This document shows positions 1 to 64,000 of a DNA stretch of 64,000 nucleotides, piece by piece. The notes beneath the pieces were generated by a model that saw only the letters and a list, made by a program, of their open reading frames with translations, searched no databases and was not told the DNA's origin. The position numbers were made by a program, and so were the translations under genes. Every line of letters begins with the position of its first letter. The stretch's first letter is position 1. The DNA is taken from assembly GCA_002790095.1 (NCBI GenBank), contig PFUL01000189.1, forward strand, positions 5,206-69,205. The letters are read 5' to 3'. This DNA is from Elusimicrobia bacterium CG_4_9_14_3_um_filter_62_55. GTDB taxonomy: Bacteria > Elusimicrobiota > Elusimicrobia > UBA1565.

Positions 1-1
1 T

Positions 2-400
<399 letters not shown>

Positions 401-418
401 GCGCCCCTGCCGGGACCG

Positions 419-1915
419 CTAATAGCCGAGTTTCCGAAGAGCGGCCGCGGCGTCCTGCTGGCTCGCGACGAATCGGCGCCAGACGGCCTTGAGCCGCTTC
501 GCCTCTTCCGCCGTCATCGTCGGCTCGAACACCTTGTCCACCGCCTCCGAGGAGGGGGAATAGGATTCCCGAAGTCCGGCGGCCCTGGCCGCCAGTTTCG
601 CGGCCCCGGCGGCCGTGGCCTCCCGCTCCAGTAGGCGCGAGATCGGCTGCCCCAGCAGATCCGCCTGAAAGGCCAGCAGACGTTCGCTGCGGGCGAGTCC
701 GCCGGCGGCGCGCAGACGCTCGATGGAGAGTCCCGCCTGCCGAATCGGGTCCACGATGTCCGCCAGCAGGAACGCGATCGATTCCGCGACCGAGCGAACG
801 ATGTCGTCTCCCCGAGCGGACGCGTCGAGACCGTAAATCACCGTGGGGGTTTTATAGTCCCACCGCGGCGCGCCCAACCCGCCGATCGCCTGAAGGGTCA
901 ACAGACGGCGCGTCGAGCGGCGCATCGCCTCGTCGAGTTCGGAAGCGTCCGAGAGGAACCCGAAATTCTCCTTCAGCCACTCCAACGATGTGCCCGCCGC
1001 ATGCACCGTCCCCTCAAGAAAGTACTCGCGCCCCGAGTCAGGGGTTTCCCACGCCACCGAGGTCAGCAGTCCCGGAAGCCGATGCAGCTCGGTGCCCGTA
1101 TTGAGAAGGAAAAACGCGCCGGTCCCGTAGTTAAGAAAGCCCGTTCCCAAGCGTCCGCCGCCTTGTCCGATTGCAGCGGCCTGTTGGTCGCCGAGCGTGG
1201 CGGAAATGCGGAGCGTCCGGCCCCGCCGAACGAAGGAAACCGGATTCCCGAAGGAGGGGGCAATCTCCGGCAGGATTTCCCTGGGGATTGCGAATAGGGA
1301 GAGAAGCCGTTCGTCCCAATCGCCCGTCTCCAAATTGTAAAGCAGCATCCGCTGCGCCATCGCGGGATCGGCTCGATGTACGGCGCCCTTCGTCCACCGC
1401 CAGAGCAGATAGGACGAAACCGGACCCACCTTCAGGCGACCCGCCTCCAACAAGCGCTTGACCGCCGCCGAATGATCGATCATGTACCGGATTTTCGGAG
1501 CCGAATAAAACGGCGTCAAATAGAGACCCGTCCGGTGATGCACATCCTGCTGCAGCGCCACGTCTCCCTGCAGAGACGAGACGAAGCCGCCCGCGCGCGC
1601 ATCCATCCAGGACGGCGCCCGTCCGGCGGGCTTACCGGTCTCCGCGTCCCACGCCACGACGGTGGAACGCTGACAGGCCAGTCCGACCGCCTCGATCACA
1701 GCGTCTTCATCAAGCGCGTCGAAAACGGCGTCCAACGAGCGCTCCACCGAACATGCCAGCTCGATCGGGTCGTGCTCGACACGGCCCGGCGCGGGGTAGA
1801 AGCTTCGCAGCGGCTCTTGCGCGCGGGCGATCACCGTGCCGTCGGGTCCGAATGCGAGCACTCGGGAGCTCGAACTGCCTTGGTCGATCGAGAGGACGAC
1901 GCTATGGGCACTCAC
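419..1915 (-). CDS. FGGY-family carbohydrate kinase (glycerol kinase-like)
   Basis: Translation has the FGGY N- and C-domain pattern (SIDQGSSSSRVLAF..., GTGAFFLLNTG, HAAGTSLEWL). The six-frame ORF over-extends to 2131; the GTG at 1915 overlaps the upstream gene's TGA (GTGA), giving VSAHSVVLSIDQG. Confidence 0.7.
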   Translation of the reverse strand: MSAHSVVLSIDQGSSSSRVLAFGPDGTVIARAQEPLRSFYPAPGRVEHDPIELACSVERSLDAVFDALDEDAVIEAVGLACQRSTVVAWDAETGKPAGRAPSWMDARAGGFVSSLQGDVALQQDVHHRTGLYLTPFYSAPKIRYMIDHSAAVKRLLEAGRLKVGPVSSYLLWRWTKGAVHRADPAMAQRMLLYNLETGDWDERLLSLFAIPREILPEIAPSFGNPVSFVRRGRTLRISATLGDQQAAAIGQGGGRLGTGFLNYGTGAFFLLNTGTELHRLPGLLTSVAWETPDSGREYFLEGTVHAAGTSLEWLKENFGFLSDASELDEAMRRSTRRLLTLQAIGGLGAPRWDYKTPTVIYGLDASARGDDIVRSVAESIAFLLADIVDPIRQAGLSIERLRAAGGLARSERLLAFQADLLGQPISRLLEREATAAGAAKLAARAAGLRESYSPSSEAVDKVFEPTMTAEEAKRLKAVWRRFVASQQDAAAALRKLGY

Positions 1916-2967
1916 GCCGAGATCCCTAGAAGATGCAGCAGCAAGGTTCCGAAGGCGACGGCGAGAAGAACGGAACGGACCCGCCGATAGAGCGGAAACC
2001 GAAAAATTGTCAACCATACCAGAGCGGCCGCCCCGGCGAAGAATCCGAGCGCGAAGACGACGGCGGAGACGGTCGACGAGACGGCCGAAAACGCGGCAAA
2101 CGCGAACCACGGCAAAAGATGCCGGGTCCAAATCGCGAACCGGCCCCGCGCCTCGGTCAGGAATTGAAGCGCGAATAGACCCGCGTAGACGGCGAAAACC
2201 GCGAAGAGGGAGGGAGTCGCGGCGCCGCCGACCCAGGCGCTCGCGAAAAACAACGGCGGCGACCCTTCGACGAAAATCGAGGGTTTCGCCGGGCTGCCGC
2301 GCAGCAGCTTGCGCAAGCGCTCCTCCTTGCGCACGGAGGGGGCGTAGGAGCGGTCAATGGTCGCCAACACGCGCTCCATGACGCCGCGCTCGAGGGATTT
2401 ATCCCGGCGCCACTTCGCCCGGTCGCTCGTGGGGACGCGAATCGGGGCGTGAAAAACGACACGGATCGGACCCGGCTTCGGGAACGGCTGCCCCCGTTTC
2501 CACACGCGCCGCCCGCCGATGATCGTGGCGGGGATGATGGGCGCACCGGTGATCAAGGCGAGGCGGGCGACTCCCGACTTGAAGGGATTCATGCCGCGCC
2601 GGGTTTTCGTGCGGCCGCCTTCCGGAAAGATGCCGAACAAACTTCCCTCCCGCAGGACCTTCACGGCCGCCTCGAACGACTCCCGGCCCGGCTTCGCCAT
2701 ATCGACGGGGATCACCCCGTAGGCGCGCATCATGGGGCCGAGCAAGGGCACCGATAAAGGGCGCTCCCATGCCATGAAGCGCACCGGGCGCGAGAGCTCG
2801 ACCATTAAGAACGCGGCGTCTAGATAGGTCGGATGGTTGGACGCAATGATCGCCGGTCCCTTTGCGGGGACGTTCTCGAGCCCTTCGACGCGGATGTCGT
2901 GATAGACGGAAAACAGCCATTGGGCGAAGATCCGAAGCGGGCCGTGAAAGAATGGCCTCGGCTCCAC
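1912..2967 (-). CDS. 1-acyl-sn-glycerol-3-phosphate acyltransferase (PlsC-like) with C-terminal polytopic membrane extension
   Basis: HX4D motif SNHPTYLDA and FPEGGRT acyltransferase motifs. About 110 C-terminal residues are hydrophobic (3-4 predicted TM segments). The start is placed at GTG 2967, after the GNAT stop at 3024; the six-frame ORF extending to 3342 is over-extended. Confidence 0.55.
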   Translation of the reverse strand: MEPRPFFHGPLRIFAQWLFSVYHDIRVEGLENVPAKGPAIIASNHPTYLDAAFLMVELSRPVRFMAWERPLSVPLLGPMMRAYGVIPVDMAKPGRESFEAAVKVLREGSLFGIFPEGGRTKTRRGMNPFKSGVARLALITGAPIIPATIIGGRRVWKRGQPFPKPGPIRVVFHAPIRVPTSDRAKWRRDKSLERGVMERVLATIDRSYAPSVRKEERLRKLLRGSPAKPSIFVEGSPPLFFASAWVGGAATPSLFAVFAVYAGLFALQFLTEARGRFAIWTRHLLPWFAFAAFSAVSSTVSAVVFALGFFAGAAALVWLTIFRFPLYRRVRSVLLAVAFGTLLLHLLGISA

Positions 2968-3023
2968 GCGAACGGGTCTTTTCCCCGAGGATCTTGACGA
3001 CGACGCGCTTGCGGCGCCGAGCG

Positions 3024-3650
3024 TCAAACAGCGGCCTCGCCCGATCCCGACGCCGGGCCCGAAGGCACCGCGGCGGAGACCGTTTTCACCATGCGCAAAG
3101 CGTGGTAGTCGCCGCTCGGTTCGCCGTCGGCCAACTCGAATCCCGCCTCCGTGTAGAGGCTTCGGCTGCCGCGATAACTCGCGCCCTCCGCGGAAGGTTC
3201 CAGCGGATACGCCTCCACGCTGGAGGCGCCTCGCTTGCGCGCTTCCTCGACGACCAAATCGACGATCCCGCGCGAATAACCGCGACTGCGATGCTGGAAG
3301 GCGATCGCCAGGCAGCCGATGGCCCAGATAGAATCCTCCCAAGGACCTAGTCTCGATCCGGGACGCTCATGGAGAAGAGGGAAGGCGGTCTTCGGACCGC
3401 AGCCGGTCCACGCGACGATCTCTCCATCGGAAACCCGCTGCACCAAAAACCCCGTCGCCTGGCCGGAGCGGACGCGTCGGCGCGTATGCTCCAGGTTCTC
3501 GTGCGGACGGTTCTGGCAGCGGTCTCCCCAGCTCTCGTCGTGATTCGTCCAGACCGCGCAGTAGCAGCCGCCGAATTCCTTCCCGGACAAAAGCCGTTCG
3601 AACGCCTGAAGGCGCCGGACGTTCAAGGGGATCAACGCGAGCTCTTCCAT
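3024..3650 (-). CDS. GNAT family N-acetyltransferase
   Basis: GCLAIAFQHRSRGYSRGIVDLVVEEARKRGASSVEAYP is an acetyl-CoA binding motif A-like segment. ORF is 208 aa. Confidence 0.7.
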   Translation of the reverse strand: MEELALIPLNVRRLQAFERLLSGKEFGGCYCAVWTNHDESWGDRCQNRPHENLEHTRRRVRSGQATGFLVQRVSDGEIVAWTGCGPKTAFPLLHERPGSRLGPWEDSIWAIGCLAIAFQHRSRGYSRGIVDLVVEEARKRGASSVEAYPLEPSAEGASYRGSRSLYTEAGFELADGEPSGDYHALRMVKTVSAAVPSGPASGSGEAAV

Positions 3651-3653
3651 GGT

Positions 3654-4808
3654 CTATTCCTCTTCGGCGAGTTTTTTTACCCGGAGCGTGGTCTGTTCGC
3701 GGAACTTGCCGAGCCGCTGCAGACGATCCCGCAGGGGAAGCGGGAGATTCGGATCCTTCATCAGTTTCTGAACTTTCGGAGCGAGAGGCCCCACGATGCT
3801 GTCCCAAAATCCGGCGGCGCGGATTTCCTCAAGGACCTTCGGCTTATGCTCCTTCGAGAAGTCCCAATGATCGTCGCGATGGACGGTGACTTCGTATTTT
3901 TTCCCGAAGGCCCGGATATAGTTGAGTTCCTTCAACGCGGCGACGATTTCCTCGCGGACTTCCTCGACCTTCGCCTCGCGTTCCTTTAGGTCTTCCTTCA
4001 TCTTGCCGAACTTATCGACGAGTTTAGAGAGCTTGGCGTCGGATCGGATCGCGGGAACCTCTTCCGGGGATTCCTGCGCGGCGTACAGATGCTTGAAAAC
4101 CGGGCAAAGGGGCTTATAATCGCACCAGTCGCATTTTCGTTCGGAGGGCTTCGGATCGAAGCGTTCGTCCTGAATCTGCTTGGCGGTCGTTACGATCCGT
4201 TCCCGCAGTTCCTTCACCGCATCGCCGCTGCGCCGCCCCGAGGTAAGCGGAGTCTGCGAGGGCAGATGATAAAATGTCAATTTTTCGACCTTCAGTCCGA
4301 GCAGTTCCTCGCAGGCCATCTGATACATCGTCAACTGCGCATCCTGTTCCACGCGGGATTTCGGGATCGCCTTGCCTGTCTTGTAGTCGAGAATCTCCAA
4401 GGCGTCGTCGCCGATCTTATCGATGCGGTCAACGAAGCCCCGAACCGAGACGCCGTCCACTTTCAGCAGAAACTCGTATTCGACGAAGTACGGGAGACGG
4501 AAGGAATCGATGTGCTTCGCGTAATACTCCTCGAGAATACGGCGCCCCTGGGTTTTGTAGTCCTCCTCCTGCTGGGGGCTCTGATAGCCTTCGGAAATCC
4601 AGCGTTTCTCGTAGCGCTCCAATAACTGTTCGAGATTCGGAGGGGGGAGGGTTTGACCGCCGTACAGATATTCCAAGGCGTCATGAACCGTCTTCCCGAA
4701 GGAGAAGAAATGTCTCGGTTTTTCCGGGATCTTGTCGATGTACTTGAACTGCCATTTCTTCGGGCAGTCCAAATACAGATTGATCGAGGAATGAGAGAGC
4801 GGCCGCAT
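3654..4808 (-). CDS. PD-(D/E)XK nuclease family protein (RecB/Cas4-like) with Cys cluster and C-terminal coiled-coil extension
   Basis: N-terminal LYLDCPKKWQFKYID and ILDYKTGK (D-x-K) motifs. A CDWCDYKPLCP cysteine cluster is typical of Fe-S containing Cas4/AddB-type nucleases. An extra charged C-terminal region of about 120 aa follows. Confidence 0.6.
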   Translation of the reverse strand: MRPLSHSSINLYLDCPKKWQFKYIDKIPEKPRHFFSFGKTVHDALEYLYGGQTLPPPNLEQLLERYEKRWISEGYQSPQQEEDYKTQGRRILEEYYAKHIDSFRLPYFVEYEFLLKVDGVSVRGFVDRIDKIGDDALEILDYKTGKAIPKSRVEQDAQLTMYQMACEELLGLKVEKLTFYHLPSQTPLTSGRRSGDAVKELRERIVTTAKQIQDERFDPKPSERKCDWCDYKPLCPVFKHLYAAQESPEEVPAIRSDAKLSKLVDKFGKMKEDLKEREAKVEEVREEIVAALKELNYIRAFGKKYEVTVHRDDHWDFSKEHKPKVLEEIRAAGFWDSIVGPLAPKVQKLMKDPNLPLPLRDRLQRLGKFREQTTLRVKKLAEEE

Positions 4809-4820
4809 CTCCCGATTCTA

Positions 4821-5624
4821 TCACTTCGGGAGCGTGTAGGCGGAAAGCTCGGTGTTTGGATTTTCGACCCCGGGAGCCCCGACCGTCGTTTTGACGCGGC
4901 CGACCCTGGGGCAGTAATAGTCGAACACCCAAGAGCCGTATCCCGCGGTCCGGGATTTCACCTTCAAACAGCCCTCGAAACGCCCGGCTTTCACTTCGAC
5001 CGTCAGAGAATCCTCCACGATTTCATATCGGACGCCCTTTCCGCCTTCGGTCGCTTCCCAAGACCGGCCCTTGCGAAACGGATAGCGAAGAATCGGGGAA
5101 CGCCCGGTTTCCCGTTCTTCCCAAATTCCCCAATCCTCCTTTACGACTTCCCGCCGGTAGTCCCGAAAGCGCTCCTCTCCGGCGAAAAAGGCGCCGGCGA
5201 TGACGCCGCTCAATCCTCCGCTGGATTCGCGGACCGCCAGTTCGAGGCGCATGTTCTCACCGCCCGACGCGGAGTCCACGAAGACCCACTTCGCGCCGGC
5301 CGGAAGGGGGAAGAAATCCGGACATCCCACGAGAGCGTTTCGCGCCTGTTCGGCCCATGGACCTCCGGCGCGGGCGGACCGCTCGTAAAGAGGCACGGCG
5401 TTCCCGCAGTCTTGACGTTCGCGGTCGTAGAGACGCGCCGCCCGAAAGGCCGCTTCACCCTCGCCCGGCGCGTCGGGCCAACGGTCGAGATACTTTTCGT
5501 AGGTTTCGATCGCCGCGGCCGCCTGTCCCTCGAGTTCGAACGTACGACCGCGTTCGAGAGCGGCCCCGGGATCCGAGCAGGCGGCCGCCGCCAGCATCAT
5601 CGCAAAGAGCAGGCGCCTTCTCAC
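4821..5624 (-). CDS. Lipoprotein, TPR-like N-terminal region
   Basis: Signal peptide with lipobox LAAAAC; helical-repeat-like N-terminus. 4-nt overlap (ATGA) with the upstream gene. Confidence 0.5.
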   Translation of the reverse strand: MRRRLLFAMMLAAAACSDPGAALERGRTFELEGQAAAAIETYEKYLDRWPDAPGEGEAAFRAARLYDRERQDCGNAVPLYERSARAGGPWAEQARNALVGCPDFFPLPAGAKWVFVDSASGGENMRLELAVRESSGGLSGVIAGAFFAGEERFRDYRREVVKEDWGIWEERETGRSPILRYPFRKGRSWEATEGGKGVRYEIVEDSLTVEVKAGRFEGCLKVKSRTAGYGSWVFDYYCPRVGRVKTTVGAPGVENPNTELSAYTLPK

Positions 5625-6373
5625 TGAATCAGCACCGTGCCGTCCGGGAGAAACAACGGCACGCCCGAGACGACGATCTTCACCTGGCCCGGCGCCATCT
5701 GCGGAACCTTCTCATACAGATACGGACCCCGGAAGTAGCGAAGGAGCGCCGGCTCGAAGTCCGGGATAAACCGCTCCTCCATCGGACTGGAATAAACCCG
5801 GATCCCCGGCGGCTCGCCTTTCCTCTCTTCGGCTTCCGCGACGCGGGCCGTCAAACCGGAAAACTCCATCATCCCGGCGAGCGCGTCGACCGCTTTGACC
5901 AGTTCCGGTTCTCCTCTTCGGGCGACGACCATAAACGAAGCGCCGAACCCGCGATGCTGAAGAACCGCCAATTGCAGAGAACGGGTCGCCTCGAATTTAA
6001 GTCTCGCGTTCGGAGCGATAAACGACTTGCGCGCGCCCAAGTGCTTCGCGAGTTGAACATCGGCCACGAGCTTGGATAAGCGCTTCGCTCCGTCGACATT
6101 CGGGTATTGGCGGTCGGCGGCGAGTTCGAGAGCTTCGACTTTCTTGCGGTACTGCGAGAACCGAATCCTGAAATCCTCGAGTTGTTTGCGCATTTCGGTG
6201 CGGGACTCGATGACGCGTTCGTTCCGGGCGCGTTGATTGTCCCATGCCGCCCATCCAACGGCGGCGGCGACCGTCAGCGCTCCGATCACGAAGCGGGCCG
6301 AGGCCGGCCATGCCGAGAGTTCGATTCTCAGAGGCTCCAACGGCCCGGGCCATGGCTTCGTCTTTCGCGCCAT
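5621..6373 (-). CDS. Membrane-anchored hypothetical protein
   Basis: One N-terminal TM segment (FVIGALTVAAAVGWAAW) followed by a charged helical region. Translationally coupled to the lipoprotein gene. Confidence 0.45.
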   Translation of the reverse strand: MARKTKPWPGPLEPLRIELSAWPASARFVIGALTVAAAVGWAAWDNQRARNERVIESRTEMRKQLEDFRIRFSQYRKKVEALELAADRQYPNVDGAKRLSKLVADVQLAKHLGARKSFIAPNARLKFEATRSLQLAVLQHRGFGASFMVVARRGEPELVKAVDALAGMMEFSGLTARVAEAEERKGEPPGIRVYSSPMEERFIPDFEPALLRYFRGPYLYEKVPQMAPGQVKIVVSGVPLFLPDGTVLIQ

Positions 6374-6425
6374 GCGAGGATCGTACTAAACATCTTTGTG
6401 CTGGGCGCTCGGTCAGCGCGCGGGG

Positions 6426-7085
6426 TTAAACCGGGACGCGATCCCAACGGGTCGCGCTGACGACGACATGATCGAGAAGCGGAATCCCAAGAAGCCGACC
6501 GGCCGCGCAAAGCCTGCGTGTGACCGCGCGGTCTTCCTCGGAAGGCCGCGGATCCCCCGACGGGTGATTGTGGGCGACGATCACCGCGGCCGCCCGGCGC
6601 TCTACCGCCGGCGCAAAAACCTCGCGCGGATGGACCAAGCTCTCCGTCAGAGTGCCTACCGAAACAATCTCCCGTTCGAGTACGCGGTGCGCCGCGTCCA
6701 AATAGAACGCGGCGAAGCATTCCCGCGCGGCACCCCGAAAATCCGCGAGACGACGCCAGACATCGAGCGGTCCCGAAAGCGGCTCCCCGGACGCTGACGC
6801 TCGCCCCCGCTCCGGTGCACGCCGGGAAAATTCAAACGACGCGGCCAATCCCGCGGCGCGTGCCGGCCCGAGCCCGCGCAGCGCGGCAAGATCGGAGACG
6901 CTCGCTTGCAGGAGCGCGCACCCTGGATAACGCTCGAGCAACCCGTCGGCGAGGCGCTCGACCGGAAGCCCGCGCACGCCCGTTCCGAGCGCGGCGCACA
7001 GCAACTCACGGTCGGTTAATGCCCCGACCCCGTCGCTCCAAATGCGCTCTCGCGGACGCTTACCGAGGAACTCGCCGCTTTCCAT
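6426..7085 (-). CDS. radC: RadC-family JAB-domain protein (DNA repair protein RadC)
   Basis: JAMM motif HNHPSGDPRPSEED and an N-terminal helix-hairpin-helix-like region. The six-frame ORF N-terminus (to 7184) runs through a tandem repeat and is rejected; ATG at 7085 gives MESGEFLGKRPRER. Confidence 0.8.
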   Translation of the reverse strand: MESGEFLGKRPRERIWSDGVGALTDRELLCAALGTGVRGLPVERLADGLLERYPGCALLQASVSDLAALRGLGPARAAGLAASFEFSRRAPERGRASASGEPLSGPLDVWRRLADFRGAARECFAAFYLDAAHRVLEREIVSVGTLTESLVHPREVFAPAVERRAAAVIVAHNHPSGDPRPSEEDRAVTRRLCAAGRLLGIPLLDHVVVSATRWDRVPV

Positions 7086-7770
7086 TGTGCTCCTGGGGGG
7101 GCGGAGCCCCGCCGTGCCGGGCTTCATGGGGGCTATGAGGACGCCCGGCCTGGGGGGGCGGAGCCCCGCCGTGCCGGGCTTCATGGGGGCTATGAGGACG
7201 CCCGGCCTGGGGGGGCGGAGCCCCGCCGTTCTCCGACGGCCCGGAAAGGGATCGGCGCATCTTCAACCGCGCGCGCTTCAAGCGCCGCTTCGCTTCGAGC
7301 ATCTGCTCGCGCGCGCTATCGGCAGCCTTCCGGTCTGAGCGCGCCTCGGCGCCGCGCAGCGCCCTACGCGCCCGAGCGACGGCGTTAAGCTCTCGGCGGA
7401 TCGCCTGCTTCGCGTCGGCGTATCCGGCGGGAACCTCGCCTCGGGCGAGGGCGCTCTTCAAACGCTCCCGTGCCCGGCGCTGCTCTTCTTTTGCCCGGAC
7501 GAGACGGTCTCGCGCGTCGGAAAGAGCCGGCTCCTCGCCGAAGACCTCCGCCTTCTTGAGCGCGCGGCGCACACGACGCACCCGGTTGCGCGCGTCGCGA
7601 ACGGCCTGTTCCAGGCGGATCGCGGGAGAAAGTCGTGTCTCGCGAGAGGCGTCTTCGCCGCGGTTCCCGGTCGTAGCGGTCGAAACCGCGACCTCGGCCG
7701 GAGCGGCCGCATTCGTTCCGGCCGCGAACGCGGTCCCCGCGGCCATCACAAGGATCAAGAACGGCCTCAC
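7060..7770 (-). CDS. Secreted Arg-rich helical periplasmic protein with C-terminal His/Pro-rich tandem repeats (possible Spy/CpxP/ZraP-like stress protein)
   Basis: The GTG at 7770 overlaps the MucB-like gene's TGA (GTGA). Signal peptide VRPFLILVMAAGTAFAAG. Long Arg/Ala/Glu coiled-coil region. The C-terminus has 2.4 copies of the 19-aa unit GGAPPPQAGRPHSPHEARH, encoded by a 57-bp in-frame tandem repeat. Confidence 0.5.
   Translation of the reverse strand: MRPFLILVMAAGTAFAAGTNAAAPAEVAVSTATTGNRGEDASRETRLSPAIRLEQAVRDARNRVRRVRRALKKAEVFGEEPALSDARDRLVRAKEEQRRARERLKSALARGEVPAGYADAKQAIRRELNAVARARRALRGAEARSDRKAADSAREQMLEAKRRLKRARLKMRRSLSGPSENGGAPPPQAGRPHSPHEARHGGAPPPQAGRPHSPHEARHGGAPPPQEHNGKRRVPR
7092..7230. 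repeat. 57-bp tandem direct repeat, 2.4 copies, in-frame within the 7060-7770 CDS
   Basis: The unit cctgggggggcggagccccgccgtgccgggcttcatgggggctatgaggacgcccgg is identical at 7092-7148 and 7149-7205, with a partial copy to about 7230. Confidence 0.85.
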
Positions 7771-8855
7771 GGAAACGCCTCCTCGACGCCGCCGAGGTCG
7801 ATCAAGCCGGCATCCGATTCTTCTGGGTCCGGTCCCGTCTCCGGAACCGATTCGGCGATGCGCCGAAGACTCTCGGCCGGGACGCGGCCGACGATAACAA
7901 ACCGATCCCCGGCGGACCAGGTCAGAGTCTTCCCTCCGGAGCCGAGGGCCAACTCGCCTCGAACGGAACCCACCGCAAAGGGCCGGGGCCCGTCGCCCGG
8001 AAACTTCAAGCGGGTTCCTCTCGGGGCCTGAAACACCGACAGCGCGTCGATGCCGTCGGAATAGCGGTAATGGAGAATCGTGGTTCCGCGATACGCCAAG
8101 AGATTTACGCTTTCGAATAGGAAACCGGACGGCAGCCAGGTCGGTGGGCGAGGGCGCAGCGCGGTCGCCGCTGCGGCTTCCTCCAACCGCATATAGTCCG
8201 GGCGCAGGCGATTTTCGCGAATCTCCACGCCGGAGGGGGGGCGGAACACGAAGGTCCGCTCCGAAAGTTTCGGCGCGAGCTCCAACCGCAGGAAACGGAC
8301 CGAAGACATCCGCTCCCCGGCCGCATCGAACGAGACTTTCAGGAGCACCAGTCCCGATTCCGCTTCCACGCAAAGCCGGCGAATTTTCCGGGACGCCTCG
8401 GACGCCCCGGGACGACTCCAAATTTCGAGAACGCGGCACTCGAGTCCGGCGATCCTCTCGGAACCGGCCTCTCGAACCTCGTAGTTCGAGAGCAGCAAAT
8501 CCATCTCTTCATCGGGATCGAGAAGCTTCAGGTCGGGGTCGGCCGGCTCGCCGCGCCACGCGATCGACCGGGCGCGGTCGTACACCCACTCCGTCTCGCC
8601 GTCGCTGATGATGGTGACCGACGGAAGTCCCAGCCGGTCGAGGATCTCGCGGCGCACGCCGCGTCCCGGATCTTCGGAGACCTCGACGATTTTCGAATGC
8701 GCCTGCCCGCCTGCGGAAACCTCCAGCGTCCCACGGTAGGATTGCGCCGGAGGCAGCATCGTCGCCAGAAGCAGCGACTCGACTCCGGTCGCCGCGCGAG
8801 CGGGGGACGCGAAGGAAAGCGCCAACGCGAGGCGCCAAACCCGCTTAATAAACAC
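7767..8855 (-). CDS. RseB/MucB-like (LolA-fold) sigma-E regulatory protein
   Basis: Signal peptide MFIKRVWRLALALSFASPARA. Size and position immediately after the anti-sigma gene in an ECF sigma operon. The call rests mainly on context and fold-like composition. Confidence 0.5.
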   Translation of the reverse strand: MFIKRVWRLALALSFASPARAATGVESLLLATMLPPAQSYRGTLEVSAGGQAHSKIVEVSEDPGRGVRREILDRLGLPSVTIISDGETEWVYDRARSIAWRGEPADPDLKLLDPDEEMDLLLSNYEVREAGSERIAGLECRVLEIWSRPGASEASRKIRRLCVEAESGLVLLKVSFDAAGERMSSVRFLRLELAPKLSERTFVFRPPSGVEIRENRLRPDYMRLEEAAAATALRPRPPTWLPSGFLFESVNLLAYRGTTILHYRYSDGIDALSVFQAPRGTRLKFPGDGPRPFAVGSVRGELALGSGGKTLTWSAGDRFVIVGRVPAESLRRIAESVPETGPDPEESDAGLIDLGGVEEAFP

Positions 8856-9342
8856 CGGACCCTCTCGGAGCCGCCGCGTCGAATCCGGCGGCGAGCCCGC
8901 GCGGCATTTCGGTGAGGATTCGTTCCTTCGGCGCGAGCGGCAGCGTCAGTTCGTATTGGTTATGCGCCGCGACAAAGAGCTCCTCGGGAATCTCGACTCG
9001 AATGCCGAATAGACCCGAACTCCGGGCCCAAAACAACAGCGCGAGACAGGCGGCGGCCGTCGCCGCGACCGGAGCCGGGCCCCGCAGCGACTCCCGCATC
9101 TGATCTGCCAGCATGCGCAGAACGCTCGGCCGCTCCCGGACGGCGTCCGCCAACGCCGCGAGGAAGGGCTCCCCGGCGGGGGAAACCGTCCACGCTCCGC
9201 GCAGCGCGCGGCGCTCTTCCTCGAACGATTTCAGAGTGAGCAGACACGCGGGGCAGTCCGCCGCGTGACGCCGTGTTTCTTCAGAACTCTCCTCCCCGTC
9301 GAACAGAGCGGAAAGGGCTTCAAACGACGGATGAGCGCTCAT
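8845..9342 (-). CDS. Anti-sigma factor, zf-HC2 type, single TM
   Basis: N-terminal H-x3-C-x2-C motif (RRHAADCPAC). TM segment ATAAACLALLFWA. 4-nt ATGA overlap with the sigma gene stop. Confidence 0.65.
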   Translation of the reverse strand: MSAHPSFEALSALFDGEESSEETRRHAADCPACLLTLKSFEEERRALRGAWTVSPAGEPFLAALADAVRERPSVLRMLADQMRESLRGPAPVAATAAACLALLFWARSSGLFGIRVEIPEELFVAAHNQYELTLPLAPKERILTEMPRGLAAGFDAAAPRGSGVY

Positions 9343-9899
9343 GCGTCCTCCCTTCCGGCGGCCATGAGAGCCTTGCGAAAGGCCGCGCGCGCCCGGGCGA
9401 CCCGCGAGCGGACCGTCCCCAGAGGAACCCCGAGAACTTTTCCCATTTCTTCGTAGCTGATCCCTTCCATGTCCACCATCGCCAATGCGGCCCGATGCTC
9501 GTCGGAAAGCGATTCCAAAATCATCCGGATCTCGCGGGCGTTCTCTCCGCGGGCCATCGCTTCCAACGCGTCCTCCGCGCCGTCCGACAGGGATTCCGCG
9601 TAACTGCCGCGGTCTTCGGCGACTCCCGAAACACTGCGGTCGATGGAGACCGAATGCCTCCGGTCATAGCGGCGCCGTCCGTCTAAAAAAACGTTCCGGA
9701 GAATCCGGAAATACCACGCGTCCATCGACCGCGATGGATCGAAATGGTCCTTAAACCGGAACAGCCGGACGAACGCTTCCTGCACCAATTCCTTCGCCTC
9801 CTCGGCGTTTCCGCTAAGCCGATACGCGAACTGAAACGCCCGTTCGCCGTAATCCCGTATGAAGGCTTCGAAGTCGGGCGCCGCGCCTTCTGACCGCAA
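9339..9899 (-). CDS. ECF (sigma-70 family group 4) RNA polymerase sigma factor
   Basis: Region 2 (EAKELVQEAFVRLFRF) and region 4 (LSDEHRAALAMVDMEGISYEEMGKVLGVPLGTVRSRVARAR). The start is set at TTG 9899, preceded by a GGAGGA SD with a 5-nt spacer; the six-frame ORF to 9995 is considered over-extended. Confidence 0.8.
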   Translation of the reverse strand: MRSEGAAPDFEAFIRDYGERAFQFAYRLSGNAEEAKELVQEAFVRLFRFKDHFDPSRSMDAWYFRILRNVFLDGRRRYDRRHSVSIDRSVSGVAEDRGSYAESLSDGAEDALEAMARGENAREIRMILESLSDEHRAALAMVDMEGISYEEMGKVLGVPLGTVRSRVARARAAFRKALMAAGREDA

Positions 9900-9920
9900 T
9901 GGTTTCCTCCGCTTGTCTGC

Positions 9921-9944
9921 GGTGCCGGGATTAATCCCGGCACC
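9921..9944. promoter_or_regulatory. Perfect 24-bp palindrome GGTGCCGGGATTAATCCCGGCACC in the 5' leader of the ECF sigma operon
   Basis: Exact inverted repeat (12+12) read directly from the sequence, 11 nt upstream of the sigma SD. Candidate operator or leader RNA stem-loop. Confidence 0.4.
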
Positions 9945-10002
9945 GATGTCATTGTCGCATCTTTGGCGCCCAGGAACATCGAACCTTGGTCCCAATGCTA
10001 CG

Positions 10003-10027
10003 TACGATCGACCCCCCGAAAAGTTCC
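10003..10027 (-). promoter_or_regulatory. Candidate ECF-type promoter (GGAAC-N16-CGTA) for the sigma operon
   Basis: On the minus strand, GGAAC (10027..10023), a 16-nt spacer, then CGTA (10006..10003). This resembles sigW/sigE-class autoregulated promoters. Assigned by motif only. Confidence 0.3.
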
Positions 10028-10045
10028 CTCCAATTTTAAGTTAGA

Positions 10046-10837
10046 ATGCCCGGGATGCGGCCCATCCTCTTTTCGCTGGGTTCCATGAACTTTTTCGCCA
10101 GTCCGATTTTCGCCGGGCTCAGCGCGATTCTAGCCGCCCTTTACATTTGGGCCTACCGCGATCCGAAGGCTCTCGATGACGAGGCCTATTGGAATTTGAT
10201 GCTCTGGCTCTCGGTGGGTACGCTTGGCGCGGGCTTGGCGGCCTACTTCGTTCTCTACGGCGGGGGATGGGAATCCAACCTGGCGTTTATCTTCCGCCAC
10301 CACCGGGTCAAAGGCGGCGCCTTTTACGGGAACTATTGGGGTGCGATGGCGACGGTCTGGCTGTTCGCGCGGGTTTGGAAGTTGCCGTTTCGCCCGCTCG
10401 CGGACCGCGTCGCGACGGCGGCCCCTCTCGCGCTCGCGTTGATGCGGTTTGGATGCATTCAGCACGGATGCTGCTTCGGAAGACCCTCAAGCCTCCCCTG
10501 GGCTCTCGTCTTTACCGATCCCCGAAGCGCTGTCCCTAATTCTTTGCTGGGGGTACCACTGCATCCCAGCCAAGTGTACGAAGCCTTCGGCAACCTCGCG
10601 ATTTTCTGCGTCCTGCACTTTGTGGTCTTCAAGCGCATCCGTGCCGGGAGATTGCCGGAGGGATTCGCGTTTCTCGCGTCGACGACTCTGTACGCCGTCC
10701 TGCGTCTCACGCTCGGACATTGGCGGGGTAGCGATCCGGGGATCTTCACGCCCTGGGGGCTGACGACCGCGCAATGCATCGCGCTGATGAGCCTCGCGGG
10801 TTGCGCCGTCTTGGCCCGGCGCTGGCGCAAGGCGTGA
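10046..10837 (+). CDS. lgt: Prolipoprotein diacylglyceryl transferase
   Basis: Lgt signature motifs GCCFGRP and HPSQVYEAF. Polytopic membrane protein of 263 aa. Confidence 0.85.
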   Translation: MPGMRPILFSLGSMNFFASPIFAGLSAILAALYIWAYRDPKALDDEAYWNLMLWLSVGTLGAGLAAYFVLYGGGWESNLAFIFRHHRVKGGAFYGNYWGAMATVWLFARVWKLPFRPLADRVATAAPLALALMRFGCIQHGCCFGRPSSLPWALVFTDPRSAVPNSLLGVPLHPSQVYEAFGNLAIFCVLHFVVFKRIRAGRLPEGFAFLASTTLYAVLRLTLGHWRGSDPGIFTPWGLTTAQCIALMSLAGCAVLARRWRKA

Positions 10838-11622
10838 ACCGCCGCACGGTCGCGCTGCTCGCGCTTGCGGCCTTCGTCGCCTGCGTCGCGATCGCCCGCT
10901 GGGATCTCGTGGAACAAGCCGCCCGCATGACCGTAAAGCAGTTCGCCCGTGGAGGCGCGGCGCGCGGGAAGCTGCTTTTCGAGATCGCGCTGTTTGCGGG
11001 CATCCTCGGTTTCACTTTGCGCGTCGTCCCGCTGCGCGTCGATCCCCGCGTGGACTTGACGGTTCTCGCGCTGGCCGCCGTCGCGGGCTGGTGCGCCGAG
11101 GCTTGGGGGACGCGGCTCGGACTGTGGACCTACTACACGCGGGAAACTCCGCCGCTCTGGATCGTGCCGGCCTGGCCGCTGGGAGCCTTGGTGATCGACC
11201 GAATGTCCGATCATGCGAGCCGCCTGCTGGCCCCCCGGCTGGACACTCGCGGCGCGGCGCTCCTGTACGGGGGGCTCGTCGTCTTGACCGTGGTCGTTTT
11301 CGCTGCGTTCAGCCGTCCCGTTCTCACACACCCGGCGACCGTGGCCCTGGCGGCCGCGCTCCTCGCGGGCTTTGCGATTAAGCCCGATCCGAAAGCCGCC
11401 GTTCCCGTCCTGCTCACCGGATTCGTGTGCGTCTTCTTCGCTGATCTCTGGGGGACGACCAATCATTGCTGGCGCTACCACCTCCAACATCCCAACACGC
11501 TCCCGCGCCTGGGCGCGGGGATCGGCTTTGGGATGGTATTCGACACCGCGGTCGTTTTTCTCTGTCTCAGGTTGGGGAAAGCGATCTGGGCCCCAAGGGC
11601 CAAAGGACCTAATAGGGCCTAA
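10834..11622 (+). CDS. Polytopic membrane protein of unknown function
   Basis: The GTG at 10834 overlaps the lgt TGA (GTGA). Six or seven hydrophobic segments. No recognisable catalytic motif. Confidence 0.45.
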   Translation: MNRRTVALLALAAFVACVAIARWDLVEQAARMTVKQFARGGAARGKLLFEIALFAGILGFTLRVVPLRVDPRVDLTVLALAAVAGWCAEAWGTRLGLWTYYTRETPPLWIVPAWPLGALVIDRMSDHASRLLAPRLDTRGAALLYGGLVVLTVVVFAAFSRPVLTHPATVALAAALLAGFAIKPDPKAAVPVLLTGFVCVFFADLWGTTNHCWRYHLQHPNTLPRLGAGIGFGMVFDTAVVFLCLRLGKAIWAPRAKGPNRA

Positions 11623-11695
11623 AAAAGGCCCTTGACGAGTTCGGCCGCAAACGGCATCTTTAATAGCGTAAGACCGAAGAAACGGAGAAACGCCC

Positions 11696-11950
11696 ATGAA
11701 ACTTAATCTAGTCAAAGGCTTCGTGATCGCATTCGCGATCGCCGCGCTCGGACTGATGTCCGCCGCTCCAAAAATCGACGCCTCCGAACCGACTCCGGAT
11801 CAGGTCCAAAAGAACGCAGACAACCTCTACAACACGAACAAGACCGTTTCCGATGCCTACCAGCAAGGCTGGGATCAGGCGCAGGCCGCCAAGCAAGCCG
11901 CCGAAGAGGGTGAAGACGAGGAAGAGGGCGGTTGCTGCGGAGGAAGTTAA
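11696..11950 (+). CDS. Small secreted acidic protein with C-terminal GGCCGGS
   Basis: Signal peptide MKLNLVKGFVIAFAIAALGLMSAAP. Acidic tail EEGEDEEEGGCCGGS. 84 aa. Confidence 0.5.
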   Translation: MKLNLVKGFVIAFAIAALGLMSAAPKIDASEPTPDQVQKNADNLYNTNKTVSDAYQQGWDQAQAAKQAAEEGEDEEEGGCCGGS

Positions 11951-11991
11951 GATGAAGGGTTTGCGTTAAGGGCTTCTTAATCGGGGGCGCG

Positions 11992-12279
11992 TTGCTGGCT
12001 TTCGCCCTGATGAGTTCCTCGCCTGAACCGCTTCAGGCCACGTCGGCCAGTCAAGCCTACAACGAAGGCTACAACGCCGGCGCCAAAGCCTACGAAGACG
12101 ACAAAGCTCCCGAGGAGGAAGAGGAGGAAAAGGGAGGCTGTGCGGAGGCGGCGGAGGGGCTTAACGCTCTAAACGTCAGCGTCTTTTGCTCGAGGAGCGT
12201 CGGCCGCCGGCCGACGCTCCTTTCGTATCGGCGAGGTCTTTCACGCCGATGTCCGATGCCACGACCTCGAGGGCGCTGA
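11992..12279 (+). CDS. Paralog of the preceding small acidic protein (possibly frameshifted or pseudogene; ends uncertain)
   Basis: SQAYNEGYNAGAKAYEDD...EEEEEEKGGC parallels SDAYQQGWDQAQAAKQAAEEGEDEEEGGCC. A signal-peptide-like GALLAFALMSSSPEPLQA is only reachable from the upstream ATG (11952) by a frame change. The tail overlaps the convergent gene. Confidence 0.3.
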   Translation: MLAFALMSSSPEPLQATSASQAYNEGYNAGAKAYEDDKAPEEEEEEKGGCAEAAEGLNALNVSVFCSRSVGRRPTLLSYRRGLSRRCPMPRPRGR

Positions 12280-13102
12280 GATCGGTTCCGGGCGGAATCC
12301 CGTTCATCATCACATTGCCCATCTGCGGGGCGAGCCAGGTCGTCGTATCGGTGACGAATTTCGTCATGGTTTTATCGTGCGTCATGAAGTGCACGGCTTG
12401 ATCGTAGATCGGCTGCGGAGGTTTCTTCTGAAGGGCTTCGTTGGACATCCCGATGGCGGCGCGCCAGGTTTCGGGTTTGAGTGCGTACTTGCGCACCACT
12501 CCGCGAACCTCGGGCAGTTTGATCGCGTTGCGCACGAACGCGAACGCGTTGCGGTCTTTTGCGTACTGCGCGCGAAGCGCCATGTAGCGGGGCAGTTTTC
12601 CGAACGCGAGGTCCACTTCTTTGACGATCGGGTCGCTCTTCCTATAGCGGCTCGAGATTTTTCCGTAACGGTTCAATTCCGCCTGGATGTGCTTGTCCCA
12701 CTTCTTGATGAACTCCTCTTCCTTCAGCCGAGCGGCCTTCTCATCGCCGGGAGCGCTTCCCGAGGCCCCGGGGGCGCCGCCTTTAGCGAACGCCTTGTCC
12801 TGTTCGGGAACGAACCCGGCCAACCCCGGGCCCGCGCCGGCGTTTCGCCGGGCCGCCTGCTGTTCGAATTTGGAAACGTAATGCGTCGCCGATCCGTCAT
12901 CGGTGGGAATTTCGTCCAAATTGAACGCGCTCGCCTCCTCCGACGAGGGGGGAGGGCCCTTCCGCGATAAAAAGAAGAAAATCCCGATGCTGACGAGAAC
13001 GATCGGAATCAGCGCGAAGAATAATCCGTTCGACGACGATCTCGGGTTGGGGGGGGGCGGCGCTTCAGGCGTATCCATAGTCTTTTCGAAGTTTAACAGC
13101 AC
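12176..13102 (-). CDS. Single-pass membrane hypothetical protein
   Basis: TM segment LFFALIPIVLVSIGIFFFL followed by a Gly/Ala-rich linker and a globular region. No recognised motif. Confidence 0.45.
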   Translation of the reverse strand: MLLNFEKTMDTPEAPPPPNPRSSSNGLFFALIPIVLVSIGIFFFLSRKGPPPSSEEASAFNLDEIPTDDGSATHYVSKFEQQAARRNAGAGPGLAGFVPEQDKAFAKGGAPGASGSAPGDEKAARLKEEEFIKKWDKHIQAELNRYGKISSRYRKSDPIVKEVDLAFGKLPRYMALRAQYAKDRNAFAFVRNAIKLPEVRGVVRKYALKPETWRAAIGMSNEALQKKPPQPIYDQAVHFMTHDKTMTKFVTDTTTWLAPQMGNVMMNGIPPGTDLSALEVVASDIGVKDLADTKGASAGGRRSSSKRR

Positions 13103-13114
13103 CCTGAAGGGGTG

Positions 13115-14632
13115 TCAAGCAGTCTCTTGAGTCCGCGCGACCGCAGTCCCGGCGAGACACAGGAGAAACAACGCCGCTGCGAGAAAATACGCCGCGTTCC
13201 CGGTTTTCGCGTACAACGACCTTCCGGAAGCAGGGGCAAGCTCCACCACAAACGCTCCTCTCTCCCCGAAGGAAAGCCGCTTGCGAATTTTTCCGGAGCG
13301 GTCGATGCCGACGCTGATGCCCGAAGTCGCCGCGCGGAACACGGGGGTTCGGGTTTCCACCGCGCGCAAAACAGCGATACGAAGGTTCTGCTCCGGCATC
13401 TGATTATTGTCCGCCCAAGAATCGCTTGTTTGCAGCACGAACGCGTCCGGAGCGGGCTCGGAAGCGGCCAACCGCCGCGTGAGCCACGGCTTCACCGCGT
13501 CGTAGCAAATCAAGGCACCCAACCGCGTCCCGTTCGGTAGGGTCAGCAGGCGGCCGTGTCCGCGGTGTATCGGATCCATCGCCGGCACGATGTCCTTCAG
13601 GACGGGAAACCAATTCGCGCCCGGCATCCACTCGGAGAACGGCGTCGGATTCAGCTTTTCAGAATGTCCGCCATATCCACCGTCGACCCTGACCAGAACG
13701 GCCGCGTGATGGCGACGAACGATCGCGGTCGTTCCCCGGTACCCGACGATTTCCTTCGTTCGGGTTCCCAGGATGATCGGGACTCGGAACGGGAACTCCA
13801 CCCGCATTGCCGCCGGGAAATCGGTTTCCCACGGCGACCGCTCCTTGCCGTAGGTCCAGACTCGTTCGTAGGTGTTTTGGGGGAAAAGAATCAATTCCGG
13901 GAATTCCGCGAGTACCGAATCCGCCAACTGACGGTACACCGCCAAATTTTGGCCGTAGCGTTCGGGGATCCAGCGCTCCGCATCGGGCACCGAGCCCTGA
14001 AGGACGGCTACGCGCAGGCGCATCCGGCTCTGCGCGTCTTCCACGGCGATCCGCCTCACGCTCCATATCCCGAATACCTCGTTCGCCCCAAGAAAAACAA
14101 GCGCGATCAGCAGAGGTCGGAATCGGCGATAGGAAACGGCATAGAAGATCCCCGCATTTAAACCGTGTACCAGCCAAGAGACGCCGCCCATCCCCAACAG
14201 CGATAAGCTCTGAATCGCCGGGAGATGATCGCTGAGCGCGACCGCCAAATACGAAGGATAAATCTGAGGCCAAAACGCCTCGGCGGCAACTCCGGCGGGC
14301 ACAATGAGCCACGGGAGCCCCGTCCACGCGGCCGTTCCGGCGGCCAAGCCCCAGGGAAGTCCCCAAAACAAAACCAGCGGCGCAGAAGCGAGCACCGCCG
14401 CCGGAGTGCTTATCTTCATCAGCAAAGCCGCAGGGGCGTAAGTCCAATACGCTCCGACCCCCCAATACACCGCTCCAAAGGTCCAGCCGAGCAGGAATGC
14501 CGCGCGCGGCGTTCGCGTCGCCGCCGCATGATAGAGGGGGACAAACGAAATCAAAATCAAAACGCCCCACGCCCCGCCCCAAAACCCCGCGCCGCCGGCG
14601 GCCGCCCCGACGAGCGTCCCGATCACGCGAAC
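13115..14632 (-). CDS. lnt: Apolipoprotein N-acyltransferase
   Basis: N-terminal polytopic region plus C-terminal CN-hydrolase domain (VAVLQGSVP..., ALICYDA...). The start is approximate (GTG 14632); the six-frame ORF to 14689 overlaps the upstream gene. Confidence 0.75.
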   Translation of the reverse strand, partial: VRVIGTLVGAAAGGAGFWGGAWGVLILISFVPLYHAAATRTPRAAFLLGWTFGAVYWGVGAYWTYAPAALLMKISTPAAVLASAPLVLFWGLPWGLAAGTAAWTGLPWLIVPAGVAAEAFWPQIYPSYLAVALSDHLPAIQSLSLLGMGGVSWLVHGLNAGIFYAVSYRRFRPLLIALVFLGANEVFGIWSVRRIAVEDAQSRMRLRVAVLQGSVPDAERWIPERYGQNLAVYRQLADSVLAEFPELILFPQNTYERVWTYGKERSPWETDFPAAMRVEFPFRVPIILGTRTKEIVGYRGTTAIVRRHHAAVLVRVDGGYGGHSEKLNPTPFSEWMPGANWFPVLKDIVPAMDPIHRGHGRLLTLPNGTRLGALICYDAVKPWLTRRLAASEPAPDAFVLQTSDSWADNNQMPEQNLRIAVLRAVETRTPVFRAATSGISVGIDRSGKIRKRLSFGERGAFVVELAPASGRSLYAKTGNAAYFLAAALFLLCLAGTAVARTQETA

Positions 14633-15900
14633 GCCTCTGCGAAGGCCCGGACCCGGGCGAAGATCCCGTCGGTGTTGACGTAATCCCAACGGCCGCTGCG
14701 TCCGAGCAGGAACACGCCCAGCGGTTCGAGTTCCCTTTCCAACGCCGCCCGGTCCCGGTCGAGATCGAGCGTTTGGATCGGATAGGTGCAGTGTTCCCTA
14801 TGAGCGGCAACAAGCCCGATGTCATCCTCCGAACCGAGAATCCCGGCCGCGAGCAAATCACGGATCACACGCCCTTGCGCGTCGGCCTCTTCGCCCTTCA
14901 CGGTAATTTCCGCGACCACGGTGTCCAACCGCGCCGGATCCAACGCGTTCATGAAGGTCAGGCGATAGAAGCTCTCCGGCCCCGCGAAGAACACCCAATG
15001 GCAGTCGCCGAATCTCCGGAATCTGCGTCCTTCCTTCAAACCGACGGCGACGAAGATCGTGTCGTTGAACTTAAAACGGTCTCGCGACGCCTTCCAAGGG
15101 CCCGGCGGAAGGGCGTCGATCAACGACGGGATCGGGATCGTCGAAACGACGCGCTCGGCTTCCAAGCGCCGCCCGCGCTCGCAGCACACGCGCCAACCGC
15201 GCTCCGTTTTTTCGAGGGAGCGAACCGGAACGCCCGTCGCAATCTCGCCTCCAGACGCCTTCGCCACCGCGTCGGGAATCGCGCCGGCTCCGTTCGTCCT
15301 GGGGTAAATGAAGCGCGATTGATAGCCGCGCCCGACGGTTCCGGGGATCAGCGCGTTGCGTACGATTTTCCAGGGCGGCTCGGGTTCGATCTTGTTTTTA
15401 ACGAGCCCCATCGAAATTTCCTGGAGCGGGACGCTCCAAATCTTCCGGTTGTAGGGAAGCATGAAATGCCGCGCGATTCCGTCGCCGAGGCCGTGCTCGA
15501 TCCAATGGTGCAAGTTGCGAAACGGCCGCTCGCCGAACATGGAGGCGCGCAGATACCCCGACACGCACTCCCAGCGGTCCCCGAACGGAAGGTCCGCCAG
15601 ACCGTTCTCGAACGGATAGTTGACCGCCCGCCCGCGATGGTGGACCCGGACGCGCCGCGCGTGCGCGCGATACTCGATGGGCAGCGCGCGGTACTCCGAC
15701 ATGATTGCGGGATCGCGGCTGTAAAACGCATGCGGGCCGACGTCCCAACTCCAATCGCCTTTCGAAATCGTCCGGCAAAGCCCGCCCGTCATTTCGCGCG
15801 ATTCTAAAACGACGGTTTCGACGCCCCGCTCGTGCAACAGCCGCCGCAACTGCAGACCGGCGAGACCGCCGCCCAAAATCACCGCCGGTACGACCGTCAC
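14623..15900 (-). CDS. FAD-dependent oxidoreductase (UDP-galactopyranose mutase / amine-oxidase-like fold)
   Basis: The GTG at 15900 overlaps the upstream TGA (GTGA). Rossmann dinucleotide motif VILGGGLAGLQLRRLL...VLESREMTGG; GPHAFYSRD resembles the UGM GPHIFHT segment. Confidence 0.6.
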   Translation of the reverse strand: MTVVPAVILGGGLAGLQLRRLLHERGVETVVLESREMTGGLCRTISKGDWSWDVGPHAFYSRDPAIMSEYRALPIEYRAHARRVRVHHRGRAVNYPFENGLADLPFGDRWECVSGYLRASMFGERPFRNLHHWIEHGLGDGIARHFMLPYNRKIWSVPLQEISMGLVKNKIEPEPPWKIVRNALIPGTVGRGYQSRFIYPRTNGAGAIPDAVAKASGGEIATGVPVRSLEKTERGWRVCCERGRRLEAERVVSTIPIPSLIDALPPGPWKASRDRFKFNDTIFVAVGLKEGRRFRRFGDCHWVFFAGPESFYRLTFMNALDPARLDTVVAEITVKGEEADAQGRVIRDLLAAGILGSEDDIGLVAAHREHCTYPIQTLDLDRDRAALERELEPLGVFLLGRSGRWDYVNTDGIFARVRAFAEAFA

Positions 15901-17060
15901 CGCTTCTCCACCCGAACGTCCTCGACCCCGCGCACTTCGTACCGGTAGGGACCCCAATCGATCGTGCGGCGAAGCGACGCGAAATAATTGACGAAGAGGA
16001 GCAGCCACAACGCCGGAACCGCCGCCGACGCGGCGGCTGTACGCGCCAACGCCGCTGCGACACTCCCAAGCCGTGGATAAAAGGACGCCTCCAATGCGGC
16101 CGTCGTCGCCAAGAGAGCAGCGGCGTCCGCCGCCACCAACGCCGCCGCGAGTTCCAGCGATCCTCCCGCGGCCGCTCGAAACGCCGCGTAAAGCTTGAAC
16201 GCAGTCAGGAGAAGACCCATCCACCAGACGCGGGGCTCGAAGAGGCGGTAGGCGGTCATCCACTTGTTGAAAAGGGCGAGTGTTTCCCCGAACCGAGCGG
16301 ACCCGATTTCGTACGGCATCGCGCCATGCACGAAGCGGACACGGAGTCCGCGGCTTCGCGCGATACGCGTCAGCGCCAAATCCTCATAGAGCGAATGGGA
16401 CCATACCGCGGACACCTCGGCGTCGCGGAACGCCTTCGGGGAGATCGCGAACGATTGTCCGGTCACGTTATTCGCCCACTCGAAATACGGAAGTCCCCAG
16501 GTCATCCAAACGGAACGAAGGAGCGCGCCGGCAGACGGCGCGGACGGCGCGAAATAAGTCGCGGCCGTCGCGACCTCCGCGCTCGCGTCCGCGATCGGGG
16601 CGCAGAGCCGACGCAGCCAATCGATTCGGAAGCGTTGATCGCAATCGGCAAAAACCCACGCTCCGGAGTCGAACCGATCGGACTCGAGCGCGAACAGCAG
16701 ATCGGTGATTTTTCCGCTGGAACGCGTCGGGACAAGCTCCGAAGCCAGCACGCACGCGTCCTCCCGATCTCCGACGACCGCCCGAAGCACTCCGAACGCC
16801 GGATCTTGTTTTGCCGGGGTCACGAACACGAAACGGAGGCGGCCGGCGAAATCCTGATCGAGCAGCGAGGCCGCGTTCTCGGCCAAGGCGCGCGAGTCTC
16901 CCGCGCAAGGGACGAACACCGTCGCGGAAAATTCCGCGTCCGGCGCCTCGTTTCCGCCGACGAATAGGGTTCGCAGAGAAAATCGCACGGCGACGATCAG
17001 TTGAACAACCCCGACCACACAGCAAAGCATCGTCAGTTCGAACAGCGACGGCCGCGGCAT
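15897..17060 (-). CDS. Family 2 glycosyltransferase (ceramide-glucosyltransferase/HpnI-like)
   Basis: GT2 DxD-type core FVFVTPAKQDP...VFADCDQRF. N- and C-terminal TM segments. ATG at 17060 overlaps the upstream stop by 1 nt (TGATG). Confidence 0.6.
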   Translation of the reverse strand: MPRPSLFELTMLCCVVGVVQLIVAVRFSLRTLFVGGNEAPDAEFSATVFVPCAGDSRALAENAASLLDQDFAGRLRFVFVTPAKQDPAFGVLRAVVGDREDACVLASELVPTRSSGKITDLLFALESDRFDSGAWVFADCDQRFRIDWLRRLCAPIADASAEVATAATYFAPSAPSAGALLRSVWMTWGLPYFEWANNVTGQSFAISPKAFRDAEVSAVWSHSLYEDLALTRIARSRGLRVRFVHGAMPYEIGSARFGETLALFNKWMTAYRLFEPRVWWMGLLLTAFKLYAAFRAAAGGSLELAAALVAADAAALLATTAALEASFYPRLGSVAAALARTAAASAAVPALWLLLFVNYFASLRRTIDWGPYRYEVRGVEDVRVEKR

Positions 17061-18262
17061 CACGCGTCCTCTTCGGTGGACACGACTTCGACGCGTTCCG
17101 GTCCCAGGACCCGATACCGAGTTCCCGACCAAACGACTTCGCGAGACCACGGTGAAAGCGCGGCGGCGTAAGCCAGCACCCCGAGCACCGCAGGAAACGC
17201 CGCCACGGAGGCGAGCGCGTTCAGGCAACCGACACGCCATGACCCGAAGGTATGCGGAAGCCACCAGGCGACCGCCCCGACGGCGATCAGCGGGTTCGTG
17301 GAAAACACCAAGAGGGTGACGAGGAGCAGTCGCCAGTTCAGCGGAGGGACCAACGCCCAATAGATAAGATAGACGACCCAGCCGACGGCCAGCGTCGCCA
17401 GCAGCCAGACCCCTGCGTCGCACACGCGCAGGTTGAAAAATGCGCGCTTAGCCTCCTCGAAAACCCGGTCCCACCCGGAATCATCCCAAAACCCGACTCC
17501 CGCTTCCGGGACCCAGCGCAGGCTCCCCCGGTTGCAAGCGAATACTCGGTTCAACACAACATCGTCGAAATACGAACGCGCCCATATTTCACGGATCCCA
17601 AACGCTTCAAAATCGCGCTTGCGGATCGCCCAGGACCATCCGACGAGCAGGCGTTCGAACGTCATCCCCGTCATAGAAAGCGCCGATAGTGAAAGCTTCG
17701 CGAATTCCGAGAGGCGTCCGGAACGCGGAACGTACAACGCGTGCGTTGTGGTCGCCGCGACCCCCGGGTTCCGCCATAATCCCAAGACGAGCGCTTCAAG
17801 CCAGTGAGGAGGAACGCGGATATCGGCATCGGCGAACGCGAACACTTCTGTATTCGGATCGGCCGCGTCGACGCCGTACAAAAGCGACACGATTTTCGCG
17901 GAAGAAGTCCGCGGCTTTAAATCCGTTATCAGCAGCCGCGCCCCAGGACGCCCGACCTCGCGGAGCAACTCCCGAACGACCCCCGTGGCGGGGTCGTTTT
18001 CAGTCGGCGTAACGAAGAGAAATTGGACGGTTCCACAGTATCGCTGGTCAAGAAGGGACCTCAAATTGTCCTTCATCGTTGAAAGGGGCCCTTTGCAGGG
18101 AACCAGCACCGACGCGCAGGGCAGGGCAGGTCCTGGCGCGCGGCGATTCCATTGCCGGACACGGGTGCGAATCTTGAGGGCGAACGCCGCGGAAACGGAA
18201 GCCTGAATCAGCCCGGTACACAAGCAGGCCGCCGTTAAACTCAGTTCATTGATAGGGTGCAT
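17060..18262 (-). CDS. Family 2 glycosyltransferase, tandem paralog
   Basis: FLFVTPTENDP...AFADADIRV parallels the downstream GT2. C-terminal polytopic region. Confidence 0.6.
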   Translation of the reverse strand: MHPINELSLTAACLCTGLIQASVSAAFALKIRTRVRQWNRRAPGPALPCASVLVPCKGPLSTMKDNLRSLLDQRYCGTVQFLFVTPTENDPATGVVRELLREVGRPGARLLITDLKPRTSSAKIVSLLYGVDAADPNTEVFAFADADIRVPPHWLEALVLGLWRNPGVAATTTHALYVPRSGRLSEFAKLSLSALSMTGMTFERLLVGWSWAIRKRDFEAFGIREIWARSYFDDVVLNRVFACNRGSLRWVPEAGVGFWDDSGWDRVFEEAKRAFFNLRVCDAGVWLLATLAVGWVVYLIYWALVPPLNWRLLLVTLLVFSTNPLIAVGAVAWWLPHTFGSWRVGCLNALASVAAFPAVLGVLAYAAALSPWSREVVWSGTRYRVLGPERVEVVSTEEDA

Positions 18263-18348
18263 AGAAGCGGATGTCGAGGAAATTCGCAGATCCCGATAGC
18301 GGAAGGATAAGCCGATTCCCAGATAAAATCAATCCAAACAAGGATATC

Positions 18349-19683
18349 TCAGTCCCGGGATTTCGCGAGGAACATTGCAACGGAGGGGAACGGAAACATC
18401 GTTCGCCGCCGGAACTCAAGAACCTCGAATCCCGCCTCCGTGAGGCGGCGCGTCCACCCCGATACCGATGCGAATCCCGCGGGGTTGTACGGCATCCCCA
18501 GTGCAGAATCCATGTACTCGTGAATAAGTCCCGAGCGGAATCGGTCCCAGGAATTCTCGTAAACGTCTTCGATGATGCACACCCGGCCCTTGCAGATCCT
18601 TCGGAATTCCTTAAGGATCGCCATGGGATCCGGGCAATGGTGCAAAACGAAGACGGAAAGGACGAGGTCGGCGTAATCGTCGTCCAACGGAATATCAGTC
18701 GTGGAATTCGGCGTCACGCGAACACTCCCCATCGTCCATGGGGCGTAATCGAAGGCGAGAACGGAGGCCGACGACAAATTCTCCTGTACACGCTCCGCGA
18801 GCAGACCGTGTCCCGCCCCGAAATCGACGATCGTTCCGCTGCCGGGCAACCAATCCTGCAGCATCCGAAAAAATCTGCGCGCGATCCAGCGCTTTGACGG
18901 CGCAACCCAAACGCGTCCGAATCCGAGCACCCCTCTGCGGGGTGCCCACGACGACGCAAGTCGGACCGCGCCGCCCGCGGACCCGGCCGACAGGATCACC
19001 AACAGCAACGCGCGAACCGTCAGCTCATAATGGCCCGAACGCCAGCCCCAGAGCATGGCATGAGCGTGAACCGGGACGCCGCACAACACGAATAAGGCGA
19101 CGGTTTGGAGAAAAAACCCTATGAGAACAGCCAAACGGGTCGCCGGTTCAGCCAGCCGCCGGGCCGCCCCATCCGGCGCTGGAACCGGAGGGGTGCCCGA
19201 GCCGATGCACCATAAAGCGACCGCCCCGCCGCCGCCCGAAAGCCAGAGCGTGCGCAGTCCGCGCAAACCCTCGCCCACCGGACTCACTTCGCCGCAAGGC
19301 AAAGCGAGAAAGTCGGGAAGACGAGACCCCAGACGCTCCACCCAATTCTCGGGGAGTTCCGTCCCATCCGCGATCGCAAGAATATCGAAATCCGAGGGGG
19401 ACTCGAACCAATTCAGGACCCGCGCCTCGAGCCGCCCCGGATACCGTGCGGTCCGGACGGACGCCAAAAGGGCCTCAGGATTCGACGATTTCGGATTGAC
19501 CGCGACGAAAACGGAGGGGGAGCGTTCCTCTCCTACGATGACGTCGATCAGAATCATAATCCAGGGAAGAACTATCTGGAGGACGGCCGTCGCGGTACCA
19601 AACATCATGACGTGCCGGAGCGTGAAAAAAGCATTCACCTTCAAGGCGATCTCAAGAATCTGGGTACCGATCACTTCTACCAT
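18349..19683 (-). CDS. Membrane protein with C-terminal class I SAM-dependent methyltransferase domain
   Basis: SAM motif I VDFGAGHGLLA, with acidic post-I and motif II regions. About 250 aa of N-terminal hydrophobic region. Confidence 0.6.
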   Translation of the reverse strand: MVEVIGTQILEIALKVNAFFTLRHVMMFGTATAVLQIVLPWIMILIDVIVGEERSPSVFVAVNPKSSNPEALLASVRTARYPGRLEARVLNWFESPSDFDILAIADGTELPENWVERLGSRLPDFLALPCGEVSPVGEGLRGLRTLWLSGGGGAVALWCIGSGTPPVPAPDGAARRLAEPATRLAVLIGFFLQTVALFVLCGVPVHAHAMLWGWRSGHYELTVRALLLVILSAGSAGGAVRLASSWAPRRGVLGFGRVWVAPSKRWIARRFFRMLQDWLPGSGTIVDFGAGHGLLAERVQENLSSASVLAFDYAPWTMGSVRVTPNSTTDIPLDDDYADLVLSVFVLHHCPDPMAILKEFRRICKGRVCIIEDVYENSWDRFRSGLIHEYMDSALGMPYNPAGFASVSGWTRRLTEAGFEVLEFRRRTMFPFPSVAMFLAKSRD

Positions 19684-19759
19684 GGAGGGATAAGTCTCTG
19701 GAACGCTTGACCAGAGGGTAAATCAGAAGCGGGAAAAAATCAATCCAGGGAAGAACATC

Positions 19760-19788
19760 TTGACCCCGCGAACCTGAAGGGGTATACT
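19760..19788 (+). promoter_or_regulatory. Sigma-70-like promoter TTGACC-N17-TATACT upstream of the iscA pair
   Basis: Read directly: ttgacc (19760-19765), 17-nt spacer, tatact (19783-19788). GGAGAA SD at 19816-19821. Confidence 0.45.
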
Positions 19789-19824
19789 ATAGCTGACTAA
19801 ATTACTCACCATTTGGAGAATCCC

Positions 19825-20148
19825 ATGGTCACGCTCACCGAAAACGCGGTTAAAAAAGTCGAAGAATTTTTCGAAGCCGAGGAAGAGGCGAAGGGAAAGT
19901 CCCTGCGCGTCGGCGTCACGCCCGGCGGCTGCTCCGGCTACGAGTACGCCTTCACGTTCGACGAGAAGAAGGACGGCGATACCGCCATCGATATGCCGAA
20001 GTTCACCGTCCTCATCGACCCCCAGAGCGCGCCGTTTCTCAAGGGCTCCGAGATCGACTACGACGAGTCCCCGACCAGCGCCGGCTTCAAGATCAAGAAT
20101 CCGAACGTGAAAGGTTCCTGCGGCTGTGGCCAGTCAAACCAATTCTAA
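19825..20148 (+). CDS. Iron-sulfur cluster insertion protein (HesB/IscA/ErpA family)
   Basis: Conserved Cys (GGCSGYEY) and C-terminal CGCGQSF-type motif. ATG at 19825 follows a GGAGA SD; the six-frame TTG at 19813 is possible. Confidence 0.8.
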   Translation: MVTLTENAVKKVEEFFEAEEEAKGKSLRVGVTPGGCSGYEYAFTFDEKKDGDTAIDMPKFTVLIDPQSAPFLKGSEIDYDESPTSAGFKIKNPNVKGSCGCGQSNQF

Positions 20149-20482
20149 AACGGAAGTCATTTCTCTGACCGAGAAAGCGGCCAAGAAAATCCGCGCTCAG
20201 TTGGAGAGAGACGGCATTCCGGACGGCTGCCTGCGGATCAAGGTGTCCGCGGGCGGCTGCTCCGGGATGAACTATGAATTCGAATTCGCGAAGTCGCCTC
20301 AACTCACCGATCAAATCGTCGAGAGCGGAGGAGTGAAGGCGGCCGTCGACGCGAAAGCCGCGTTCTTCATCAAGGGCTCGACCGTCGATTGGCATCAGAC
20401 CTTGATGGAGGCGGGATTCCGCGTCAAGAACCCCAACGCGACCGCTTCCTGCAACTGCGGCACTTCGTTCTCGACATTCTGA
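20126..20482 (+). CDS. Second HesB/IscA-family protein, overlapping the first by 23 nt
   Basis: GGCSGMNYEF and C-terminal SCNCGTSF motifs. GTG start inside the C-terminus of the preceding gene, in another frame. Confidence 0.7.
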   Translation: MASQTNSKTEVISLTEKAAKKIRAQLERDGIPDGCLRIKVSAGGCSGMNYEFEFAKSPQLTDQIVESGGVKAAVDAKAAFFIKGSTVDWHQTLMEAGFRVKNPNATASCNCGTSFSTF

Positions 20483-20505
20483 CTCCCGCACCCTATACTG
20501 GAAGC

Positions 20506-22320
20506 GTGAACCCCGTTCGCGCCGTCAAGGAGTTCCTCGTCGCGCCGCCGCCGGACGCGCTGTGGCCGGTGTTTTCCGACACCGACAGAATGAACCGCGC
20601 GATCAACTTCGATCCCGTCGTGTACGACGATCCGCCGGAAGGCGCGGTGACGCGCGTCGCGCACTCCAAGATGCTCGGTTTTCTCCCGTCCTCCTGGAAT
20701 GAGCCCCCGTACGAATTCGTCGCCGGGCGCTATTACAGGATCCGCCGCGCGATGCACGGGGGACCGTTCCTGCGGTATTCGTTCGGCGTCGATCTGTCTC
20801 CCGAAGCGGGGGGGACGCGCGTCGCGCTCGCGCTCGAGATCGAACCCCGGAACGCGTTCTTCGGCTGGCTCGCGGGCAAAGCGGCTCCGGCGCAGCTCGA
20901 GAAAATCGCCGTCGGCCTCGGGGGCTTCGCCGACTCCGTCGCGGCCGGGAGCCGCGCCGTGTTCCCGTCCGCGCGCAAAGCCCCTCGCGTGAACCGCACG
21001 CATCTCTCGAAAGTCCTCGCCAGAATGGCGGAACGCACGGAACCCGCCGTGCTCGAAAGCATCCGATCCTTTCTCGTTTCGGCGGCAGACCCGGACGTCC
21101 TGGGGATGCGCCCTTTCGCGCTGGCCGACGCATGGAAACTCGACCGCGTCGCCGTGCTTCGCGCGTTCCTGCATGGAAGCCGCGAAGGCCTCTTCGATCT
21201 GCGCTGGGAGATTCTCTGCCCGAACTGCCGGGTCCCCAAAGCCGGCTTCTCCGCCCTCGCGGATCTCGACGCGAAGGCCCATTGCGGAACCTGTGAGATC
21301 ACCTTCGACGGGGAATTCGACCGCAACGTCGAGGTCCGCTTCTCGGTGCACCCGTCCGTGCGCAAGGCCGTTCACGCGGATTTCTGCATCGGAAGTCCCG
21401 CGAAGGCCTCGCACCGGGCGCTGCAAATCCCGCTCGGACCCCGGGAAACCCGGACCGTCGAAGCGACGCTTGAAAACCGTCGATACTACTTCCGGACGCT
21501 GAAGGGCTCGAGCCGACGCGCGCTGCTGCCGCATCCGGACGCCTCCGCCTCTTTCGAGCTTCGCGCGGAACCCCTCGATTTTGAATTTCGCTTCAAGCCC
21601 GGCCCGGTTTCGCTAACGCTCGTAAACCCGTCCGAGGAGCCCGTCTGGGCCGTCGTCGACCGTGAACACTGGTCGGATCTCGGCGCGACCGCGGCGTTCG
21701 TCACGACGCAGCAGGATTTCAGGGATCTGTTTTCTTCCGAGGTCCTCGCCCCGGGTCAAAGCGTCGCGATCCAAAACATGGCGATTCTCTTCACCGACCT
21801 CAAAGATTCCACCGCGACCTACACCCGCATCGGCGACGCCAAAGCCTACTCGCTGGTGCGGCGGCATTTTGAGATTCTCATCGGAGCGCTGCGGGCCCAC
21901 AACGGAGGCGTCGTCAAGACGATCGGGGACGCGGTGATGGCGGCGTTTAGCGTTGCGGACGACGCGGCCTCGGCGGCGGTGGCCATCCAGGCAGCGATCG
22001 CCGCCCACAACGCCGAACGCCCCCCCGGGGAACCCGAGATCGTCGTCAAACTCGGCCTGCACGCGGGACCGGCGATCGCGGTCACGATGAACGATCTACT
22101 CGACTACTTCGGAACCACCGTCAATACCGCGGCCCGGGTGCAAAGCACCAGCGAGGGCGGAGACATCGTCTTGACCGGGACGGTCCTCGAAAGTCCGGGG
22201 GTCCGCGAACTTCTGGAACGGGACGGGGGAACTTTGGCGCGGTTTCGGGCCGGCCTCAAAGGGCTCGCCGACGACTATCCGCTGTGGCGATTTACGCCTA
22301 AATCAGCCACAATAGTCTAA
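20506..22320 (+). CDS. Class III adenylate/guanylate cyclase with N-terminal SRPBCC-like and Cys4 regions
   Basis: C-terminal cyclase catalytic motifs FTDLKDSTA...TIGDAVMAAF...GTTVNTAARV. Mid-region CPNCRVPK...HCGTCE. Start GTG 20506 is assumed. Confidence 0.75.
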   Translation: MNPVRAVKEFLVAPPPDALWPVFSDTDRMNRAINFDPVVYDDPPEGAVTRVAHSKMLGFLPSSWNEPPYEFVAGRYYRIRRAMHGGPFLRYSFGVDLSPEAGGTRVALALEIEPRNAFFGWLAGKAAPAQLEKIAVGLGGFADSVAAGSRAVFPSARKAPRVNRTHLSKVLARMAERTEPAVLESIRSFLVSAADPDVLGMRPFALADAWKLDRVAVLRAFLHGSREGLFDLRWEILCPNCRVPKAGFSALADLDAKAHCGTCEITFDGEFDRNVEVRFSVHPSVRKAVHADFCIGSPAKASHRALQIPLGPRETRTVEATLENRRYYFRTLKGSSRRALLPHPDASASFELRAEPLDFEFRFKPGPVSLTLVNPSEEPVWAVVDREHWSDLGATAAFVTTQQDFRDLFSSEVLAPGQSVAIQNMAILFTDLKDSTATYTRIGDAKAYSLVRRHFEILIGALRAHNGGVVKTIGDAVMAAFSVADDAASAAVAIQAAIAAHNAERPPGEPEIVVKLGLHAGPAIAVTMNDLLDYFGTTVNTAARVQSTSEGGDIVLTGTVLESPGVRELLERDGGTLARFRAGLKGLADDYPLWRFTPKSATIV

Positions 22321-22350
22321 CGCCGCACGCTATTCAAGGAGAATCCGCCG

Positions 22351-22899
22351 ATGGCCCTTGTCGAATCCGTTTCGATTCCGCTCGGAACCCCGATGCCCCC
22401 ATTCTCGCTTTCCGACCCTTCCGGGAAGCGCTTCGATTCCACGCGCCTTTCAGGACAGAAAGGCCTGCTCGTCGCTTTCACCTGCAATCATTGTCCTTAC
22501 GCGATCGCCGTTTGGCCCCGCTTGATCGCCCACGCCCGCGACTTCAAGACGCTCGGCGTCGAAACCGTCGCGATCAACCCGAACATTCATCCCGGATATC
22601 CCGAGGACGCCCCGGCGGCGATGATCGGGAAAATCTCCGAGTGGGGAATTCCCTTCCCCTACTTGGTGGATGAAACGCAGGAAACCGCGAAGGCGTTCAA
22701 AGCGCAGTGCACGCCGGACCTGTACCTCTTCGACGCGCAGGGGACCCTCGCGTACCATGGCCGCATCGACGACGATTGGCAGGACGAAAAAAAGGTCTCC
22801 CGCCGGGAACTCGCGGAAGCCGTCGAGGCCCTCGTGTCGGGAGAGAAAATCACCGCGGACCAAAAACCTTCGATGGGCTGCTCCATCAAATGGAAGTGA
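22351..22899 (+). CDS. Thioredoxin-fold redoxin (AhpC/TSA-like thiol-disulfide oxidoreductase)
   Basis: CxxC-type active site FTCNHCPYA and redoxin-fold spacing. 182 aa. Confidence 0.7.
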   Translation: MALVESVSIPLGTPMPPFSLSDPSGKRFDSTRLSGQKGLLVAFTCNHCPYAIAVWPRLIAHARDFKTLGVETVAINPNIHPGYPEDAPAAMIGKISEWGIPFPYLVDETQETAKAFKAQCTPDLYLFDAQGTLAYHGRIDDDWQDEKKVSRRELAEAVEALVSGEKITADQKPSMGCSIKWK

Positions 22900-22909
22900 G
22901 GACCTTCCC

Positions 22910-23557
22910 ATGAAAAAGAATTTCGTCGCGATTCTCGCGGTGCTCGTCGTGGTCGACCTCGCCGCGATGGGACTCTGGTGGCGCCACAAGCAAAAAAAGG
23001 AGCCGGCCCCGACGCCCGTCGAGATGACTCCGGCCGCGCCTCCGGAAACCCGGCCGGCGCCCGAACCCGTTTCGGCGGGGTTCCGATCCGAATCGGCGCC
23101 GAGCCGTATGAACTCGGGATACGGGATGAGCCTTTTCGGCCCCGGGATCTCGCCCGGCGGCTGCGAAACGATGGAGGACTGCGAAACCTACTGCCTGAAG
23201 CCCGAAAACGAGAAGGAGTGTCTCGCGTGGACGCAAGGAGACGCGGAAAAGAAACGCAAGAAGCAGGAATCCGTCGATGCGGCGGCGATGCCGATGCCCG
23301 CCCCGCCTCGGATCGCCGAAGCCGACTTCAACACCCCCGGGAACTGCCAGGGGAAAGCCTGCGCGGCCTACTGCCGCAGCCACGAAAATCTCGATGAGTG
23401 CCTCGACTACTGCACGGATCCGCGCTACAAGAAGAAGTGCCTGCAGTGGGGCGTAGGCGGAGCGCTGCGCGAGGCGATGTCGGGGGCGCTCGTCGGAACC
23501 GCGGAAGTGATCGACTCCGAGGCCTTCGAAATCCTGCAAAAAGCCGAACGCCGGTAG
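22910..23557 (+). CDS. Membrane-anchored Cys-rich repeat protein (novel C-x8-C-L-x-W/Y repeat)
   Basis: Start ATG 22910 (MKKNFVAILAVLVVVDLAAM; the six-frame ORF from 22670 is rejected). Three copies of C-x8-C-L-x-(W/Y): CLKPENEKECLAW, CRSHENLDECLDY, CTDPRYKKKCLQW, plus extra CxxxxC pairs. Confidence 0.55.
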   Translation: MKKNFVAILAVLVVVDLAAMGLWWRHKQKKEPAPTPVEMTPAAPPETRPAPEPVSAGFRSESAPSRMNSGYGMSLFGPGISPGGCETMEDCETYCLKPENEKECLAWTQGDAEKKRKKQESVDAAAMPMPAPPRIAEADFNTPGNCQGKACAAYCRSHENLDECLDYCTDPRYKKKCLQWGVGGALREAMSGALVGTAEVIDSEAFEILQKAERR

Positions 23558-23564
23558 CGGCCGC

Positions 23565-24707
23565 TCAGTCTTTGAGCAAAGCGCGGGCGATGACGAGGCG
23601 CTGAACCTCGCTCGTTCCCTCGTAAATTTCCGTCACCCGCGCGTCCCGGAAATACCGTTCGACGGGGAATTCCCGGACATACCCGTTGCCGCCGTGAATC
23701 TGAACGGCGTCAAAAACGACTTTATTCGCCGTCGTGGAAGCGAAGAGCTTCGCGCGCGAGGCCTCGAGCGTCGCCCGGCCGTCGGCCGTCATCTTCGCCG
23801 CGGCGCGCCGGGTCAGCAACCGCGCGGCCTCGATGGCCGTCGACATGTCGGCGAGTTTGAACTGCGTGGCCTGGAATTCCGAGAGCGCCTTGCCGAACTG
23901 CCGGCGCTCCTTCGCGTACGCGAGGGCCTCGTCGAACGCTCCCTGGGCGATGCCGACCGACTGGGCGGCGATCCCGATGCGCCCGCTGTCGAGCGCGCCG
24001 AGCGCGACCTTAAACCCCATATTCTCCGCTCCGATCAGGTTTTCAGCCGGGACGCGGCAGCCGCGAAAAATCAATTCACAGGTTTCCGAACCCCGGACGC
24101 CCATCTTCTTTTCCTTCTTTCCGACCTCGAAACCGGGGGTACCCTTCTCGACGATCAGGCAGGAAATTCCATGGCTCTTCTTCTCCCGGTCGGTGGACAC
24201 GTAAACGGTGAAGACCTGGGCGATATTGGCCGAAGAAACCCAGGCCTTCGTGCCGTTGAGCACGAAGAAATCGCCGTCGCGCTTGGCCTCGCAAACGAGA
24301 CTTCCCGCGTCCGTGCCCGATCCCTGCTCGGAGAGACTGTAGGCGCCGATCCATTCGCCGGAGGCGAGTTTGGGAAGATACTTCTTCTTCTGAGCGTCGG
24401 TGCCGTTCTTGAGCAGAGCGCCGCAAACCAGCGAGTTGTGAACCGTAAGACAGATTTGAAACGCCGCGCAGGTCCGGGCGATCTCTTCCATCACGCAGAC
24501 ATACCCGACCTGGTCGAGCGCGAGCCCCCCGAATTCCTCGGGGACCATCAGCCCGAAGAGCCCCAACTCCCCGGCCTCCCGGTAGAATTCCATCGGGATC
24601 GTCTCTTCCTCGTCGAAGCGCTCCGCGGCGGGCTTCAGCCGCTTTTGAGCGAACTCACGCGCGGTTTCCATGGCCATCTGCTGATCTTCGGTGAGCGAGA
24701 AATCCAT
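23565..24707 (-). CDS. Acyl-CoA dehydrogenase (butyryl-CoA dehydrogenase-like)
   Basis: Full-length ACAD signature across all three domains (GSGTDAG..., QIHGGNGY..., catalytic E near C-terminus YEGTSE). Confidence 0.85.
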   Translation of the reverse strand: MDFSLTEDQQMAMETAREFAQKRLKPAAERFDEEETIPMEFYREAGELGLFGLMVPEEFGGLALDQVGYVCVMEEIARTCAAFQICLTVHNSLVCGALLKNGTDAQKKKYLPKLASGEWIGAYSLSEQGSGTDAGSLVCEAKRDGDFFVLNGTKAWVSSANIAQVFTVYVSTDREKKSHGISCLIVEKGTPGFEVGKKEKKMGVRGSETCELIFRGCRVPAENLIGAENMGFKVALGALDSGRIGIAAQSVGIAQGAFDEALAYAKERRQFGKALSEFQATQFKLADMSTAIEAARLLTRRAAAKMTADGRATLEASRAKLFASTTANKVVFDAVQIHGGNGYVREFPVERYFRDARVTEIYEGTSEVQRLVIARALLKD

Positions 24708-24711
24708 AAGC

Positions 24712-25572
24712 CTATTTGTCCTTCCAATCGTAGAAACCGCGCCCGGCCTTGCGGCCGAGACGGCCCGCTTCGACCATCTTGCGAAGCAGAGGGCAGGGGC
24801 GGTATTTCGGATCGCCCAGCCCGTCGTGGAGTACCTCCAGAATGTACAGGCAGGTATCGAGGCCGATAAAGTCCGCGAGCGTCAGCGGACCCATCGGATG
24901 ATTCATCCCGAGCTTCATGACGGTGTCGATGTCTTCCTTTTTCGCGACGCCTTCCATGAGCGCGAAGCAGGCCTCGTTGATCATCGGCATCAGGATGCGG
25001 TTGGAGATAAAGCCGGGAAAATCCTCGGAGCAGGCGGGCGTCTTGCCCAAAGCGCCCGTCAGCGCATGAATCGCGCCGTAGGTTTCGTCGGAGGTATCGA
25101 CGCCGCGAATGATCTCCACGAGCTTCATCACCGGAACCGGGTTCATGAAATGCATCCCGATGACCTTGGCGGGGCGTCCGGTCGCCGAGGCGATTTTCGT
25201 GATCGGAAGAGACGAGGTGTTCGACGCGAGAATCGCGGCCGGAGAACAGACTCGATCGGCCGTCTGGAAGATCTTCGTCTTCAACTCCAGAATCTCGGGA
25301 ACCGCCTCGATGACGAGATCGGCGTGCCTCGCCGCGGTCTCGAGATCGGGCTCCGTTCTCAGTCGGGCGAGGGTCGCGGCTTTATTCGCCTCGCTCAAGG
25401 CTCCCTTCTGTACCTGGCGGTCCAGATTCTTGCCGATCGTAGCGACCGCAAGCGCCAGGCGCCCCGCGTCGACGTCGACGAGCGTCGCCTCGAAGCCGGC
25501 CTGAGCGAAGACATGGGCGATGCCGTTTCCCATTTGACCACCGCCCACCACGGTTACGTTCTTGATATCCAT
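24712..25572 (-). CDS. hbd: 3-hydroxybutyryl-CoA dehydrogenase
   Basis: NAD-binding VTVVGGGQMGNGIA and a 3HCDH C-terminal domain. The real start is ATG 25572 (MDIKNV); the six-frame ORF to 25752 is over-extended. Confidence 0.85.
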   Translation of the reverse strand: MDIKNVTVVGGGQMGNGIAHVFAQAGFEATLVDVDAGRLALAVATIGKNLDRQVQKGALSEANKAATLARLRTEPDLETAARHADLVIEAVPEILELKTKIFQTADRVCSPAAILASNTSSLPITKIASATGRPAKVIGMHFMNPVPVMKLVEIIRGVDTSDETYGAIHALTGALGKTPACSEDFPGFISNRILMPMINEACFALMEGVAKKEDIDTVMKLGMNHPMGPLTLADFIGLDTCLYILEVLHDGLGDPKYRPCPLLRKMVEAGRLGRKAGRGFYDWKDK

Positions 25573-25598
25573 AGGGGCGTATTCTAACATACCCCCGC

Positions 25599-27107
25599 GT
25601 GCACACCTCCAACGAACGCCTTTCCTGGATCGCGCCGACGGCGGTCTTCCTTTATTTTTTGGCACTTTTCGCGTTCGTCCATACCCGTCCCGGAGGACAA
25701 GTAGAACGCGACGGATACTTCCACGCACGCGCATCGCAAACCTTGCTCTCACGGGGTCTCTCCCGCAAATTCCCGTGGACTCAGGCGAGCGTGTGGAAAG
25801 ACTCCTTCCACGATAAGGAGTTTCTCTATCATGTCTGGCTCGCCCCGTTCTCGCGGGGGGACGCCCCGATTCGAGGGGCCGCCGCCGCGAGCGGCGTGCT
25901 CGCCGCCGCGGTGTTTGCGGCCTTTTTCATTTTCTTAAGAGCCAACCGCGTGCCGTGGCCGCTGTTGGGCACCGCTTTGCTCGCATCCATCGGCGGTCCG
26001 TTCCTATTAAGACTTTCGTTTGTGCGGGCGCACGTGCTCGCGGTGCTTCTGTTCGTCGTCGCCCTGCACTATCTCGTCCGAAGACGGAAACGAGAACTGG
26101 CCGTCGTCGGCTTCGCGCTCGCCTGGTCCTATTCCTTTCCGCTCGTCCTGCCGGCGTTCGCGGGACTCTATTGCCTTGGACGCTTTTTGACGGGCAAAGA
26201 CGCCGAGTGGGGCCTTGCCGCAGCGGCGCTCGTCGGAGTCCTGCTCGGCCTGGCGATCCATCCGTACACGCCGCTCACGCTCGGAACGCTCTGGACGCAT
26301 CTCCAGATTCTTTGGATCGCGATCGGCCAAAGAAGCATGGCCGCCGTCGAGGTGGCTCGCGAATTCGCCCCGTACGGAACCCGGGACTTTATTCTCGCCT
26401 ATCCCGGCTTGCTGCTGGCGGGCGCCGGACTCTGCGCCGGAGGGTGGCTTTCGGCGAAAAGGGCCTCCGCCGAAACCCTCGGACTGATCATCGCCGCGGC
26501 CGCGAGCTGTGTGCTGACGCTCGCGTTCTCCCGGGCGATCGAGTACGCCGCGCCCCTGACCGCCGCCGCCGCGCTATTCGCCGCCCGCGACGCGCTCGAC
26601 GAGGAGACCGTCTCGCGCATGCTGGCTTGGTTCAAGAAGGAAAATCGTTGGCCCGGGTTCGTGAAGCCCGGACTCTTCCTTATCCTTTTCGGCCTCCACG
26701 TCCACAGTCTCGCCTATGTCGTGGAAATGTCGGAGGGGAACGATCCTCCCCGATTCGCCGGAGCCGCGAAATGGATGGCCGACAATTTGGAAGAGGGGGA
26801 GACCGTCGCGAATTTATGGTGGGACGATTTCCCCGAGCTCTACTACAGCGCTCCGCGACAGACCTTTTTGGTCGGACTCGATCCGACCTTCATGCTCCGC
26901 TGGGATAAGGAAAAGGCGCTGAAGCTGGAATTGATGCGAACCGGACGCGCGCCCTTGGATCCCGACTGGATCGCCGAAACCTTCGGGGCGCGCGTTTTGG
27001 CTTTGCGCGCGCCGAGCGCGCGCTTCTATCCGCAGCTGCAGCCGTCGGGCTGGCAGCCGGTTTACCTCGACCGCTACGCCGCCGTTTACGCGCTGAAGGG
27101 TCCGTAA
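25599..27107 (+). CDS. Polytopic membrane protein, possibly a GT-C fold glycosyltransferase
   Basis: Ten or more hydrophobic segments with a C-terminal soluble region. No confident family assignment. Confidence 0.45.
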   Translation: MHTSNERLSWIAPTAVFLYFLALFAFVHTRPGGQVERDGYFHARASQTLLSRGLSRKFPWTQASVWKDSFHDKEFLYHVWLAPFSRGDAPIRGAAAASGVLAAAVFAAFFIFLRANRVPWPLLGTALLASIGGPFLLRLSFVRAHVLAVLLFVVALHYLVRRRKRELAVVGFALAWSYSFPLVLPAFAGLYCLGRFLTGKDAEWGLAAAALVGVLLGLAIHPYTPLTLGTLWTHLQILWIAIGQRSMAAVEVAREFAPYGTRDFILAYPGLLLAGAGLCAGGWLSAKRASAETLGLIIAAAASCVLTLAFSRAIEYAAPLTAAAALFAARDALDEETVSRMLAWFKKENRWPGFVKPGLFLILFGLHVHSLAYVVEMSEGNDPPRFAGAAKWMADNLEEGETVANLWWDDFPELYYSAPRQTFLVGLDPTFMLRWDKEKALKLELMRTGRAPLDPDWIAETFGARVLALRAPSARFYPQLQPSGWQPVYLDRYAAVYALKGP

Positions 27108-27114
27108 TGCGAAA

Positions 27115-27146
27115 ATGGGTGTCAGGGCGTCACTTTGTCACTTTTG
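27115..27146. repeat. REP-like 32-mer, copy A (ATGGGTGTCAGGGCGTCACTTTGTCACTTTTG)
   Basis: Exact reverse complement of 32533-32564. Contains three GTCAC-like repeats. Confidence 0.9.
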
Positions 27147-27174
27147 GGAAGTTCAGTTGATAGGCGCTGGATTT

Positions 27175-27203
27175 GAAAAGTGACAAAGTGCCGGCCTGAC
27201 GCC
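27175..27203. repeat. Diverged REP-like copy B, inverted relative to copy A (hairpin-like pair with a 28-nt spacer)
   Basis: gaaaagtgacaaagtgccggcctgacgcc versus copy C caaaagtgacaaagtgacgccctgacacc. Confidence 0.7.
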
Positions 27204-29444
27204 GGATCGGAAACCGATCCTGAGTTGAACGGCGGTGGAACCGGGTTGCCTCAGTTGGTGAATCAAATCAATGTAGGCGAGCGGATTACCGAGACGGACG
27301 CGTTGGGACACTCACAAATTTACGAGACCCTCGGGAAAAGCGGTCTTAGAAGAATTACGAAGGTCACGAATGCCGCCGGGAACTCGCAAGCATTCGAGTA
27401 CGACGCCGACATCAACCTGAAGTCGCAGACGGACGAATTGGGTCGGAAGACGGCCTTCAGCTACGACGACAAAGGGAACGTCACGGCCGTCGTCGACCCC
27501 TTAGGGAATGTCACTCAAATCGAATATGGGACCCTGAGCCAGGTCACGGCGTTTACCGACCCCCGCTGGAATCGGACGACGGTCACGCTTGACGCAAAAG
27601 GCAACGCGGTGGAGGTGCGCGACCCGCTCAACAACGCTGTACAAGCGAGAAATCTGAGCGACGGCAGGGTGGCGGCGGCAAAAGACCCGCTGGGCCGTGA
27701 GACTTCGTTTACCTACGACGGCCGCGGCGAATTGGCGACGGTCACCGACGCGCTCGGGCGCACGGTGACACTGGAGCGGGACGCGCTCTCGCGAGTGAGG
27801 AAGCAAATCGGACCGGAAGGGCAGGTCGCCTCGTTCGAGTACGACAACCAGGGGAACGTCACGAAGGTGATCGACGCGATGATGGGCGTGACGGCGATGA
27901 CCTACATCCCGGGACGGGAGGGGAGGCTTTTGGAAAGGGTCGTCGACGCGCGGCACGAAGGCACGGCGATCGGGACGACCTTCGGCTACGACGAGATAGG
28001 CCGGCCTACCTCGGTCACGAACGCGGTGGGCAAGACCCTGACGGTACAGTACGACCTCAAGAGCCGGCCCACGACGATCACGACGCGGCGCGGCCATTCG
28101 ATTTCGATCACCTACGACGCATTGGACCGGCCCATCAAGATCACGGCGCCCGAGGGCGACACGACCTTCGTTTACGACGCGGTCGGCGATGTGACCCGCA
28201 TGGCCAAGTACGACGGGTCGTCGGTCGATTTGGTCTACGACGCTCTGGACCGCGTGACGCAGGCGACGCAGAAGCTGCCGGGTGGGTTTACGGCGACGCT
28301 TTCCTACACATTCGACGCGAACGGCAACCGTACGAGCATGAGCACGCCGTGGGGGAGCTTCAGCTACACCTACGACGTGCTGGATCGCGTGACTTCCATT
28401 TCAAATCCTTTCGGGCAGATTATCCAATTCCAGTACGACGCCTTGGGGCGCCGGACGCAGATGAGCTACCCCAACGGGACGAAGACGAATTACTCTTACG
28501 ACCCCGTGGGGCAGATAGCGCAAATCGTGCATATGAAGACGGGCGAACAGACGGCCTTCGCGTTTAAGAACTACGACTACGACCCCTCGGGCAACCCGAC
28601 GGCGATCACCGACACGGCAGGGGCGCATACCTTCACCTACGACGATCTCGACCGGCTCGAGACGGCTAACCACCCGCCCGCGGCGGGGCTGCCGCGCAAT
28701 TCAGAAAGCTTTACCCACGATAAGGTGGGCAACCGGCTTTCGGACGCGGTGCGTACGGGCTACGCCTACGACGACGCGAACCGCATCCAGTCTGATTCGG
28801 CGTATACTTATACGAGCGACGACGACGGGAATGTGACTTCGAAGACCGATAGAACGACCGGCGAGAGGACGACCTTCGTTTACGACAGCGGGAACCGGCT
28901 GATACGGGTCGAGGCTTCGACTTATACGATTGCGTCCTATCAGTACGGTCTTACGGGCGACCGTGTTGAGAAGATCGTGGGCGGGGCGACGACGCGCTTT
29001 GTGTATGACGGGCGCCGCGTGTTGGCGATCTTGGACGCCTCTAATAATCTGTTGGCCTTGTTTACGAACGGGCCGGGAACCGATGAGCCGCTGATTATGC
29101 GTCGCGGCGGGAATGACTACTTCTATCACCAGGATGCGCTCGGGAATGTTAAGGCGTTGACCGATAGCCAAGGGCAGATTGTCGAGACGGTGCAGTACCA
29201 GGCGTATGGGCGGGCGGTGGTCAAGGACGCGATGGGGAATATGCATGCGGCCTCGACGGTGGGGAATCCGTTCCTTTTTGCGTCGAGGGAGTTGGATGCG
29301 GAGACGGGGCTGTACTACATGCGGCAACGGTATTACGACGCGGAGATTGGGAGGTTTTACTCGGAGGATCCAGTAATTGCGGTCAAATTTGTACGCGTTC
29401 TCTCTAAACAATCCGGTTCTCTTCACAGACCCCCTTGGTCTTGA
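27180..29444 (+). pseudogene. 5'-truncated Rhs/YD-repeat protein fragment (reading frame opens inside repeat copy B)
   Basis: Many YD repeats (FEYDADINL, FSYDDKGNVTAV, TYDALDR...). An in-frame TGA lies 2 codons upstream of the first possible start. The canonical ...YYDAEIGRFYSEDP segment then runs out of frame. Confidence 0.7.
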
Positions 29445-29934
29445 ACCAATTAATCGGGGAACCAACTTCAGTGGAACATGTGGCTGCGATCCGAATCAAT
29501 TTGATGGAATTGACTTCAATGGGGTTGACATCTATGAAAACGCAAATTTTGCCAAGCTGTTGCCAAAATGGAACCCTGCGACATTCCCGATTTACGCCCA
29601 GTTTTTTAGGGATGGGGGCTTGTTTGATTATGGGGAAGCGTGGTATCCCGGGGTTAAGGACCCTGAACTCGAGCAACACCAGGGGGCCATTAATGCGCAC
29701 CGTTTTGGGAACTTCAATTTCGGAGTCATGATGGCTGCCTCCGGCTTCCCCGAACAAGAGGCCTTATGGATCGCAGGGTTTGTGCGTCAAGTGAAGGGAA
29801 GAAACCCTGAGAGAGGCGAGGGAAGTACTGGTATCCCATTTGGGATCAAAGCCAAGTATCCCTTTGGAAACATCCCGGGGCCCGCTAAGGACATCCAAAG
29901 CGGATACGATTTTTACCAACGGTGTATCCGATGA
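29377..29934 (+). CDS. Rhs core terminus (NLYAFSLNNPVLFTDPLGL) plus C-terminal polymorphic-toxin domain of unassigned family; +1 frame relative to the upstream Rhs ORF
   Basis: The DPxGL Rhs cleavage motif is reached only after a 1-nt frame change near 29370-29380. A toxin domain of about 160 aa follows. Local GC is lower than the flanks. Confidence 0.55.
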   Translation: MRSNLYAFSLNNPVLFTDPLGLEPINRGTNFSGTCGCDPNQFDGIDFNGVDIYENANFAKLLPKWNPATFPIYAQFFRDGGLFDYGEAWYPGVKDPELEQHQGAINAHRFGNFNFGVMMAASGFPEQEALWIAGFVRQVKGRNPERGEGSTGIPFGIKAKYPFGNIPGPAKDIQSGYDFYQRCIR

Positions 29935-30470
29935 AAAAGAGATTGGGTGCTCCAAAATTGACACAGAAACCAATATGGCGAACCCTTTTCTCATTCATTG
30001 GATTCTGCATCTTGATTTCAGCATTTCTAATTATCGGAGCCGAGCAGATTCTTCAGAGAAGAGAACGATGGGGGGAAGTTTATTCTCCCGCCAGAACCTA
30101 CGTCGTGACGATAATTCACGAGTCTCCGCGGATCGGATTCTTAGGATACGGGGGTGATGGATTAAGCTACTTCCATTTGGACAAGAGGCGATGGTACGTT
30201 GACTGGATACCAGGGGGTGCAAGAATTTTCGGTTCGGACGTCCTTGTCTTGTACGGCCACGTTCTTCCATATGGCATTACTTGGCTCGATGAAAATCACC
30301 TTCAAATTCGCTTACGTTATCCCATTGAATATGAGTACGACTACTACGGAACCAAGGTTAAGATCTATAGGAACAAGCGGAGCACATGGGGTCAGGTAAA
30401 AATTGGTTTCGGAGTTTTAGGCGACGATGAGACATCTGATCCGAGGGAAGTTACGATTGATCCCAGCTAA
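29931..30470 (+). CDS. Putative cognate immunity protein (membrane-anchored)
   Basis: ATG overlaps the toxin TGA (ATGA). N-terminal TM segment FSFIGFCILISAFLIIGA. AT-rich. Position immediately after an Rhs C-terminal toxin. Confidence 0.45.
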   Translation: MKKRLGAPKLTQKPIWRTLFSFIGFCILISAFLIIGAEQILQRRERWGEVYSPARTYVVTIIHESPRIGFLGYGGDGLSYFHLDKRRWYVDWIPGGARIFGSDVLVLYGHVLPYGITWLDENHLQIRLRYPIEYEYDYYGTKVKIYRNKRSTWGQVKIGFGVLGDDETSDPREVTIDPS

Positions 30471-30548
30471 TTCAAATCGGGAAGAGGATGATGGTTAAGA
30501 GGTTGATCTTGAAGTAACTTAAGATTGTGAAATCTTGGTGGAGGCCCC

Positions 30549-31322
30549 ATGTCTTACCAAACCCCATCAAGCGCCCGTTCGATCCCGACGATACCCCTCG
30601 TCAATCGAGCGTTTGAAAAAGCCGTAAGCCGTTTATTAATCACCGCCGCCCTCCTAACGCCCCTCCAGGCGCTAGCAGCCCCTTCATTCATATCCCCCAA
30701 AACCTTCCGCACCCGTCAACTCACAAAAACCCCGCTCACCCTCATCGACATCCGCCCCCCCGACGCCTACAAGAAGGAGCACATCCAAGGTGCCCTAAGC
30801 GTCCCCCTGGAAACCCTCCGCACCTGGCAGCCGCCGTCGAACGCCCCCATCGTCGTCTACTGCGTCTGCCCCAAAGACGAAGAAGCCGCCGCCATCCTGA
30901 TAGAACGCGGGTTCACCAACACGACGGTGCTCGAAGGCCGGTTCGCCGCGTGGAAGAACGCCGGCTACCCCGTCGTCCGCTACGGCCGCGGGGTCGGGGG
31001 GAAGGACCCGCCGCTGGAGCGCATCGACGCGAAACGCGCGAAACCCAAGGTCGAGGACGGTTCCTTACTCCCGGTCGACGTACGACCCGAGGCCGAGTAC
31101 AGAATGGGACGCCTGCCGGGCGCGGTGCACGAACCGCTGGAGCGCATCCGTCTCGCCGTACCTGCGTTTCCAGAGGGAAAGACTCTGCTCGTGTACGGGC
31201 GGGTCGGTGCGCGCGCCAGGGAGGCCGCGAAGACGCTGAGACAGGCGGGCTATGCCGTGACCGAGCTCTCCGGCGGAATCGCCGGTTGGGCCGCGAAGAA
31301 GTATCCGATGGAGGTCGAATAA
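30549..31322 (+). CDS. Secreted tandem rhodanese-domain protein (second domain lacks catalytic Cys)
   Basis: Two rhodanese folds: domain 1 has Cys in VVYCVCPKD, domain 2 has VYGRVGARA (Cys to Gly). N-terminal hydrophobic signal-like region. Confidence 0.65.
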   Translation: MSYQTPSSARSIPTIPLVNRAFEKAVSRLLITAALLTPLQALAAPSFISPKTFRTRQLTKTPLTLIDIRPPDAYKKEHIQGALSVPLETLRTWQPPSNAPIVVYCVCPKDEEAAAILIERGFTNTTVLEGRFAAWKNAGYPVVRYGRGVGGKDPPLERIDAKRAKPKVEDGSLLPVDVRPEAEYRMGRLPGAVHEPLERIRLAVPAFPEGKTLLVYGRVGARAREAAKTLRQAGYAVTELSGGIAGWAAKKYPMEVE

Positions 31323-31323
31323 G

Positions 31324-31560
31324 GTGAAGCTCGAACGGCTGGGAGTGGCGCTGGCCCTGGTCGCCGCGTTCCCGGTCGAGCCGGAGGCCCAGCTATCGGG
31401 CCCGTACTGCGCGGAGGTCAAGCTCGAAATCGTCCAGGAGGCGACGCTCGAGCGCGAGGCCTTCGACGCGCGCCTCGTCATCGACAACAACGTCGCCGAC
31501 CAGGCCTTCACCAACCTGCGCGTCAGCATCTTCATGAAGGACGAGCAGGGGGCGTCGGCG
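31324..31560 (+). pseudogene. N-terminal remnant of a secreted-protein gene, apparently truncated at the RAYT insertion
   Basis: The GTG start sits 1 nt after the rhodanese stop. A signal peptide is followed by about 60 aa of plausible sequence. The frame then runs antisense into the RAYT 3' end and becomes Arg/Pro junk. Confidence 0.3.
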
Positions 31561-32485
31561 AATCGCACCCGCCGTCGGCGGCCTGAAAAATCCCGCCTTC
31601 CGCCTCCCCAAGTTCCCGCAACGCCACCTGCCCCATCTTCACAATCGCCGAATGACACCGGTTCAGATAGCGCGCAAGATCGACCGTTCTCTCGCCGTCA
31701 TTAAGCGCCTCCAGCACGAAGCGGCGCCGCACCGACGAAAGAAACCGATTCTTTCCCCGGCCCCGTAGGTCTTTGACACCGACCCCATACCGGCGACTGA
31801 ACCGCAGCGCCCTCTCCTCGAGCGGCTCCCTAACCCGCAACCGCGGCCCGGCCTCGGCGATGACCCGGGCCTGCTTCACTTCGTCCGGTTCGTCCGCCGT
31901 GTCCTCCGCCTTGAAGGGATCGACGACAATTTCCGGATTTTTGATTCCCGCGAGAACGTATCGTCGATACGCGTCCCGAGCCGCAGCCGGAGTTTTACCG
32001 AAGAAACTTAAGCCGAATTTCGGATTGATTCCGGCGATGACGCGCCGTCCCAGATACACGCCGTGGCTCGACCAAGGCCAATCGGCGGGGTCCTCCACAA
32101 GCCCGGCGCGAAGCGGATTCAAATCGTTGTAGCGCAGCAGTTCCATGAAGTAGTCGTCTCCTCCGCAGAGGATCGACTTATAGCGATCCTGAAACAGATG
32201 TCCGCGCCTGCCGTACTTTTTGTTGAACGCCTTCGAGTAGCGGCTCAACAGCACCCGCATGATCCGGGCCATCGAAACTTCGCCCAACCGAAGCAGCAGG
32301 TGAAAGTGGTTGCCCATCAGACACAGCGACGCGCCCTCGAAATTGAAGCGGCCGGCCACCTCGCCGTAAATCTTGAGGAACAGCCACCGGTCGGCGTCAT
32401 CCAAGAAGATCGGCTGACCGTCGTTTCCGCGCGCCATGACGTGGTGGATGGTCCCCGGCGCGTCCCATCTCGGCTTGCGTGCCAT
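31532..32485 (-). CDS. IS200-like / REP-associated tyrosine transposase (HUH Y1) with C-terminal DnaA-like HTH region
   Basis: HuH motif GNHFHLLL with conserved downstream Tyr region. WPWSSHG-like C-terminal portion plus an HTH-like tail. Adjacent REP-like repeat. Confidence 0.8.
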   Translation of the reverse strand: MARKPRWDAPGTIHHVMARGNDGQPIFLDDADRWLFLKIYGEVAGRFNFEGASLCLMGNHFHLLLRLGEVSMARIMRVLLSRYSKAFNKKYGRRGHLFQDRYKSILCGGDDYFMELLRYNDLNPLRAGLVEDPADWPWSSHGVYLGRRVIAGINPKFGLSFFGKTPAAARDAYRRYVLAGIKNPEIVVDPFKAEDTADEPDEVKQARVIAEAGPRLRVREPLEERALRFSRRYGVGVKDLRGRGKNRFLSSVRRRFVLEALNDGERTVDLARYLNRCHSAIVKMGQVALRELGEAEGGIFQAADGGCDSPTPPARPS

Positions 32486-32532
32486 GCCGCTTCGTACGAT
32501 TCAGGATCGGAAAGGTTCCCTCTACAATTTTC

Positions 32533-32564
32533 AAAAGTGACAAAGTGACGCCCTGACACCCATA
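32533..32564. repeat. REP-like 32-mer, copy C (reverse complement of copy A)
   Basis: caaaagtgacaaagtgacgccctgacacccat is the exact reverse complement of 27115-27146. Confidence 0.9.
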
Positions 32565-32720
32565 ACAACAATCTAGGTCTTTTGGGGAAGGGAGGTGTTC
32601 CCTTTGGGCCTATTTTCACTTTTACCCGGTTGGGGTAGTATCTAAACACGGGCACCGCCCCAGCCGAGCGAGGCGAATGGTGGATTCGCAGAGGACGGTC
32701 CCGAATTTGGAGGTGGTTCC

Positions 32721-33584
32721 GTGGTTTCCTTTCTCTCTCTCGCCGTCCTAACGACGTCTTTGCTCGCACCGTCCGTTCACGCGCAGCAAAAACCCGACGC
32801 GACCTTCACTCCCGCGATGTTCGAAGCGGCGATGAAGAATCCGAAGCAGTTTACGCTCGATGAAGGATCCGTCGAGATCGTGAAACTTTCCGAAGAGGAA
32901 GCGAAGCAGTATAAACCTACCGACTTCGTCGGCATTCCGAAACCGCCGACCGGGACGGGACCCGGCACGGGACCGACCACGCCGTTCCCCGGCGGCGGCG
33001 GAGACGACACGCTGCGCACGATCGACCAGATCATCAACATCGGCAAGAAGATCTGGGAGATCATCGAGAAGAACAAACCTGTCGTCGACCTGAAAAACGA
33101 CTACGCGACCGCGGTGCCGGAAGGGATCACGCACTGGTCCCAGCTCGAGCGCTGGAACGCTCCGAAAACGACTCTGTACCGTCTCGCGGCGAAAAACGCC
33201 TACGGCATCGAAACCGTCGGAGTCACCTTCGCTGTCATCCGTACCTGGGGCGGGTCCTACAAAGGAAAGGGGAAATTCCTTCACGGCGTGACCGTCGAGC
33301 CGCTGAAAGTCGACGTGCTCTGGGGCTACACGCTGAACATGAACGCGACGATCCCCAGCGTCGTCAACGTCGGAAGCTCCGAAGACCCGATCGCGGCGAT
33401 GACGGTCAAGCTCGGATGGACGATCAAAACCGTCATTAAGGAATCGCAAGGCTCCGGCGTTTACTTCGTTCGAGGCGACGGACAGTTCTCGGACATCGGC
33501 GCTCGGTCGAGCTTCGCGAAATCGAAAGATGGCAAGAATGTTCATAAGAAACTTGAAAAACTCGAGGTTCGCGCGCCTTTCTAG
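32721..33584 (+). CDS. Secreted hypothetical protein
   Basis: GTG start with signal peptide VVSFLSLAVLTTSLLAPSVHA. Pro/Gly-rich linker and a beta-rich C-terminal region. Confidence 0.5.
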   Translation: MVSFLSLAVLTTSLLAPSVHAQQKPDATFTPAMFEAAMKNPKQFTLDEGSVEIVKLSEEEAKQYKPTDFVGIPKPPTGTGPGTGPTTPFPGGGGDDTLRTIDQIINIGKKIWEIIEKNKPVVDLKNDYATAVPEGITHWSQLERWNAPKTTLYRLAAKNAYGIETVGVTFAVIRTWGGSYKGKGKFLHGVTVEPLKVDVLWGYTLNMNATIPSVVNVGSSEDPIAAMTVKLGWTIKTVIKESQGSGVYFVRGDGQFSDIGARSSFAKSKDGKNVHKKLEKLEVRAPF

Positions 33585-33609
33585 AATTAGCTGGGAATTT
33601 TCGACCTAG

Positions 33610-33648
33610 ATCGCCCTCGGGTCTAAGGATCCGGGGGCGATTTATATT
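33610..33648 (+). terminator. Candidate intrinsic terminator
   Basis: 11-bp stem ATCGCCCTCGG/CCGGGGGCGAT (one G-U wobble), a 10-nt loop, then TTTATATT. Confidence 0.4.
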
Positions 33649-33665
33649 GGATTTGACCTGATTTA

Positions 33666-33694
33666 TTGACACTTTTGGAGCGAAATGATAAATT
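33666..33694 (+). promoter_or_regulatory. Sigma-70-like promoter TTGACA-N17-TAAATT (with upstream TG) for the Rieske/cyt b operon
   Basis: Read directly in an AT-rich 175-bp intergenic region, 65 nt upstream of the Rieske start. Confidence 0.4.
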
Positions 33695-33759
33695 AGCTCC
33701 GCTTCCTTGCAGGATAGAATTCCAACACTCAAAAAATCTCTTCATACCTCCCCTAATCA

Positions 33760-34242
33760 ATGGCAAATCCCGTTAAACGCAAAGATTTCCTCTGGATGGG
33801 CTGGGGCGCCTTCGCGGCGTTCCTCGGCGGCGCCGGCGCCGCGACGACCCGATTCTTCGTGCCCAACATCCTTTACGAACCGTCTCAGAAATTCAACGCG
33901 GGAAAGGCCGAAGATTTCCCGATCGGCGTCTCGACCCTGTGGTTCAAACAGCAGCGCGTGTGGATCGTGCGCAGCGCCCAAGGGATCTACGCGCTCTGGG
34001 CGCGCTGCACCCACTTAGGGTGCACGCCCAACTGGTTCATCTCGGAAATGCGCTTCAAATGCCCCTGTCACGGGTCGAACTACAACCCGGCCGGCGACGT
34101 GCTCGCCGGACCGGCTCCGAAGCCGTTGTGGCGCTGCCGCGTCGAGATCACCGCGACGGGCGATCTTGTGATCGATAAGGCTATCCTCGAAAACCGCGCC
34201 GGCGTCCGCGAGAAGGCTCCGTTCTTCGCGGAATACGCGTAA
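33760..34242 (+). CDS. Rieske [2Fe-2S] iron-sulfur protein of a cytochrome bc-type complex
   Basis: CTHLGC and CPCHGS Rieske boxes. N-terminal TM/Tat-like region. Confidence 0.85.
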
Positions 34243-34253
34243 CCGGAAATTTT

Positions 34254-35888
34254 ATGGCACTTCCCGAAATCTCACTCGATAAAATCGAAAAAGAGGTCAC
34301 GAACTCCCAGATTTGGAAGTCGATGTTCCGAAACTGGCCGTGGCAGGATACCGCCCGTCACCGGGCCCGCCACATCGTCGACAACGTCTGGCTGCACCTG
34401 CATCCGGCGAAGATCCAGCCCCGCGCCCTCCGCTGGACCTTCACCTGGGGACTCGGCGGAATATCCTTCCTGCTGTTCCTCATCCTGACGATCTCCGGCG
34501 TTCTGCTCATGTTCTACTACCGCCCGACGGTGGAACTCGCCTACCAGGACATGAAGGATCTCGAGTTCGCGGTCAGTTTCGGCATCTTCCTGCGCAACAT
34601 GCATCGCTGGTGCGCGCACGCAATGGTGACGGTCGTGATGCTGCACATGATCCGGGTGTTTCTCACCGGTTCCTATAAGAAGCCCCGTGAATTCAACTGG
34701 GCCGTCGGAGTCATCCTGTTAAAGCTGACGCTGTTTTTGTCCTTCACCGGGTACCTGCTGCCCTGGGACCAGTTGGCGATCTGGGCCGTGACGGTCGGCA
34801 CGAATATGGCCGGGGCCACGCCGGTGCTCGGAAACGAGGGGCCGTTCGCGAATCTGCTCGGCATGACGATCTCCAACGACGTGCGCTTCGTCCTGCTCGG
34901 AGGGACGACGGTCGGGGCGAACACCTTGCTGCGCTTCTACGTGATGCACTGCGTCGCCGTGCCGCTCATTACCGGCGCCCTGATCATCCTGCACTTCTGG
35001 CGCATCCGCAAGGACACCTTCTCGGCCGCCCCGTTGGCGAAGAACGAAGAAAAGGCGGACGTGTGGCCCAACCTCGTCGTACGCGAATACATCGCCGCGG
35101 CCGCGGTAACCGCCTTTATCTTCTTCCTCAGTGTTTACGCCAACGCGCCTTTGGAGGAAATCGCAAACCCGAACGTGACGCCCAACCCGTCGAAGGCCCC
35201 TTGGTACTTCGTCGGCCTCCAGGAACTGCTCGTCTACTTCGATCCTTGGATCGCGGGCGTCCTGCTGCCCGGCATCATCATCGGCGGGCTCTGCGCGATC
35301 CCGTACCTCGACACGAGCAAAAAGGGCATCGGCTACTACACCTGGTCCGAGCGTCCGTTCGCCAACGCCCAGTTCATGTTCGGCATCGCTTTCTGGTTCA
35401 TCCTTATCACGATCGGATACTTCTTCCGCGGGCCGAATTATTTCTGGTACTGGCCGTGGGAAAGCTGGTTGGTGCACAAACCCGTGTCGGCTCCGACCTG
35501 GAGTTTTTCACTGCCCGTCGGCGTCACCTTGCTCGCCGCCTACGGCGCGCTCGGGATGACGCTGCCCCGCCTCATCAAATCCGAAATTTGCTGGCGGAAG
35601 GCGTCGGGCGCGTTCCTCGGCCTCTTTGCGCTGGTCGGATTATGGATGAAATTCGGGGGGGATATCTCGACCTGGCGCGTCGTCACGGTCGGGGTACTTT
35701 TGTATTTGACCTTCCTCTTCGGGTTCCTCTACCCGCAGCGCTATATCCGCGACCTCGATCTGCCCCGTTACACGATCACCCAAGCCTTGGTGCTTATGCA
35801 AATGGGCGTACTTGTCAAAATGGGACTGCGGCTCGGGCTCGATGTGAAATACATCCTCGAACTGCCTCAGTTTAACCTGAACATATAA
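34254..35888 (+). CDS. Cytochrome b (long form; cyt b6 + subunit IV-like fusion)
   Basis: Conserved heme-ligating His pairs in TM helices. PEWY-like region [17 protein letters not shown]. 544 aa. Confidence 0.85.
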
Positions 35889-35892
35889 GATC

Positions 35893-37230
35893 ATGCATCG
35901 AAAACTCTTCTACCTCTTCAACTTCCTGGTGCTGGGACTCTTCGTCGCCGCCGGGGTCGTCGATAACCACCGCGAGTGGAAAGGCTATCAGAAGCAGTAC
36001 AAGCGAATGGAGATCTCGCGCCTCGAGGGCGAACTCGCCTCGGCCGATGCGGAGCAAAAGCCGAGTTTGGAACTCGCGCTGAAAACGGCGAAGGCGATGC
36101 CCATCCGGCTTCGCCAAGCGATGTCGCCGGATTTAAACCGCTACGACCGCTGCGTTTCCTGCCATCTGGGCATAGATCCCGAAACCAACCCCGCCCAGGT
36201 CAACGCCTACGCGGAGCATCCGTTCAAAGCGGGCGACATTCCCGAACACAAAGCCCACCCGGCGAATAAATTCGCCTGCACCTCGTGCCATCAAGGCCAG
36301 GGACTCGCGACCACGATGGAGGACGCGCACGGTCTCGTGAAGCACTGGGAAGAGCCCTTGCTCCGCGACCCGTACATCCAGGGGAGCTGCGTCCGCTGCC
36401 ACGGCAACTTCGAAGAAATCCGAGGCACTGAACAAGCCAAGCGCGGCAAGGCTCTATTTGCCAAAATCGGATGCATCGGCTGCCATTCCATGAAAGGCTC
36501 CGGCGGGGAGGTTTCCGTCGATTTGGGCGACATCGCCGACAAACCGGCGTCCCGCATCGATTGGTCCAACACGGGGCCTTTGCCCCCGCACCAACGCAAC
36601 ATCCTCAACTGGATCGAAATGCACCTGACCAAGGACACGATCGAGCTCATCCCAGGGGATCCCCACGGACACTCGTGCGCCCATCTCGCCGAGTGCGAAC
36701 CCGTCGCCCCGTCCGGCATGCCCCCGTTCTATGAGGAGCTCTCCTACGAGGACGCTCAGGCTCTGACCACCTACATGCTGGGGATGACCGACAAGAAACT
36801 TCCCAAGGAATTCAAGGTTCCCGCTTCCGCCAAACCGGAGCCGCGCTATGCCGATTCGATCGAACACGGCAAGGCCGTCTTCACGAAATTCGGATGCGCC
36901 GGCTGCCACGGCGAAGGCGGAGCGTCAGGGCGTCGGAATTTCAACGCTCTCGGAGAGGGACAGGACAAGACTCGCATCCATGAGGTTTCCGAGATGGCGA
37001 AAGGCAGGGAACCGACGCTGACGAAGGTGGTCGGGACCTACAGCCGCGACGAACTCCGCAAAAAGCTCCACGACGGGGTCGCCCCGTCGTCGATCGTCAA
37101 GTTTAACCCCGACGGCCCGACGCCGCCTCTGTTTATGCCCTCGTGGAAGACGAAGATCAAGGGCCAAGAAATGGAGGCCTTGCTGGACTACCTGTTCTCG
37201 ATCGCCGAGAAATCAGGGGAGGAATGGTAA
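35893..37230 (+). CDS. Pentaheme c-type cytochrome (bc-complex associated)
   Basis: Five CxxCH motifs: CVSCH, CTSCH, CVRCH, CIGCH, CAGCH. N-terminal TM anchor. Confidence 0.75.
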   Translation: MHRKLFYLFNFLVLGLFVAAGVVDNHREWKGYQKQYKRMEISRLEGELASADAEQKPSLELALKTAKAMPIRLRQAMSPDLNRYDRCVSCHLGIDPETNPAQVNAYAEHPFKAGDIPEHKAHPANKFACTSCHQGQGLATTMEDAHGLVKHWEEPLLRDPYIQGSCVRCHGNFEEIRGTEQAKRGKALFAKIGCIGCHSMKGSGGEVSVDLGDIADKPASRIDWSNTGPLPPHQRNILNWIEMHLTKDTIELIPGDPHGHSCAHLAECEPVAPSGMPPFYEELSYEDAQALTTYMLGMTDKKLPKEFKVPASAKPEPRYADSIEHGKAVFTKFGCAGCHGEGGASGRRNFNALGEGQDKTRIHEVSEMAKGREPTLTKVVGTYSRDELRKKLHDGVAPSSIVKFNPDGPTPPLFMPSWKTKIKGQEMEALLDYLFSIAEKSGEEW

Positions 37231-37817
37231 CCATGAAACAATCACTCTTGCTTCTTTTAACGCTCTGCCTCGTCGGACCGGCGCTTGCGGCCGACTCCGT
37301 GGGGAAATCCGCCGCCGAGCTCGAGAAAGAAAAGGCGATGAAGGAACCCTTCGCCAACGATTTCGGCCCGGAAACGCTCCCGGAAAAGTATCTGAAAACG
37401 CTCTCGGCCGACGCGCAGAAGGGCTATAAGGCGCTGCGTGTTAAGTGCGCCCAATGCCACTCGGCCGCCCGTCCGCTGAACTCCCAGTTCGTCGAGACCG
37501 GCGGCAAGGACAAGGCCGCGCGCGAAGCGGCCGCGGCAAAACTGCAGAAATCCCACCCGGAACTCTTCGACAAGGAACATAAGAACCTTTGGCAGATCGA
37601 AGGCGCGATCTGGCAGCGCTACGTGAAGCGGATGATGAACAAGCCCGGCTGCGAAGTCACGAAGGAAGACGGCAAGGTCATCTGGAAGTTCCTGTCGGAA
37701 GATTCCCGCGAACGTAAACTGGAAAAACAGAAGGAATGGACCGCGCACCGCGAAAAGCTTCTCTCGGAATTCAAGAAAAACCACCCCGGCCGATATAAAG
37801 AACTCTATGCGCACTAA
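37224..37817 (+). CDS. Monoheme c-type cytochrome, secreted
   Basis: Signal peptide MKQSLLLLLTLCLVGPALA. Single CAQCH. Six-frame N-terminal extension rejected. Confidence 0.6.
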   Translation: MVTMKQSLLLLLTLCLVGPALAADSVGKSAAELEKEKAMKEPFANDFGPETLPEKYLKTLSADAQKGYKALRVKCAQCHSAARPLNSQFVETGGKDKAAREAAAAKLQKSHPELFDKEHKNLWQIEGAIWQRYVKRMMNKPGCEVTKEDGKVIWKFLSEDSRERKLEKQKEWTAHREKLLSEFKKNHPGRYKELYAH

Positions 37818-38415
37818 GTCCCTGATCATCGCCGCCCTTTGCGCCGTCGCCGTCGGCTGCGCCAACCGCGCGTCGGAAGGGAAAAAGCTCCCGCTCGAAC
37901 TCGCGCAAATGGCCAAGAACGGAACGCTTCCCTACGCCCAAAAGGAAACCTCGGCGGCCGCCGGCGCCGCGGTCGACCCGGTCAAGGCCGCCCTCGAACA
38001 GTCTCTCAAGGAACCCTACGCCAACGACTTCGGGCCGGAATCCGTCAGCATCGCCGGCTACCCCGCGAAGGAACAGGAAGGCTATAAGAACTTCCTTGCC
38101 AAATGCACGCAGTGTCACTCCGCCGCCCGACCGCTGAACGCCCAGTATATCGACGACAACGCCGCGACCACGGACAAGTGGGTCTCCCATCATGAGAGCG
38201 GGGTCTGGAAGCGATTCGTCAAGCGCATGATGGCCAAACCCGGCTGCGCGGTGACGCCCGAAGAGGCCGGCGGCATCGTCGCGTTTCTCGTGCACGACTC
38301 GAAGGTCCGCAAGACGGGGGCGAACGCCGCCGCCTGGAAGGCGCGGCGCAAGAAGCTGCTCGCGGACTTCAAGAAGAAGCACCCGAAGCGCTACACGCTG
38401 CTGTACGGAAACTAG
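37807..38415 (+). CDS. Monoheme c-type cytochrome lipoprotein (paralog of the preceding gene)
   Basis: Lipobox AVAVGCA. Single CTQCH. Shares KEPxANDFGPE and KRMMxKPGC blocks with the upstream paralog. Confidence 0.6.
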   Translation: MRTKSLIIAALCAVAVGCANRASEGKKLPLELAQMAKNGTLPYAQKETSAAAGAAVDPVKAALEQSLKEPYANDFGPESVSIAGYPAKEQEGYKNFLAKCTQCHSAARPLNAQYIDDNAATTDKWVSHHESGVWKRFVKRMMAKPGCAVTPEEAGGIVAFLVHDSKVRKTGANAAAWKARRKKLLADFKKKHPKRYTLLYGN

Positions 38416-38418
38416 AAT

Positions 38419-39012
38419 TTAGAGAAGCCCTTTCGCCGTCTTCAGCAGCGCCTTGATCGAGACCGGATCGTCGGAGTCGAAATACCCGACGATCCGGTTT
38501 TTTCCGTCAACCAGGACCAGGTTCTTCGAGTGCAGGATCATCTCGTCGGCGCTTGTCCCGTCGGCGACGGGAAGCTTGAACCCCTCGATGCAGAGCGTGC
38601 GCACCACGCCGGGGCCTCCGGTCAGAAAAATCCAATCCGCGCCGAGGCCGCGCTTGTACTTCGCCAAGCGCTCGGGCGTGTCGCCCGGGTCGACGCTGAA
38701 GGAAACGAGGCCGAGCGCGGGAATTTTCCGCCGGATTCGCTTCATCTTCGCCGCCATCATCGGGCATTGCGTCCCGCAATTGGTGAAGACGAACGCTCCG
38801 AGCCAGGCGCCCTTGAGGTCCGACGAGGAGAAAGGCTTGCCGGAGTCGTCGGTCAGCGAAAACGAGGGGATCGCAACGGGTTGGGCAAGCAGCGTCGCGC
38901 CGGGAACCGGAGTCGACGGTCTCCTCCGCACGACGACAAATAGCCCAAGCCCGCCCGTGATCGCAAGAAGCGCCGAGAAAACGACCGCGTTCTTCTTGAG
39001 GAGATCGATCAT
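38419..39012 (-). CDS. SCO1/SenC family copper chaperone (thioredoxin-like)
   Basis: CxxxC motif FTNCGTQCP, conserved His region, N-terminal TM. ATGA overlap with ctaB. Confidence 0.75.
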   Translation of the reverse strand: MIDLLKKNAVVFSALLAITGGLGLFVVVRRRPSTPVPGATLLAQPVAIPSFSLTDDSGKPFSSSDLKGAWLGAFVFTNCGTQCPMMAAKMKRIRRKIPALGLVSFSVDPGDTPERLAKYKRGLGADWIFLTGGPGVVRTLCIEGFKLPVADGTSADEMILHSKNLVLVDGKNRIVGYFDSDDPVSIKALLKTAKGLL

Positions 39013-39842
39013 ACGGCCAGGATCAGAGTAAAGACGGCGGGTAGGTAGAGCAGGCTCGCGCGAAACAGCCGCCGGGTATCGGTCTCGCCGAGCGTCCAGC
39101 TCGCGCGAAGGCCTACCGCCAAAAAGGCCGCTCCGAAGAGCAGGGCGCCGTAGCCGTAGGCCAATCCGGAGATTCCGAAATAGGTGGGAAGCATCGAGGC
39201 GACCAAGAGCGAGAAAGAATGAATCGCGATTTGAACGCGCGTCGAGCCGCCCTCCGGGTCGAGTACCGGCGCGACTTTAAAGCCCGCCCGCGCGTAGTCC
39301 TCGCGGTACAGCCAAAACAGCGCGAGGAAATGGGGGATCTGCCACAGCAGCTGAATCGCGAACAAAAGCCAGGCCCCGAGTTCGAGTCCACCGGTGGCGG
39401 CGGACCATCCGATCATGGGCGCAATCGCGCCGCTGACCGCGCCGAACCAGGTGCTTTGCGGGGTAAGGCGCTTGAGGGGGGTATAGAAGGCGATATACAA
39501 GGTGATCGTCGCCGCGGCGAGCACGGCGGATAGGGAATTGACGAACATCGCCAACAACGCGACGCCCCAGGCCCCGCAGGCAAACCCGAAAACCAAAGCC
39601 GTCCCCGGCTCCATGCGTCCTGCCGGCAGAGGACGATTCTTCGTGCGCTTCATCAGCGCGTCCGCGTCCCGCTCGAGGTACTGGTTTAGCGCCCCGCAGG
39701 AAGAAGAGGCGAGAACCGTTCCGAGCACGCACCACAAAAGGACGGATCCGTCGATGCCGCCCGCGAGGCGATAGCCGACGGCGGCCGTCAGCGCCACCAA
39801 AGAGGCGATGCGCGGCTTCGCGAGGATGAGATAGTCCTTCAC
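39009..39842 (-). CDS. ctaB: Protoheme IX farnesyltransferase (heme O synthase)
   Basis: UbiA-family motifs (NQYLERDADALMKRTKNRPLP). The GTG start at 39842 overlaps the ctaA TGA (GTGA); the six-frame ORF to 40562 is rejected. Confidence 0.8.
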   Translation of the reverse strand: MKDYLILAKPRIASLVALTAAVGYRLAGGIDGSVLLWCVLGTVLASSSCGALNQYLERDADALMKRTKNRPLPAGRMEPGTALVFGFACGAWGVALLAMFVNSLSAVLAAATITLYIAFYTPLKRLTPQSTWFGAVSGAIAPMIGWSAATGGLELGAWLLFAIQLLWQIPHFLALFWLYREDYARAGFKVAPVLDPEGGSTRVQIAIHSFSLLVASMLPTYFGISGLAYGYGALLFGAAFLAVGLRASWTLGETDTRRLFRASLLYLPAVFTLILAV

Positions 39843-40690
39843 GCCCGCTTCACCGCTCCGACACGGTACGCGCGCATCGTCCATAACACCGTCGCCGCTA
39901 AAATCAACGCCCCCATCGCCTGATGCGCCGTCGGAAGCAAAGCAAGGACGCCGATCGCCCGCGCGTCGCGCCCGAGCAAGGCGCCCAGACCGAGAAAAAC
40001 CTGCAGAAGCGCCATCACCATCATGACGATCGAAACGCCGCGAACAGCGGGCCCGCCGTCGCTTTGCCCCAAATAGGCAGCCCGGGAAACGGCCCAGAAA
40101 GCCGCCGCGGCCCCGATTAAGTGGGGAACAAGACCCGCCCCCGTATGCCGCAAATACGCCCCTAAGGCGAGTTGGACGAAAAGAAGACCGATCGCGAGGG
40201 CTCCCGCCTTCCAAAGAGTTCCGCCGGGCGTCTCGGACGCCTCCCGGTACCAGGAAGAGCTTCCTTGGGCGATCGCGATCAAACAGGCGAACAACCCTTG
40301 CCCCAAAACCGCGTGGCTCGCCGAAATCTGCGGAGGAAGGCCGAAAAGAACCGTGACTCCGCCCAGCACGCCCTGGAGAACGATCCCCACGGCGGCGGCC
40401 AAGGACAACCGCCGCATCCAGCGCCGCTCGTCCGTGAAATGAATCCAAACGGCGAGAATCCAGGTCAGCGCGCCGACCATTCCCGCGATCATCCGGTGGC
40501 CGTGCTCGAAATACACCCCGCCGACCATCGCGGGCATGAATCGACCGTAGGACATCGGCCAATCCGGCACGGCAAGCCCGGAACCCGTCGAGGTCACCAT
40601 CCCGCCGGCAAACAGGACAAAAAACGCGTAGAACGCCGACACGGCGGCGAAGCGGTGAAACGGCGATTCGCTCTCTTTCATAGCGGCCAC
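39839..40690 (-). CDS. ctaA: Heme A synthase (COX15/CtaA)
   Basis: Eight TM helices with conserved His pairs (EHGHRMIAG, HAVLGQGLF). Located in the cytochrome oxidase operon. Confidence 0.7.
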   Translation of the reverse strand: MAAMKESESPFHRFAAVSAFYAFFVLFAGGMVTSTGSGLAVPDWPMSYGRFMPAMVGGVYFEHGHRMIAGMVGALTWILAVWIHFTDERRWMRRLSLAAAVGIVLQGVLGGVTVLFGLPPQISASHAVLGQGLFACLIAIAQGSSSWYREASETPGGTLWKAGALAIGLLFVQLALGAYLRHTGAGLVPHLIGAAAAFWAVSRAAYLGQSDGGPAVRGVSIVMMVMALLQVFLGLGALLGRDARAIGVLALLPTAHQAMGALILAATVLWTMRAYRVGAVKRA

Positions 40691-40950
40691 CGCTCCTGAG
40701 ACCCCTCGCCTTCTTTCATTAAACCCATCTTGGCGTACAGCTTGGCCTTCTCGCGCTCGGAACGTCGGATGTAGCAGACCAAAGATCCGAGAATCGCGAA
40801 CACCGAGACGAGCATCATCCCGCCGCCGATATAGAAGGCCTTGGCAAGGTCCTTGTTGTCTCCGGTGCCGAAACAGGTCGCGCAGGACCAGGCCTCACCG
40901 GGAAGAAAAATTAAAGATAAATAGAGGAAATTAAGAATTCGCATCCGCAC
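40678..40950 (-). CDS. Small membrane protein in the oxidase operon (contains CATCFG)
   Basis: 90-aa ORF with a signal/TM segment and a CxxC. Overlaps the ctaA start by 13 nt. The function is unknown. Confidence 0.35.
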   Translation of the reverse strand: MRMRILNFLYLSLIFLPGEAWSCATCFGTGDNKDLAKAFYIGGGMMLVSVFAILGSLVCYIRRSEREKAKLYAKMGLMKEGEGSQERWPL

Positions 40951-41134
40951 CCTTTCGCAAAAACCACTGGAGATACGGCAGTCCCGCGGCCAAACCGATC
41001 ACCGAGCAGAAAGCAAGCGCGAAGTTGAACCCGCCCGAGCCCTCCAGCGCGCGCTGAACCGACCACGCGCCCAGGAAGGACAAGAGTCCGAGCGAGACGA
41101 TGATGAAGAAGATATGAAAGGACCGAAGGGACAT
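40931..41134 (-). CDS. Small two-TM membrane protein in the oxidase operon
   Basis: 67 aa with two hydrophobic segments. Overlaps the adjacent small ORF by 20 nt. Confidence 0.35.
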   Translation of the reverse strand: MSLRSFHIFFIIVSLGLLSFLGAWSVQRALEGSGGFNFALAFCSVIGLAAGLPYLQWFLRKGADANS

Positions 41135-41158
41135 CGTACGCCTCTATTATAACACCGT

Positions 41159-41557
41159 TTAGTGAGACGCGCCGCCCTTTTCTTCGGAGTGCGCGGTCTT
41201 ACCGGTATCCAAAATCGCGGGGTGCGCGTCATGCACATTCCGGTCGGTGATCAGCGCGAAATCGGCGATCGGAAGAACGAACAGGAACACCGCGAAAAAC
41301 GCGGTCAACCCCAACACGTAGTAAATCAGGGCCTTCTCCCACTTGAGATGCATAAAAAAGGAGACGACGAGCGCGGCCTTGCCTACCGCGATCGCCAAGC
41401 CGATCAAGAGACCGAACGGCTTCGGGAAATGGAAATACGAGACCCCGACGGTCAAAGCGGTCAGCACGCACAGCATGCCGAACACCTTCAGGTAAAGGGC
41501 TTCGTGATCCTCGTGATGCGCCGCCGAAGCGGTTTCGGAAGGGGTCGTTTCGTTCAT
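41159..41557 (-). CDS. Cytochrome c oxidase subunit IV (bacterial CoxD-like)
   Basis: 132 aa with a His-rich N-terminus and two TM helices. Immediately downstream of subunit III. The six-frame ORF to 42229 is rejected. Confidence 0.55.
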   Translation of the reverse strand: MNETTPSETASAAHHEDHEALYLKVFGMLCVLTALTVGVSYFHFPKPFGLLIGLAIAVGKAALVVSFFMHLKWEKALIYYVLGLTAFFAVFLFVLPIADFALITDRNVHDAHPAILDTGKTAHSEEKGGASH

Positions 41558-41559
41558 GA

Positions 41560-42141
41560 TCAAAGCAGATAAAGCGCCGGGAAGAGGAAAATCCACACGA
41601 CGTCGACGAAGTGCCAATACAACCCCGCGTATTCGACCCGTCCCTCGAAGAGCTTGTCGTCCCAGCCGCCGTTCTTGGCCCACCACATCAGGCCCAGGTT
41701 CCACGCGATGCCTACGATCACGTGCAGGCCGTGAAGCCCGGTCATCACAAAGTAGATCGAGTAGAAGATATTCGTCGAAGGGAAAATCCCGTGGGAAAAT
41801 TTGACGCCGTATTCGACCGCCTTCACGATAAGGAAGCCGAACGACAGCAGCACGGTCAGCGCCATGAAGGCGGAGAAGCCCTTCTGGTCGCGCTTCTGCA
41901 CCCGGGAATGCGCCGTCACGATCGTGACCGAAGAGGCGATCAGGATAAAGGTGTTGAGGGTCGCCAACGGAACGTTGAGCACTTCCCAACCGACGGGCCA
42001 CGCAGGCGCGGCCGTCCGCAGAATGATGTAGGAGGTGAACAAGGTCCCGAAGAGCATGATCTCGGAAGCCAAAAACAGCCATAGGGCGAGCTTCCCGTCC
42101 GGGATTCCGACGTTCTCGTACGCAACGGTTTCCGTGCTCAT
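41560..42141 (-). CDS. Cytochrome c oxidase subunit III
   Basis: Conserved CoxIII helices (HVIVGIAWNLGLMWWA, YWHFVDVVWIFLF). Confidence 0.85.
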   Translation of the reverse strand: MSTETVAYENVGIPDGKLALWLFLASEIMLFGTLFTSYIILRTAAPAWPVGWEVLNVPLATLNTFILIASSVTIVTAHSRVQKRDQKGFSAFMALTVLLSFGFLIVKAVEYGVKFSHGIFPSTNIFYSIYFVMTGLHGLHVIVGIAWNLGLMWWAKNGGWDDKLFEGRVEYAGLYWHFVDVVWIFLFPALYLL

Positions 42142-43868
42142 CGGGCCGCCTCCGCATGTTCGCGGCTCTGGGGGAGCCAGTCTTCGTTATGATCCGGATG
42201 CGAGTATTCGTAGGGTCCGCGATAAACACGGGGAACCTTCGCGAAGTTGCCGTGGGGCGGCGGAGAGGGACAGTCCCAGTCGAGCGTCGTCGCCTTCCAC
42301 GGGTTGGAATCGACGAGTTCTCCGCGGAACATGCTATTGAAGAAGTTGTATATGAACGGGATCTGGAACAGCATCAGTGCGATCGCCGAAATGGTGCTGA
42401 GCACATGCATCGGCTGCCCAATCAGGTTGTGAAGCTGGGCAGTCGGATCGAAGAGCCGCCGAGACTGGCCCTGCAGACCGATCACGAGCATCGGCATCAA
42501 GATCCCGTTCATCGCGATCACCGAACCCCAGAAATGAATCTTGCCGAGGCAGTCGTCCATCTTCCTTCCGAACATCTTCGGGAACCAATGATACACGCCC
42601 CCGAACAGGCCCATCAGCGAGCCGGTCACAACGACGTAATGGAAATGCCCGATCACGTAGTAGGTGTCGTGCAGATAGATATCGGTCACCGTCAACCCCA
42701 GGGGAAGCCCGGTCAACCCGCCGATGCCGAACATAGGAAGGAAGGACAACGCAAAGAGCATCGGCGTGGTAAACCGGATCGACGCGCCCTTCAAGCTCAG
42801 AATCAGGCAGGTCAACAGCGCCACCGAAGGGACCGAGATGATCATCGTCGTGATCAGGAAGAAATTCGATAGCGCCGGAGACATGCCGCTGAGGAACATG
42901 TGATGCGCCCAGACGAGGAAGCTCATTGCGGCGATGGACATCATCGCGTACACCATTTCCTTGTAGCCGAACAGGGGCTTGCGCGTGTTGGTCGCGATGA
43001 TTTCACTGATGATCCCGAACGGGGGGAGAATCAGCACATACACCTCGGGATGCGCCAGGAACCAGAAGAGATGCTGGTAGAGCAGCACCGCGCCGCCGCC
43101 GGCGTATTGGGCGGCCTGGCCCGCCACGACGAGACCGTCGGGCATAAAGAAACTCGTGTGCAGAACGCGGTCGGACAACTGAAGGATCGCCGCCGCCTCG
43201 AGCGGAGGGAACGCCAATAACAGAATGAACGCCGTCACAAACTGGGACCAGCAAAACAGCGGCATGCGCCATAGCGTCATGCCCGGCGCGCGCAGGTTCA
43301 GCACGGTCACGATGAAGTTCATCGACCCTAAAAGCGAGGAGGTGATCAGAAACACCATCGACAGCAGCCATACCGTCTGCCCCGGATTGATGACCGACAA
43401 AGGGGGGTAGGAGGTCCAGCCGGATTGGGCCGCTCCGCCGGGCATCAGAAACGACGAGAGCATCAAAATCCCGCCGGGCAGGTAGACCCAATAGGACAGC
43501 ATGTTCATACGGGGAAAGGCCATATCCGGCGCGCCGATCTGAATCGGCATCACATAGTTGCCGAACGCCCCGACGGCCAAGGGGACGATGCCCAAGAAGA
43601 CCATGATCGTCCCGTGCATCGCGCCCATCTGGTTGTAACCGGTAGGTCCGAGGATTCCGCCCGGGGCGAACGTCGCCGGAAGCAACTTCCCGAAAATCGG
43701 GATCACGGTTCCCGGAAAGGCGAGCTGCCAGCGCATGATCAGGATCATCGTGAACCCGATCAAAAGGAAAATAAACGAGGTGATCATGTACTGGAGGCCG
43801 ATCACCTTGTGGTCGACTGAGAAAATGTACTTCTCGGTGAAGGAAAGTTCGTGTCCGTGCTCGCTCAT
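42138..43868 (-). CDS. Cytochrome c oxidase subunit I
   Basis: 12-TM heme-copper oxidase with conserved His ligands (WAHHMF, HFHYV). Start ATG 43868 (MSEHGHEL). Confidence 0.9.
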   Translation of the reverse strand: MSEHGHELSFTEKYIFSVDHKVIGLQYMITSFIFLLIGFTMILIMRWQLAFPGTVIPIFGKLLPATFAPGGILGPTGYNQMGAMHGTIMVFLGIVPLAVGAFGNYVMPIQIGAPDMAFPRMNMLSYWVYLPGGILMLSSFLMPGGAAQSGWTSYPPLSVINPGQTVWLLSMVFLITSSLLGSMNFIVTVLNLRAPGMTLWRMPLFCWSQFVTAFILLLAFPPLEAAAILQLSDRVLHTSFFMPDGLVVAGQAAQYAGGGAVLLYQHLFWFLAHPEVYVLILPPFGIISEIIATNTRKPLFGYKEMVYAMMSIAAMSFLVWAHHMFLSGMSPALSNFFLITTMIISVPSVALLTCLILSLKGASIRFTTPMLFALSFLPMFGIGGLTGLPLGLTVTDIYLHDTYYVIGHFHYVVVTGSLMGLFGGVYHWFPKMFGRKMDDCLGKIHFWGSVIAMNGILMPMLVIGLQGQSRRLFDPTAQLHNLIGQPMHVLSTISAIALMLFQIPFIYNFFNSMFRGELVDSNPWKATTLDWDCPSPPPHGNFAKVPRVYRGPYEYSHPDHNEDWLPQSREHAEAAR

Positions 43869-43873
43869 GGGGT

Positions 43874-44650
43874 CTACCACTCTTCCGTTGCGCCGCTGGG
43901 TCCCGCCTTTTTGACAGGAGCCATTGAGGCAAACCACCGATCGTAGTCGGTCCGGCTTTGCACCTTCACGTCGGCGCGCATGATCGCGTGTCCGACGCCG
44001 CACAACTGCGCACAGGTGACTTCATAATCCCCCTCGAGCGTCGGCTCGAACCACAGAGGGACGACCATTCCCGGAACCGCGTCCTGCTTGATGCGGAAGG
44101 CGGGGATAAAGAAGCTGTGGATAACGTCCTTGGAGCTCAGGCGCGCGAGGACGGGCTTCCCGACCGGGAAATGCATGTCGTTGACCGTCACGAAATCGTC
44201 GGCGCCGGCGGGATCGGTCGGATCGATGCCCAGCGGATTGGAGAAGTCAATAAGCGCCGCGCTGCGCTTACCGAATTTCCCGTCGGGCCCAGGGTAATGA
44301 ACGTTCCAGTTGAACTGTTCCGCGACGATGTTGACAACGATCGAGTCTTTTTCATCGGGAAGGCTCATCTTCAAACTGCTCCACGTCGGGATCACGTACA
44401 GCGCCACCACGGAAAGCTCAAAGAACAGCACGGCGGCGTCGGGGGCGAGTGATTTCCAATGGTCAATGTGGATGCGCTCGGCCTTATGGCCGTCCCGCTG
44501 GCGGTAGGCCACCAAGAGATAGGCGAAGAAAATCGTCCAGAGCACGAAGATCAAGATCATCGCGGCGTGGATGATCCAAAGACCCAGGTCGATTCTCGCC
44601 GCGAAACTGGAGGCCTGCACCGGGAGGAGCCAGGAGTAATTGCCCATCAC
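43874..44650 (-). CDS. Cytochrome c oxidase subunit II (CuA)
   Basis: CuA site H...CAQLCGVGHAIM. Two N-terminal TM helices. Start GTG 44650 (GTGA overlap) or ATG 44647. Confidence 0.85.
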   Translation of the reverse strand: MMGNYSWLLPVQASSFAARIDLGLWIIHAAMILIFVLWTIFFAYLLVAYRQRDGHKAERIHIDHWKSLAPDAAVLFFELSVVALYVIPTWSSLKMSLPDEKDSIVVNIVAEQFNWNVHYPGPDGKFGKRSAALIDFSNPLGIDPTDPAGADDFVTVNDMHFPVGKPVLARLSSKDVIHSFFIPAFRIKQDAVPGMVVPLWFEPTLEGDYEVTCAQLCGVGHAIMRADVKVQSRTDYDRWFASMAPVKKAGPSGATEEW

Positions 44651-45351
44651 CACTCCTCCGCCTTTTCTTCGACGCCGTGATCGTCCAGAGATAAAAGGTA
44701 GGCGGCGACGGCCTCGATTTCTTCCTGCTTCAGCTTCGCTTCCCAGCGGGGCATGTAGAGCAGGGGATCGGGCCCGGCTGGGTCGGCCTTCACCGAGTGC
44801 CGAACGCCTTTGGCAATCCGGGCGATCAACTCATCGCGCGAGTAGGTATCTTTAACCGTTGAAATCTTCGGGATCTCGCCGCCGACGACGTTATTGTTCG
44901 GATAGCCCCCAACGCCGCCCTTCCCGTGACACGTAATGCAGCCCACGCGGCTGTAAATTTCACCGCCGCGTTTGACCGAATCGCCGGCGAACTGCGGAGC
45001 ATCCCACGGGCGCCCTTCCCTTATATAGAAATCGCCCTGAAGCGTGGCGAGGTAGGCCACGATGTCCTTGCGCACCGCTTCCCGCAGGTAGAAGTTCGGC
45101 ATCGAGACATGCGGCTTCCACGCCTGCGGATTGATCAGCCAGCGTTCAAGGAAATCGGACGACTTCCGGAAACCCACGAACGTGAGGTCCGGGCCGAGCA
45201 CGCCCCCTTCGCCGTTCACGGTGTGGCACTTCGTGCATTTATAGGCTTGAAAGGAAGCACGGCCGCGCTCGACTGGGGAGTCGTGGCCGAGCTGACAAGC
45301 GGAGAGGGTGCCGGCGAAGATAAGCAGCGCAGCGAGACGGAGCCGGTTCAT
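44647..45351 (-). CDS. Diheme c-type cytochrome lipoprotein
   Basis: Two CxxCH motifs (CTKCH, CITCH). Lipobox LSAC after MNRLRLAALLIFAGT. The six-frame N-terminal extension is rejected. Confidence 0.7.
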   Translation of the reverse strand: MNRLRLAALLIFAGTLSACQLGHDSPVERGRASFQAYKCTKCHTVNGEGGVLGPDLTFVGFRKSSDFLERWLINPQAWKPHVSMPNFYLREAVRKDIVAYLATLQGDFYIREGRPWDAPQFAGDSVKRGGEIYSRVGCITCHGKGGVGGYPNNNVVGGEIPKISTVKDTYSRDELIARIAKGVRHSVKADPAGPDPLLYMPRWEAKLKQEEIEAVAAYLLSLDDHGVEEKAEEW

Positions 45352-45352
45352 T

Positions 45353-45614
45353 CGCGTAAATAGTAAAAAAATCGCGGCCATAATGTCAATAAATCGCGTT
45401 AGCAACGGTATTTCCCGCCAATCCCCTCCCTGTCCCGTGCGGAAACACTCCTGTCGCAAGCGGATTTGAGGCAAAAATCCGACATCAGGGCAAATTTCGC
45501 ACCCATTTTTTAAAAATTTTTGCATTCTCAAGGGATGTACATTGCTAAGATCAAAATATTGTGATATTTTAGCAGAGGAAGGGACGGTCAATCTGAAGTT
45601 GAAAGAGGATTTGA
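45353..45614. promoter_or_regulatory. AT-rich divergent intergenic/promoter region (oxidase operon leftward, glnN rightward)
   Basis: About 260 bp well below the window's GC. Contains the palindromes ATGTACAT and TTTTTTAAAAA and TTGCT-AAG-ATCAA. Confidence 0.3.
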
Positions 45615-47795
45615 ATGGGAATCGCCGAGACGAAGTTTATTGACGAAACGCTTTCCACGCTGCGAAGCGGAGCGTTCGCCGGGAACGGACGCGCTTTGGA
45701 GGGGAAGTCGACCATGGAAAATTACGGGACGCTGACGTTCGACAAGAAGGCGATGGCGCGGAACTTGAGCAAAGCCGTCTGCCGAAAACTCATCGCGGTC
45801 ATCGAGAACAACGAAAGACTAGACGCCGAGATCGCCGATGAAGTCGCTCACGGAATGAAGGAATGGGCGCTCGACCAAGGCGTTACCCATTTCTGCCACT
45901 GGTTCCAGCCGATGCGCGGCGTCACCGCCGAAAAGCACGACGCGTTTCTTTCCTTTGATGACCAAGGCCTGCCGATCGCCCGCTTTTCGGGCCGCCAGTT
46001 GATCCAGGGCGAACCCGACGCCTCGTCGTTTCCGTCCGGAGGAACACGCTCCACCTTCGAAGCGCGGGGATACACGGCGTGGGATCCGACCTCCGCCGCC
46101 TTCATCTTTAAAACCAAAAAGGCGTCGACCCTCGTAGTTCCCTCGGTGTTCCTGTCGTGGACCGGGAACGTCCTCGACATGAAGATGCCCCTACTGCGCG
46201 CGCTCAACACCGTTGAGGACCGCGCGTTCAAGCTGCTCAAGCTCTTCGGAAACCGAAGCGCGAAGTTCGTGCGCATGACCGTCGGCGCCGAACAGGAATA
46301 CTTCCTCGTCTCGAAGGACTTCTACGAGGCGCGTCCCGATCTCATGATCACGGGCCGGACGCTGTTTGGAAAATCCTCGGCCAAGGATCAGCAGATGGAA
46401 GACCACTATTTCGGCGCGATCAAGCCGAAGGTGCTCGACTTCATGGCCGATGTCGACGCGGCGCTGTTCGAACGCGGAATTCCGGCAAAAACCCGTCATA
46501 ACGAGGTTGCACCGAACCAGTTCGAAATCGCGCCTCTTTTCGAGGAAGCGAACATCGCCGTGGACCATAACCTCCAAGCGATGGAGATCATGCGAAAGAT
46601 CGCAGACGATCACGGCTTCGCCCTCCTGCTCCACGAAAAACCCTTCGCGGGGATCAACGGAAGCGGGAAGCATCTCAACTGGTCGCTGATGGACTCCGAA
46701 GGCAACAACCTGCTCGAACCGGGAGCGGCGCCGAAGCGGAACATCCAGTTCCTGACCTTCGTCGGCGCGATTCTCGCCGGAGTCGATAAATTCGGGGCGC
46801 TGCTGCGCAGTTCCGTCGCCGATGCGGGCAACGATTACCGGCTCGGAGCCAACGAAGCGCCTCCGGCGATCATGTCGCTCTACCTGGGGGATTATCTCGC
46901 GAATCTGTTCAACGAACTCGAGAAGGGAACCTCCATCTCAAAGTCGGTTCGCGAGGAAATCGATCACGGCTTGAAGCGTCTTCCAACCGTTCTGGCCGAC
47001 AATTCGGACCGGAATCGCACCTCGCCGATCGCCTTCACCGGAAACAAGTTCGAGTTCCGCGCCGTCGGGGCCTCCCAAAGCACATCGGAGCCCGCAGCCG
47101 TGACCGCCTTGATTCTGGCCTACGGAATCGACACCGTCCTCGAGAAGATCGATAAAGCCAAAGGCGAGGACATCACGGCGAAGGCCGTGGAAGCCGTCAA
47201 GCAGATCGCCAAAGAGACCGGGCGCGTGCGGTTCGAGGGGAACGGGTATTCCTCCGATTGGCAAAAGGAAGCCGCCAAGCGGAAGCTTCCGAACCTCCGG
47301 AACACTCCCGAGGCGCTTGAAGTATTGACGAGCGAGGAAGTCGTCGCTTTGTACAAGAGGTACGGCATTCTGACCGAGGAGGAACTGCACGCGAAGCAGG
47401 AGATCCGCCTCGAGGCCTACATCAAGACGAAGGTCATCGAACTGACCTTGCTCAAGGAAATGTCCCTCACCGGCGTTATTCCCGCGATGCTGCGCCACAC
47501 GAGCACCGTCGGAGACGCGGTCGAAGCCCTCGGTGCGGCGAGCAAGACGCTCAAAGGCCGATTGAAGAGTTACGGGGGCATCGTCGACGACCTCTATGCC
47601 GGCGTCGATAGAGTGACTGCGGTGTTGACGCGCCTCGAGAAGGAGGGGGGAACGCTCAAGCAGGCCCATTTCCTCGCGGGTCAAGGCGTTGAAACGGCTC
47701 TGGCGCTGCGCGCCGCCTGCGACCGGGCAGAAACCGTCGTTGAAGAAGGGGAGTGGCCGTTCCCGAACTACCGGGAGATGCTCTTCCTTCTCTAA
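45615..47795 (+). CDS. glnN: Glutamine synthetase type III
   Basis: Length of 726 aa and GSIII-specific N-terminal region plus catalytic domain motifs. AAGAGGA SD before the ATG. Confidence 0.85.
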   Translation: MGIAETKFIDETLSTLRSGAFAGNGRALEGKSTMENYGTLTFDKKAMARNLSKAVCRKLIAVIENNERLDAEIADEVAHGMKEWALDQGVTHFCHWFQPMRGVTAEKHDAFLSFDDQGLPIARFSGRQLIQGEPDASSFPSGGTRSTFEARGYTAWDPTSAAFIFKTKKASTLVVPSVFLSWTGNVLDMKMPLLRALNTVEDRAFKLLKLFGNRSAKFVRMTVGAEQEYFLVSKDFYEARPDLMITGRTLFGKSSAKDQQMEDHYFGAIKPKVLDFMADVDAALFERGIPAKTRHNEVAPNQFEIAPLFEEANIAVDHNLQAMEIMRKIADDHGFALLLHEKPFAGINGSGKHLNWSLMDSEGNNLLEPGAAPKRNIQFLTFVGAILAGVDKFGALLRSSVADAGNDYRLGANEAPPAIMSLYLGDYLANLFNELEKGTSISKSVREEIDHGLKRLPTVLADNSDRNRTSPIAFTGNKFEFRAVGASQSTSEPAAVTALILAYGIDTVLEKIDKAKGEDITAKAVEAVKQIAKETGRVRFEGNGYSSDWQKEAAKRKLPNLRNTPEALEVLTSEEVVALYKRYGILTEEELHAKQEIRLEAYIKTKVIELTLLKEMSLTGVIPAMLRHTSTVGDAVEALGAASKTLKGRLKSYGGIVDDLYAGVDRVTAVLTRLEKEGGTLKQAHFLAGQGVETALALRAACDRAETVVEEGEWPFPNYREMLFLL

Positions 47796-47804
47796 AAAAA
47801 TAAA

Positions 47805-49937
47805 ATGTCCCGCATGATCGACGCGGGATCGAAGGCCGGGGGGCCCGAGATTCGTACTCGGGCTCCCCGGTTCTTTTTCATCCTCCTGTTCGCGGCCGCG
47901 CCGACGGCGCCGGCGGCCGCGCCCGCGCGCGTAAAGACCTCCGAACAGGGCGTCGCCTTGTTTTACAGCGGGAAGCTTGAAGACGCCGCCCGGGCGTTCG
48001 ACGCGGCGATCCGTGAGAATTCCGACGATCTACTGTCGACGCTTGACGCCGCGATTGTGCGGCGCGATCTCGAAGAACATCATCGATCCCAGGAACTCTT
48101 CGAAGAGGCGGCCGCTCTCGACCCGGATAATCCGCATATCCAAGCCGCGCGCGGCTGGGCGTCGATGCGCGCCGGAAACCGCAACAGCGCACGCGGCGCG
48201 TTTTACGCCGCGCTGAAGCTTCAAGCGGACAACGAACAGGCGCTGCTCGGTCTTTCGCGTCTCAATTTGGACATGGGGAGGCCGAAATCCGCGCTGACCA
48301 CCCTCGAACATCTCCTCGATGTGCATCCGGAAAACACCATCGCCCAGGTTTTCCGCGCGCGCGCGAAGGAAGCGCTCGGTGACCCGAAAGGGGCCATCGC
48401 GGCGTACCAAGACGCCTACAAAAGCGACCCGACTTACACGGAAGCGCGTCTGCATCTCGGGCGCCTGTACCGGCAGGCGGGGAATGTCGACGCCGCGTGG
48501 ACCCAGTACGCCCGCATTCTCGCCGTCGACAGTCGGCACGAGGAGGCCAAACTCCGGGCCAAAGAACTCCGTCCCCGGCTGACGAAAAAGCCGTCTGAAC
48601 TCATCCCGGAGCGACGCATGAAGCGCTATCTTCCCGTCGTCCGCGCCGAACCCGCGGAGACGATGCCGGTGATCCGCGTGGGAATCGGCACGACGGCGGG
48701 GGGAAATCCGGCTGTTAAGGAGGCCGTCGCGTTCGTTTCCGACGGCCCGTTCGACGTCTTGGATCCTGAAACGGGAAAGATTCTGGCGAGCGCCCCGGCG
48801 AATAAGGTCTGGCAGGCCCGGCGCGCCCATCGACGCGGCGAATACGAATTGATCGACGACGCGGGCAAACGCGTTCTGAGCTTTTGGCGCGTGATCGCGC
48901 TGTCTGCGAAGGATCCGAAACGACACTCGATCATCGTGCAGCGCCTCGACCTCTCCCAAGGAACGGGTTGGGCCGCGCAGGGCGATCGCCAGTTGAAAGG
49001 CGTCATCGAAATCCGCGCCCGTGGGCGCGCGGGTCTGTATTTGGTCAACCAGGTTCCGCTCGAAGACTATGTTTACGGAGTCATCAACGAGGAAATGCCG
49101 GTCAAATTCGATCTCGAGGCGTTGAAAGCGCAAGCCGTCATCGCCCGCAATCACGCGCTGATCTCCAAGATGCAATACCGCTATCACCGGCGCCACGATT
49201 ACGATCTCTGCGACGGGCAGCACTGCCAGGTCTTCAGCGGCATCGGGGGGGAATCCGAGAAAGGCCGCCGGGCGGTCGACGCGACGCGCGGAGAGGTGCT
49301 GCGCTACCGGGGGCGTCTCGCTCAAACGCCGTACTCGTCGAACTGCGGGGGACACACGCAGGATTCCGGCGAGGTCGGCGGCGGCTGGCATGCAGCCCCC
49401 TACCTGCTCGGGCGCAAAGACGACAAGGAAGGCTCGGTCGAACGTAAAAGTCCGTGGGAACTCGAGCGCTGGCTCAAAAGCCGGCCAAAGGTCTACTGCA
49501 ACCTCCCCGGCTATTTGCACCCCGCGCAATTTCGGTGGTCCCGCGTGGTCTCGGCCAACGAGTTCGGAGACCGGGTCCGCTTTCGCGATGACGAACTCGG
49601 ACTCTGGCGAAAATTGCGCGTCCTCAAGCGCGCAAAATCCGGAAACGTGAACAAACTTAAGGTACAGGGAACCCGCTCGAGCCACGTCGTAGACAAAGAA
49701 ACGCGAATGCGCGGGATCTTCGGCCTCTCCTCGATCCGCGACACGATGTTCACCTTCGAAATCGAGCGAAACCGCAAGGGCGTCCCGACCGAAGTCTACC
49801 TCTACGGAGGAGGATGGGGTCACAACGTCGGGCTATGCCAATACGGCGCCTTAGGCCGCGCGCTTGAGGGCCAAACATACAAGGAAATCCTCGGCCATTA
49901 TTACGCGGGCACCGAGGTGGAATCGCTGGGTTACTGA
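47805..49937 (+). CDS. TPR-repeat protein with C-terminal SpoIID/LytB domain
   Basis: N-terminal signal peptide and TPR-like helices. C-terminal SpoIID/LytB signatures (NHALISK..., CGGHTQ, GHNVGLCQYGA). Confidence 0.75.
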   Translation: MSRMIDAGSKAGGPEIRTRAPRFFFILLFAAAPTAPAAAPARVKTSEQGVALFYSGKLEDAARAFDAAIRENSDDLLSTLDAAIVRRDLEEHHRSQELFEEAAALDPDNPHIQAARGWASMRAGNRNSARGAFYAALKLQADNEQALLGLSRLNLDMGRPKSALTTLEHLLDVHPENTIAQVFRARAKEALGDPKGAIAAYQDAYKSDPTYTEARLHLGRLYRQAGNVDAAWTQYARILAVDSRHEEAKLRAKELRPRLTKKPSELIPERRMKRYLPVVRAEPAETMPVIRVGIGTTAGGNPAVKEAVAFVSDGPFDVLDPETGKILASAPANKVWQARRAHRRGEYELIDDAGKRVLSFWRVIALSAKDPKRHSIIVQRLDLSQGTGWAAQGDRQLKGVIEIRARGRAGLYLVNQVPLEDYVYGVINEEMPVKFDLEALKAQAVIARNHALISKMQYRYHRRHDYDLCDGQHCQVFSGIGGESEKGRRAVDATRGEVLRYRGRLAQTPYSSNCGGHTQDSGEVGGGWHAAPYLLGRKDDKEGSVERKSPWELERWLKSRPKVYCNLPGYLHPAQFRWSRVVSANEFGDRVRFRDDELGLWRKLRVLKRAKSGNVNKLKVQGTRSSHVVDKETRMRGIFGLSSIRDTMFTFEIERNRKGVPTEVYLYGGGWGHNVGLCQYGALGRALEGQTYKEILGHYYAGTEVESLGY

Positions 49938-49938
49938 A

Positions 49939-50115
49939 GCTAGGCCGGCCCCCCTTTAACCCCGGTGAAGGCCGGCACAGCGGGGCTTGCGCCCCGCTAG
50001 GCCGGCCCCCTTTTAACCCCGGTGAAGGCCGGCACAGCGGGGCTTGCGCCCCGCTAGGCCGGCCCCCTTTTAACCCCGGTGAAGGCCGGCACAGCGGGGC
50101 TTGCGCCCCGCTAGG
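49939..50115. repeat. 59-bp tandem repeat x3 with internal GC hairpins, between convergent genes
   Basis: The unit ctaggccggcccccttttaaccccggtgaaggccggcacagcggggcttgcgccccg repeats head-to-tail. Each unit contains GCGGGGC-TTGC-GCCCCGC. Confidence 0.85.
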
Positions 50116-50713
50116 GACTGAGGCGGGAGCAGTTCCAGTCCGCGCCGTCCCGCACGAACTCGAAACGGTCGTGGAGGCGGAACTCGCAATCCTGCCAAAA
50201 TTCGATGCGGATCGGAAAGATCCGGTAGCCGCCCCAATGCGGAGGCCTCGGAACGGGGTCCTGGAATTTCGCTTCCATCTCGGCGTGCTTTCGCTCCAAG
50301 GCGGGACGGTCTTCGACCGGAGCACTTTGCTCCGACGCCCATGCCGAGATCTTCGAGCCCCGCGGGCGCGTCGAAAAATAGGCGTCGGACTCTTCCGAGG
50401 AAACCTTGACGACGTCGCCGACGACGCGCACCTGACGCCCGAGCGCGGGCCAATGGAAGGTCAATCCCGCTCTCGGTGCGGCGTCCAGCGCGCGGCCCTT
50501 CGGAGACCGGTAATTCGTATAGAAAACGAACCCGCGCGCGTCGTAGAATTTCAAGAGAACGATGCGTCCATCGGGATAACCGTCCGCGCCGAGCGTGGAG
50601 AGACAACAGGACTCCGGAACCCGCTGCTTGGCGTGTTCCTCGGCGTCCTTCATCCACCGGTCGAACTGGGCGATCGGGTCCGCGAGAAGGGATTCGTCCG
50701 TAAGCCGTTCCAC
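50111..50713 (-). CDS. pdxH: Pyridoxamine 5'-phosphate oxidase
   Basis: PNPOx family signature (RIVLLKFYDARGFVFYTNYRSPKG...WGGYRIFPIRIEFWQ). Confidence 0.85.
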   Translation of the reverse strand: MERLTDESLLADPIAQFDRWMKDAEEHAKQRVPESCCLSTLGADGYPDGRIVLLKFYDARGFVFYTNYRSPKGRALDAAPRAGLTFHWPALGRQVRVVGDVVKVSSEESDAYFSTRPRGSKISAWASEQSAPVEDRPALERKHAEMEAKFQDPVPRPPHWGGYRIFPIRIEFWQDCEFRLHDRFEFVRDGADWNCSRLSP

Positions 50714-50729
50714 ACCCGCAGTTTACTAA

Positions 50730-52136
50730 TTACGCGACCGGCGGTCCCGTCGGTCCGTCGGGTCCGGCCCACTGAACGGCCGTGTCCTTCGCGACCTCGT
50801 CGCCCTTCGCCGCTGCGGCGTTTCCCTCGGCCGCCGTGTAGGAAATGACCGCGAGTGCGCCGCCGACCGCCGCGAGCAGACCTCCCTGCATCGCCTGCCC
50901 CTTGGTGAGAATCATCGCCCCGATGCCGGCGACGACGCCGGAAACCGCGAGCGCGCCGTAGGCCAGCATCTTCGCCGCGCCTTTGGTCGCGGGATTCTGC
51001 CCGGTCAGGAACGCGCCGAGAAGAAGCAGCGAGGCGATCGGAAGCAATATCATCGCGGCGTCGATCATGTCTTGATTCGGAGTCGCATTGCGGCCCTTTC
51101 CAACGGAAGGGGCCTCCGCTCCCTCCGAAGGCGCGGAGGCGTTCGCCCCGGCGGCGTTCAGCGGACCCCCCTCGCCGAGGCCGCCATCATCGTAAACCTG
51201 GCCTCCGCCCTCGATCGCGTTGCCGGAAGCGCCGGATCCCGAAAGGCCCTGTCCGACGGAACCCGCGCCATCCCATTGGGAATTGTGCGTCGCCGCCGTC
51301 GTGGCGGATCCCGCCGTGCCGGCGGCCTTCATCGCCTTATTCATCGACCGGAGTTGTTTCGCGGCGCCCTGAACGCCTCCCTTGCGAGTCGAGCGAGAAC
51401 CGGACATCGCCCGACCGTCCGCGCGCCGGCCGCCCGTCGTTCGAGCCGCGCGTAGACGATCCTGCGGGGCGGGGGAGGGGGCGGCCCGGGGCTTCTGAAG
51501 GGGGACGTCGAAACCGCGATTGAATCCTCCCGAAAGGCCGCCGGCGCCGCCCAAAGAGGGGCGATCGAGGGCTTTCGCCGATTTCTTCGCGGTCTTCTTG
51601 CCGCCTTCGTCCGCGGAGTCGTCTTTATCCGCCGGGCCGGCGAAGGGCTCCACCGCCTTCAACACGTCGGTCCTGCCGGGAGAAGCGGATGCCTTGCCGG
51701 CTCGTTCCGCGCGCTCTTCGGGGGTTTCTTCGTAAGCGCCCGCCTCGGGCCCCGCCGACGGCGCGTCCGCTGCATCGGGGATTGCAGGCGCTCGATTGCG
51801 CAGGCGAAACATCTCCAGCGCGTTCGGACCGCTCGCGGAGGCGCCCGGAAGCCCCTCGATCAACTTCGGATTATACGAACCGCGGCCCGTGCGAACCTTC
51901 GCCTCGACCGTCGACTTCGCGAGGGCGGCGTCGCTTTCCTTCTCCCGGCGGGAGATATCCGACCATCCGATCGCCGAGATCACCATCGCCGCGGTCAAAG
52001 TCGACGCGACCACGGGAGTGGAAGTCATAAATCCTTGAAAGAGCGCGAACCCCGACTTCGAGGCCGCCGCGCGGGGAGCACCGGCCGCGATCGCGGCGGC
52101 CCGGCCCCGGTCCTCCTCGCGAGAGTCGTCGTTCAT
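50730..52136 (-). CDS. Low-complexity hypothetical protein with C-terminal Gly/Ala-rich hydrophobic segments
   Basis: 468 aa, Ala/Gly/Ser/Pro-rich disordered body. C-terminal TM-like segments (LLPIASLLLLGAFL, AYGALAVSGVVAGIGAMIL). Confidence 0.4.
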   Translation of the reverse strand: MNDDSREEDRGRAAAIAAGAPRAAASKSGFALFQGFMTSTPVVASTLTAAMVISAIGWSDISRREKESDAALAKSTVEAKVRTGRGSYNPKLIEGLPGASASGPNALEMFRLRNRAPAIPDAADAPSAGPEAGAYEETPEERAERAGKASASPGRTDVLKAVEPFAGPADKDDSADEGGKKTAKKSAKALDRPSLGGAGGLSGGFNRGFDVPLQKPRAAPSPAPQDRLRAARTTGGRRADGRAMSGSRSTRKGGVQGAAKQLRSMNKAMKAAGTAGSATTAATHNSQWDGAGSVGQGLSGSGASGNAIEGGGQVYDDGGLGEGGPLNAAGANASAPSEGAEAPSVGKGRNATPNQDMIDAAMILLPIASLLLLGAFLTGQNPATKGAAKMLAYGALAVSGVVAGIGAMILTKGQAMQGGLLAAVGGALAVISYTAAEGNAAAAKGDEVAKDTAVQWAGPDGPTGPPVA

Positions 52137-52139
52137 CGC

Positions 52140-53363
52140 TTACTCTCCTCCCCCTTGGGTCGCGAGCAGCGCGCCGAGTCCGGCCAACGACGCCCCCTGC
52201 ACCGTCTGCCCGGTGGCCATCATCCCGACTCCTGAAAGGCCCAGAAGATTTCCGGCCTGCGCGTTGCCCAGCGCGGCGGCGCCGGCGGCGTCCGGAGGAA
52301 GATCCGACGCGTTCAGCCCGGTCGAATTAAGAAGCACGGAAGAGGCGAGCGGCAGCAGGCCGCCGGAGGTTTCGGGGGCGTACTCTTCCTCGGGCGTCTC
52401 GTCGGTCGTGAAGGTTCGCCCCGAACCCTTCAATTCCTTTTCCCGCTTCACGGCGGCGGCCGTCGCGAGGGGTCCGCCCTCGCCCTCGTCGACGATCGGA
52501 TCGGGACGGGTTCTGCGTCCGATCTTATAATCGCGAACGGAACTCTCCCCGACGGAAGTTTTCGTCGCCAACTTCCAATTGGTGTAGCTGGCGGCTTCCC
52601 ACATCTTCTTGTGCACCGAACCGGCGGACTCCGCGCGTCGGCCGGCGGCGCCCTTCATCGCAAGGTCCATCGCCTTCAGAGAGTCGAGCGCGCCGCTCTG
52701 AGCGATCTCGACCTTCGTCCCTCCCTTTCCATTCTTCCAGCCCCACCCCCGCATAATCGATTTCGTCCCGTGTTCGCGCGCGTTCATTCCTCCGATTCCG
52801 AGGCCGTCGCCCGAACCGCCCGCGCCGGATCGCCGTCTCGCCGCGCCCGAGGCTTCTTCCACCTCGCGTCCGACGATCCCGGGCGCCGTCGGGTCGCCCT
52901 CATCGCCCTGAGAATTCCCGGCGGATAGACGGGCGGAAGACCGCTCAGCGGGACGGTCGTCGGACTTCAGACCGCCCCACGCCTTCGCACCGTGCTTAAG
53001 TTTTTCGGTGCTTGCCATGCCGACGACGCCGGAGGATTCTGGGGGAAGGGAGGGAGGGGGACGTTCCCCGAGCCCGAAGGGATCGTCCGGATCGACCTCC
53101 GGCTGGCCGGACGGCGAAGACGCAACGCGTCCGCCCGCCATTTCGTCGCGCGTCACGTCGAGGCGCGGATCCCCGAGGGCGGGGCGACGCAGGAAGTCCC
53201 TCGCGAGCAGAAAGACGAGCATGACAACCGCCGTGACGAACGCGACGCGAAACGGCAGGGAGCCGACGACGCGATCGAACCAGAGAAAAAAACCACCGCC
53301 TCGGCGTTCATCCTCATCGTCGCGGCCGGGTGGAAGCGGAATTTGGAGCTGCGGTTCGCTCAT
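52140..53363 (-). CDS. Low-complexity hypothetical protein, N-terminal TM anchor, Gly/Ala-rich C-terminus
   Basis: 407 aa. TM segment VAFVTAVVMLVFLL. Disordered acidic/Gly-rich body. Separated from the downstream gene by 3 nt. Confidence 0.4.
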   Translation of the reverse strand: MSEPQLQIPLPPGRDDEDERRGGGFFLWFDRVVGSLPFRVAFVTAVVMLVFLLARDFLRRPALGDPRLDVTRDEMAGGRVASSPSGQPEVDPDDPFGLGERPPPSLPPESSGVVGMASTEKLKHGAKAWGGLKSDDRPAERSSARLSAGNSQGDEGDPTAPGIVGREVEEASGAARRRSGAGGSGDGLGIGGMNAREHGTKSIMRGWGWKNGKGGTKVEIAQSGALDSLKAMDLAMKGAAGRRAESAGSVHKKMWEAASYTNWKLATKTSVGESSVRDYKIGRRTRPDPIVDEGEGGPLATAAAVKREKELKGSGRTFTTDETPEEEYAPETSGGLLPLASSVLLNSTGLNASDLPPDAAGAAALGNAQAGNLLGLSGVGMMATGQTVQGASLAGLGALLATQGGGE

Positions 53364-53441
53364 AAGCGTCCCGGTGCGGGACGCTTATAGTGTAGGCCGC
53401 GGCTGGATAAATTCAAGGGCCCGGAGAGAATTCGGATCCCT

Positions 53442-54326
53442 TTATTTATAAGGGTTTTCAAGCGCCATATCGGCGACGCCCGCCTCGATCGTGCGCGGGC
53501 GGAATCCGATCAGAGAATAGAGCCGCTCGCTCTTGAGCGTGCAGTCCGGCGCTGCGCGCACGCCCGCCTCGGCCATTGTTTTCGCCTCGACCAAAGAATC
53601 ATCGAGACCCAGCGCAGAACAAAACTCCCGACCGAAGCGCACCCGGCTGACGCTCTCGGGGCCCCCGCAATGCAGCAGCCGCCCGCCGGCCTCCGGCCAC
53701 TCGCGCAGCGCGAGCAACCGCGCCAAAATCTCGGCGGCGTCCTTCATGTACAGGGCGGAGCGGAACTGATCGGAAAAGAGCGTCATCGGTTCTCCCCGGC
53801 GCAAACTCCGATACAGCGAATCGCAGAACATCGAGTGGCCCGTCGGCTTCCATCCGTAGCCGAGCGCCAACCGCAGCGTCATCGCGGGGGCCGTCCGGGC
53901 GAGAACGGCGCGCTCCCCGTCCACCTTCAGGCGAGAATACACGCAAGAGGGTGCCGGAGGATCCTCTTCCCGATACGGCGGGTGCTTTCCATCGAATACG
54001 AGATCGGTCGAGAAGAAGATCAGACGGAGCGCCGACGCGCACAACCACTGCGTTGCGCCGGCGTTGACGCGCTCGGCGCGTTCAGGATCAGCCTCGCAGT
54101 CCGAAGGACGCGACATCGCCGCGGCGTGGACGACGCAGTCGGGCCGCTCTCGCTCGAGCAAGCGGGCCCGCGCCGCGGCATCCTCTAGATCGAGACGGAC
54201 GAGTCGAACGCCATCTAGCGGGACGTCGTTGTTCAGATACGTTCCGACGACTTCGTGTTCCCGAGCCAGGCGGGGGGCGGCGTAGCGCCCTAAGAACCCG
54301 CCGGCTCCGGTGAACAGAATCTTCAA
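53442..54326 (-). CDS. NAD(P)-dependent sugar epimerase/reductase (dTDP-4-dehydrorhamnose reductase-like SDR)
   Basis: MKILFTGAGGFLGR Rossmann motif with an extended-SDR layout and YxxxK-like catalytic region. Confidence 0.6.
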   Translation of the reverse strand: MKILFTGAGGFLGRYAAPRLAREHEVVGTYLNNDVPLDGVRLVRLDLEDAAARARLLERERPDCVVHAAAMSRPSDCEADPERAERVNAGATQWLCASALRLIFFSTDLVFDGKHPPYREEDPPAPSCVYSRLKVDGERAVLARTAPAMTLRLALGYGWKPTGHSMFCDSLYRSLRRGEPMTLFSDQFRSALYMKDAAEILARLLALREWPEAGGRLLHCGGPESVSRVRFGREFCSALGLDDSLVEAKTMAEAGVRAAPDCTLKSERLYSLIGFRPRTIEAGVADMALENPYK

Positions 54327-55954
54327 TTCCCGTTCATGAACGGATACGGGAAGTCGGCCGGAGGCACGAACAGTTCCTTCGTCGTCCGCGTCGAAACCCA
54401 GCGGATCAGGTTCAAGAAGCTGCCGGCCTTGTCGTTGGTTCCCGACGCGCGCGAACCGCCGAACGGCTGCTGACCGACGACGGCGCCGGTCGGCTTGTCG
54501 TTGATGTAGAAATTCCCGGCCGCGTGAATCAACGCGTCGCTTGCCTGGCGGATCGCCGCGCGATCGCGCGCAAGCACCGCCCCGGTCAGCGCGTAGGGGG
54601 AGGTCTTATCACAGATCTTCAACGTTTCCGCGAATTTCTTCTCCGGATAGATGTAAAGGGTAAGCACCGGGCCGAACAACTCCTCGCGCATCGTGATGAA
54701 GTCCGGTTTCGAAGCCTTGATCACAGTGGGCTCGATGAACCAGCCCTTCTTGTCCGACGCCTTGCCGCCGAACACGAACGACGCCCCGTTTCGTGGCTTC
54801 ACGTGCGGGAAATAACCCGTGATGCTGTCGTAGGCCGCCTTGTCGATCACCGCGTTCATGAAATTACGGAAATCCTCCGGAGATCCCATCTTCACGCGCC
54901 CCAGTTGCTCTTCCATCTTCTTCTTGAGCTTCGGCCACTGCGATTGCGGGATATAGGCGCGGGAGGCCGCCGAGCATTTCTGTCCCTGATACTCGAACGC
55001 GCCGCGCGTCAGCGCCGTCGCGGCGCAATCGAGATCGGCGGACGCGTGCATGAACACGAAATCCTTGCCGCCGGTCTCGCCCACCAGGCGCGGGTAGGTT
55101 TTATACTTCGCGATATTTTCCCCGATACGCTTCCACATCCATTGGAAGACCCCGGTCGAACCGGTGAAGTGAACGCCGGCGAGGTCGGGATGATCGATGA
55201 CGGCCGTGCCGATCTCGGAAGAGTTTCCGGTGACCATGTTGATCACGCCGTCCGGAAGGCCCGCCGCGTGGAGCAGTTCCATAATGAAATGCGCCGCGAA
55301 CATCGTCGTCCGGCACGGCTTCCAAACCACCGCATTGCCCATCAGCGCGGGCGCCGTCGGCAGGTTTCCCGAAATCGACGTAAAATTGAACGGCGAAACC
55401 GCGAACACGAATCCCTCGAGCGGGCGGTATTCGACGCGGTTCCACATGCCCGGTAAGGAGCCCGGCTGGTTCTCGTAAATGTCCTGCGCGTACTTGACGT
55501 TGAAGCGCCAGAAATCGACCAACTCGCACACCGCGTCGATCTCGGCCTGATAGGCGTTCTTGGAAAGCGTGTGCATCGCCGCCGCATTGAACACCTGACG
55601 CCACGGACCCGCGAGCAGTTCGGCCGCGCGAAGGAACACCGCGGCTCGATCATGAAACGGGGTCGCCGCCCAGGACTTGCGCGCCTTCAGCGCGGCCTTA
55701 ATCGCGTCCAGGGCGTGCTTCTTCGTCCCGACATGGAACCGCCCGAGTTTCTTGGAGTGATCGTGGGGGGACCGGCATTCCTCGACCTTGCCGGTGCGCA
55801 CCGCCTTGCCGTCGATCACCATCGGGATGTCGGGCTGGAGGGAGGCCAGTTCCTTGAACTTCGCCTTAAGCGCCTCTCGCTCGGGTGTTCCCGGAGCGTA
55901 GCTCTTGATCGGCTCGTTGGTCGGTTGCGGAACCCGGAAAATCGCGTTGGACAT
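54323..55954 (-). CDS. L-glutamate gamma-semialdehyde (1-pyrroline-5-carboxylate) dehydrogenase
   Basis: ALDH superfamily catalytic Cys (EYQGQKCSAASR) and Glu (LVGETGGKD); PruA/RocA-like length of 543 aa. Confidence 0.85.
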   Translation of the reverse strand: MSNAIFRVPQPTNEPIKSYAPGTPEREALKAKFKELASLQPDIPMVIDGKAVRTGKVEECRSPHDHSKKLGRFHVGTKKHALDAIKAALKARKSWAATPFHDRAAVFLRAAELLAGPWRQVFNAAAMHTLSKNAYQAEIDAVCELVDFWRFNVKYAQDIYENQPGSLPGMWNRVEYRPLEGFVFAVSPFNFTSISGNLPTAPALMGNAVVWKPCRTTMFAAHFIMELLHAAGLPDGVINMVTGNSSEIGTAVIDHPDLAGVHFTGSTGVFQWMWKRIGENIAKYKTYPRLVGETGGKDFVFMHASADLDCAATALTRGAFEYQGQKCSAASRAYIPQSQWPKLKKKMEEQLGRVKMGSPEDFRNFMNAVIDKAAYDSITGYFPHVKPRNGASFVFGGKASDKKGWFIEPTVIKASKPDFITMREELFGPVLTLYIYPEKKFAETLKICDKTSPYALTGAVLARDRAAIRQASDALIHAAGNFYINDKPTGAVVGQQPFGGSRASGTNDKAGSFLNLIRWVSTRTTKELFVPPADFPYPFMNGN

Positions 55955-56101
55955 CGGTCGGACCTCCTTAAAATCGAAACCCTGCGGGCATATTCAGCCA
56001 AATACCACCCCGCCGCGTCTACAACCACCCGTTTCCCCCAAAACCCAAAAGACCCATAGGCGTTCTTCTCTTTAGACCCATTGAGCGCCCTCAACTCCGG
56101 A

Positions 56102-56119
56102 TGATGACCGTTGTCATCA
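56102..56119. promoter_or_regulatory. 7-4-7 palindrome TGATGAC-CGTT-GTCATCA about 20 nt upstream of a TATACT -10-like hexamer
   Basis: Read directly from the sequence. Sits 50 nt upstream of the secreted-protein start at 56171. Confidence 0.3.
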
Positions 56120-56170
56120 AATCGGTTTCAACGGAAGCCTATACTGGTTGTGCAGGACAGGAGAAAGACC

Positions 56171-56761
56171 ATGAATCGCCCCTACACCCTTTTAGTCGCC
56201 GCAGCCCTAATCGGATTCGCCGCCACGGCGGATGCCGGAGTCGTCATCGGAATCCGGACCCCGGGAATCCTCCCGGTTTCCCCAATGATCGGCAACCCCG
56301 GCATCAACCTGCCGACGTCCCGGATTCCCAGCATCAACGTTCCCAACATCGTCCCGACCATCGGCGAACTTCCGTTGCCGGTGCTCCCGCTCCCCACGCT
56401 TCCCTTTCAATCCGCGCTCGCTCCCGCGGCCGCCGCGCCGGTGTCCCGGCTCGCCGAAGCCGCCCCGGCGCCCAGCGCCTCCCGCACTTTCAACGACGGA
56501 TTCGCCACCGTTCACGCGGTCGCGGTTCCGCTCGTAGACGCCGATGCCCGAATCGGTTCCCGCCGCGACACGGTGGAAAACCGCCTTCGGACGCGACGGC
56601 TCGTTGAGTTCGTGCGAGACACGCTCGAACTCGACGATGAAACGACGCTGGAGGACCTCGAGAGCGCTTTCGACGGACGCGCCGACGAGGCGGAGAAGGA
56701 CCGACCCGGAACGGTGGTGCTTCCCGAACGCGAACTCGAAGAAGAGCTCGGACTCCGCTAA
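56171..56761 (+). CDS. Secreted Pro/Ile/Leu-rich hypothetical protein with acidic C-terminus
   Basis: Signal peptide MNRPYTLLVAAALIGFAATADA. Six-frame N-terminal extension rejected. Confidence 0.5.
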   Translation: MNRPYTLLVAAALIGFAATADAGVVIGIRTPGILPVSPMIGNPGINLPTSRIPSINVPNIVPTIGELPLPVLPLPTLPFQSALAPAAAAPVSRLAEAAPAPSASRTFNDGFATVHAVAVPLVDADARIGSRRDTVENRLRTRRLVEFVRDTLELDDETTLEDLESAFDGRADEAEKDRPGTVVLPERELEEELGLR

Positions 56762-56780
56762 AACGCGCCTCTCGAGCGCG

Positions 56781-58472
56781 TTATCGAACGGCCGCCCCGA
56801 AAGGGGCGGCCTCAACTTTTGTAGGGGATGCGGCAAGCGACCGGAACACGATCCACGCCTCAAACAGCAAAGCCGCGGAAAGCCCCAACAGGACGACGCT
56901 CAGACCCGCAAGAAGTCCTTCTCCCGAGCGCAGAAACCCGGCGAGCCCGATCACCATCGACACGCCCGTCATCGCCACGAGAAACAGCATCGGGACGAGA
57001 GCGAACGCGTAGGGTTTCTTTTTCACCGCGAGGTACACGCTCAAGACGATCAAGCAAAACCCTGCGAGCATCTGATTGGTCGCTCCGAACATCGGCCACA
57101 AGGCCTTCCAATTTCCGCCGTACACGAGCAGCATCGGGGAAAAGGCCGCGAGAGCCGAGGCCGCATAACGATTCTGCAGGGCCGGAATCCGATAGGCCTC
57201 CGCGAGTTCCGAGATGATGTAGCGCTGGATCCGCGTGGCGGTATCGAGGGTGGTCGCGGCGAAACTGATGACGATGACCGCGATCGCCGCACGCGCGAAC
57301 CCCTCTTCGACTCCGACGCCGTCATGGAGGAATCGCGACCCGCCCTCGACGAACGCGCCGATCTTCGCGCCCAATCCCTCGGCGTGGGACCAGGATTGAT
57401 AGTGCACCCGCCAGGCGGAAAGCGTCTTGAAGCCCGCCGTGCAGGCGAGCACGGACATCAACGCCAAGGCGCCTTCCCCGAGCATCGCCCCGTACCCGAT
57501 CGCGCGGGCGTCTCGAAACGAGTTGAGTTGCTTGGAGGTCGTTCCGGAACTGACCAGTCCGTGGAAGCCGGAGACCGCCCCGCAAGCGATCGTGATGAAC
57601 AGGAAGGGGAACCAAGGAGGACCGTCGGGAACGGACGCGTTGAACGCGGGAGCGGCCATCGGAGGGTGAACGACCAGCAGTCCCGCGTACATCAGTCCGA
57701 GTCCCAGGAACAGCTTGTGCGAGTTGATGAGATCCCGCGGCTGCAGAAGCGTCCAGACGGGCAGGACGGATGCGGCGAACGCGTAGGAGAGTAGAAGGCC
57801 GATCCAAACATGAAGCCCCGAAACGCTTCCCCAGTCCGGCATCACCAGGGGGAACTTCGTTCCCAGCCAAACCATCCCGACGAGCAGGATGAGAACGACG
57901 ATGGACGGAATCAGCAGGTCCACCCGCTTGCGGTAGGCGAGCCAGCCGATGAGCGGAGCCACGAGTATCTCAAAATTTATCGGGAGCACCGTCGCCGGAT
58001 ACTGCGTAAACAACAGCGCGATCACGTAGGCGAAGACGGCGAGAACGATCCACGCGAGAAACAATACAAGAGAGAGGAACAACAGCCGGGCCCGGGACGA
58101 GAGGATCGGGGCGGCCAAATCTCCGATGGAGCGTCCTCCGTTCTTCGCGGAAACGACCAGGCACCCGTAATCGTGGACCGCCCCGATGAATATCGTTCCG
58201 AACACGACCCAGAGAAACGCCGGTGCCCACCCCCAAATCACCGCGATCGCCGGGCCGACGATCGGCGCGGCGCCGGCCACCGAAGTGAAGTGGTGTCCGA
58301 ACAGCACATGCTTGGGAGAGGCCACAAAGTCGATCCCATCGGCCTTCTCGTGCGCGGGAGTGGGGAAATCGGTCTCCCCGTCGAACACCCGCTCCGAAAG
58401 AAACCGCGCGTACATCCTGTAAGCCGCGGCGAACGCGGCGAGGCCGATGAGGGCGACTGCGGCTGAATTCAC
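56781..58472 (-). CDS. cstA: Carbon starvation protein A (peptide transporter)
   Basis: CstA family polytopic membrane protein, 563 aa, conserved N-terminal region (FGHHFTSVAGAAPIVGPAIAVIWGW). Confidence 0.85.
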   Translation of the reverse strand: MNSAAVALIGLAAFAAAYRMYARFLSERVFDGETDFPTPAHEKADGIDFVASPKHVLFGHHFTSVAGAAPIVGPAIAVIWGWAPAFLWVVFGTIFIGAVHDYGCLVVSAKNGGRSIGDLAAPILSSRARLLFLSLVLFLAWIVLAVFAYVIALLFTQYPATVLPINFEILVAPLIGWLAYRKRVDLLIPSIVVLILLVGMVWLGTKFPLVMPDWGSVSGLHVWIGLLLSYAFAASVLPVWTLLQPRDLINSHKLFLGLGLMYAGLLVVHPPMAAPAFNASVPDGPPWFPFLFITIACGAVSGFHGLVSSGTTSKQLNSFRDARAIGYGAMLGEGALALMSVLACTAGFKTLSAWRVHYQSWSHAEGLGAKIGAFVEGGSRFLHDGVGVEEGFARAAIAVIVISFAATTLDTATRIQRYIISELAEAYRIPALQNRYAASALAAFSPMLLVYGGNWKALWPMFGATNQMLAGFCLIVLSVYLAVKKKPYAFALVPMLFLVAMTGVSMVIGLAGFLRSGEGLLAGLSVVLLGLSAALLFEAWIVFRSLAASPTKVEAAPFGAAVR

Positions 58473-58500
58473 CGTGAAATCCTAGCAGAAACGATCGTTT

Positions 58501-58562
58501 CCGTAACATTCCGTTAACACCGTCGTAATACCGAATTAACGGCTTCCGCGCACACTGTTAAC
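58501..58562. promoter_or_regulatory. Cluster of CCGTTAAC / TTAACGG / GTTAAC motifs in the cstA-histidine kinase divergent region
   Basis: CCGTAAC, CCGTTAAC, the inverted TTAACGG 19 nt later, and TGTTAACG are all within 62 bp. Confidence 0.3.
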
Positions 58563-58564
58563 GT

Positions 58565-59524
58565 ATGGATAAGAATCTCGCCTCCGACGGCTACGCGCAT
58601 CCGCTCTGCAGAGACCTCCGGGTTCTTTCCGCTCTTACCGTCATCGAGGATCTTGTCATTCAAGAGGACGCGAAGCCGAATTCCCCGTCCCCGGTCGAAC
58701 GGGCGTTGGGAAATCGAGAACGCGAGGAGAAGCTCTCGTCCTACATGACTCACGAGTTGCGCGCACCGCTCACCTCGGTCCGCTCGGCGCTCGGCCTGCT
58801 CCACGATGGACTCGCCGGTCGCCTCGCTCCCCAAGAGGCGCAAACCCTCGCGCTCGCGGTTCGCAACGCGGAACGCCTCAACGGCCTGATCGACGACATC
58901 ATGGATTACACGAAGCTGCGCGACGGCAAGATGCGCATGAGTGCGGCGCCGTGCCGTCCTGAGGGACTCATGCAGGAGGCCGTCGACAGCCTGCGCTCCT
59001 GGGCGCTCCAAAAGGGGGTCCGGGTCGTCCGCATCGAAAACGACGAACCGCTTCCGCTGGTAAGCGCCGATCGGCGCCGTACCGTGCAAGTTCTGACGAA
59101 CCTCCTGTCGAACGCGATCAAATTCACGCCGGCCGGCCGCAAGATCGAACTCTCCGCCCGCCTGGGGAAACACCAGCATTTCGGAACAATCCAGTTCCGG
59201 GTCAAGGATCAAGGTCCCGGCATCCCGCACGCGGATCTCGAACGCATCTTCGCCTGCTTCGAACAAAGCGCCCAAGGCGTGAAGGCGTCCCAGGGCACCG
59301 GCCTCGGCCTGACGCTGGCGAAGGCCATGATCGAAGCCCTCGGCGGCCGCATCTGGGCGGAAAGCTGGAAAGGCCTCGGCGCCGAATTCTTCTTCACTTT
59401 GCCCATCTCCGCGGGCCAAACCGCGAAACCGGTAAAGGTCTACCCGCAGCCCGTCCAGTACCACGGACTGCTCATAGGCGCATTCAAGCGTCTCAACGCG
59501 CTGGTCGTCGCGCTCGTCGGCTAG
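58565..59524 (+). CDS. Sensor histidine kinase (cytoplasmic; HisKA + HATPase_c)
   Basis: H-box MTHELRAPLTSV, N-box LLSNAIKFT, G-boxes DQGPGIP and GTGLGL. No TM segments. Confidence 0.8.
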   Translation: MDKNLASDGYAHPLCRDLRVLSALTVIEDLVIQEDAKPNSPSPVERALGNREREEKLSSYMTHELRAPLTSVRSALGLLHDGLAGRLAPQEAQTLALAVRNAERLNGLIDDIMDYTKLRDGKMRMSAAPCRPEGLMQEAVDSLRSWALQKGVRVVRIENDEPLPLVSADRRRTVQVLTNLLSNAIKFTPAGRKIELSARLGKHQHFGTIQFRVKDQGPGIPHADLERIFACFEQSAQGVKASQGTGLGLTLAKAMIEALGGRIWAESWKGLGAEFFFTLPISAGQTAKPVKVYPQPVQYHGLLIGAFKRLNALVVALVG

Positions 59525-59662
59525 ATCACGTCAAATACTCTCGGTCCCATCGGCCTTCACCGCCGCCCACGGCATTTCCCCGGGCGCCGAATTCAAAGAG
59601 GGTTCGGCTCTGAGCCGAAATTTTCTATAACGGAGCGGCGTATCTCGATTTAAGGAGTCTCT

Positions 59663-60298
59663 ATGGAAGCCCTCATCGCCCCCGAACTGGAAGCCTACGC
59701 CGCGAAGCATTCGATTCCCGAAGGTCCGGTTTTCCGGGACCTGGTCGCCGTGACCCGAAGCGAAACCGACATGCCGCAGATGCAGGTCGGCCGCCTCGAA
59801 GGCGCCCTGCTCCGCGTCCTTGTCCGTCTTTCCGGGGCTAAACGCGTGCTCGAAATCGGAACCTTCACCGGCTACAGCGCGCTTGCGATGGCCGAAGGCC
59901 TGCCGGAAAACGGACGCCTGATTACCTTGGATGTGAACGAAAAGACGAACGCGATCGCCCGAGCGGCCTGGGACAAAAGCCCGCACGGCAATAAAATCGA
60001 GGCGAAACTCGGGCCTGCGCTCAAGTCGCTTGAATCCCTGGAAGGCCCCTTCGACATGGTCTTCATCGACGCGGACAAGGAGAACTACTCCCGGTATTGG
60101 GACGCCTGCGTTCCCAAAGTCCGTCCCGGCGGACTGCTCGCGGTCGACAACGTGTTGTGGAGCGGACGCGTACTTGACCCGAAGGAGCCGTCCGACAAAG
60201 CGATCGTCGCTTTCAACGCGAAGGCCGCCTCGGATGTCCGCGTCGACTGCGCGATGCTCACCGTCCGCGACGGCGTCCTCCTCGGAGTGAAGAAATAA
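59663..60298 (+). CDS. Class I SAM-dependent O-methyltransferase (family 3, caffeoyl-CoA OMT-like)
   Basis: VLEIGTFTGYSAL SAM motif and DADKENY divalent-cation motif. AAGGAG SD. Confidence 0.8.
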   Translation: MEALIAPELEAYAAKHSIPEGPVFRDLVAVTRSETDMPQMQVGRLEGALLRVLVRLSGAKRVLEIGTFTGYSALAMAEGLPENGRLITLDVNEKTNAIARAAWDKSPHGNKIEAKLGPALKSLESLEGPFDMVFIDADKENYSRYWDACVPKVRPGGLLAVDNVLWSGRVLDPKEPSDKAIVAFNAKAASDVRVDCAMLTVRDGVLLGVKK

Positions 60299-60312
60299 AT
60301 ATAATACCCTCC

Positions 60313-61593
60313 GTGAGAAGGCGGAAACCGCGGATCAAAGCGGAACGGCGACGAATCCCCCCGCGATTCAAAACCGACGCGTTCACGTTCGAACGGATGC
60401 TGCTGCGGGTCGCTATTTACTCCTCGTTGGCGGTGCTGTTATTCACCGGAGGCCGGTACTATCGCCATCTCTCCGCCTCGGCCGCCGATTGGGACGCCGC
60501 GCCGTCCTCTCCGCAGGTTATACAGGGGAAACTCGGGGGAGACCGGCTTCGCGACGCGTTGCTGGACTCCGGATCCCCCGAGACCGAAGCGGACGCCGTC
60601 ATCCGTTCCCTGCGCCCCACGGGCGGCGCCGGCCGCATCGAACTTGGCGACCGTTTCCGCATCGTCCGGTCCGCAGACGGCGTGCTGCAGCACGTCACCC
60701 TCAACCGGGCCCGAAAGAACATCGTCGTCGCACGGGACGGGGACGGTTTCAAGACGGCCGTATCCCAAACCCCGATGCGCGGAATCCGCAAAAGCGCGGG
60801 CGGCGTCATTAAAGGAAGCCTCTGGCTCTCGCTCGCAGGTCAGGGTGTTTCGGCGGAGATCATCCAGGAGTTCGCCGATACCTTTCAGTGGACGATCGAC
60901 TTTTTAACCGAGCCGCGGGAGGATGACCGCTTCGCGCTCACCTGGGAAGAACGAACGACTCCCGATGGCCGCGTTTGGGGAAGGGAAGTCATCGCCGGCT
61001 TGTACGACGGGAAACGCACCGGACGCCAGACCGCCGTTCTTTTCGGAGACGAGTATTACGACGAGAAGGGGGAATCCCTCGAACGTATGTTTTTGCGCGC
61101 TCCGCTCAACTACCGCCGGATTTCCTCGCATTTCAACCGCGGACGCTGGCATCCGATCCTGCGCAAACGCCGCCCGCATAACGGCATCGATTACGCGGCC
61201 CCCCGCGGAACTCCGGTCGTCGCGATCGGCGGAGGCCGAGTGAAGTCGATCGGACGCAGCGGCGGATACGGCAAGCGGATCGAGATCAAACACAGCCCGG
61301 TCTACGGGACCCTGTACGGACATCTCAACGCCTACAAGAGCGGCCTGCGCGTCGGACAACACATCCGCCAGGGAGAGGTCATCGGCTTCGTCGGATCCAC
61401 CGGACTGGCATCGGGCCCGCATCTTCATTTTCAAATCTCCAAATACGGCAAGTGGGTGAACTTCCTTACGCTCGCTTTGCCCAAAGCCCGCCCGATCCCG
61501 AAAGAACAGCGCGCGCGTTTCGACGAAGCGGTCCGGGCGGCGATGCCGCGCCTCAACGCAGAACTCGAAGCCCTTTCGGCCCGCGCTCGGTGA
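60313..61593 (+). CDS. M23 family metallopeptidase (LytM-like)
   Basis: HxxxD and HxH motifs (HNGIDYAAPRGTPV..., GPHLHFQI). The start is uncertain: GTG 60313 or ATG 60397. Confidence 0.75.
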   Translation: MRRRKPRIKAERRRIPPRFKTDAFTFERMLLRVAIYSSLAVLLFTGGRYYRHLSASAADWDAAPSSPQVIQGKLGGDRLRDALLDSGSPETEADAVIRSLRPTGGAGRIELGDRFRIVRSADGVLQHVTLNRARKNIVVARDGDGFKTAVSQTPMRGIRKSAGGVIKGSLWLSLAGQGVSAEIIQEFADTFQWTIDFLTEPREDDRFALTWEERTTPDGRVWGREVIAGLYDGKRTGRQTAVLFGDEYYDEKGESLERMFLRAPLNYRRISSHFNRGRWHPILRKRRPHNGIDYAAPRGTPVVAIGGGRVKSIGRSGGYGKRIEIKHSPVYGTLYGHLNAYKSGLRVGQHIRQGEVIGFVGSTGLASGPHLHFQISKYGKWVNFLTLALPKARPIPKEQRARFDEAVRAAMPRLNAELEALSARAR

Positions 61594-62723
61594 ACGCCGG
61601 CCTGGCGGCGCTGCTGTTCTTGTCCCTTTGCGGGGGACTTGCCCGCGCGGAGGAATCCTCCCGAGAACCCCTCGAGCGCCGCGTCGCCCGAATGCTTTTG
61701 GTCGGGACGAGGGGCTTCGAAGTCGTGCCCGGCGGGGACTTCGAACGCTTCGTTTGCGGCATGGGGATCGGAGGCGTGCTGCTCTTCGACCGGGACCCCT
61801 CGGGGGCCGGCGCTTCGCACAACATCCGCGATCGCGCGCAGTTGAAGACTTTGACCGCGGAACTCCAGGAACTCGCCCGCCGCTGCGGTGACGCGCCGCT
61901 GTTGATCGCGGCGGACGTCGAAGGGGGAAAGGTCAACCGACTCGCGCCCGTCGAAGGCCTCGAACGCCTCAAGAGCGCCGCGTGGCTCGGCCGCCGCCCT
62001 CCCCGCAGGACCTACGACGAGGGATTGCGCATCGCCGACACGATGCGCGCCACGGGAATCAACTGGAATCTCGCCCCGGTCATCGACGTGAACCTGAATC
62101 CCGAGAACCCCGTCATCGGAAAACTCGGACGTTCTTTCTCCACGGATCCGGATTCGGTCGCCGCGCATGCCGACGCCTTCATCCGTTCCCACCGGGATCG
62201 AGGCGTTCTTTCCTGCGTAAAGCATTTCCCGGGTCACGGATCCAGTGACCGCGACTCCCATAAAGGCGCGGTGGACGTCAGCGTCACGGCGAATCTGCGG
62301 GTGGAACTCGCGCCCTACCAATCACTGATCAAAGCCGGTCTCGTCGACTGCGTGATGCCGGGCCATCTATACAACCGGCAGGTGGACTCGGAGAGGATGA
62401 TGACCGTTTCCACCGCCGCGATCCGCGGCCTGCTGCGGGAACGACTCGGCTACACCGGACTCGTTTTGTCCGACGATCTGCAGATGGGGGCCGTCAAATC
62501 GGCGATGTCCCTCGGAGAGGCCGCCGTCGAAGCGGTGCTCGCCGGAGTGGACATGCTGACGCTGTCCTTCAGCCGAGCGAACGCCTCGCGCGGCTCGGCA
62601 AAAACCGTCCACGCGGCGCTGATCGCGGCCGTTCGGGAAGGCCGCCTGAGCGAAGCGCGCATCGACGAAGCCAACCGCCGAATTCTCGAACTCAAATCCC
62701 GTCTGGAAGAGGCCCGTCCATGA
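61590..62723 (+). CDS. nagZ: Beta-N-acetylhexosaminidase (GH3, NagZ-like), secreted
   Basis: The GTG at 61590 overlaps the M23 TGA (GTGA). GH3 motifs (KHFPGHG, catalytic Asp region LVLSDDLQMGA). Signal peptide. Confidence 0.7.
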   Translation: MNAGLAALLFLSLCGGLARAEESSREPLERRVARMLLVGTRGFEVVPGGDFERFVCGMGIGGVLLFDRDPSGAGASHNIRDRAQLKTLTAELQELARRCGDAPLLIAADVEGGKVNRLAPVEGLERLKSAAWLGRRPPRRTYDEGLRIADTMRATGINWNLAPVIDVNLNPENPVIGKLGRSFSTDPDSVAAHADAFIRSHRDRGVLSCVKHFPGHGSSDRDSHKGAVDVSVTANLRVELAPYQSLIKAGLVDCVMPGHLYNRQVDSERMMTVSTAAIRGLLRERLGYTGLVLSDDLQMGAVKSAMSLGEAAVEAVLAGVDMLTLSFSRANASRGSAKTVHAALIAAVREGRLSEARIDEANRRILELKSRLEEARP

Positions 62724-63511
62724 GTCCGCTCCACGCCGCCGTGCTCGGCCTGATCCAGGGGCTGGGGGAGTTCCTTCCGATTTCCAGTTCGGCGCATCTG
62801 GCGGTCGTGCATCCGCTCACGGGCTGGCCCGACCAAGGCCTCGCCTACGACGTCGCGCTGCATTGGGGCACGCTGTTCGCGGTCGTTCTCTATTTCTGGA
62901 GGGACCTGCTCGCGATCGCCCAGGACGGCCTCACCCGCGCCCCAACGGAAAACACCCGTCTCTTCGACGGCCTGATCGTCGCGACGATCCCCGCGGTCGT
63001 CGCCGGGCTCGCGCTGGAAAACGCCGCGGAATCCTATTTTCGCTCTCCGGACCGCATCGGGATCGCTCTCGCGCTGTTTGGAATCCTGCTCGGCGTCGCG
63101 GATCGCTTCGGCGCGAAAAACCGCGGCACGGGCGCGATGACGATGAAGGACTTCGCGCTCATCGGTCTGGCGCAGGCGTTGGCGATCGTTCCCGGCGTCT
63201 CGCGCTCGGGAAGCACGATGACGGCGGCCCTCGCTCTTGATTTGGATCGCGTCGCCGCAGCCCGCTTCTCCTTTCTCATGGCGGTTCCGGTGGTGGCGGG
63301 CGCGGGGATACTGAAGGCCAAGGACATGCTCGCCGGCGGAATGATCGACGGCGCGTTTTTCATCGGGGTGGCCGTTTCCTTTTTCAGCGGGCTGGCCGCG
63401 ATCGGTTTTCTGATGAATTTCCTCAAACGGGCGAGCTTCACCGCGTTCGCCGTTTACCGCGTCTGCTTCGGACTGTTTCTCGTTTGGTTCGCGCTCTCGG
63501 GCGCGCGATGA
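62720..63511 (+). CDS. uppP: Undecaprenyl-diphosphatase
   Basis: BacA/UppP motifs (GLGEFLPISSSAHL, PGVSRSGSTM). ATGA overlap with nagZ. Confidence 0.85.
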   Translation: MSPLHAAVLGLIQGLGEFLPISSSAHLAVVHPLTGWPDQGLAYDVALHWGTLFAVVLYFWRDLLAIAQDGLTRAPTENTRLFDGLIVATIPAVVAGLALENAAESYFRSPDRIGIALALFGILLGVADRFGAKNRGTGAMTMKDFALIGLAQALAIVPGVSRSGSTMTAALALDLDRVAAARFSFLMAVPVVAGAGILKAKDMLAGGMIDGAFFIGVAVSFFSGLAAIGFLMNFLKRASFTAFAVYRVCFGLFLVWFALSGAR

Positions 63512-63539
63512 AGCGCGCGCGCATCCATGCACAGGACTT

Positions 63540-63917
63540 TCATCGGACTCCTCCCGTACGTCGTTGGGCGCCGCGCCAACGCTCGGCGAGCGCGGCTTGA
63601 TCCTCCAGCCGATCGAGCAGGACAAGGCGAAGCATGTCGTACGCCTTCAGCATGCCCGGATACGCCAGGCGGTAAGACACGGAGCGCCCCCGTCGGCGCG
63701 CCGTCAGCACGCCCTTTCCCAGCATGACGGCCAGCTGCTGAGAGAGGTTGGCCTTGGAGATGCCCATCTTTTCGATCAGCTCGCCCGCAGTCTTCTCGCC
63801 CTCGCGAAGGAGATCGATGACCTCGATGCGCTTGGCGTTCGCCAGAACCTTGCAGACCTGGGCGTGCATCTCGTAAAGCCGCTTAGTCGTCGATTTCGGA
63901 ATGGAGCGTCGCATCAT
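63540..63917 (-). CDS. ArsR/SmtB family transcriptional regulator
   Basis: Winged-HTH signature LANAKRIEVIDLL...ELIEKMGISKANLSQQLAVM. 125 aa. Confidence 0.75.
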   Translation of the reverse strand: MMRRSIPKSTTKRLYEMHAQVCKVLANAKRIEVIDLLREGEKTAGELIEKMGISKANLSQQLAVMLGKGVLTARRRGRSVSYRLAYPGMLKAYDMLRLVLLDRLEDQAALAERWRGAQRRTGGVR

Positions 63918-64000
63918 AGTTGCTTACTTTCGAAACTATAATATACAATCCGAAACATGGAAGCAACCCCTTGGCTGCCCGCCGCCGCGGCGGCCTTCCT

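Follow-up and report, generated by a model that had tools for sequence, protein, structure and literature searches.

A 5,449-nt unit in the 64,000-nt stretch of Elusimicrobia DNA analysed here (the window) is bounded by two identical inverted repeats, which are the predicted terminal inverted repeats (TIRs) of a TIRtron, that is, of a predicted RAYT-like Y1 HUH transposase together with its cognate TIR. From arm A to arm B, the unit runs through a TIR dimer, a 4.35-kb Rhs-locus fragment and the transposase gene to a closing TIR (Table 1). TIRtrons (Di Nocera et al. 2013, PMC3733652; for subclass 2.1, Quentin et al. 2018, PMC6006769) form a class that is known but little studied, and the enclosed dead Rhs fragment is peculiar to this one. 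We give a probability of about 0.5 to the reading that the transposase and its flanking DNA moved jointly, with the distal TIR serving as a surrogate end.

Table 1 Features of the TIR-bounded unit and its flanks, in window coordinates.
Feature	Position	Strand	Remarks
Left flanking gene, membrane protein	25599..27107	+	502 aa; no Pfam match
Filler TAATGCGAAA, 10 nt	27105..27114	.	Provides the new stop codon of the membrane-protein gene
TIR arm A	27115-27146	+	Left end of unit; outer end ATGGGTGTCAGG points outward
Spacer and arm C	27147..27203	-	28-nt spacer, then diverged arm C at 27175-27203
rhs fragment	27204..29444	+	Last ~700 residues of a giant Rhs; 5′ end cut at the TIR dimer
Rhs core end and C-terminal toxin domain	29377..29934	+	NLYAF..NNPV..DPLGLEP; out of the rhs-shell frame
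Putative immunity gene	29931..30470	+	179 aa; 29% identity to the 171-aa gene after rhs in L038
Two-domain rhodanese	30549..31322	+	Pfam Rhodanese 1.7e-30, two stretches
Stub, first 76-80 codons of a giant secreted-protein gene	31324..31552	+	Homology to L038
Predicted RAYT-like HUH Y1 transposase (TIRYT)	31532..32485	-	Profile and homologue matches; putative diverged C-terminal HTH resembling DnaA domain IV
Leader, arm B to start codon	32486..32531	-	46 nt; family median 36.5 nt
TIR arm B	32532-32563	-	Right end of unit; identical to arm A at 32/32 nt
Ancestral upstream region of a 287-aa secreted-protein gene	32564..32720	+	Homology to three relatives

Arms A and B are the 32-mer ATGGGTGTCAGGGCGTCACTTTGTCACTTTTG and its exact reverse complement, a match that was reproduced in none of 100 shuffles and ranked first among the inverted repeats of the window. 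The original prediction had described this perfect 32-bp inverted repeat correctly and had placed its right arm one position off. Only three TIR copies, A, B and C, occur in the 64 kb. Arm C (27175/6–27203) shows 89% complementarity to arm A over the 28 nt compared, across a spacer of 28–30 nt, and the two fold into a predicted DNA hairpin of −27.8 kcal/mol (z = −6.5), in agreement with the diverged, hairpin-forming third copy that had been noticed in inverted orientation beside arm A. At the unit's right end, the fold computation gave no local hairpin. A lone arm is without a fold (−0.8 kcal/mol, z = 0.3); it is not palindromic and the TIR sequence contains no GTAG foot, so the earlier reading of the repeat as a REP does not hold. 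The three GTCAC-like iterons seen in it resolve into an outer motif, GGTGTCAG, conserved in the family, and two inner GTCACTTT direct repeats. The outer motif agrees with GGGGWSAS at seven of eight positions, and relatives have TGGGGTCAGGC or GGGGACGT. Together, A and C are a REPIN-like TIR dimer, which recurs with an equal spacer and a different flank at locus L013 (96.6% identity over 88 nt); an IS3-like ORF adjoins the dimer at that locus.

The gene inside arm B encodes a protein that matches Pfam Y1_Tnp (5e-10) and contains GNHFHLLL, with H60, H62 and Y119 invariant across 33 homologues, which upholds the HUH Y1 transposase foreseen at this place. The protein scored 67 bits against NCBIfam REP_Tyr_transpos (NF047646), below the RAYT cutoff of 80, and the family profile matched TnpArep 4ER8 at 8e-5. 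The same profile, in which the window protein is the first row, matched DnaA domain IV at 1.5e-9, and in BLASTP residues 1–276 of the protein aligned with P0068, whose residues 222–287 are Bac_DnaA_C; for the C-terminal HTH, the protein's own Pfam scan returned nothing at E ≤ 1. The exact protein was found in one context only, the nearest other homologue in the whole database being at most 51% identical, and the transposase is single-copy in the genome of the repeat family.

Homologous Y1 loci with detectable TIRs, 60 in all, show how such a gene is usually arranged. In 58 of them the partner TIR lies −60 to +80 nt from the stop codon (median 0), giving a canonical unit of ~1 kb, and the brackets are TIRs of the homologues' own, different in sequence and sharing a GGGG(T/A)C-type outer motif (58/60). 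Since the TIR lies 46 nt from the start codon in the window and 58 of the 60 homologues are bracketed, the link between TIR and gene is a family property rather than chance. The window locus is the only true outlier: its nearest partner arm is +4386 nt past the stop codon, and near 31532, where a 3′ TIR overlapping the stop codon is expected, no copy was found at ≤7 mismatches. The junction between cargo and transposase, at ~31552, coincides with this expected site, and the last ~6 codons of the transposase gene extend into the stub sequence. The architecture had been called unusual on account of its long TIRs, which are in fact typical, both among these loci and in the class definitions of PMC3733652 and PMC6006769, where long terminal inverted repeats define TIRtrons and TIRYTs; the unusual features are the ~4.4-kb gap and the absent 3′ TIR, where foreign DNA begins.

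The 4.35-kb cargo reads as one contiguous internal fragment of a single giant Rhs locus, collinear with L038 and L039 in the order giant Rhs, immunity, rhodanese and giant protein, and cut at both ends. Profile matches and the GC profile recovered the 5′-truncated rhs, the low-GC toxin/immunity pair and the tandem rhodanese that had been named beforehand, as pieces of one locus instead of the assortment of genes first supposed. The rhs fragment matches RHS_repeat at 1e-79 (with both Pfam and NCBIfam matches), and its residues 32–737 are 59% identical to L038 6694–8802, where a gene of at least 3793 aa ends. A frameshift at ~29370–29380 lies ahead of the DPxGL core end, the corresponding L038 toxin being in frame; the rhs fragment is therefore a pseudogene. 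The toxin segment gives weak Ntox44 and Rhs_assc_core matches, and the toxin domain is 45% identical to the in-frame toxin of L038. GC content is 47–51% at 29400–30600, across the toxin/immunity pair, against about 60% in the flanks, and the immunity candidate has no Pfam match. The rhodanese, 63% identical to P0237, which in L038/L039 is flanked by the immunity gene and the second giant gene, is a conserved member of the Rhs locus. Residues 1–76 of the stub share 72% identity with the N-terminus of the L038 giant protein (at least 3822 aa), and 290 of 290 representative matches cover stub residues ~5–80 only, at the N-termini of proteins of up to 5827 aa. The ORF at 31324–31704, suspected of being a cut gene, is indeed such a stub, its mechanical continuation lying antisense to the transposase gene. 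The rhs gene is dead, and the immunity and rhodanese genes may still be functional. The window holds no full-length rhs elsewhere, and L038/L039 contain no TIR.

Comparison with sister lineages, from which the unit is absent, identifies it as a predicted insertion. The flanking genes are adjacent in L037 (83% identity) and L035 (75%), with 179 and 169 nt between them. The block is repeat-delimited and missing as a unit, which is what the proposed syntenic alignment was meant to look for. Orthologues of the membrane protein in these relatives are 521 aa long (83% and 75% identity), and the window gene is without the last 19 codons. In an alignment of 3′ ends, homology on the left ends at ~27098 (...ctgaagggtccg), and relative to L037 and L035 the locus has lost ~85 ancestral nucleotides, 60 from the gene and 25 from the spacer. 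On the right, homology to all three relatives restarts at AACAA, the first base beyond arm B. At this same outer junction, L036 has a different ~195-nt element with related TIRs; the L036 site also carries an extra M3 peptidase gene. Synteny is intact for >10 kb on either side. Target-site duplications, proposed as a signature at the unit ends, were not found there (flanks ...gcgaaa / aacaac). In ~50 assembly blocks from many samples the unit is present at one location and in one form, and these blocks of the population contain no empty-site allele, second copy or donor Rhs locus; the unit is probably now fixed at a single site and inert.

The TIR family has at least 38 copies at no fewer than 16 loci in the same Elusimicrobia genome, and all nine loci tested were tied to this MAG population by the NCBI names of neighbouring proteins or by cluster membership. 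On the long contigs sampled, locus density is ~1 per 90 kb. All 12 multi-copy loci begin with a copy on the plus strand and end with one on the minus strand, forming outward-facing inverted pairs; between convergent pairs lie stretches of about 20 nt to 2 kb, some of which hold HicB-like, PhD-YoeB, methyltransferase or DUF6036 genes. None of 30 other TIR loci has a Y1 gene nearby. The other copies show neither target-site duplications nor a common target motif, and stuttered partial duplications are seen at many TIR outer ends. Ordinary repeat dispersal had been pictured as a 32-mer scattered over many unlinked sites in a gene order that relatives share without repeat-delimited differences; the scatter was found, and the relatives do show repeat-delimited absence.

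A cargo-carrying cassette and a recombination scar are still the right pair of alternatives. Under joint movement, the TIRtron would formerly have interrupted the second giant gene of an Rhs locus, and its proximal 3′ TIR would have been lost or bypassed there. The surrogate end would have been arm A of a dimer inserted in rhs 4.4 kb away, the next TIR in the correct orientation, so that transposase, flanking host DNA and distal TIR would have been excised and pasted together. They would have landed beside an AACAA site between the membrane-protein and secreted-protein genes, the ~85-nt deletion arising where the left flank was joined. The reaction could plausibly pass through single-stranded DNA, the two 32-nt arms pairing as a stem for the enzyme to cut at its base; the catalytic core would recognise the outer GGTGTCAG and the HTH domain the inner GTCACTTT repeats. 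Several observations count against joint movement. The left junction is unclean, with its deletion and 10-nt filler and without a target-site duplication; empty site, second copy and donor are all missing from this population; L038/L039 are TIR-free; and according to published work (PMC3333891, PMC6006769) REPtrons do not move as units.

We regard it as possible, though doubtful, that the block was assembled or decayed stepwise in place, and that the inverted repeats bracket it without ever having moved it. Either a canonical TIRtron came first and the Rhs fragment was later patched between its gene and the 3′ TIR, or an entire Rhs island once lay here and lost sequence on both sides to deletions beside TIR elements. 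The deletion and filler at the left junction do attest illegitimate events there, the site has been hit repeatedly (L036, with its other element and extra peptidase gene), the dimer containing arm A is mobile in its own right, and the empty-site relatives are 17–25% diverged at the protein level, so that several successive events are possible. However, on both sides the novel DNA stops at a TIR outer end or no more than 10 nt from it, and no Rhs-locus DNA lies beyond. Trimming would also have had to recreate the exact junction used by the independent L036 element, it is hard to see how an internal fragment of another locus would be patched in, and the truncated genes at both cargo ends fit mobile-element insertions into a donor locus.

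A recombination scar is unlikely. Here, exchange between TIR copies, homologous or transposase-catalysed, together with a second, illegitimate crossover would have brought in the fragment, one TIR lying at the TIRtron and the other at a dimer within an rhs gene elsewhere. TnpA-REP cleaves REPs and transfers strands between them in vitro (PMC3333891), the dispersed near-identical TIR copies offer ample partners, the identity of arms A and B could reflect recent conversion, and the stuttered duplications suggest repeated cut-and-join events. Yet a single TIR × TIR exchange would yield an inversion, deletion or translocation, and synteny is intact on both sides; the model expects a TIR at the cargo/transposase junction, where there is none, and the donor locus was not found. 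It is very improbable that the TIRs belong to a DDE transposon or MITE family with its transposase elsewhere, the Y1 gene being a passenger or neighbour, or that the bracketing merely coincides with repeat dispersal: perfect 29–32-nt TIRs with short hairpin and gene-carrying derivatives are classic for DDE insertion sequences, MITEs and mobile insertion cassettes, other loci lack a Y1 gene and an IS3-like ORF adjoins one dimer, but the TIR stands at a family-typical distance from a Y1 start in a family of TIR-bracketed homologues, neither unit end has a target-site duplication, and a Pfam scan of the unit revealed no DDE gene.

Among the known systems closest to the unit are the TIRtrons. As far as PMC3733652 and PMC6006769 describe the class, its members likewise have a RAYT-like Y1 HUH gene in single copy, a long non-palindromic TIR tens of nt before the start codon, and a moderately abundant TIR family of singles, dimers and clusters. 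They also carry a C-terminal HTH (Bac_DnaA_C, HTH_23 or HTH_28 in TIRYT subclass 2.1, PMC6006769), to which the putative DnaA-domain-IV-like HTH of the window protein may correspond, and an outer GGGGWSAS motif, which GGTGTCAG resembles. In contrast, the window unit has no proximal 3′ TIR, which overlaps the stop codon in 58/60 relatives, has its partner arm 4.39 kb off with 4.35 kb of host DNA inside, and is an insertion relative to sister lineages, in a genome whose other TIR pairs enclose small genes. None of these differences is described in the portions of these two papers that bear on the class.

Like REPtrons and RAYT-REPIN systems (Nunvar 2010; Bertels & Rainey 2011, PMC3116915; Ton-Hoang 2012, PMC3333891), the unit combines a single-copy Y1 enzyme with a dispersed cognate repeat, one gene per repeat family, its inverted doublets form long hairpins like those of REPINs, and the gene is flanked by inverted repeats. 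The REP unit is an imperfect palindrome of 20–40 nt with a GTAG-type 5′ foot; here the repeat is not palindromic and a GTAG/GT[AG]G foot is absent, the protein falls under the NCBIfam RAYT cutoff, and copy number is low. With IS200/IS605 it shares the Y1 HUH core (Pfam Y1_Tnp), presumably single-strand chemistry, and the absence of target duplication. Membership was rejected: that family has subterminal hairpins, direct orientation, no TIRs and several copies, whereas the window unit has 32-nt TIRs, no right-end hairpin and a single location. An integron cassette array, which would have attC sites with RYYYAAC/GTTRRRY ends in a single orientation and an intI gene, was considered since toxin-antitoxin genes sit between hairpins. 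It seems improbable on inspection of the sequences, in which neither GTTRRRY ends nor an integrase were seen, and the copies are inverted pairs scattered among housekeeping genes.

One-ended or surrogate-end mobilisation is a feature of the IS91/ISCR rolling-circle elements and of ISEcp1, IS91/ISCR using HUH chemistry. Under joint movement, the window unit would resemble them in that a transposase with one good end reads through a missing or weak second end and takes adjacent host DNA along as far as the next usable one. Their enzymes are Y2 HUH or DDE proteins of unrelated families, and IS91/ISCR ends are not long inverted repeats; the likeness is functional only, and we claim no membership. 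DDE MITEs and mobile insertion cassettes are TIR-bounded, transposase-free units ranging from hairpin-size to gene-carrying, whereas the TIRs here are without target duplications and the sole linked enzyme is a Y1 HUH protein. The cargo itself resembles orphan rhs-CT/immunity modules in its 5′-truncated core with a DPxGL end, its low-GC toxin and the immunity gene downstream; it differs from them in being frameshifted, in not lying downstream of a full-length rhs, and in extending further, through the rhodanese gene into a stub of the giant gene that follows.

The 32-bp inverted repeats that delimit the unit (arms A and B in the table) are present and exact, as in the original prediction, although the right arm lies one base to the left of the position first given. 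They form the longest perfect inverted repeat of the window, and none of 100 shuffles (0/100) matched the 32-mer pair; the observed repeat structure is real and well above chance. A diverged third copy, arm C (27175-27203), is separated from arm A by a spacer of about 30 nt and shows 89% complementarity to it; arms A and C together are predicted to fold into a DNA hairpin (-27.8 kcal/mol, z = -6.5). Taken alone, one arm is not predicted to fold (-0.8 kcal/mol, z = 0.3), nor is there any local hairpin at the right end. Searching the window with up to 7 mismatches in 29 yielded no further copies beyond these three, and no Rfam family matched anywhere in the window. Of the three GTCAC iterons once proposed, only the inner two, GTCACTTT, are a direct tandem pair, with a period of 8 nt, whereas the outer unit, GGTGTCAG, is the conserved outer motif of the family.

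Features of the TIR-delimited unit (window coordinates)
Feature	Position	Strand	Basis
Arm A, 32-mer ATGGGTGTCAGGGCGTCACTTTGTCACTTTTG	27115-27146	+	sequence match
Rhs repeats ORF	27180-29444	+	domain match
Rhs core end and weak Ntox44-like toxin	29377-29934	+	domain match, weak
179-aa ORF without family match	29931-30470	+	family search
Two-domain rhodanese	30549-31322	+	domain match
ORF without family match	31324-31704	+	family search
Y1_Tnp protein gene, start 46 nt inside arm B	31532-32485	-	domain match
Arm B, exact reverse complement of ATGGGTGTCAGGGCGTCACTTTGTCACTTTTG	32532-32563	-	sequence match

The structure is a member of the TIRtrons, a class already described but obscure: RAYT-like genes flanked by long TIRs instead of REP hairpins, whose products are termed TIRYTs (Di Nocera et al. 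2013, PMC3733652). The authors note a GGGGWSAS motif in many TIRs and describe TIR families as moderately abundant, occurring as singles, dimers and clusters (PMC3733652). According to Quentin et al. (2018, PMC6006769), subclass 2.1 takes 20 of 26 TIRYTs and is defined by a C-terminal HTH resembling Bac_DnaA_C. REPtrons, the REP counterpart, are considered not to move by transposition of the whole unit (PMC3333891). A full-text literature search for the terms TIRYT and TIRtron returned only PMC3733652 and PMC6006769. The window's Y1 protein, 317 aa long, has the HUH triad and Y119, and its residues 1-276 align with the protein P0068, residues 222-287 of which are Bac_DnaA_C. A profile of 33 family members matched DnaA domain IV (1.5e-9) and TnpArep 4ER8 (8e-5); both were reached only by this profile, since the single protein gave no DnaA_C match in a Pfam scan and nothing in a PDB search. 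Against the curated RAYT model it scored 67 bits, with a cutoff of 80.

We then surveyed 83 loci (80 homologue loci from species-representative genomes, two obtained by exact look-up, and the window) for inverted repeats with one arm at most 220 nt upstream of the start codon. A significant TIR pair was present in 60 of the 83. Between the end of the upstream arm and the start codon lay a median of 36.5 nt, and the partner TIR began between -60 and +80 nt from the stop codon in 58 of the 60 (median 0). An inverted-repeat-bounded RAYT, originally considered architecturally unusual, is therefore the rule; what is exceptional here is that the 3′ TIR is missing and that 4.35 kb is enclosed. The window was the only surveyed locus without a proximal partner, the nearest lying 4,386 nt past the stop. 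L123, L107 and L060 had been taken up as cargo-bearing outliers with a distant best partner and were found to be canonical, each having a slightly diverged proximal one. In L083 (+221 nt) the ORF is shortened, and L093, from the same MAG and with the same TIR sequence, is canonical.

In 20 of 59 surveyed TIRs there was an exact tandem repeat, 6 nt or longer, whose period was 7-11 nt, usually 8-9, and the mean longest tandem run was 4.9 in TIRs versus 3.5 in shuffles. These repeats differ among loci, whereas the outer motif, TGGGGTCAGGC or GGGGACGT across the homologue loci, is common, which suggests a split reading in which the catalytic core would recognize the outer motif and the DnaA-like HTH the inner repeats. 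The survey thus gives a testable family anatomy: an outer motif, inner tandem 8-9-nt repeats in about one-third of TIRs, and a second TIR over the stop codon. TTGACA lies just inside many TIRs of the homologue loci and might act as the -35 box of the transposase gene. In a Chlamydiae MAG (L107:5562-5857), a 28-nt TIR is repeated six times perfectly in tandem, with one further diverged copy, immediately upstream of a TIRYT gene. The cultured Povalibacter uvarum DSM 26723 carries a canonical TIRtron with 13 TIR copies in 12 kb, mostly as intergenic dimers (L123:5694-17497), and is a possible experimental system for TIRYT biology.

The insertion site was compared with syntenic loci of relatives; the flanking membrane protein likewise has its orthologues in Elusimicrobia. 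In L037 and L035 (membrane protein 83% and 75% identical), 179 and 169 nt separate the membrane gene from a 287-aa secreted-protein gene, which is followed by the Rieske/cytochrome b genes, and synteny with the window extends for more than 10 kb on either side. Both keep the flanking genes adjacent, so that the 5.4-kb block is absent as a unit, as the cassette reading of the original prediction had anticipated. At the right junction, homology to all relatives restarts at AACAA, the first bases past arm B. At the left junction, the membrane gene of the window ends 19 codons early, and about 85 nt of ancestral sequence are replaced by TAATGCGAAA and arm A. No target duplication was found at the unit ends. 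In a third relative, L036 (membrane protein 68% identical), a MITE-like element of ~195 nt (13633-13827) with related TIRs, TATATGGGGGTCTGTCCCCCAGTTGTTTGACTTGTT, abuts the same AACAA as arm B, and an extra M3 peptidase gene lies to the left of this element. The AACAA junction is common only to the window and L036, and the position of the L036 element indicates that this junction has been hit twice by elements of the TIR type.

The cargo could be traced to a polymorphic-toxin locus. The closest outside homologue of its rhodanese (P0237, 63% identity) lies in L038, a relative's locus, and in L039. There a giant Rhs gene (at least 3793 aa) is followed by a gene of 171 aa, then by the rhodanese and last by a second giant gene (at least 3822 aa). 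The window cargo is collinear with this arrangement. Residues 32-737 of the rhs product are 59% identical to the end of the L038 giant Rhs, the toxin is 45% identical to a counterpart that is in frame with Rhs in L038, the 179-aa immunity gene is 29% identical to the 171-aa gene, and residues 1-76 of the ORF following the rhodanese are 72% identical to the N-terminus of the second giant gene. In an exhaustive search with this last ORF, all 290 of 290 matches were confined to residues ~5-80, at the N-termini of proteins of up to 5827 aa. Collinearity of all parts with L038 identifies the cargo, from 27204 to about 31552, as one internal fragment of a single Rhs locus. It is doubly truncated, cut on the left at the TIR dimer and on the right at the expected 3′ TIR position over the transposase stop codon (31532).

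GC content falls to 47-51% in the toxin/immunity pair, and the rhs frame is broken at about 29370-29380, between ...SEDPV and SNLYAF..NNPV..DPLGLEP; the 754-aa rhs product was called identically in all assemblies inspected. The Rhs toxin is dead, a passenger instead of a working weapon: it is 5′-truncated and frameshifted, and the window contains no full-length rhs. When the rhodanese and immunity proteins were looked up exactly, to find other contexts, only the window arrangement came back, and L136, a candidate variant, was rejected as an assembly gap of Ns. In L038 (L038:1-20765), the two giant genes flank the small immunity-like gene and the conserved rhodanese within the Rhs toxin locus.

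The window corresponds to JGI contig Ga0210044_10000025, and NCBI assigns its Y1 protein to Elusimicrobia bacterium CG_4_9_14_3_um_filter_62_55. A degenerate 25-mer of the repeat had no match in species-representative genomes and returned 30 stretches from JGI metagenomes, corresponding to 15 distinct loci, or 16 with the window. These 16 loci hold at least 38 copies within 7 mismatches of the 29-nt consensus GGTGTCAGGCCGTCACTTTGTCACTTTTG; copy numbers are lower bounds because the metagenome matches omit the window's own contig. We looked up proteins beside the copies at nine loci: seven gave exact matches to NCBI proteins of CG_4_9_14_3_um_filter_62_55 or a sister bin (e.g., CG1_02_63_36), and the other two had proteins in 90%-identity clusters containing proteins of that MAG population. 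Two more TIR loci share a contig with a tested locus. The repeat is thus dispersed over many loci of this genome. No Y1 gene was found beside the other copies in the 30 stretches, and the next homologue of the window's Y1 protein in a database of 5.8 billion proteins is at most 51% identical; a single enzyme gene therefore goes with a single repeat family.

In all 12 multi-copy loci, the first copy is on the + strand and the last on the - strand, so that the GGTGTCAG ends point outward. The smallest pairs enclose 20-30 nt and are hairpin dimers, and another class encloses ~90 nt; L013 repeats the window's A/C dimer with an identical spacer in a different flank. Larger pairs surround genes: a HicB-like gene (by eye) with only a terminator-like hairpin beside it in a 532-nt (0.53 kb) unit (L001:1828-2359), PhD-YoeB in 0.66 kb (L020), a methyltransferase in 0.8 kb (L003), a DUF6036 nucleotidyltransferase in 2.0 kb (L008) and, in the window, 5.45 kb. 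The flanks of all copies have only a loose (A/T)TG before GGTGTCAG as a common target sequence.

Several smaller observations concern these loci. The ~110-nt right end of the L001 unit (hairpin and TIR) is found again, 88% identical, at another TIR 1.6 kb from it (L001:3900-4010), and TIR pairing in L001 reaches past the 29-nt core (catcgacga / tcgtcgatg). Toxin-antitoxin genes (RelE/HTH, PhD-YoeB, BrnT) stand in short runs between TIR hairpin dimers at L020:6184-7807 and L025:9796-10572 and resemble a cassette array, and HicA/HicB-, MazF- and RelE-like ORFs (by eye) lie beside TIR copies in L003, L004 and L012. An integron-like array, which these runs brought to mind, was rejected on inspection, as the pairs are inverted, lack attC ends and occupy scattered loci. 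Many TIR outer ends follow a stutter of one to three tandem copies, each made of 3-4 nt from the flank plus GGTGTCA(G), such as atagGGTGTCAa atagGGTGTCAa atagGGTGTCAGG (L001:1790-1830, L002:3540-3590, L003:3320-3370, L004:1340-1460, L008:3030-3075, L028:3010-3050); the stutter is absent from the window arms and may mark a cleavage or joining point. A ~525-nt segment adjoining the outer side of a lone TIR (L009:2231-2755) has a second copy ~3 kb away (~5406-5930; 95% identity). L023 and L024, which share the inner side of a TIR copy and differ in the outer 55 nt, were unusable as evidence of mobility, one being at a contig end.

The window presents a TIRtron without its own 3′ TIR, in a TIR-delimited unit absent from relatives and alongside a genome-wide cognate TIR family in outward pairs. 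We propose, at a probability of about 0.5, that the unit moved whole. In an Rhs locus, a TIRtron lacking a functional 3′ TIR would have resided inside the second giant gene; arm A of a dimer in rhs, the next TIR in the correct orientation, would have served as a surrogate end, and the entire unit would have been transferred to the present site. An attractive candidate for the intermediate is a single-stranded panhandle whose stem would measure 32 bp; it would unify the hairpin dimers with the gene-carrying units. Such a move would resemble, by analogy only, the one-ended mobilisation of IS91/ISCR or ISEcp1. Counting against it, the unit occupies one site in one form in all assemblies read (the same arrangement in every contig read, from about 50 blocks of the collection), neither a donor locus nor an empty allele was found, and the junction on the left side is not clean. 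Relatives with the empty site are, moreover, distant enough for stepwise histories, and assembly or decay in place by such steps is a conceivable though doubtful account. A scar of TIR-by-TIR recombination, the alternative offered in the original prediction, seems unlikely, and an unseen DDE transposase, or coincidence, is improbable.

RAYT- and TIRYT-type tyrosine transposases are among the most widely distributed transposase-like genes of bacteria and are regarded as domesticated, single-copy and not self-moving, and we know of no TIRYT that has been studied biochemically. The window locus is a natural case of a repeat-delimited insertion that combines a TIRYT gene with its cognate repeat and 4.35 kb of adjacent host DNA and whose right junction is exact to the base, in a genome that also holds small gene cassettes within the same repeats. 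New relative to known TIRtrons are the cargo-bearing form one TIR short, its insertion status and the small TIR-bounded gene units of the same genome. Movement of the entire unit, if it took place, would mean that TIRtrons can transduce host genes, in this case those for polymorphic-toxin immunity and toxin-antitoxin systems. A broader and decidedly tentative reading is that the TIRYT is an active enzyme mobilising any DNA between outward-facing TIRs, with hairpin dimers, 0.5-2 kb gene units (HicB, PhD-YoeB, methyltransferase and nucleotidyltransferase genes) and the 5.4-kb unit (enzyme plus transduced host DNA) as one class. On this reading TIRtrons would be autonomous single-strand transposons that capture cargo and shuffle gene cassettes, and not immobile genes that have been domesticated.

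A second, unrelated repeat family was also found in the window, comprising perfect 57-nt tandem units at 7092-7229 (2.4 copies) and 49939-50115 (3.1 copies). The units have no Rfam match and contain a GGGGC...GCCCC hairpin core, and the two arrays seem, by eye, to be related in inverted orientation.

Follow-up and report, generated by a model that had tools for sequence, protein, structure and literature searches.

An acquired Ntox44-variant toxin/immunity cassette is probably joined to a broken Rhs gene in an Elusimicrobia bacterium from groundwater

Introduction

Orphan or displaced rhs-CT/immunity modules occur in Enterobacteria, including E. coli, Salmonella, Serratia and Dickeya. In each, a fragment of the core end is combined with a low-GC tip of foreign origin and an immunity gene, and the composition break falls in the conserved region that encodes DPxGL. 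A related layout is found in the TcC-type proteins of ABC toxin complexes, which consist of an RHS core of ~680 aa and a hypervariable toxin region; their YD repeats begin at the first residues, and a core-end autoprotease motif is followed by a short toxin tip. An immunity gene downstream typically accompanies antibacterial Rhs toxins rather than insecticidal TcC proteins. By the effector–immunity logic of type VI secretion systems (T6SS), exported or membrane-anchored immunity proteins mark toxins that act in the periplasm.

Ntox44, or 'Bacterial toxin 44' (PF15607), is a toxin domain described as all-alpha and found at the C-terminus of RHS carriers (Zhang et al. 2012). The literature, including Zhang et al. 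2012, describes it as a predicted RNase, and no immunity family is assigned to it in that work. The only experimental report that we found on an Ntox44 domain concerns TseR, a PAAR-Ntox44 effector of Yersinia pseudotuberculosis; as cited in a review (PMC13577199), TseR is reported to be a divalent-cation-dependent enzyme that cleaves single-stranded RNA.

Here we describe a locus of an Elusimicrobia bacterium in which a low-GC module with a tip related to Ntox44 follows a Rhs core gene. The window, that is, the whole stretch of DNA that was analysed, is 64 kb long.

Results

A low-GC cassette at the 3' end of a Rhs core gene

The features of the locus are collected in Table 1. The 754-aa core ORF opens immediately after a stop codon (TGA, 27174–27176) and is annotated in three NCBI metagenome-assembled genomes (MAGs). 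It matched Pfam RHS_repeat in 12 stretches (261.8 bits) and YD_repeat_2x in 13; positions 393–717 of the 1261-position RHS_core model aligned with aa 34–363, and positions 1–51 of the 76-position TIGR03696 model with aa 673–732. Searches with Pfam, TIGR and NCBIfam profiles detected no N-terminal trafficking or delivery domain (PAAR, prePAAR, signal peptide and the like), and the protein has neither a hydrophobic N-terminus nor a domain ahead of the repeats. The core may be truncated; TcC-type proteins, too, normally combine a core of ~680–750 aa with a tip after it. No other YD-repeat sequence was found in the 64-kb window by tblastn, and no secretion, Tc or TcA/TcB-like gene was found among the window's 27 ORFs scanned against Pfam. 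A carrier partner or a full-length rhs gene could sit beyond the 64-kb window.

Table 1 Features of the locus, in coordinates of the window.
Feature	Coordinates	Strand	Basis or content
Rhs/YD-repeat core ORF, frame A, 754 aa	27180..29444	+	Pfam, TIGR03696 and RHS_core matches
Low-GC patch of ~1.2 kb, the acquired cassette	29350..30545	.	Windowed GC, GC3
Junction, frame A to A+1	29363..29379	+	Read from sequence; TIGR03696 gap; GC drop
Tip ORF	29377..29934	+	...NLYAFSLNNPVLFTDPLGL, then the 163-aa tip
Last 22 codons of the Rhs-associated core, frame B, ending NLYAFSLNNPVLFTDPLGL	29377..29442	+	TIGR03696
Toxin tip, 163 aa and stop, divergent Ntox44-superfamily domain by sequence comparison	29443..29934	+	Profile, HMMER and hhalign searches
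Putative immunity gene, 179 aa	29931..30470	+	ATGA overlap; N-terminal TM helix

Base composition changes at the end of this gene. GC calculated over 300 nt was 0.45–0.53 across 29300–30650 and 0.55–0.70 on both sides, and at 60-nt resolution the drop ran from ~29350 to ~30545. Third-position GC (GC3) was 0.53 in the tip and 0.48 in the putative immunity gene, against 0.79 in the Rhs core and 0.74–0.81 in six neighbouring genes, and it broke exactly at the core/tip junction, with the breakpoint at 29350–29370. The patch extends from the frame junction up to a rhodanese gene, which starts at 30549. The core-end piece ahead of the tip (29377–29442) is already low in GC (0.43–0.48) and therefore came in with the cassette. 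The patch is horizontally acquired and compositionally foreign to its host. The original prediction had called the tip and the next gene AT-richer than the rest of the window, had read them as a horizontally acquired toxin/immunity module and had proposed a windowed GC calculation; the composition data agree with it. Recombination may have brought the cassette to its present place. Scans for promoters and terminators, repeats and Rfam families around the cassette gave nothing above background. The 754-codon ORF is intact and its codon usage is host-like, and therefore any decay would be recent.

The tip lies in the +1 frame relative to the core

The 754-aa ORF ends in ...GRFYSEDPVIAVKFVRVLSKQSGSLHRPPWS and a stop codon, and its last 23 codons, after ...GRFYSEDPV, are out of frame. 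DPLGL and the tip are encoded in the +1 frame relative to the core. The match to the Rhs-associated core model TIGR03696 is divided between two frames: positions 1–51 fall in one and positions 57–76 in the other (aa 3–22 of the tip ORF), with about five positions (52–56) absent between them. Directly 5' of the first possible start (TTG 29377), a TAA at 29374–29376 closes frame B. Thus the tip does follow DPLGL, as had been predicted, and spans 163 aa (29443–29931), but it is not in frame with the Rhs core to which it had been assigned.

The junction sequence was identical, without any indel, in five contigs from five samples (L001–L005), and this agreement among five assemblies rules out an assembly error. 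Programmed +1 frameshifting is unlikely: no homopolymer run or known +1 slippery site with a slow codon was found in 29377–29442, and reading of the sequence revealed no stimulatory element at the right distance from the run GTC AAA TTT GTA. The missing model positions look like the trace of an imprecise join, not of a conserved recoding site. Taken together, the frame break, the TAA and the core without a delivery domain indicate that no Rhs–toxin fusion would be made from the locus as it stands. Separately, a GGAGGA at 29363–29368 lies 8 nt ahead of TTG 29377, from which the tip may be translated alone.

The tip belongs to a rare, motif-altered clade of Ntox44

The tip had been reported to match no toxin family and had been put forward as a candidate for a new one. 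Profile searches place it in PF15607 instead, an outcome that the original prediction had itself named as refuting it. The Pfam Ntox44 model matched the tip over profile positions 40–103 of 104 with 18.3 bits (E 0.003), a score just below the Pfam gathering score of 24 bits. When the tip alone was searched with phmmer against 1.8 billion representatives, only 14 matches were returned; they included P0004, P0005, P0008, P0009, P0012 and P0013 (E 2.6e-9 to 3.9e-4), each of which scores 47–62 bits on PF15607. A profile search retrieved 210 proteins, and among the 120 listed all but two were already annotated as PF15607, the two being the tip itself and its clade-mate P0006. Finally, hhalign aligned the variant clade with a canonical Ntox44 profile over 114 columns at a probability of 98.4% (E 5e-15). 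On this sequence evidence, the tip represents a rare and divergent branch within Ntox44, a known family, and its homology extends over the full length of the domain.

A word-indexed search of 5.8 billion proteins with the tip as query returned only the tip itself or near-identical copies. Sequence searches of the PDB, run with the tip, with the immunity protein and with profiles of the clade and of canonical members, gave nothing meaningful, and no solved structure of the Ntox44 family was found there for comparison; Foldseek matched the tip model to no PDB entry with E < 1. The AlphaFold2 model of the tip consists of seven helices and no strands (pLDDT 73, pTM 0.72), which fits the all-alpha fold given for Ntox44 (Zhang et al. 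2012). The tip shares with Ntox44 the GNxxxG motif, the invariant Asp, the AG and PxG positions, the C-terminal GxxYY helix and the order of helices.

Of the three signature motifs of Ntox44, the tip retains one and carries replacements for the other two. GNxxxG, which is invariant in every alignment, is kept as GNFNFG. The DxK motif (canonical WDYK) reads F-D-Y-G, with the Asp kept and the Lys replaced, as is also the case in P0003, P0006 and P0007. The DxxxD motif (canonical PYGDDPxDQ) reads PFGNIPGPAKD. Across the variant clade the two motifs become [FY]DY[GA] and P[FY]GNIP, respectively, with N-I-P invariant. D62 is likewise invariant in the clade, as are a histidine (H86) and an arginine (R115), both of which canonical members lack. 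The clade is rare, with four members found; a metagenome scan for further members yielded three loci, one of them a duplicate of L006 and none closer to the window. GNIP, DY[GA], H86 and R115 are invariant in the three other members, which come from unrelated samples, and these substitutions are therefore features of the clade, not signs of decay. The original prediction had also suggested looking for homologous tips on other Rhs, CdiA or MafB proteins; P0003 carries the variant tip fused in frame to a Rhs core.

A putative membrane immunity protein follows the tip

The ATG of the 179-aa ORF overlaps the stop codon of the tip (TGA) as ATGA. Its product contains one strong hydrophobic segment by hydropathy, at aa 19–37 (nt 29985–30041), with six basic residues before it. 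The overlap and the N-terminal TM segment both stand as they had been described. The protein is predicted to be a single-pass inner-membrane protein with its N-terminus inside and a C-terminal domain of ~140 aa that is predicted to be beta-rich and to face the periplasm. In a single-sequence AlphaFold2 model (pLDDT 46.6) the TM helix alone was confident. Searches of Pfam and NCBIfam gave no family for the protein, and near-identical copies were all that a word-indexed search of 5.8 billion proteins returned. Its position and architecture suggest a toxin/membrane-immunity pair in which it would be the putative cognate immunity protein.

We further analysed the partner genes of other Ntox44 toxins. 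A single family accounted for 38 of the 55 genes downstream of such toxins; this DUF5412-like family was built here from those 38 loci. Its genes lie directly after the toxin gene and often overlap it, and all 38 members carry a lipobox or an anchor (a lipobox in 24). These exported lipoproteins resemble the 179-aa protein in having an N-terminal anchor or export signal and a domain of ~100–140 aa, and in their place directly after the toxin. The resemblance in sequence is slight: a C-terminal W..L.I...Y pattern aligns weakly, the DUF5412-like HMM gave the 179-aa protein 5.7 bits (2 of 5000 shuffles scored at least as high), hhalign gave a probability of 3–6% (P 0.006–0.015), and the SPDG...GATT signature is absent from the protein. 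We treat this as a weak hint and do not accept the 179-aa protein as a DUF5412-like homologue. Within the variant clade, polytopic membrane proteins follow the toxin in P0003 (locus L007) and P0006 (locus L006), the only two relatives with contigs that extend past the toxin. When counterparts of an enterobacterial Ntox44 locus were sought in E. coli, none matched.

Since proteins of this architecture are also encoded beside canonical Ntox44 toxins, the toxin, when delivered, would act on an envelope target that it reaches from the periplasm, and the immunity ectodomain would neutralise it there. Against this reading, the RNase activity reported for TseR implies a cytoplasmic target.

Discussion

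We consider it fairly probable that the locus combines a broken Rhs gene with an acquired Ntox44-variant toxin/immunity cassette. In the mechanism that we propose, recombination would have joined a foreign cassette of ~1.2 kb to the 3' end of a Rhs core gene already resident in a groundwater Elusimicrobia bacterium. The cassette would have brought the last ~22 codons of a Rhs core, the toxin tip and the immunity gene. The toxin would be a rare, divergent clade member of the all-alpha Ntox44 superfamily, and its immunity protein would be anchored in the inner membrane, with a periplasmic ectodomain that blocks the toxin there. The carrier would be defective on account of the +1 junction, the TAA in the tip frame and a core that has neither a partner nor a trafficking domain at its N-terminus. 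We regard the locus as probably decaying or orphaned, and it may not function; of its parts, the immunity gene has the best prospect of staying useful.

This arrangement recalls the enterobacterial orphan rhs-CT modules: in neither case can a complete toxin be expressed from the fragment. Unlike those modules, it has no full-length rhs gene upstream within the 64-kb window and is attached out of frame to a short core of 754 aa. TcC-type proteins are similar in length and layout; the present locus differs from them in having no TcA/TcB-like genes in the 64-kb window, an out-of-frame tip and an immunity gene downstream. Ntox44 itself offers the closest comparison for the tip, but the cation-dependent RNase chemistry of TseR is not to be assumed for it.

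That chemistry bears on where the toxin acts. It is rather doubtful that the tip is a cytoplasmic RNase, as reported for Ntox44/TseR, with the membrane protein either not its immunity or blocking entry rather than catalysis. Such a role would follow the literature, which calls Ntox44 a predicted RNase and, as cited in a review (PMC13577199), reports TseR to be a cation-dependent cleaver of single-stranded RNA; by our own reasoning, D62, H86 and R115 would also suit a metal-independent RNase site. However, the conserved partners of canonical Ntox44 are exported or membrane-anchored in 38 of 38 cases, and the acidic DxxxD motif, assumed to be the likeliest cation-binding element, is absent from the tip.

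The altered motifs could alternatively mean that the tip is a catalytically dead relic and that the immunity gene alone is maintained, as an orphan protecting against attacks by neighbours. The out-of-frame fusion, the loss of the canonical K and DxxxD residues and the absence of a delivery system from the window would all accord with a relic. We judge this improbable, because the same substitutions are invariant in the three clade-mates and the tip of P0003 is in frame with its Rhs core.

A working Rhs toxin is very improbable. It would require the ribosome to shift by +1 near 29377–29388 (or the break to be an assembly artefact), yielding a fusion of ~915 aa that delivers the tip after cleaving itself at DPLGL. 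In favour of it, the Rhs-associated core motif has its two halves present and adjacent, the two long ORFs are otherwise intact, and the ATGA by which the immunity gene is coupled to the tip ORF suggests that the tip frame is translated. Nevertheless, the same sequence appears in five independent assemblies and in three MAG annotations, 29377–29442 holds no homopolymer, slippery or stimulatory signal, ~5 TIGR03696 positions are missing at the junction, and profile searches detected no delivery domain in the core. A new polymorphic-toxin family unrelated to those described, to which the score below the Pfam gathering score, the word-indexed search that gave the tip itself only, the absence of PDB relatives by sequence or Foldseek and the two absent signature motifs would point, has next to no chance and is by sequence comparison already refuted at the homology level, given single-sequence HMMER matches to bona fide Ntox44 proteins (best E 2.6e-9), a profile–profile probability of 98.4% over the whole domain and the shared GNxxxG core, invariant Asp and helix order.

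Returning to the acquired Ntox44-variant cassette, the importance of this locus alone is limited. It represents a rare motif-altered branch of a toxin family named in 2012, and it records a case in which a swapped Rhs tip ended up out of frame in a groundwater bacterium of a candidate phylum. The regular presence of exported lipoproteins or membrane proteins beside canonical Ntox44 toxins is hard to square with the RNase label in the literature. Only tentatively do we suggest that the variant clade is a functionally distinct offshoot of Ntox44, in which the presumed metal-binding acidic set (the K of DxK and the DDxxD-like stretch) has given way to Asp, His and Arg and which, as Ntox44 toxins in general would, attacks the envelope from the periplasm rather than acting as a cytoplasmic RNase; we propose an envelope target because the partners conserved beside these toxins are membrane proteins or exported lipoproteins. 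If this is true, the family-wide 'RNase' label of Ntox44 would need revisiting, and the DUF5412-like immunity family, previously unassigned, would become tied to Ntox44.

Identity of the toxin tip

The locus is a divergent form of a known toxin type, Ntox44 (PF15607), on a defective carrier. The original prediction had recognised no toxin family from sequence for the 163-aa tip that follows DPLGL and had proposed a candidate new polymorphic-toxin family; profile searches placed the tip in Ntox44. Scanned directly, the tip matched the Pfam model at 18.3 bits (E 0.003, profile positions 40-103 of 104), under the gathering score of 24, and a word-indexed search of 5.8 billion proteins returned no match except the tip itself. 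With the tip as sole query, exhaustive HMMER scanning of 1.8 billion cluster representatives returned 14 proteins at an E of 1e-3 or better. Among the ten of these 14 matches that were scanned against PF15607, P0004, P0005, P0008, P0009, P0012 and P0013 scored 47-62 bits, P0010 narrowly passed at 25.3 bits, the best match P0003 (42% identity, an in-frame Rhs tip) was sub-threshold, and P0006 and P0007 gave no match. A profile built from these sequences retrieved 210 proteins; among the 120 listed, all are PF15607-annotated except the tip and P0006. hhalign aligned the clade formed by the tip, P0003, P0006 and P0007 with 29 canonical Ntox44 sequences across the whole domain (114 columns; probability 98.4%, E 5e-15). 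Judged from these profile matches, the tip is homologous to Ntox44, and the claim of a new family thus fails on the refutation criterion that the original prediction had set. The AlphaFold2 model of the tip (83-sequence alignment, pLDDT 73, pTM 0.72) is all-helical, in agreement with the description of Ntox44 as 'all-alpha' (Zhang et al. 2012). Foldseek against the PDB and profile searches of PDB sequences found no solved structure for the family.

Ntox44 is defined by the motifs DxK, GNxxxG and DxxxD (Zhang et al. 2012), which read WDYK, GNF[NH][FY]G and PYGDDPxDQ in our alignments of canonical members. The tip and its three clade-mates instead carry [FYW]D[YF][GA], GN[FIV]NFG and P[FY]GNIP, so that the Lys and both Asp of the canonical motifs are replaced. 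The clade has invariant residues of its own: a His (H86) three positions ahead of GN and an Arg (R115) within IAGxxR. The same substitutions occur in proteins of unrelated samples, including one that forms the in-frame tip of an Rhs core; on alignment evidence they mark the clade and do not reflect decay. Members of this rare clade are few: four were found in the protein collections, and 241 million metagenome records, scanned for this purpose, yielded none closer to the tip. The canonical 'DxxxD' within PYGDDPxDQ (alignments A1 and A4) is itself Asp-rich and DDxxD-like and lies in an all-alpha domain; it recalls the Mg2+/diphosphate-binding motifs of isoprenoid enzymes.

Organization of the locus

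The proposal of a horizontally acquired toxin/immunity module, markedly AT-richer than its surroundings, was supported by composition. GC is 0.45-0.53 over ~29300-30650 versus 0.55-0.70 around it (300-nt windows; 0.62 for the whole window), and 60-nt windows set the start of the drop at 29340-29370 and its end at ~30545, just short of the rhodanese gene. GC3 is 0.53 in the tip and 0.48 in the immunity gene, as against 0.79 in the Rhs core and 0.74-0.81 in six neighbouring genes. The AT-rich patch is genuine and has sharp edges; a host-like core and a foreign tip therefore join within a few tens of bases. Beyond the rhodanese gene, at a distance of 1 kb downstream from the cassette, is a Y1 transposase gene, and a repeat scan around the cassette found no repeat structure or flanking repeats joining the two.

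Features of the locus, its surroundings and the Ntox44 loci used for comparison
Feature	Coordinates	Strand	Remarks
Lnt-like apolipoprotein N-acyltransferase	13115-14686	-	LNT_N + CN_hydrolase
Polytopic membrane protein, 502 aa	25599-27107	+	Directly upstream of Rhs ORF; no Pfam family, faint EpsG match only
Rhs core ORF, 754 aa	27180-29444	+	Pfam RHS_repeat 261.8 bits, 12 stretches; TIGR01643 in 13 stretches
Tip ORF, 185 aa	29377-29934	+	(M/L)RSNLYAFSLNNPVLFTDPLGL, then 163-aa tip
Immunity ORF, 179 aa	29931 (ATG) to 30470	+	Overlaps tip TGA as ATGA
Rhodanese gene	30549 (start)		PIP84388.1 in CG (Crystal Geyser) series Elusimicrobia MAGs
IS200-like Y1 transposase, 317 aa	31532-32485	-	PF01797, E 5e-10; RAYT-like; GC 0.615, host-like
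287-aa protein	32721-33584	+	Signal-peptide-like N-terminus, Gly/Pro-rich linker; no Pfam family
Second, smaller low-GC dip	33500-33800		0.44 (300-nt window); intergenic, upstream of Rieske/cytochrome b genes (33760 onward)
Genes downstream of Ntox44, examples from loci L008-L062	L021:4210-4581; L037:4207-4602; L008:4317-4769
Pseudomonas agarici pair (L008/L009)	4001-4769		112-aa Ntox44 ORF + anchored partner gene, between GGDEF gene and aroQ

The original prediction held for the ORFs, the ATGA overlap, the N-terminal membrane segment and the AT-rich patch; it overlooked that the reading frame breaks between the Rhs core and the DPLGL/tip sequence, the latter being in +1 relative to the core. 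The core frame reads ...YYMRQRYYDAEIGRFYSEDPV and continues IAVKFVRVLSKQSGSLHRPPWS to a stop at 29442-29444, and in the tip frame a TAA (29374-29376) directly precedes the first possible start, TTG 29377. TIGR03696, the NCBIfam Rhs-associated core model, is divided accordingly: positions 1-51 match core ORF aa 673-732 and positions 57-76 match tip ORF aa 3-22, with positions 52-56 absent at the junction. An assembly error is ruled out, since the junction is spanned, collinearly with the window and without an indel, by five contigs (L001-L005) of ENA and Logan assemblies from five different samples. Four of them are 100% identical to the window; the fifth, L001, differs over 28531-31298 by six SNPs in 2768 nt, all downstream of the tip (30133 T>C, giving I68T in the immunity gene; the other five in the rhodanese gene), and the 1.4 kb covering the Rhs 3' end and the tip carries none. 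Annotations of three NCBI MAGs include the identical 754-aa product; by exact-sequence match it is PIP84385.1 of the CG series Elusimicrobia MAGs. Reading of 29377-29442 revealed no homopolymer run or recognisable +1 recoding signal. Because the frame break and the GC break fall together, the simplest reading of the junction is imprecise recombination inside conserved core-end sequence.

The core ORF opens right after an in-frame TGA (27174-27176), 72 nt past the stop of the unrelated 502-aa membrane-protein gene; it lacks a hydrophobic N-terminus and any domain ahead of its YD repeats. RHS_core model positions 393-717 of 1261 correspond to its aa 34-363, and tblastn found no further YD-repeat sequence in the window. 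In Pfam scans the other large ORFs of the window are respiratory, lipid, cell-wall and nitrogen-metabolism genes, with no T6SS, PAAR, VgrG or Tc component among them. The carrier is short and can be called truncated only tentatively, because TcC proteins normally consist of a ~700-aa core and then a tip; no partner is visible within the window.

As the sequence reads, an Rhs-toxin fusion cannot be made from this locus. The tip ORF could be translated on its own, given that GGAGGA (29363-29368) sits 8 nt before TTG 29377 and that gene callers call the 185-aa product in other assemblies. With no carrier there would be no delivery; the ATGA-coupled immunity gene could still protect against relatives deploying the same toxin. 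We accordingly interpret the locus as an orphan cassette or one broken recently.

Immunity protein and Ntox44 partner genes

In the putative immunity protein a single strong hydrophobic segment (aa 19-37) follows six Lys/Arg and zero acidic residues, and in the AlphaFold2 model residues 15-50 form a helix, with high confidence over ~aa 11-40 (pLDDT 78-96). By the positive-inside rule, it is predicted to be single-pass with a cytoplasmic N-terminus and ~140 aa facing the periplasm. It matches no Pfam or NCBIfam family, and a 5.8-billion-protein collection held no homologues except copies at ~99% identity.

No immunity family is given for Ntox44 in Zhang et al. 2012. From 52 genomic and several metagenomic Ntox44 loci we took the gene that follows the toxin ORF. 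One BLAST-linked family accounts for 38 of 55 downstream genes, with weak affinity to Pfam DUF5412 (28 and 24.5 bits) and a conserved SPDG...(C)GATT...W..L.I pattern. All 38 members begin with an export signal (lipobox-like in 24, a hydrophobic anchor only in 14) and share the architecture of the immunity protein, a membrane anchor or export signal plus a predicted ectodomain. Several unrelated downstream genes, including those after P0003 (L007) and P0006 (L006), encode polytopic membrane proteins. For homology of the immunity protein to the 38-member family there is no more than a hint: the family HMM scored it at 5.7 bits (2 of 5000 shuffles scored at least as high), hhalign gave P 0.006-0.015 and a probability of 3-6%, and pairwise searches found nothing significant. 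In databases, Ntox44 proteins are often short ORFs of 106-140 aa that stand alone, so orphan Ntox44/partner pairs seem common; near the 112-aa Pseudomonas agarici ORF there is no Rhs, PAAR or VgrG gene.

Discussion

In T6SS and Rhs effector-immunity pairs, exported immunity proteins (Tsi1, Tsi3, Tli, TsiV3) mark toxins that act in the periplasm. By this logic, the most likely mode of action is that the toxin would attack an envelope target from the periplasmic side and the immunity ectodomain would block the attack. Provided that the protein is made and delivered, we give a periplasmic or envelope target, by analogy, about an even chance. The Lnt-like gene in the window is consistent with a diderm host making triacylated lipoproteins.

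The periplasmic reading conflicts with the literature, in which Ntox44 is a predicted RNase (Zhang et al. 2012 among the sources) and TseR is reported, in a passage of a review (PMC13577199), as a cation-dependent ssRNA-cleaving enzyme. Cation-dependent chemistry appears doubtful for this tip because its acidic motif is lost, and exported partner proteins fit the RNase label poorly; under the same proviso, we consider an RNase unlikely, and an inactive protein or another activity takes up the remainder of our estimate. As a speculation, the DDxxD-like stretch of canonical members, together with exported partners, would fit a lipid-linked substrate in the envelope. That Ntox44 toxins across the family are paired with exported proteins is a more interesting lead than the locus itself.
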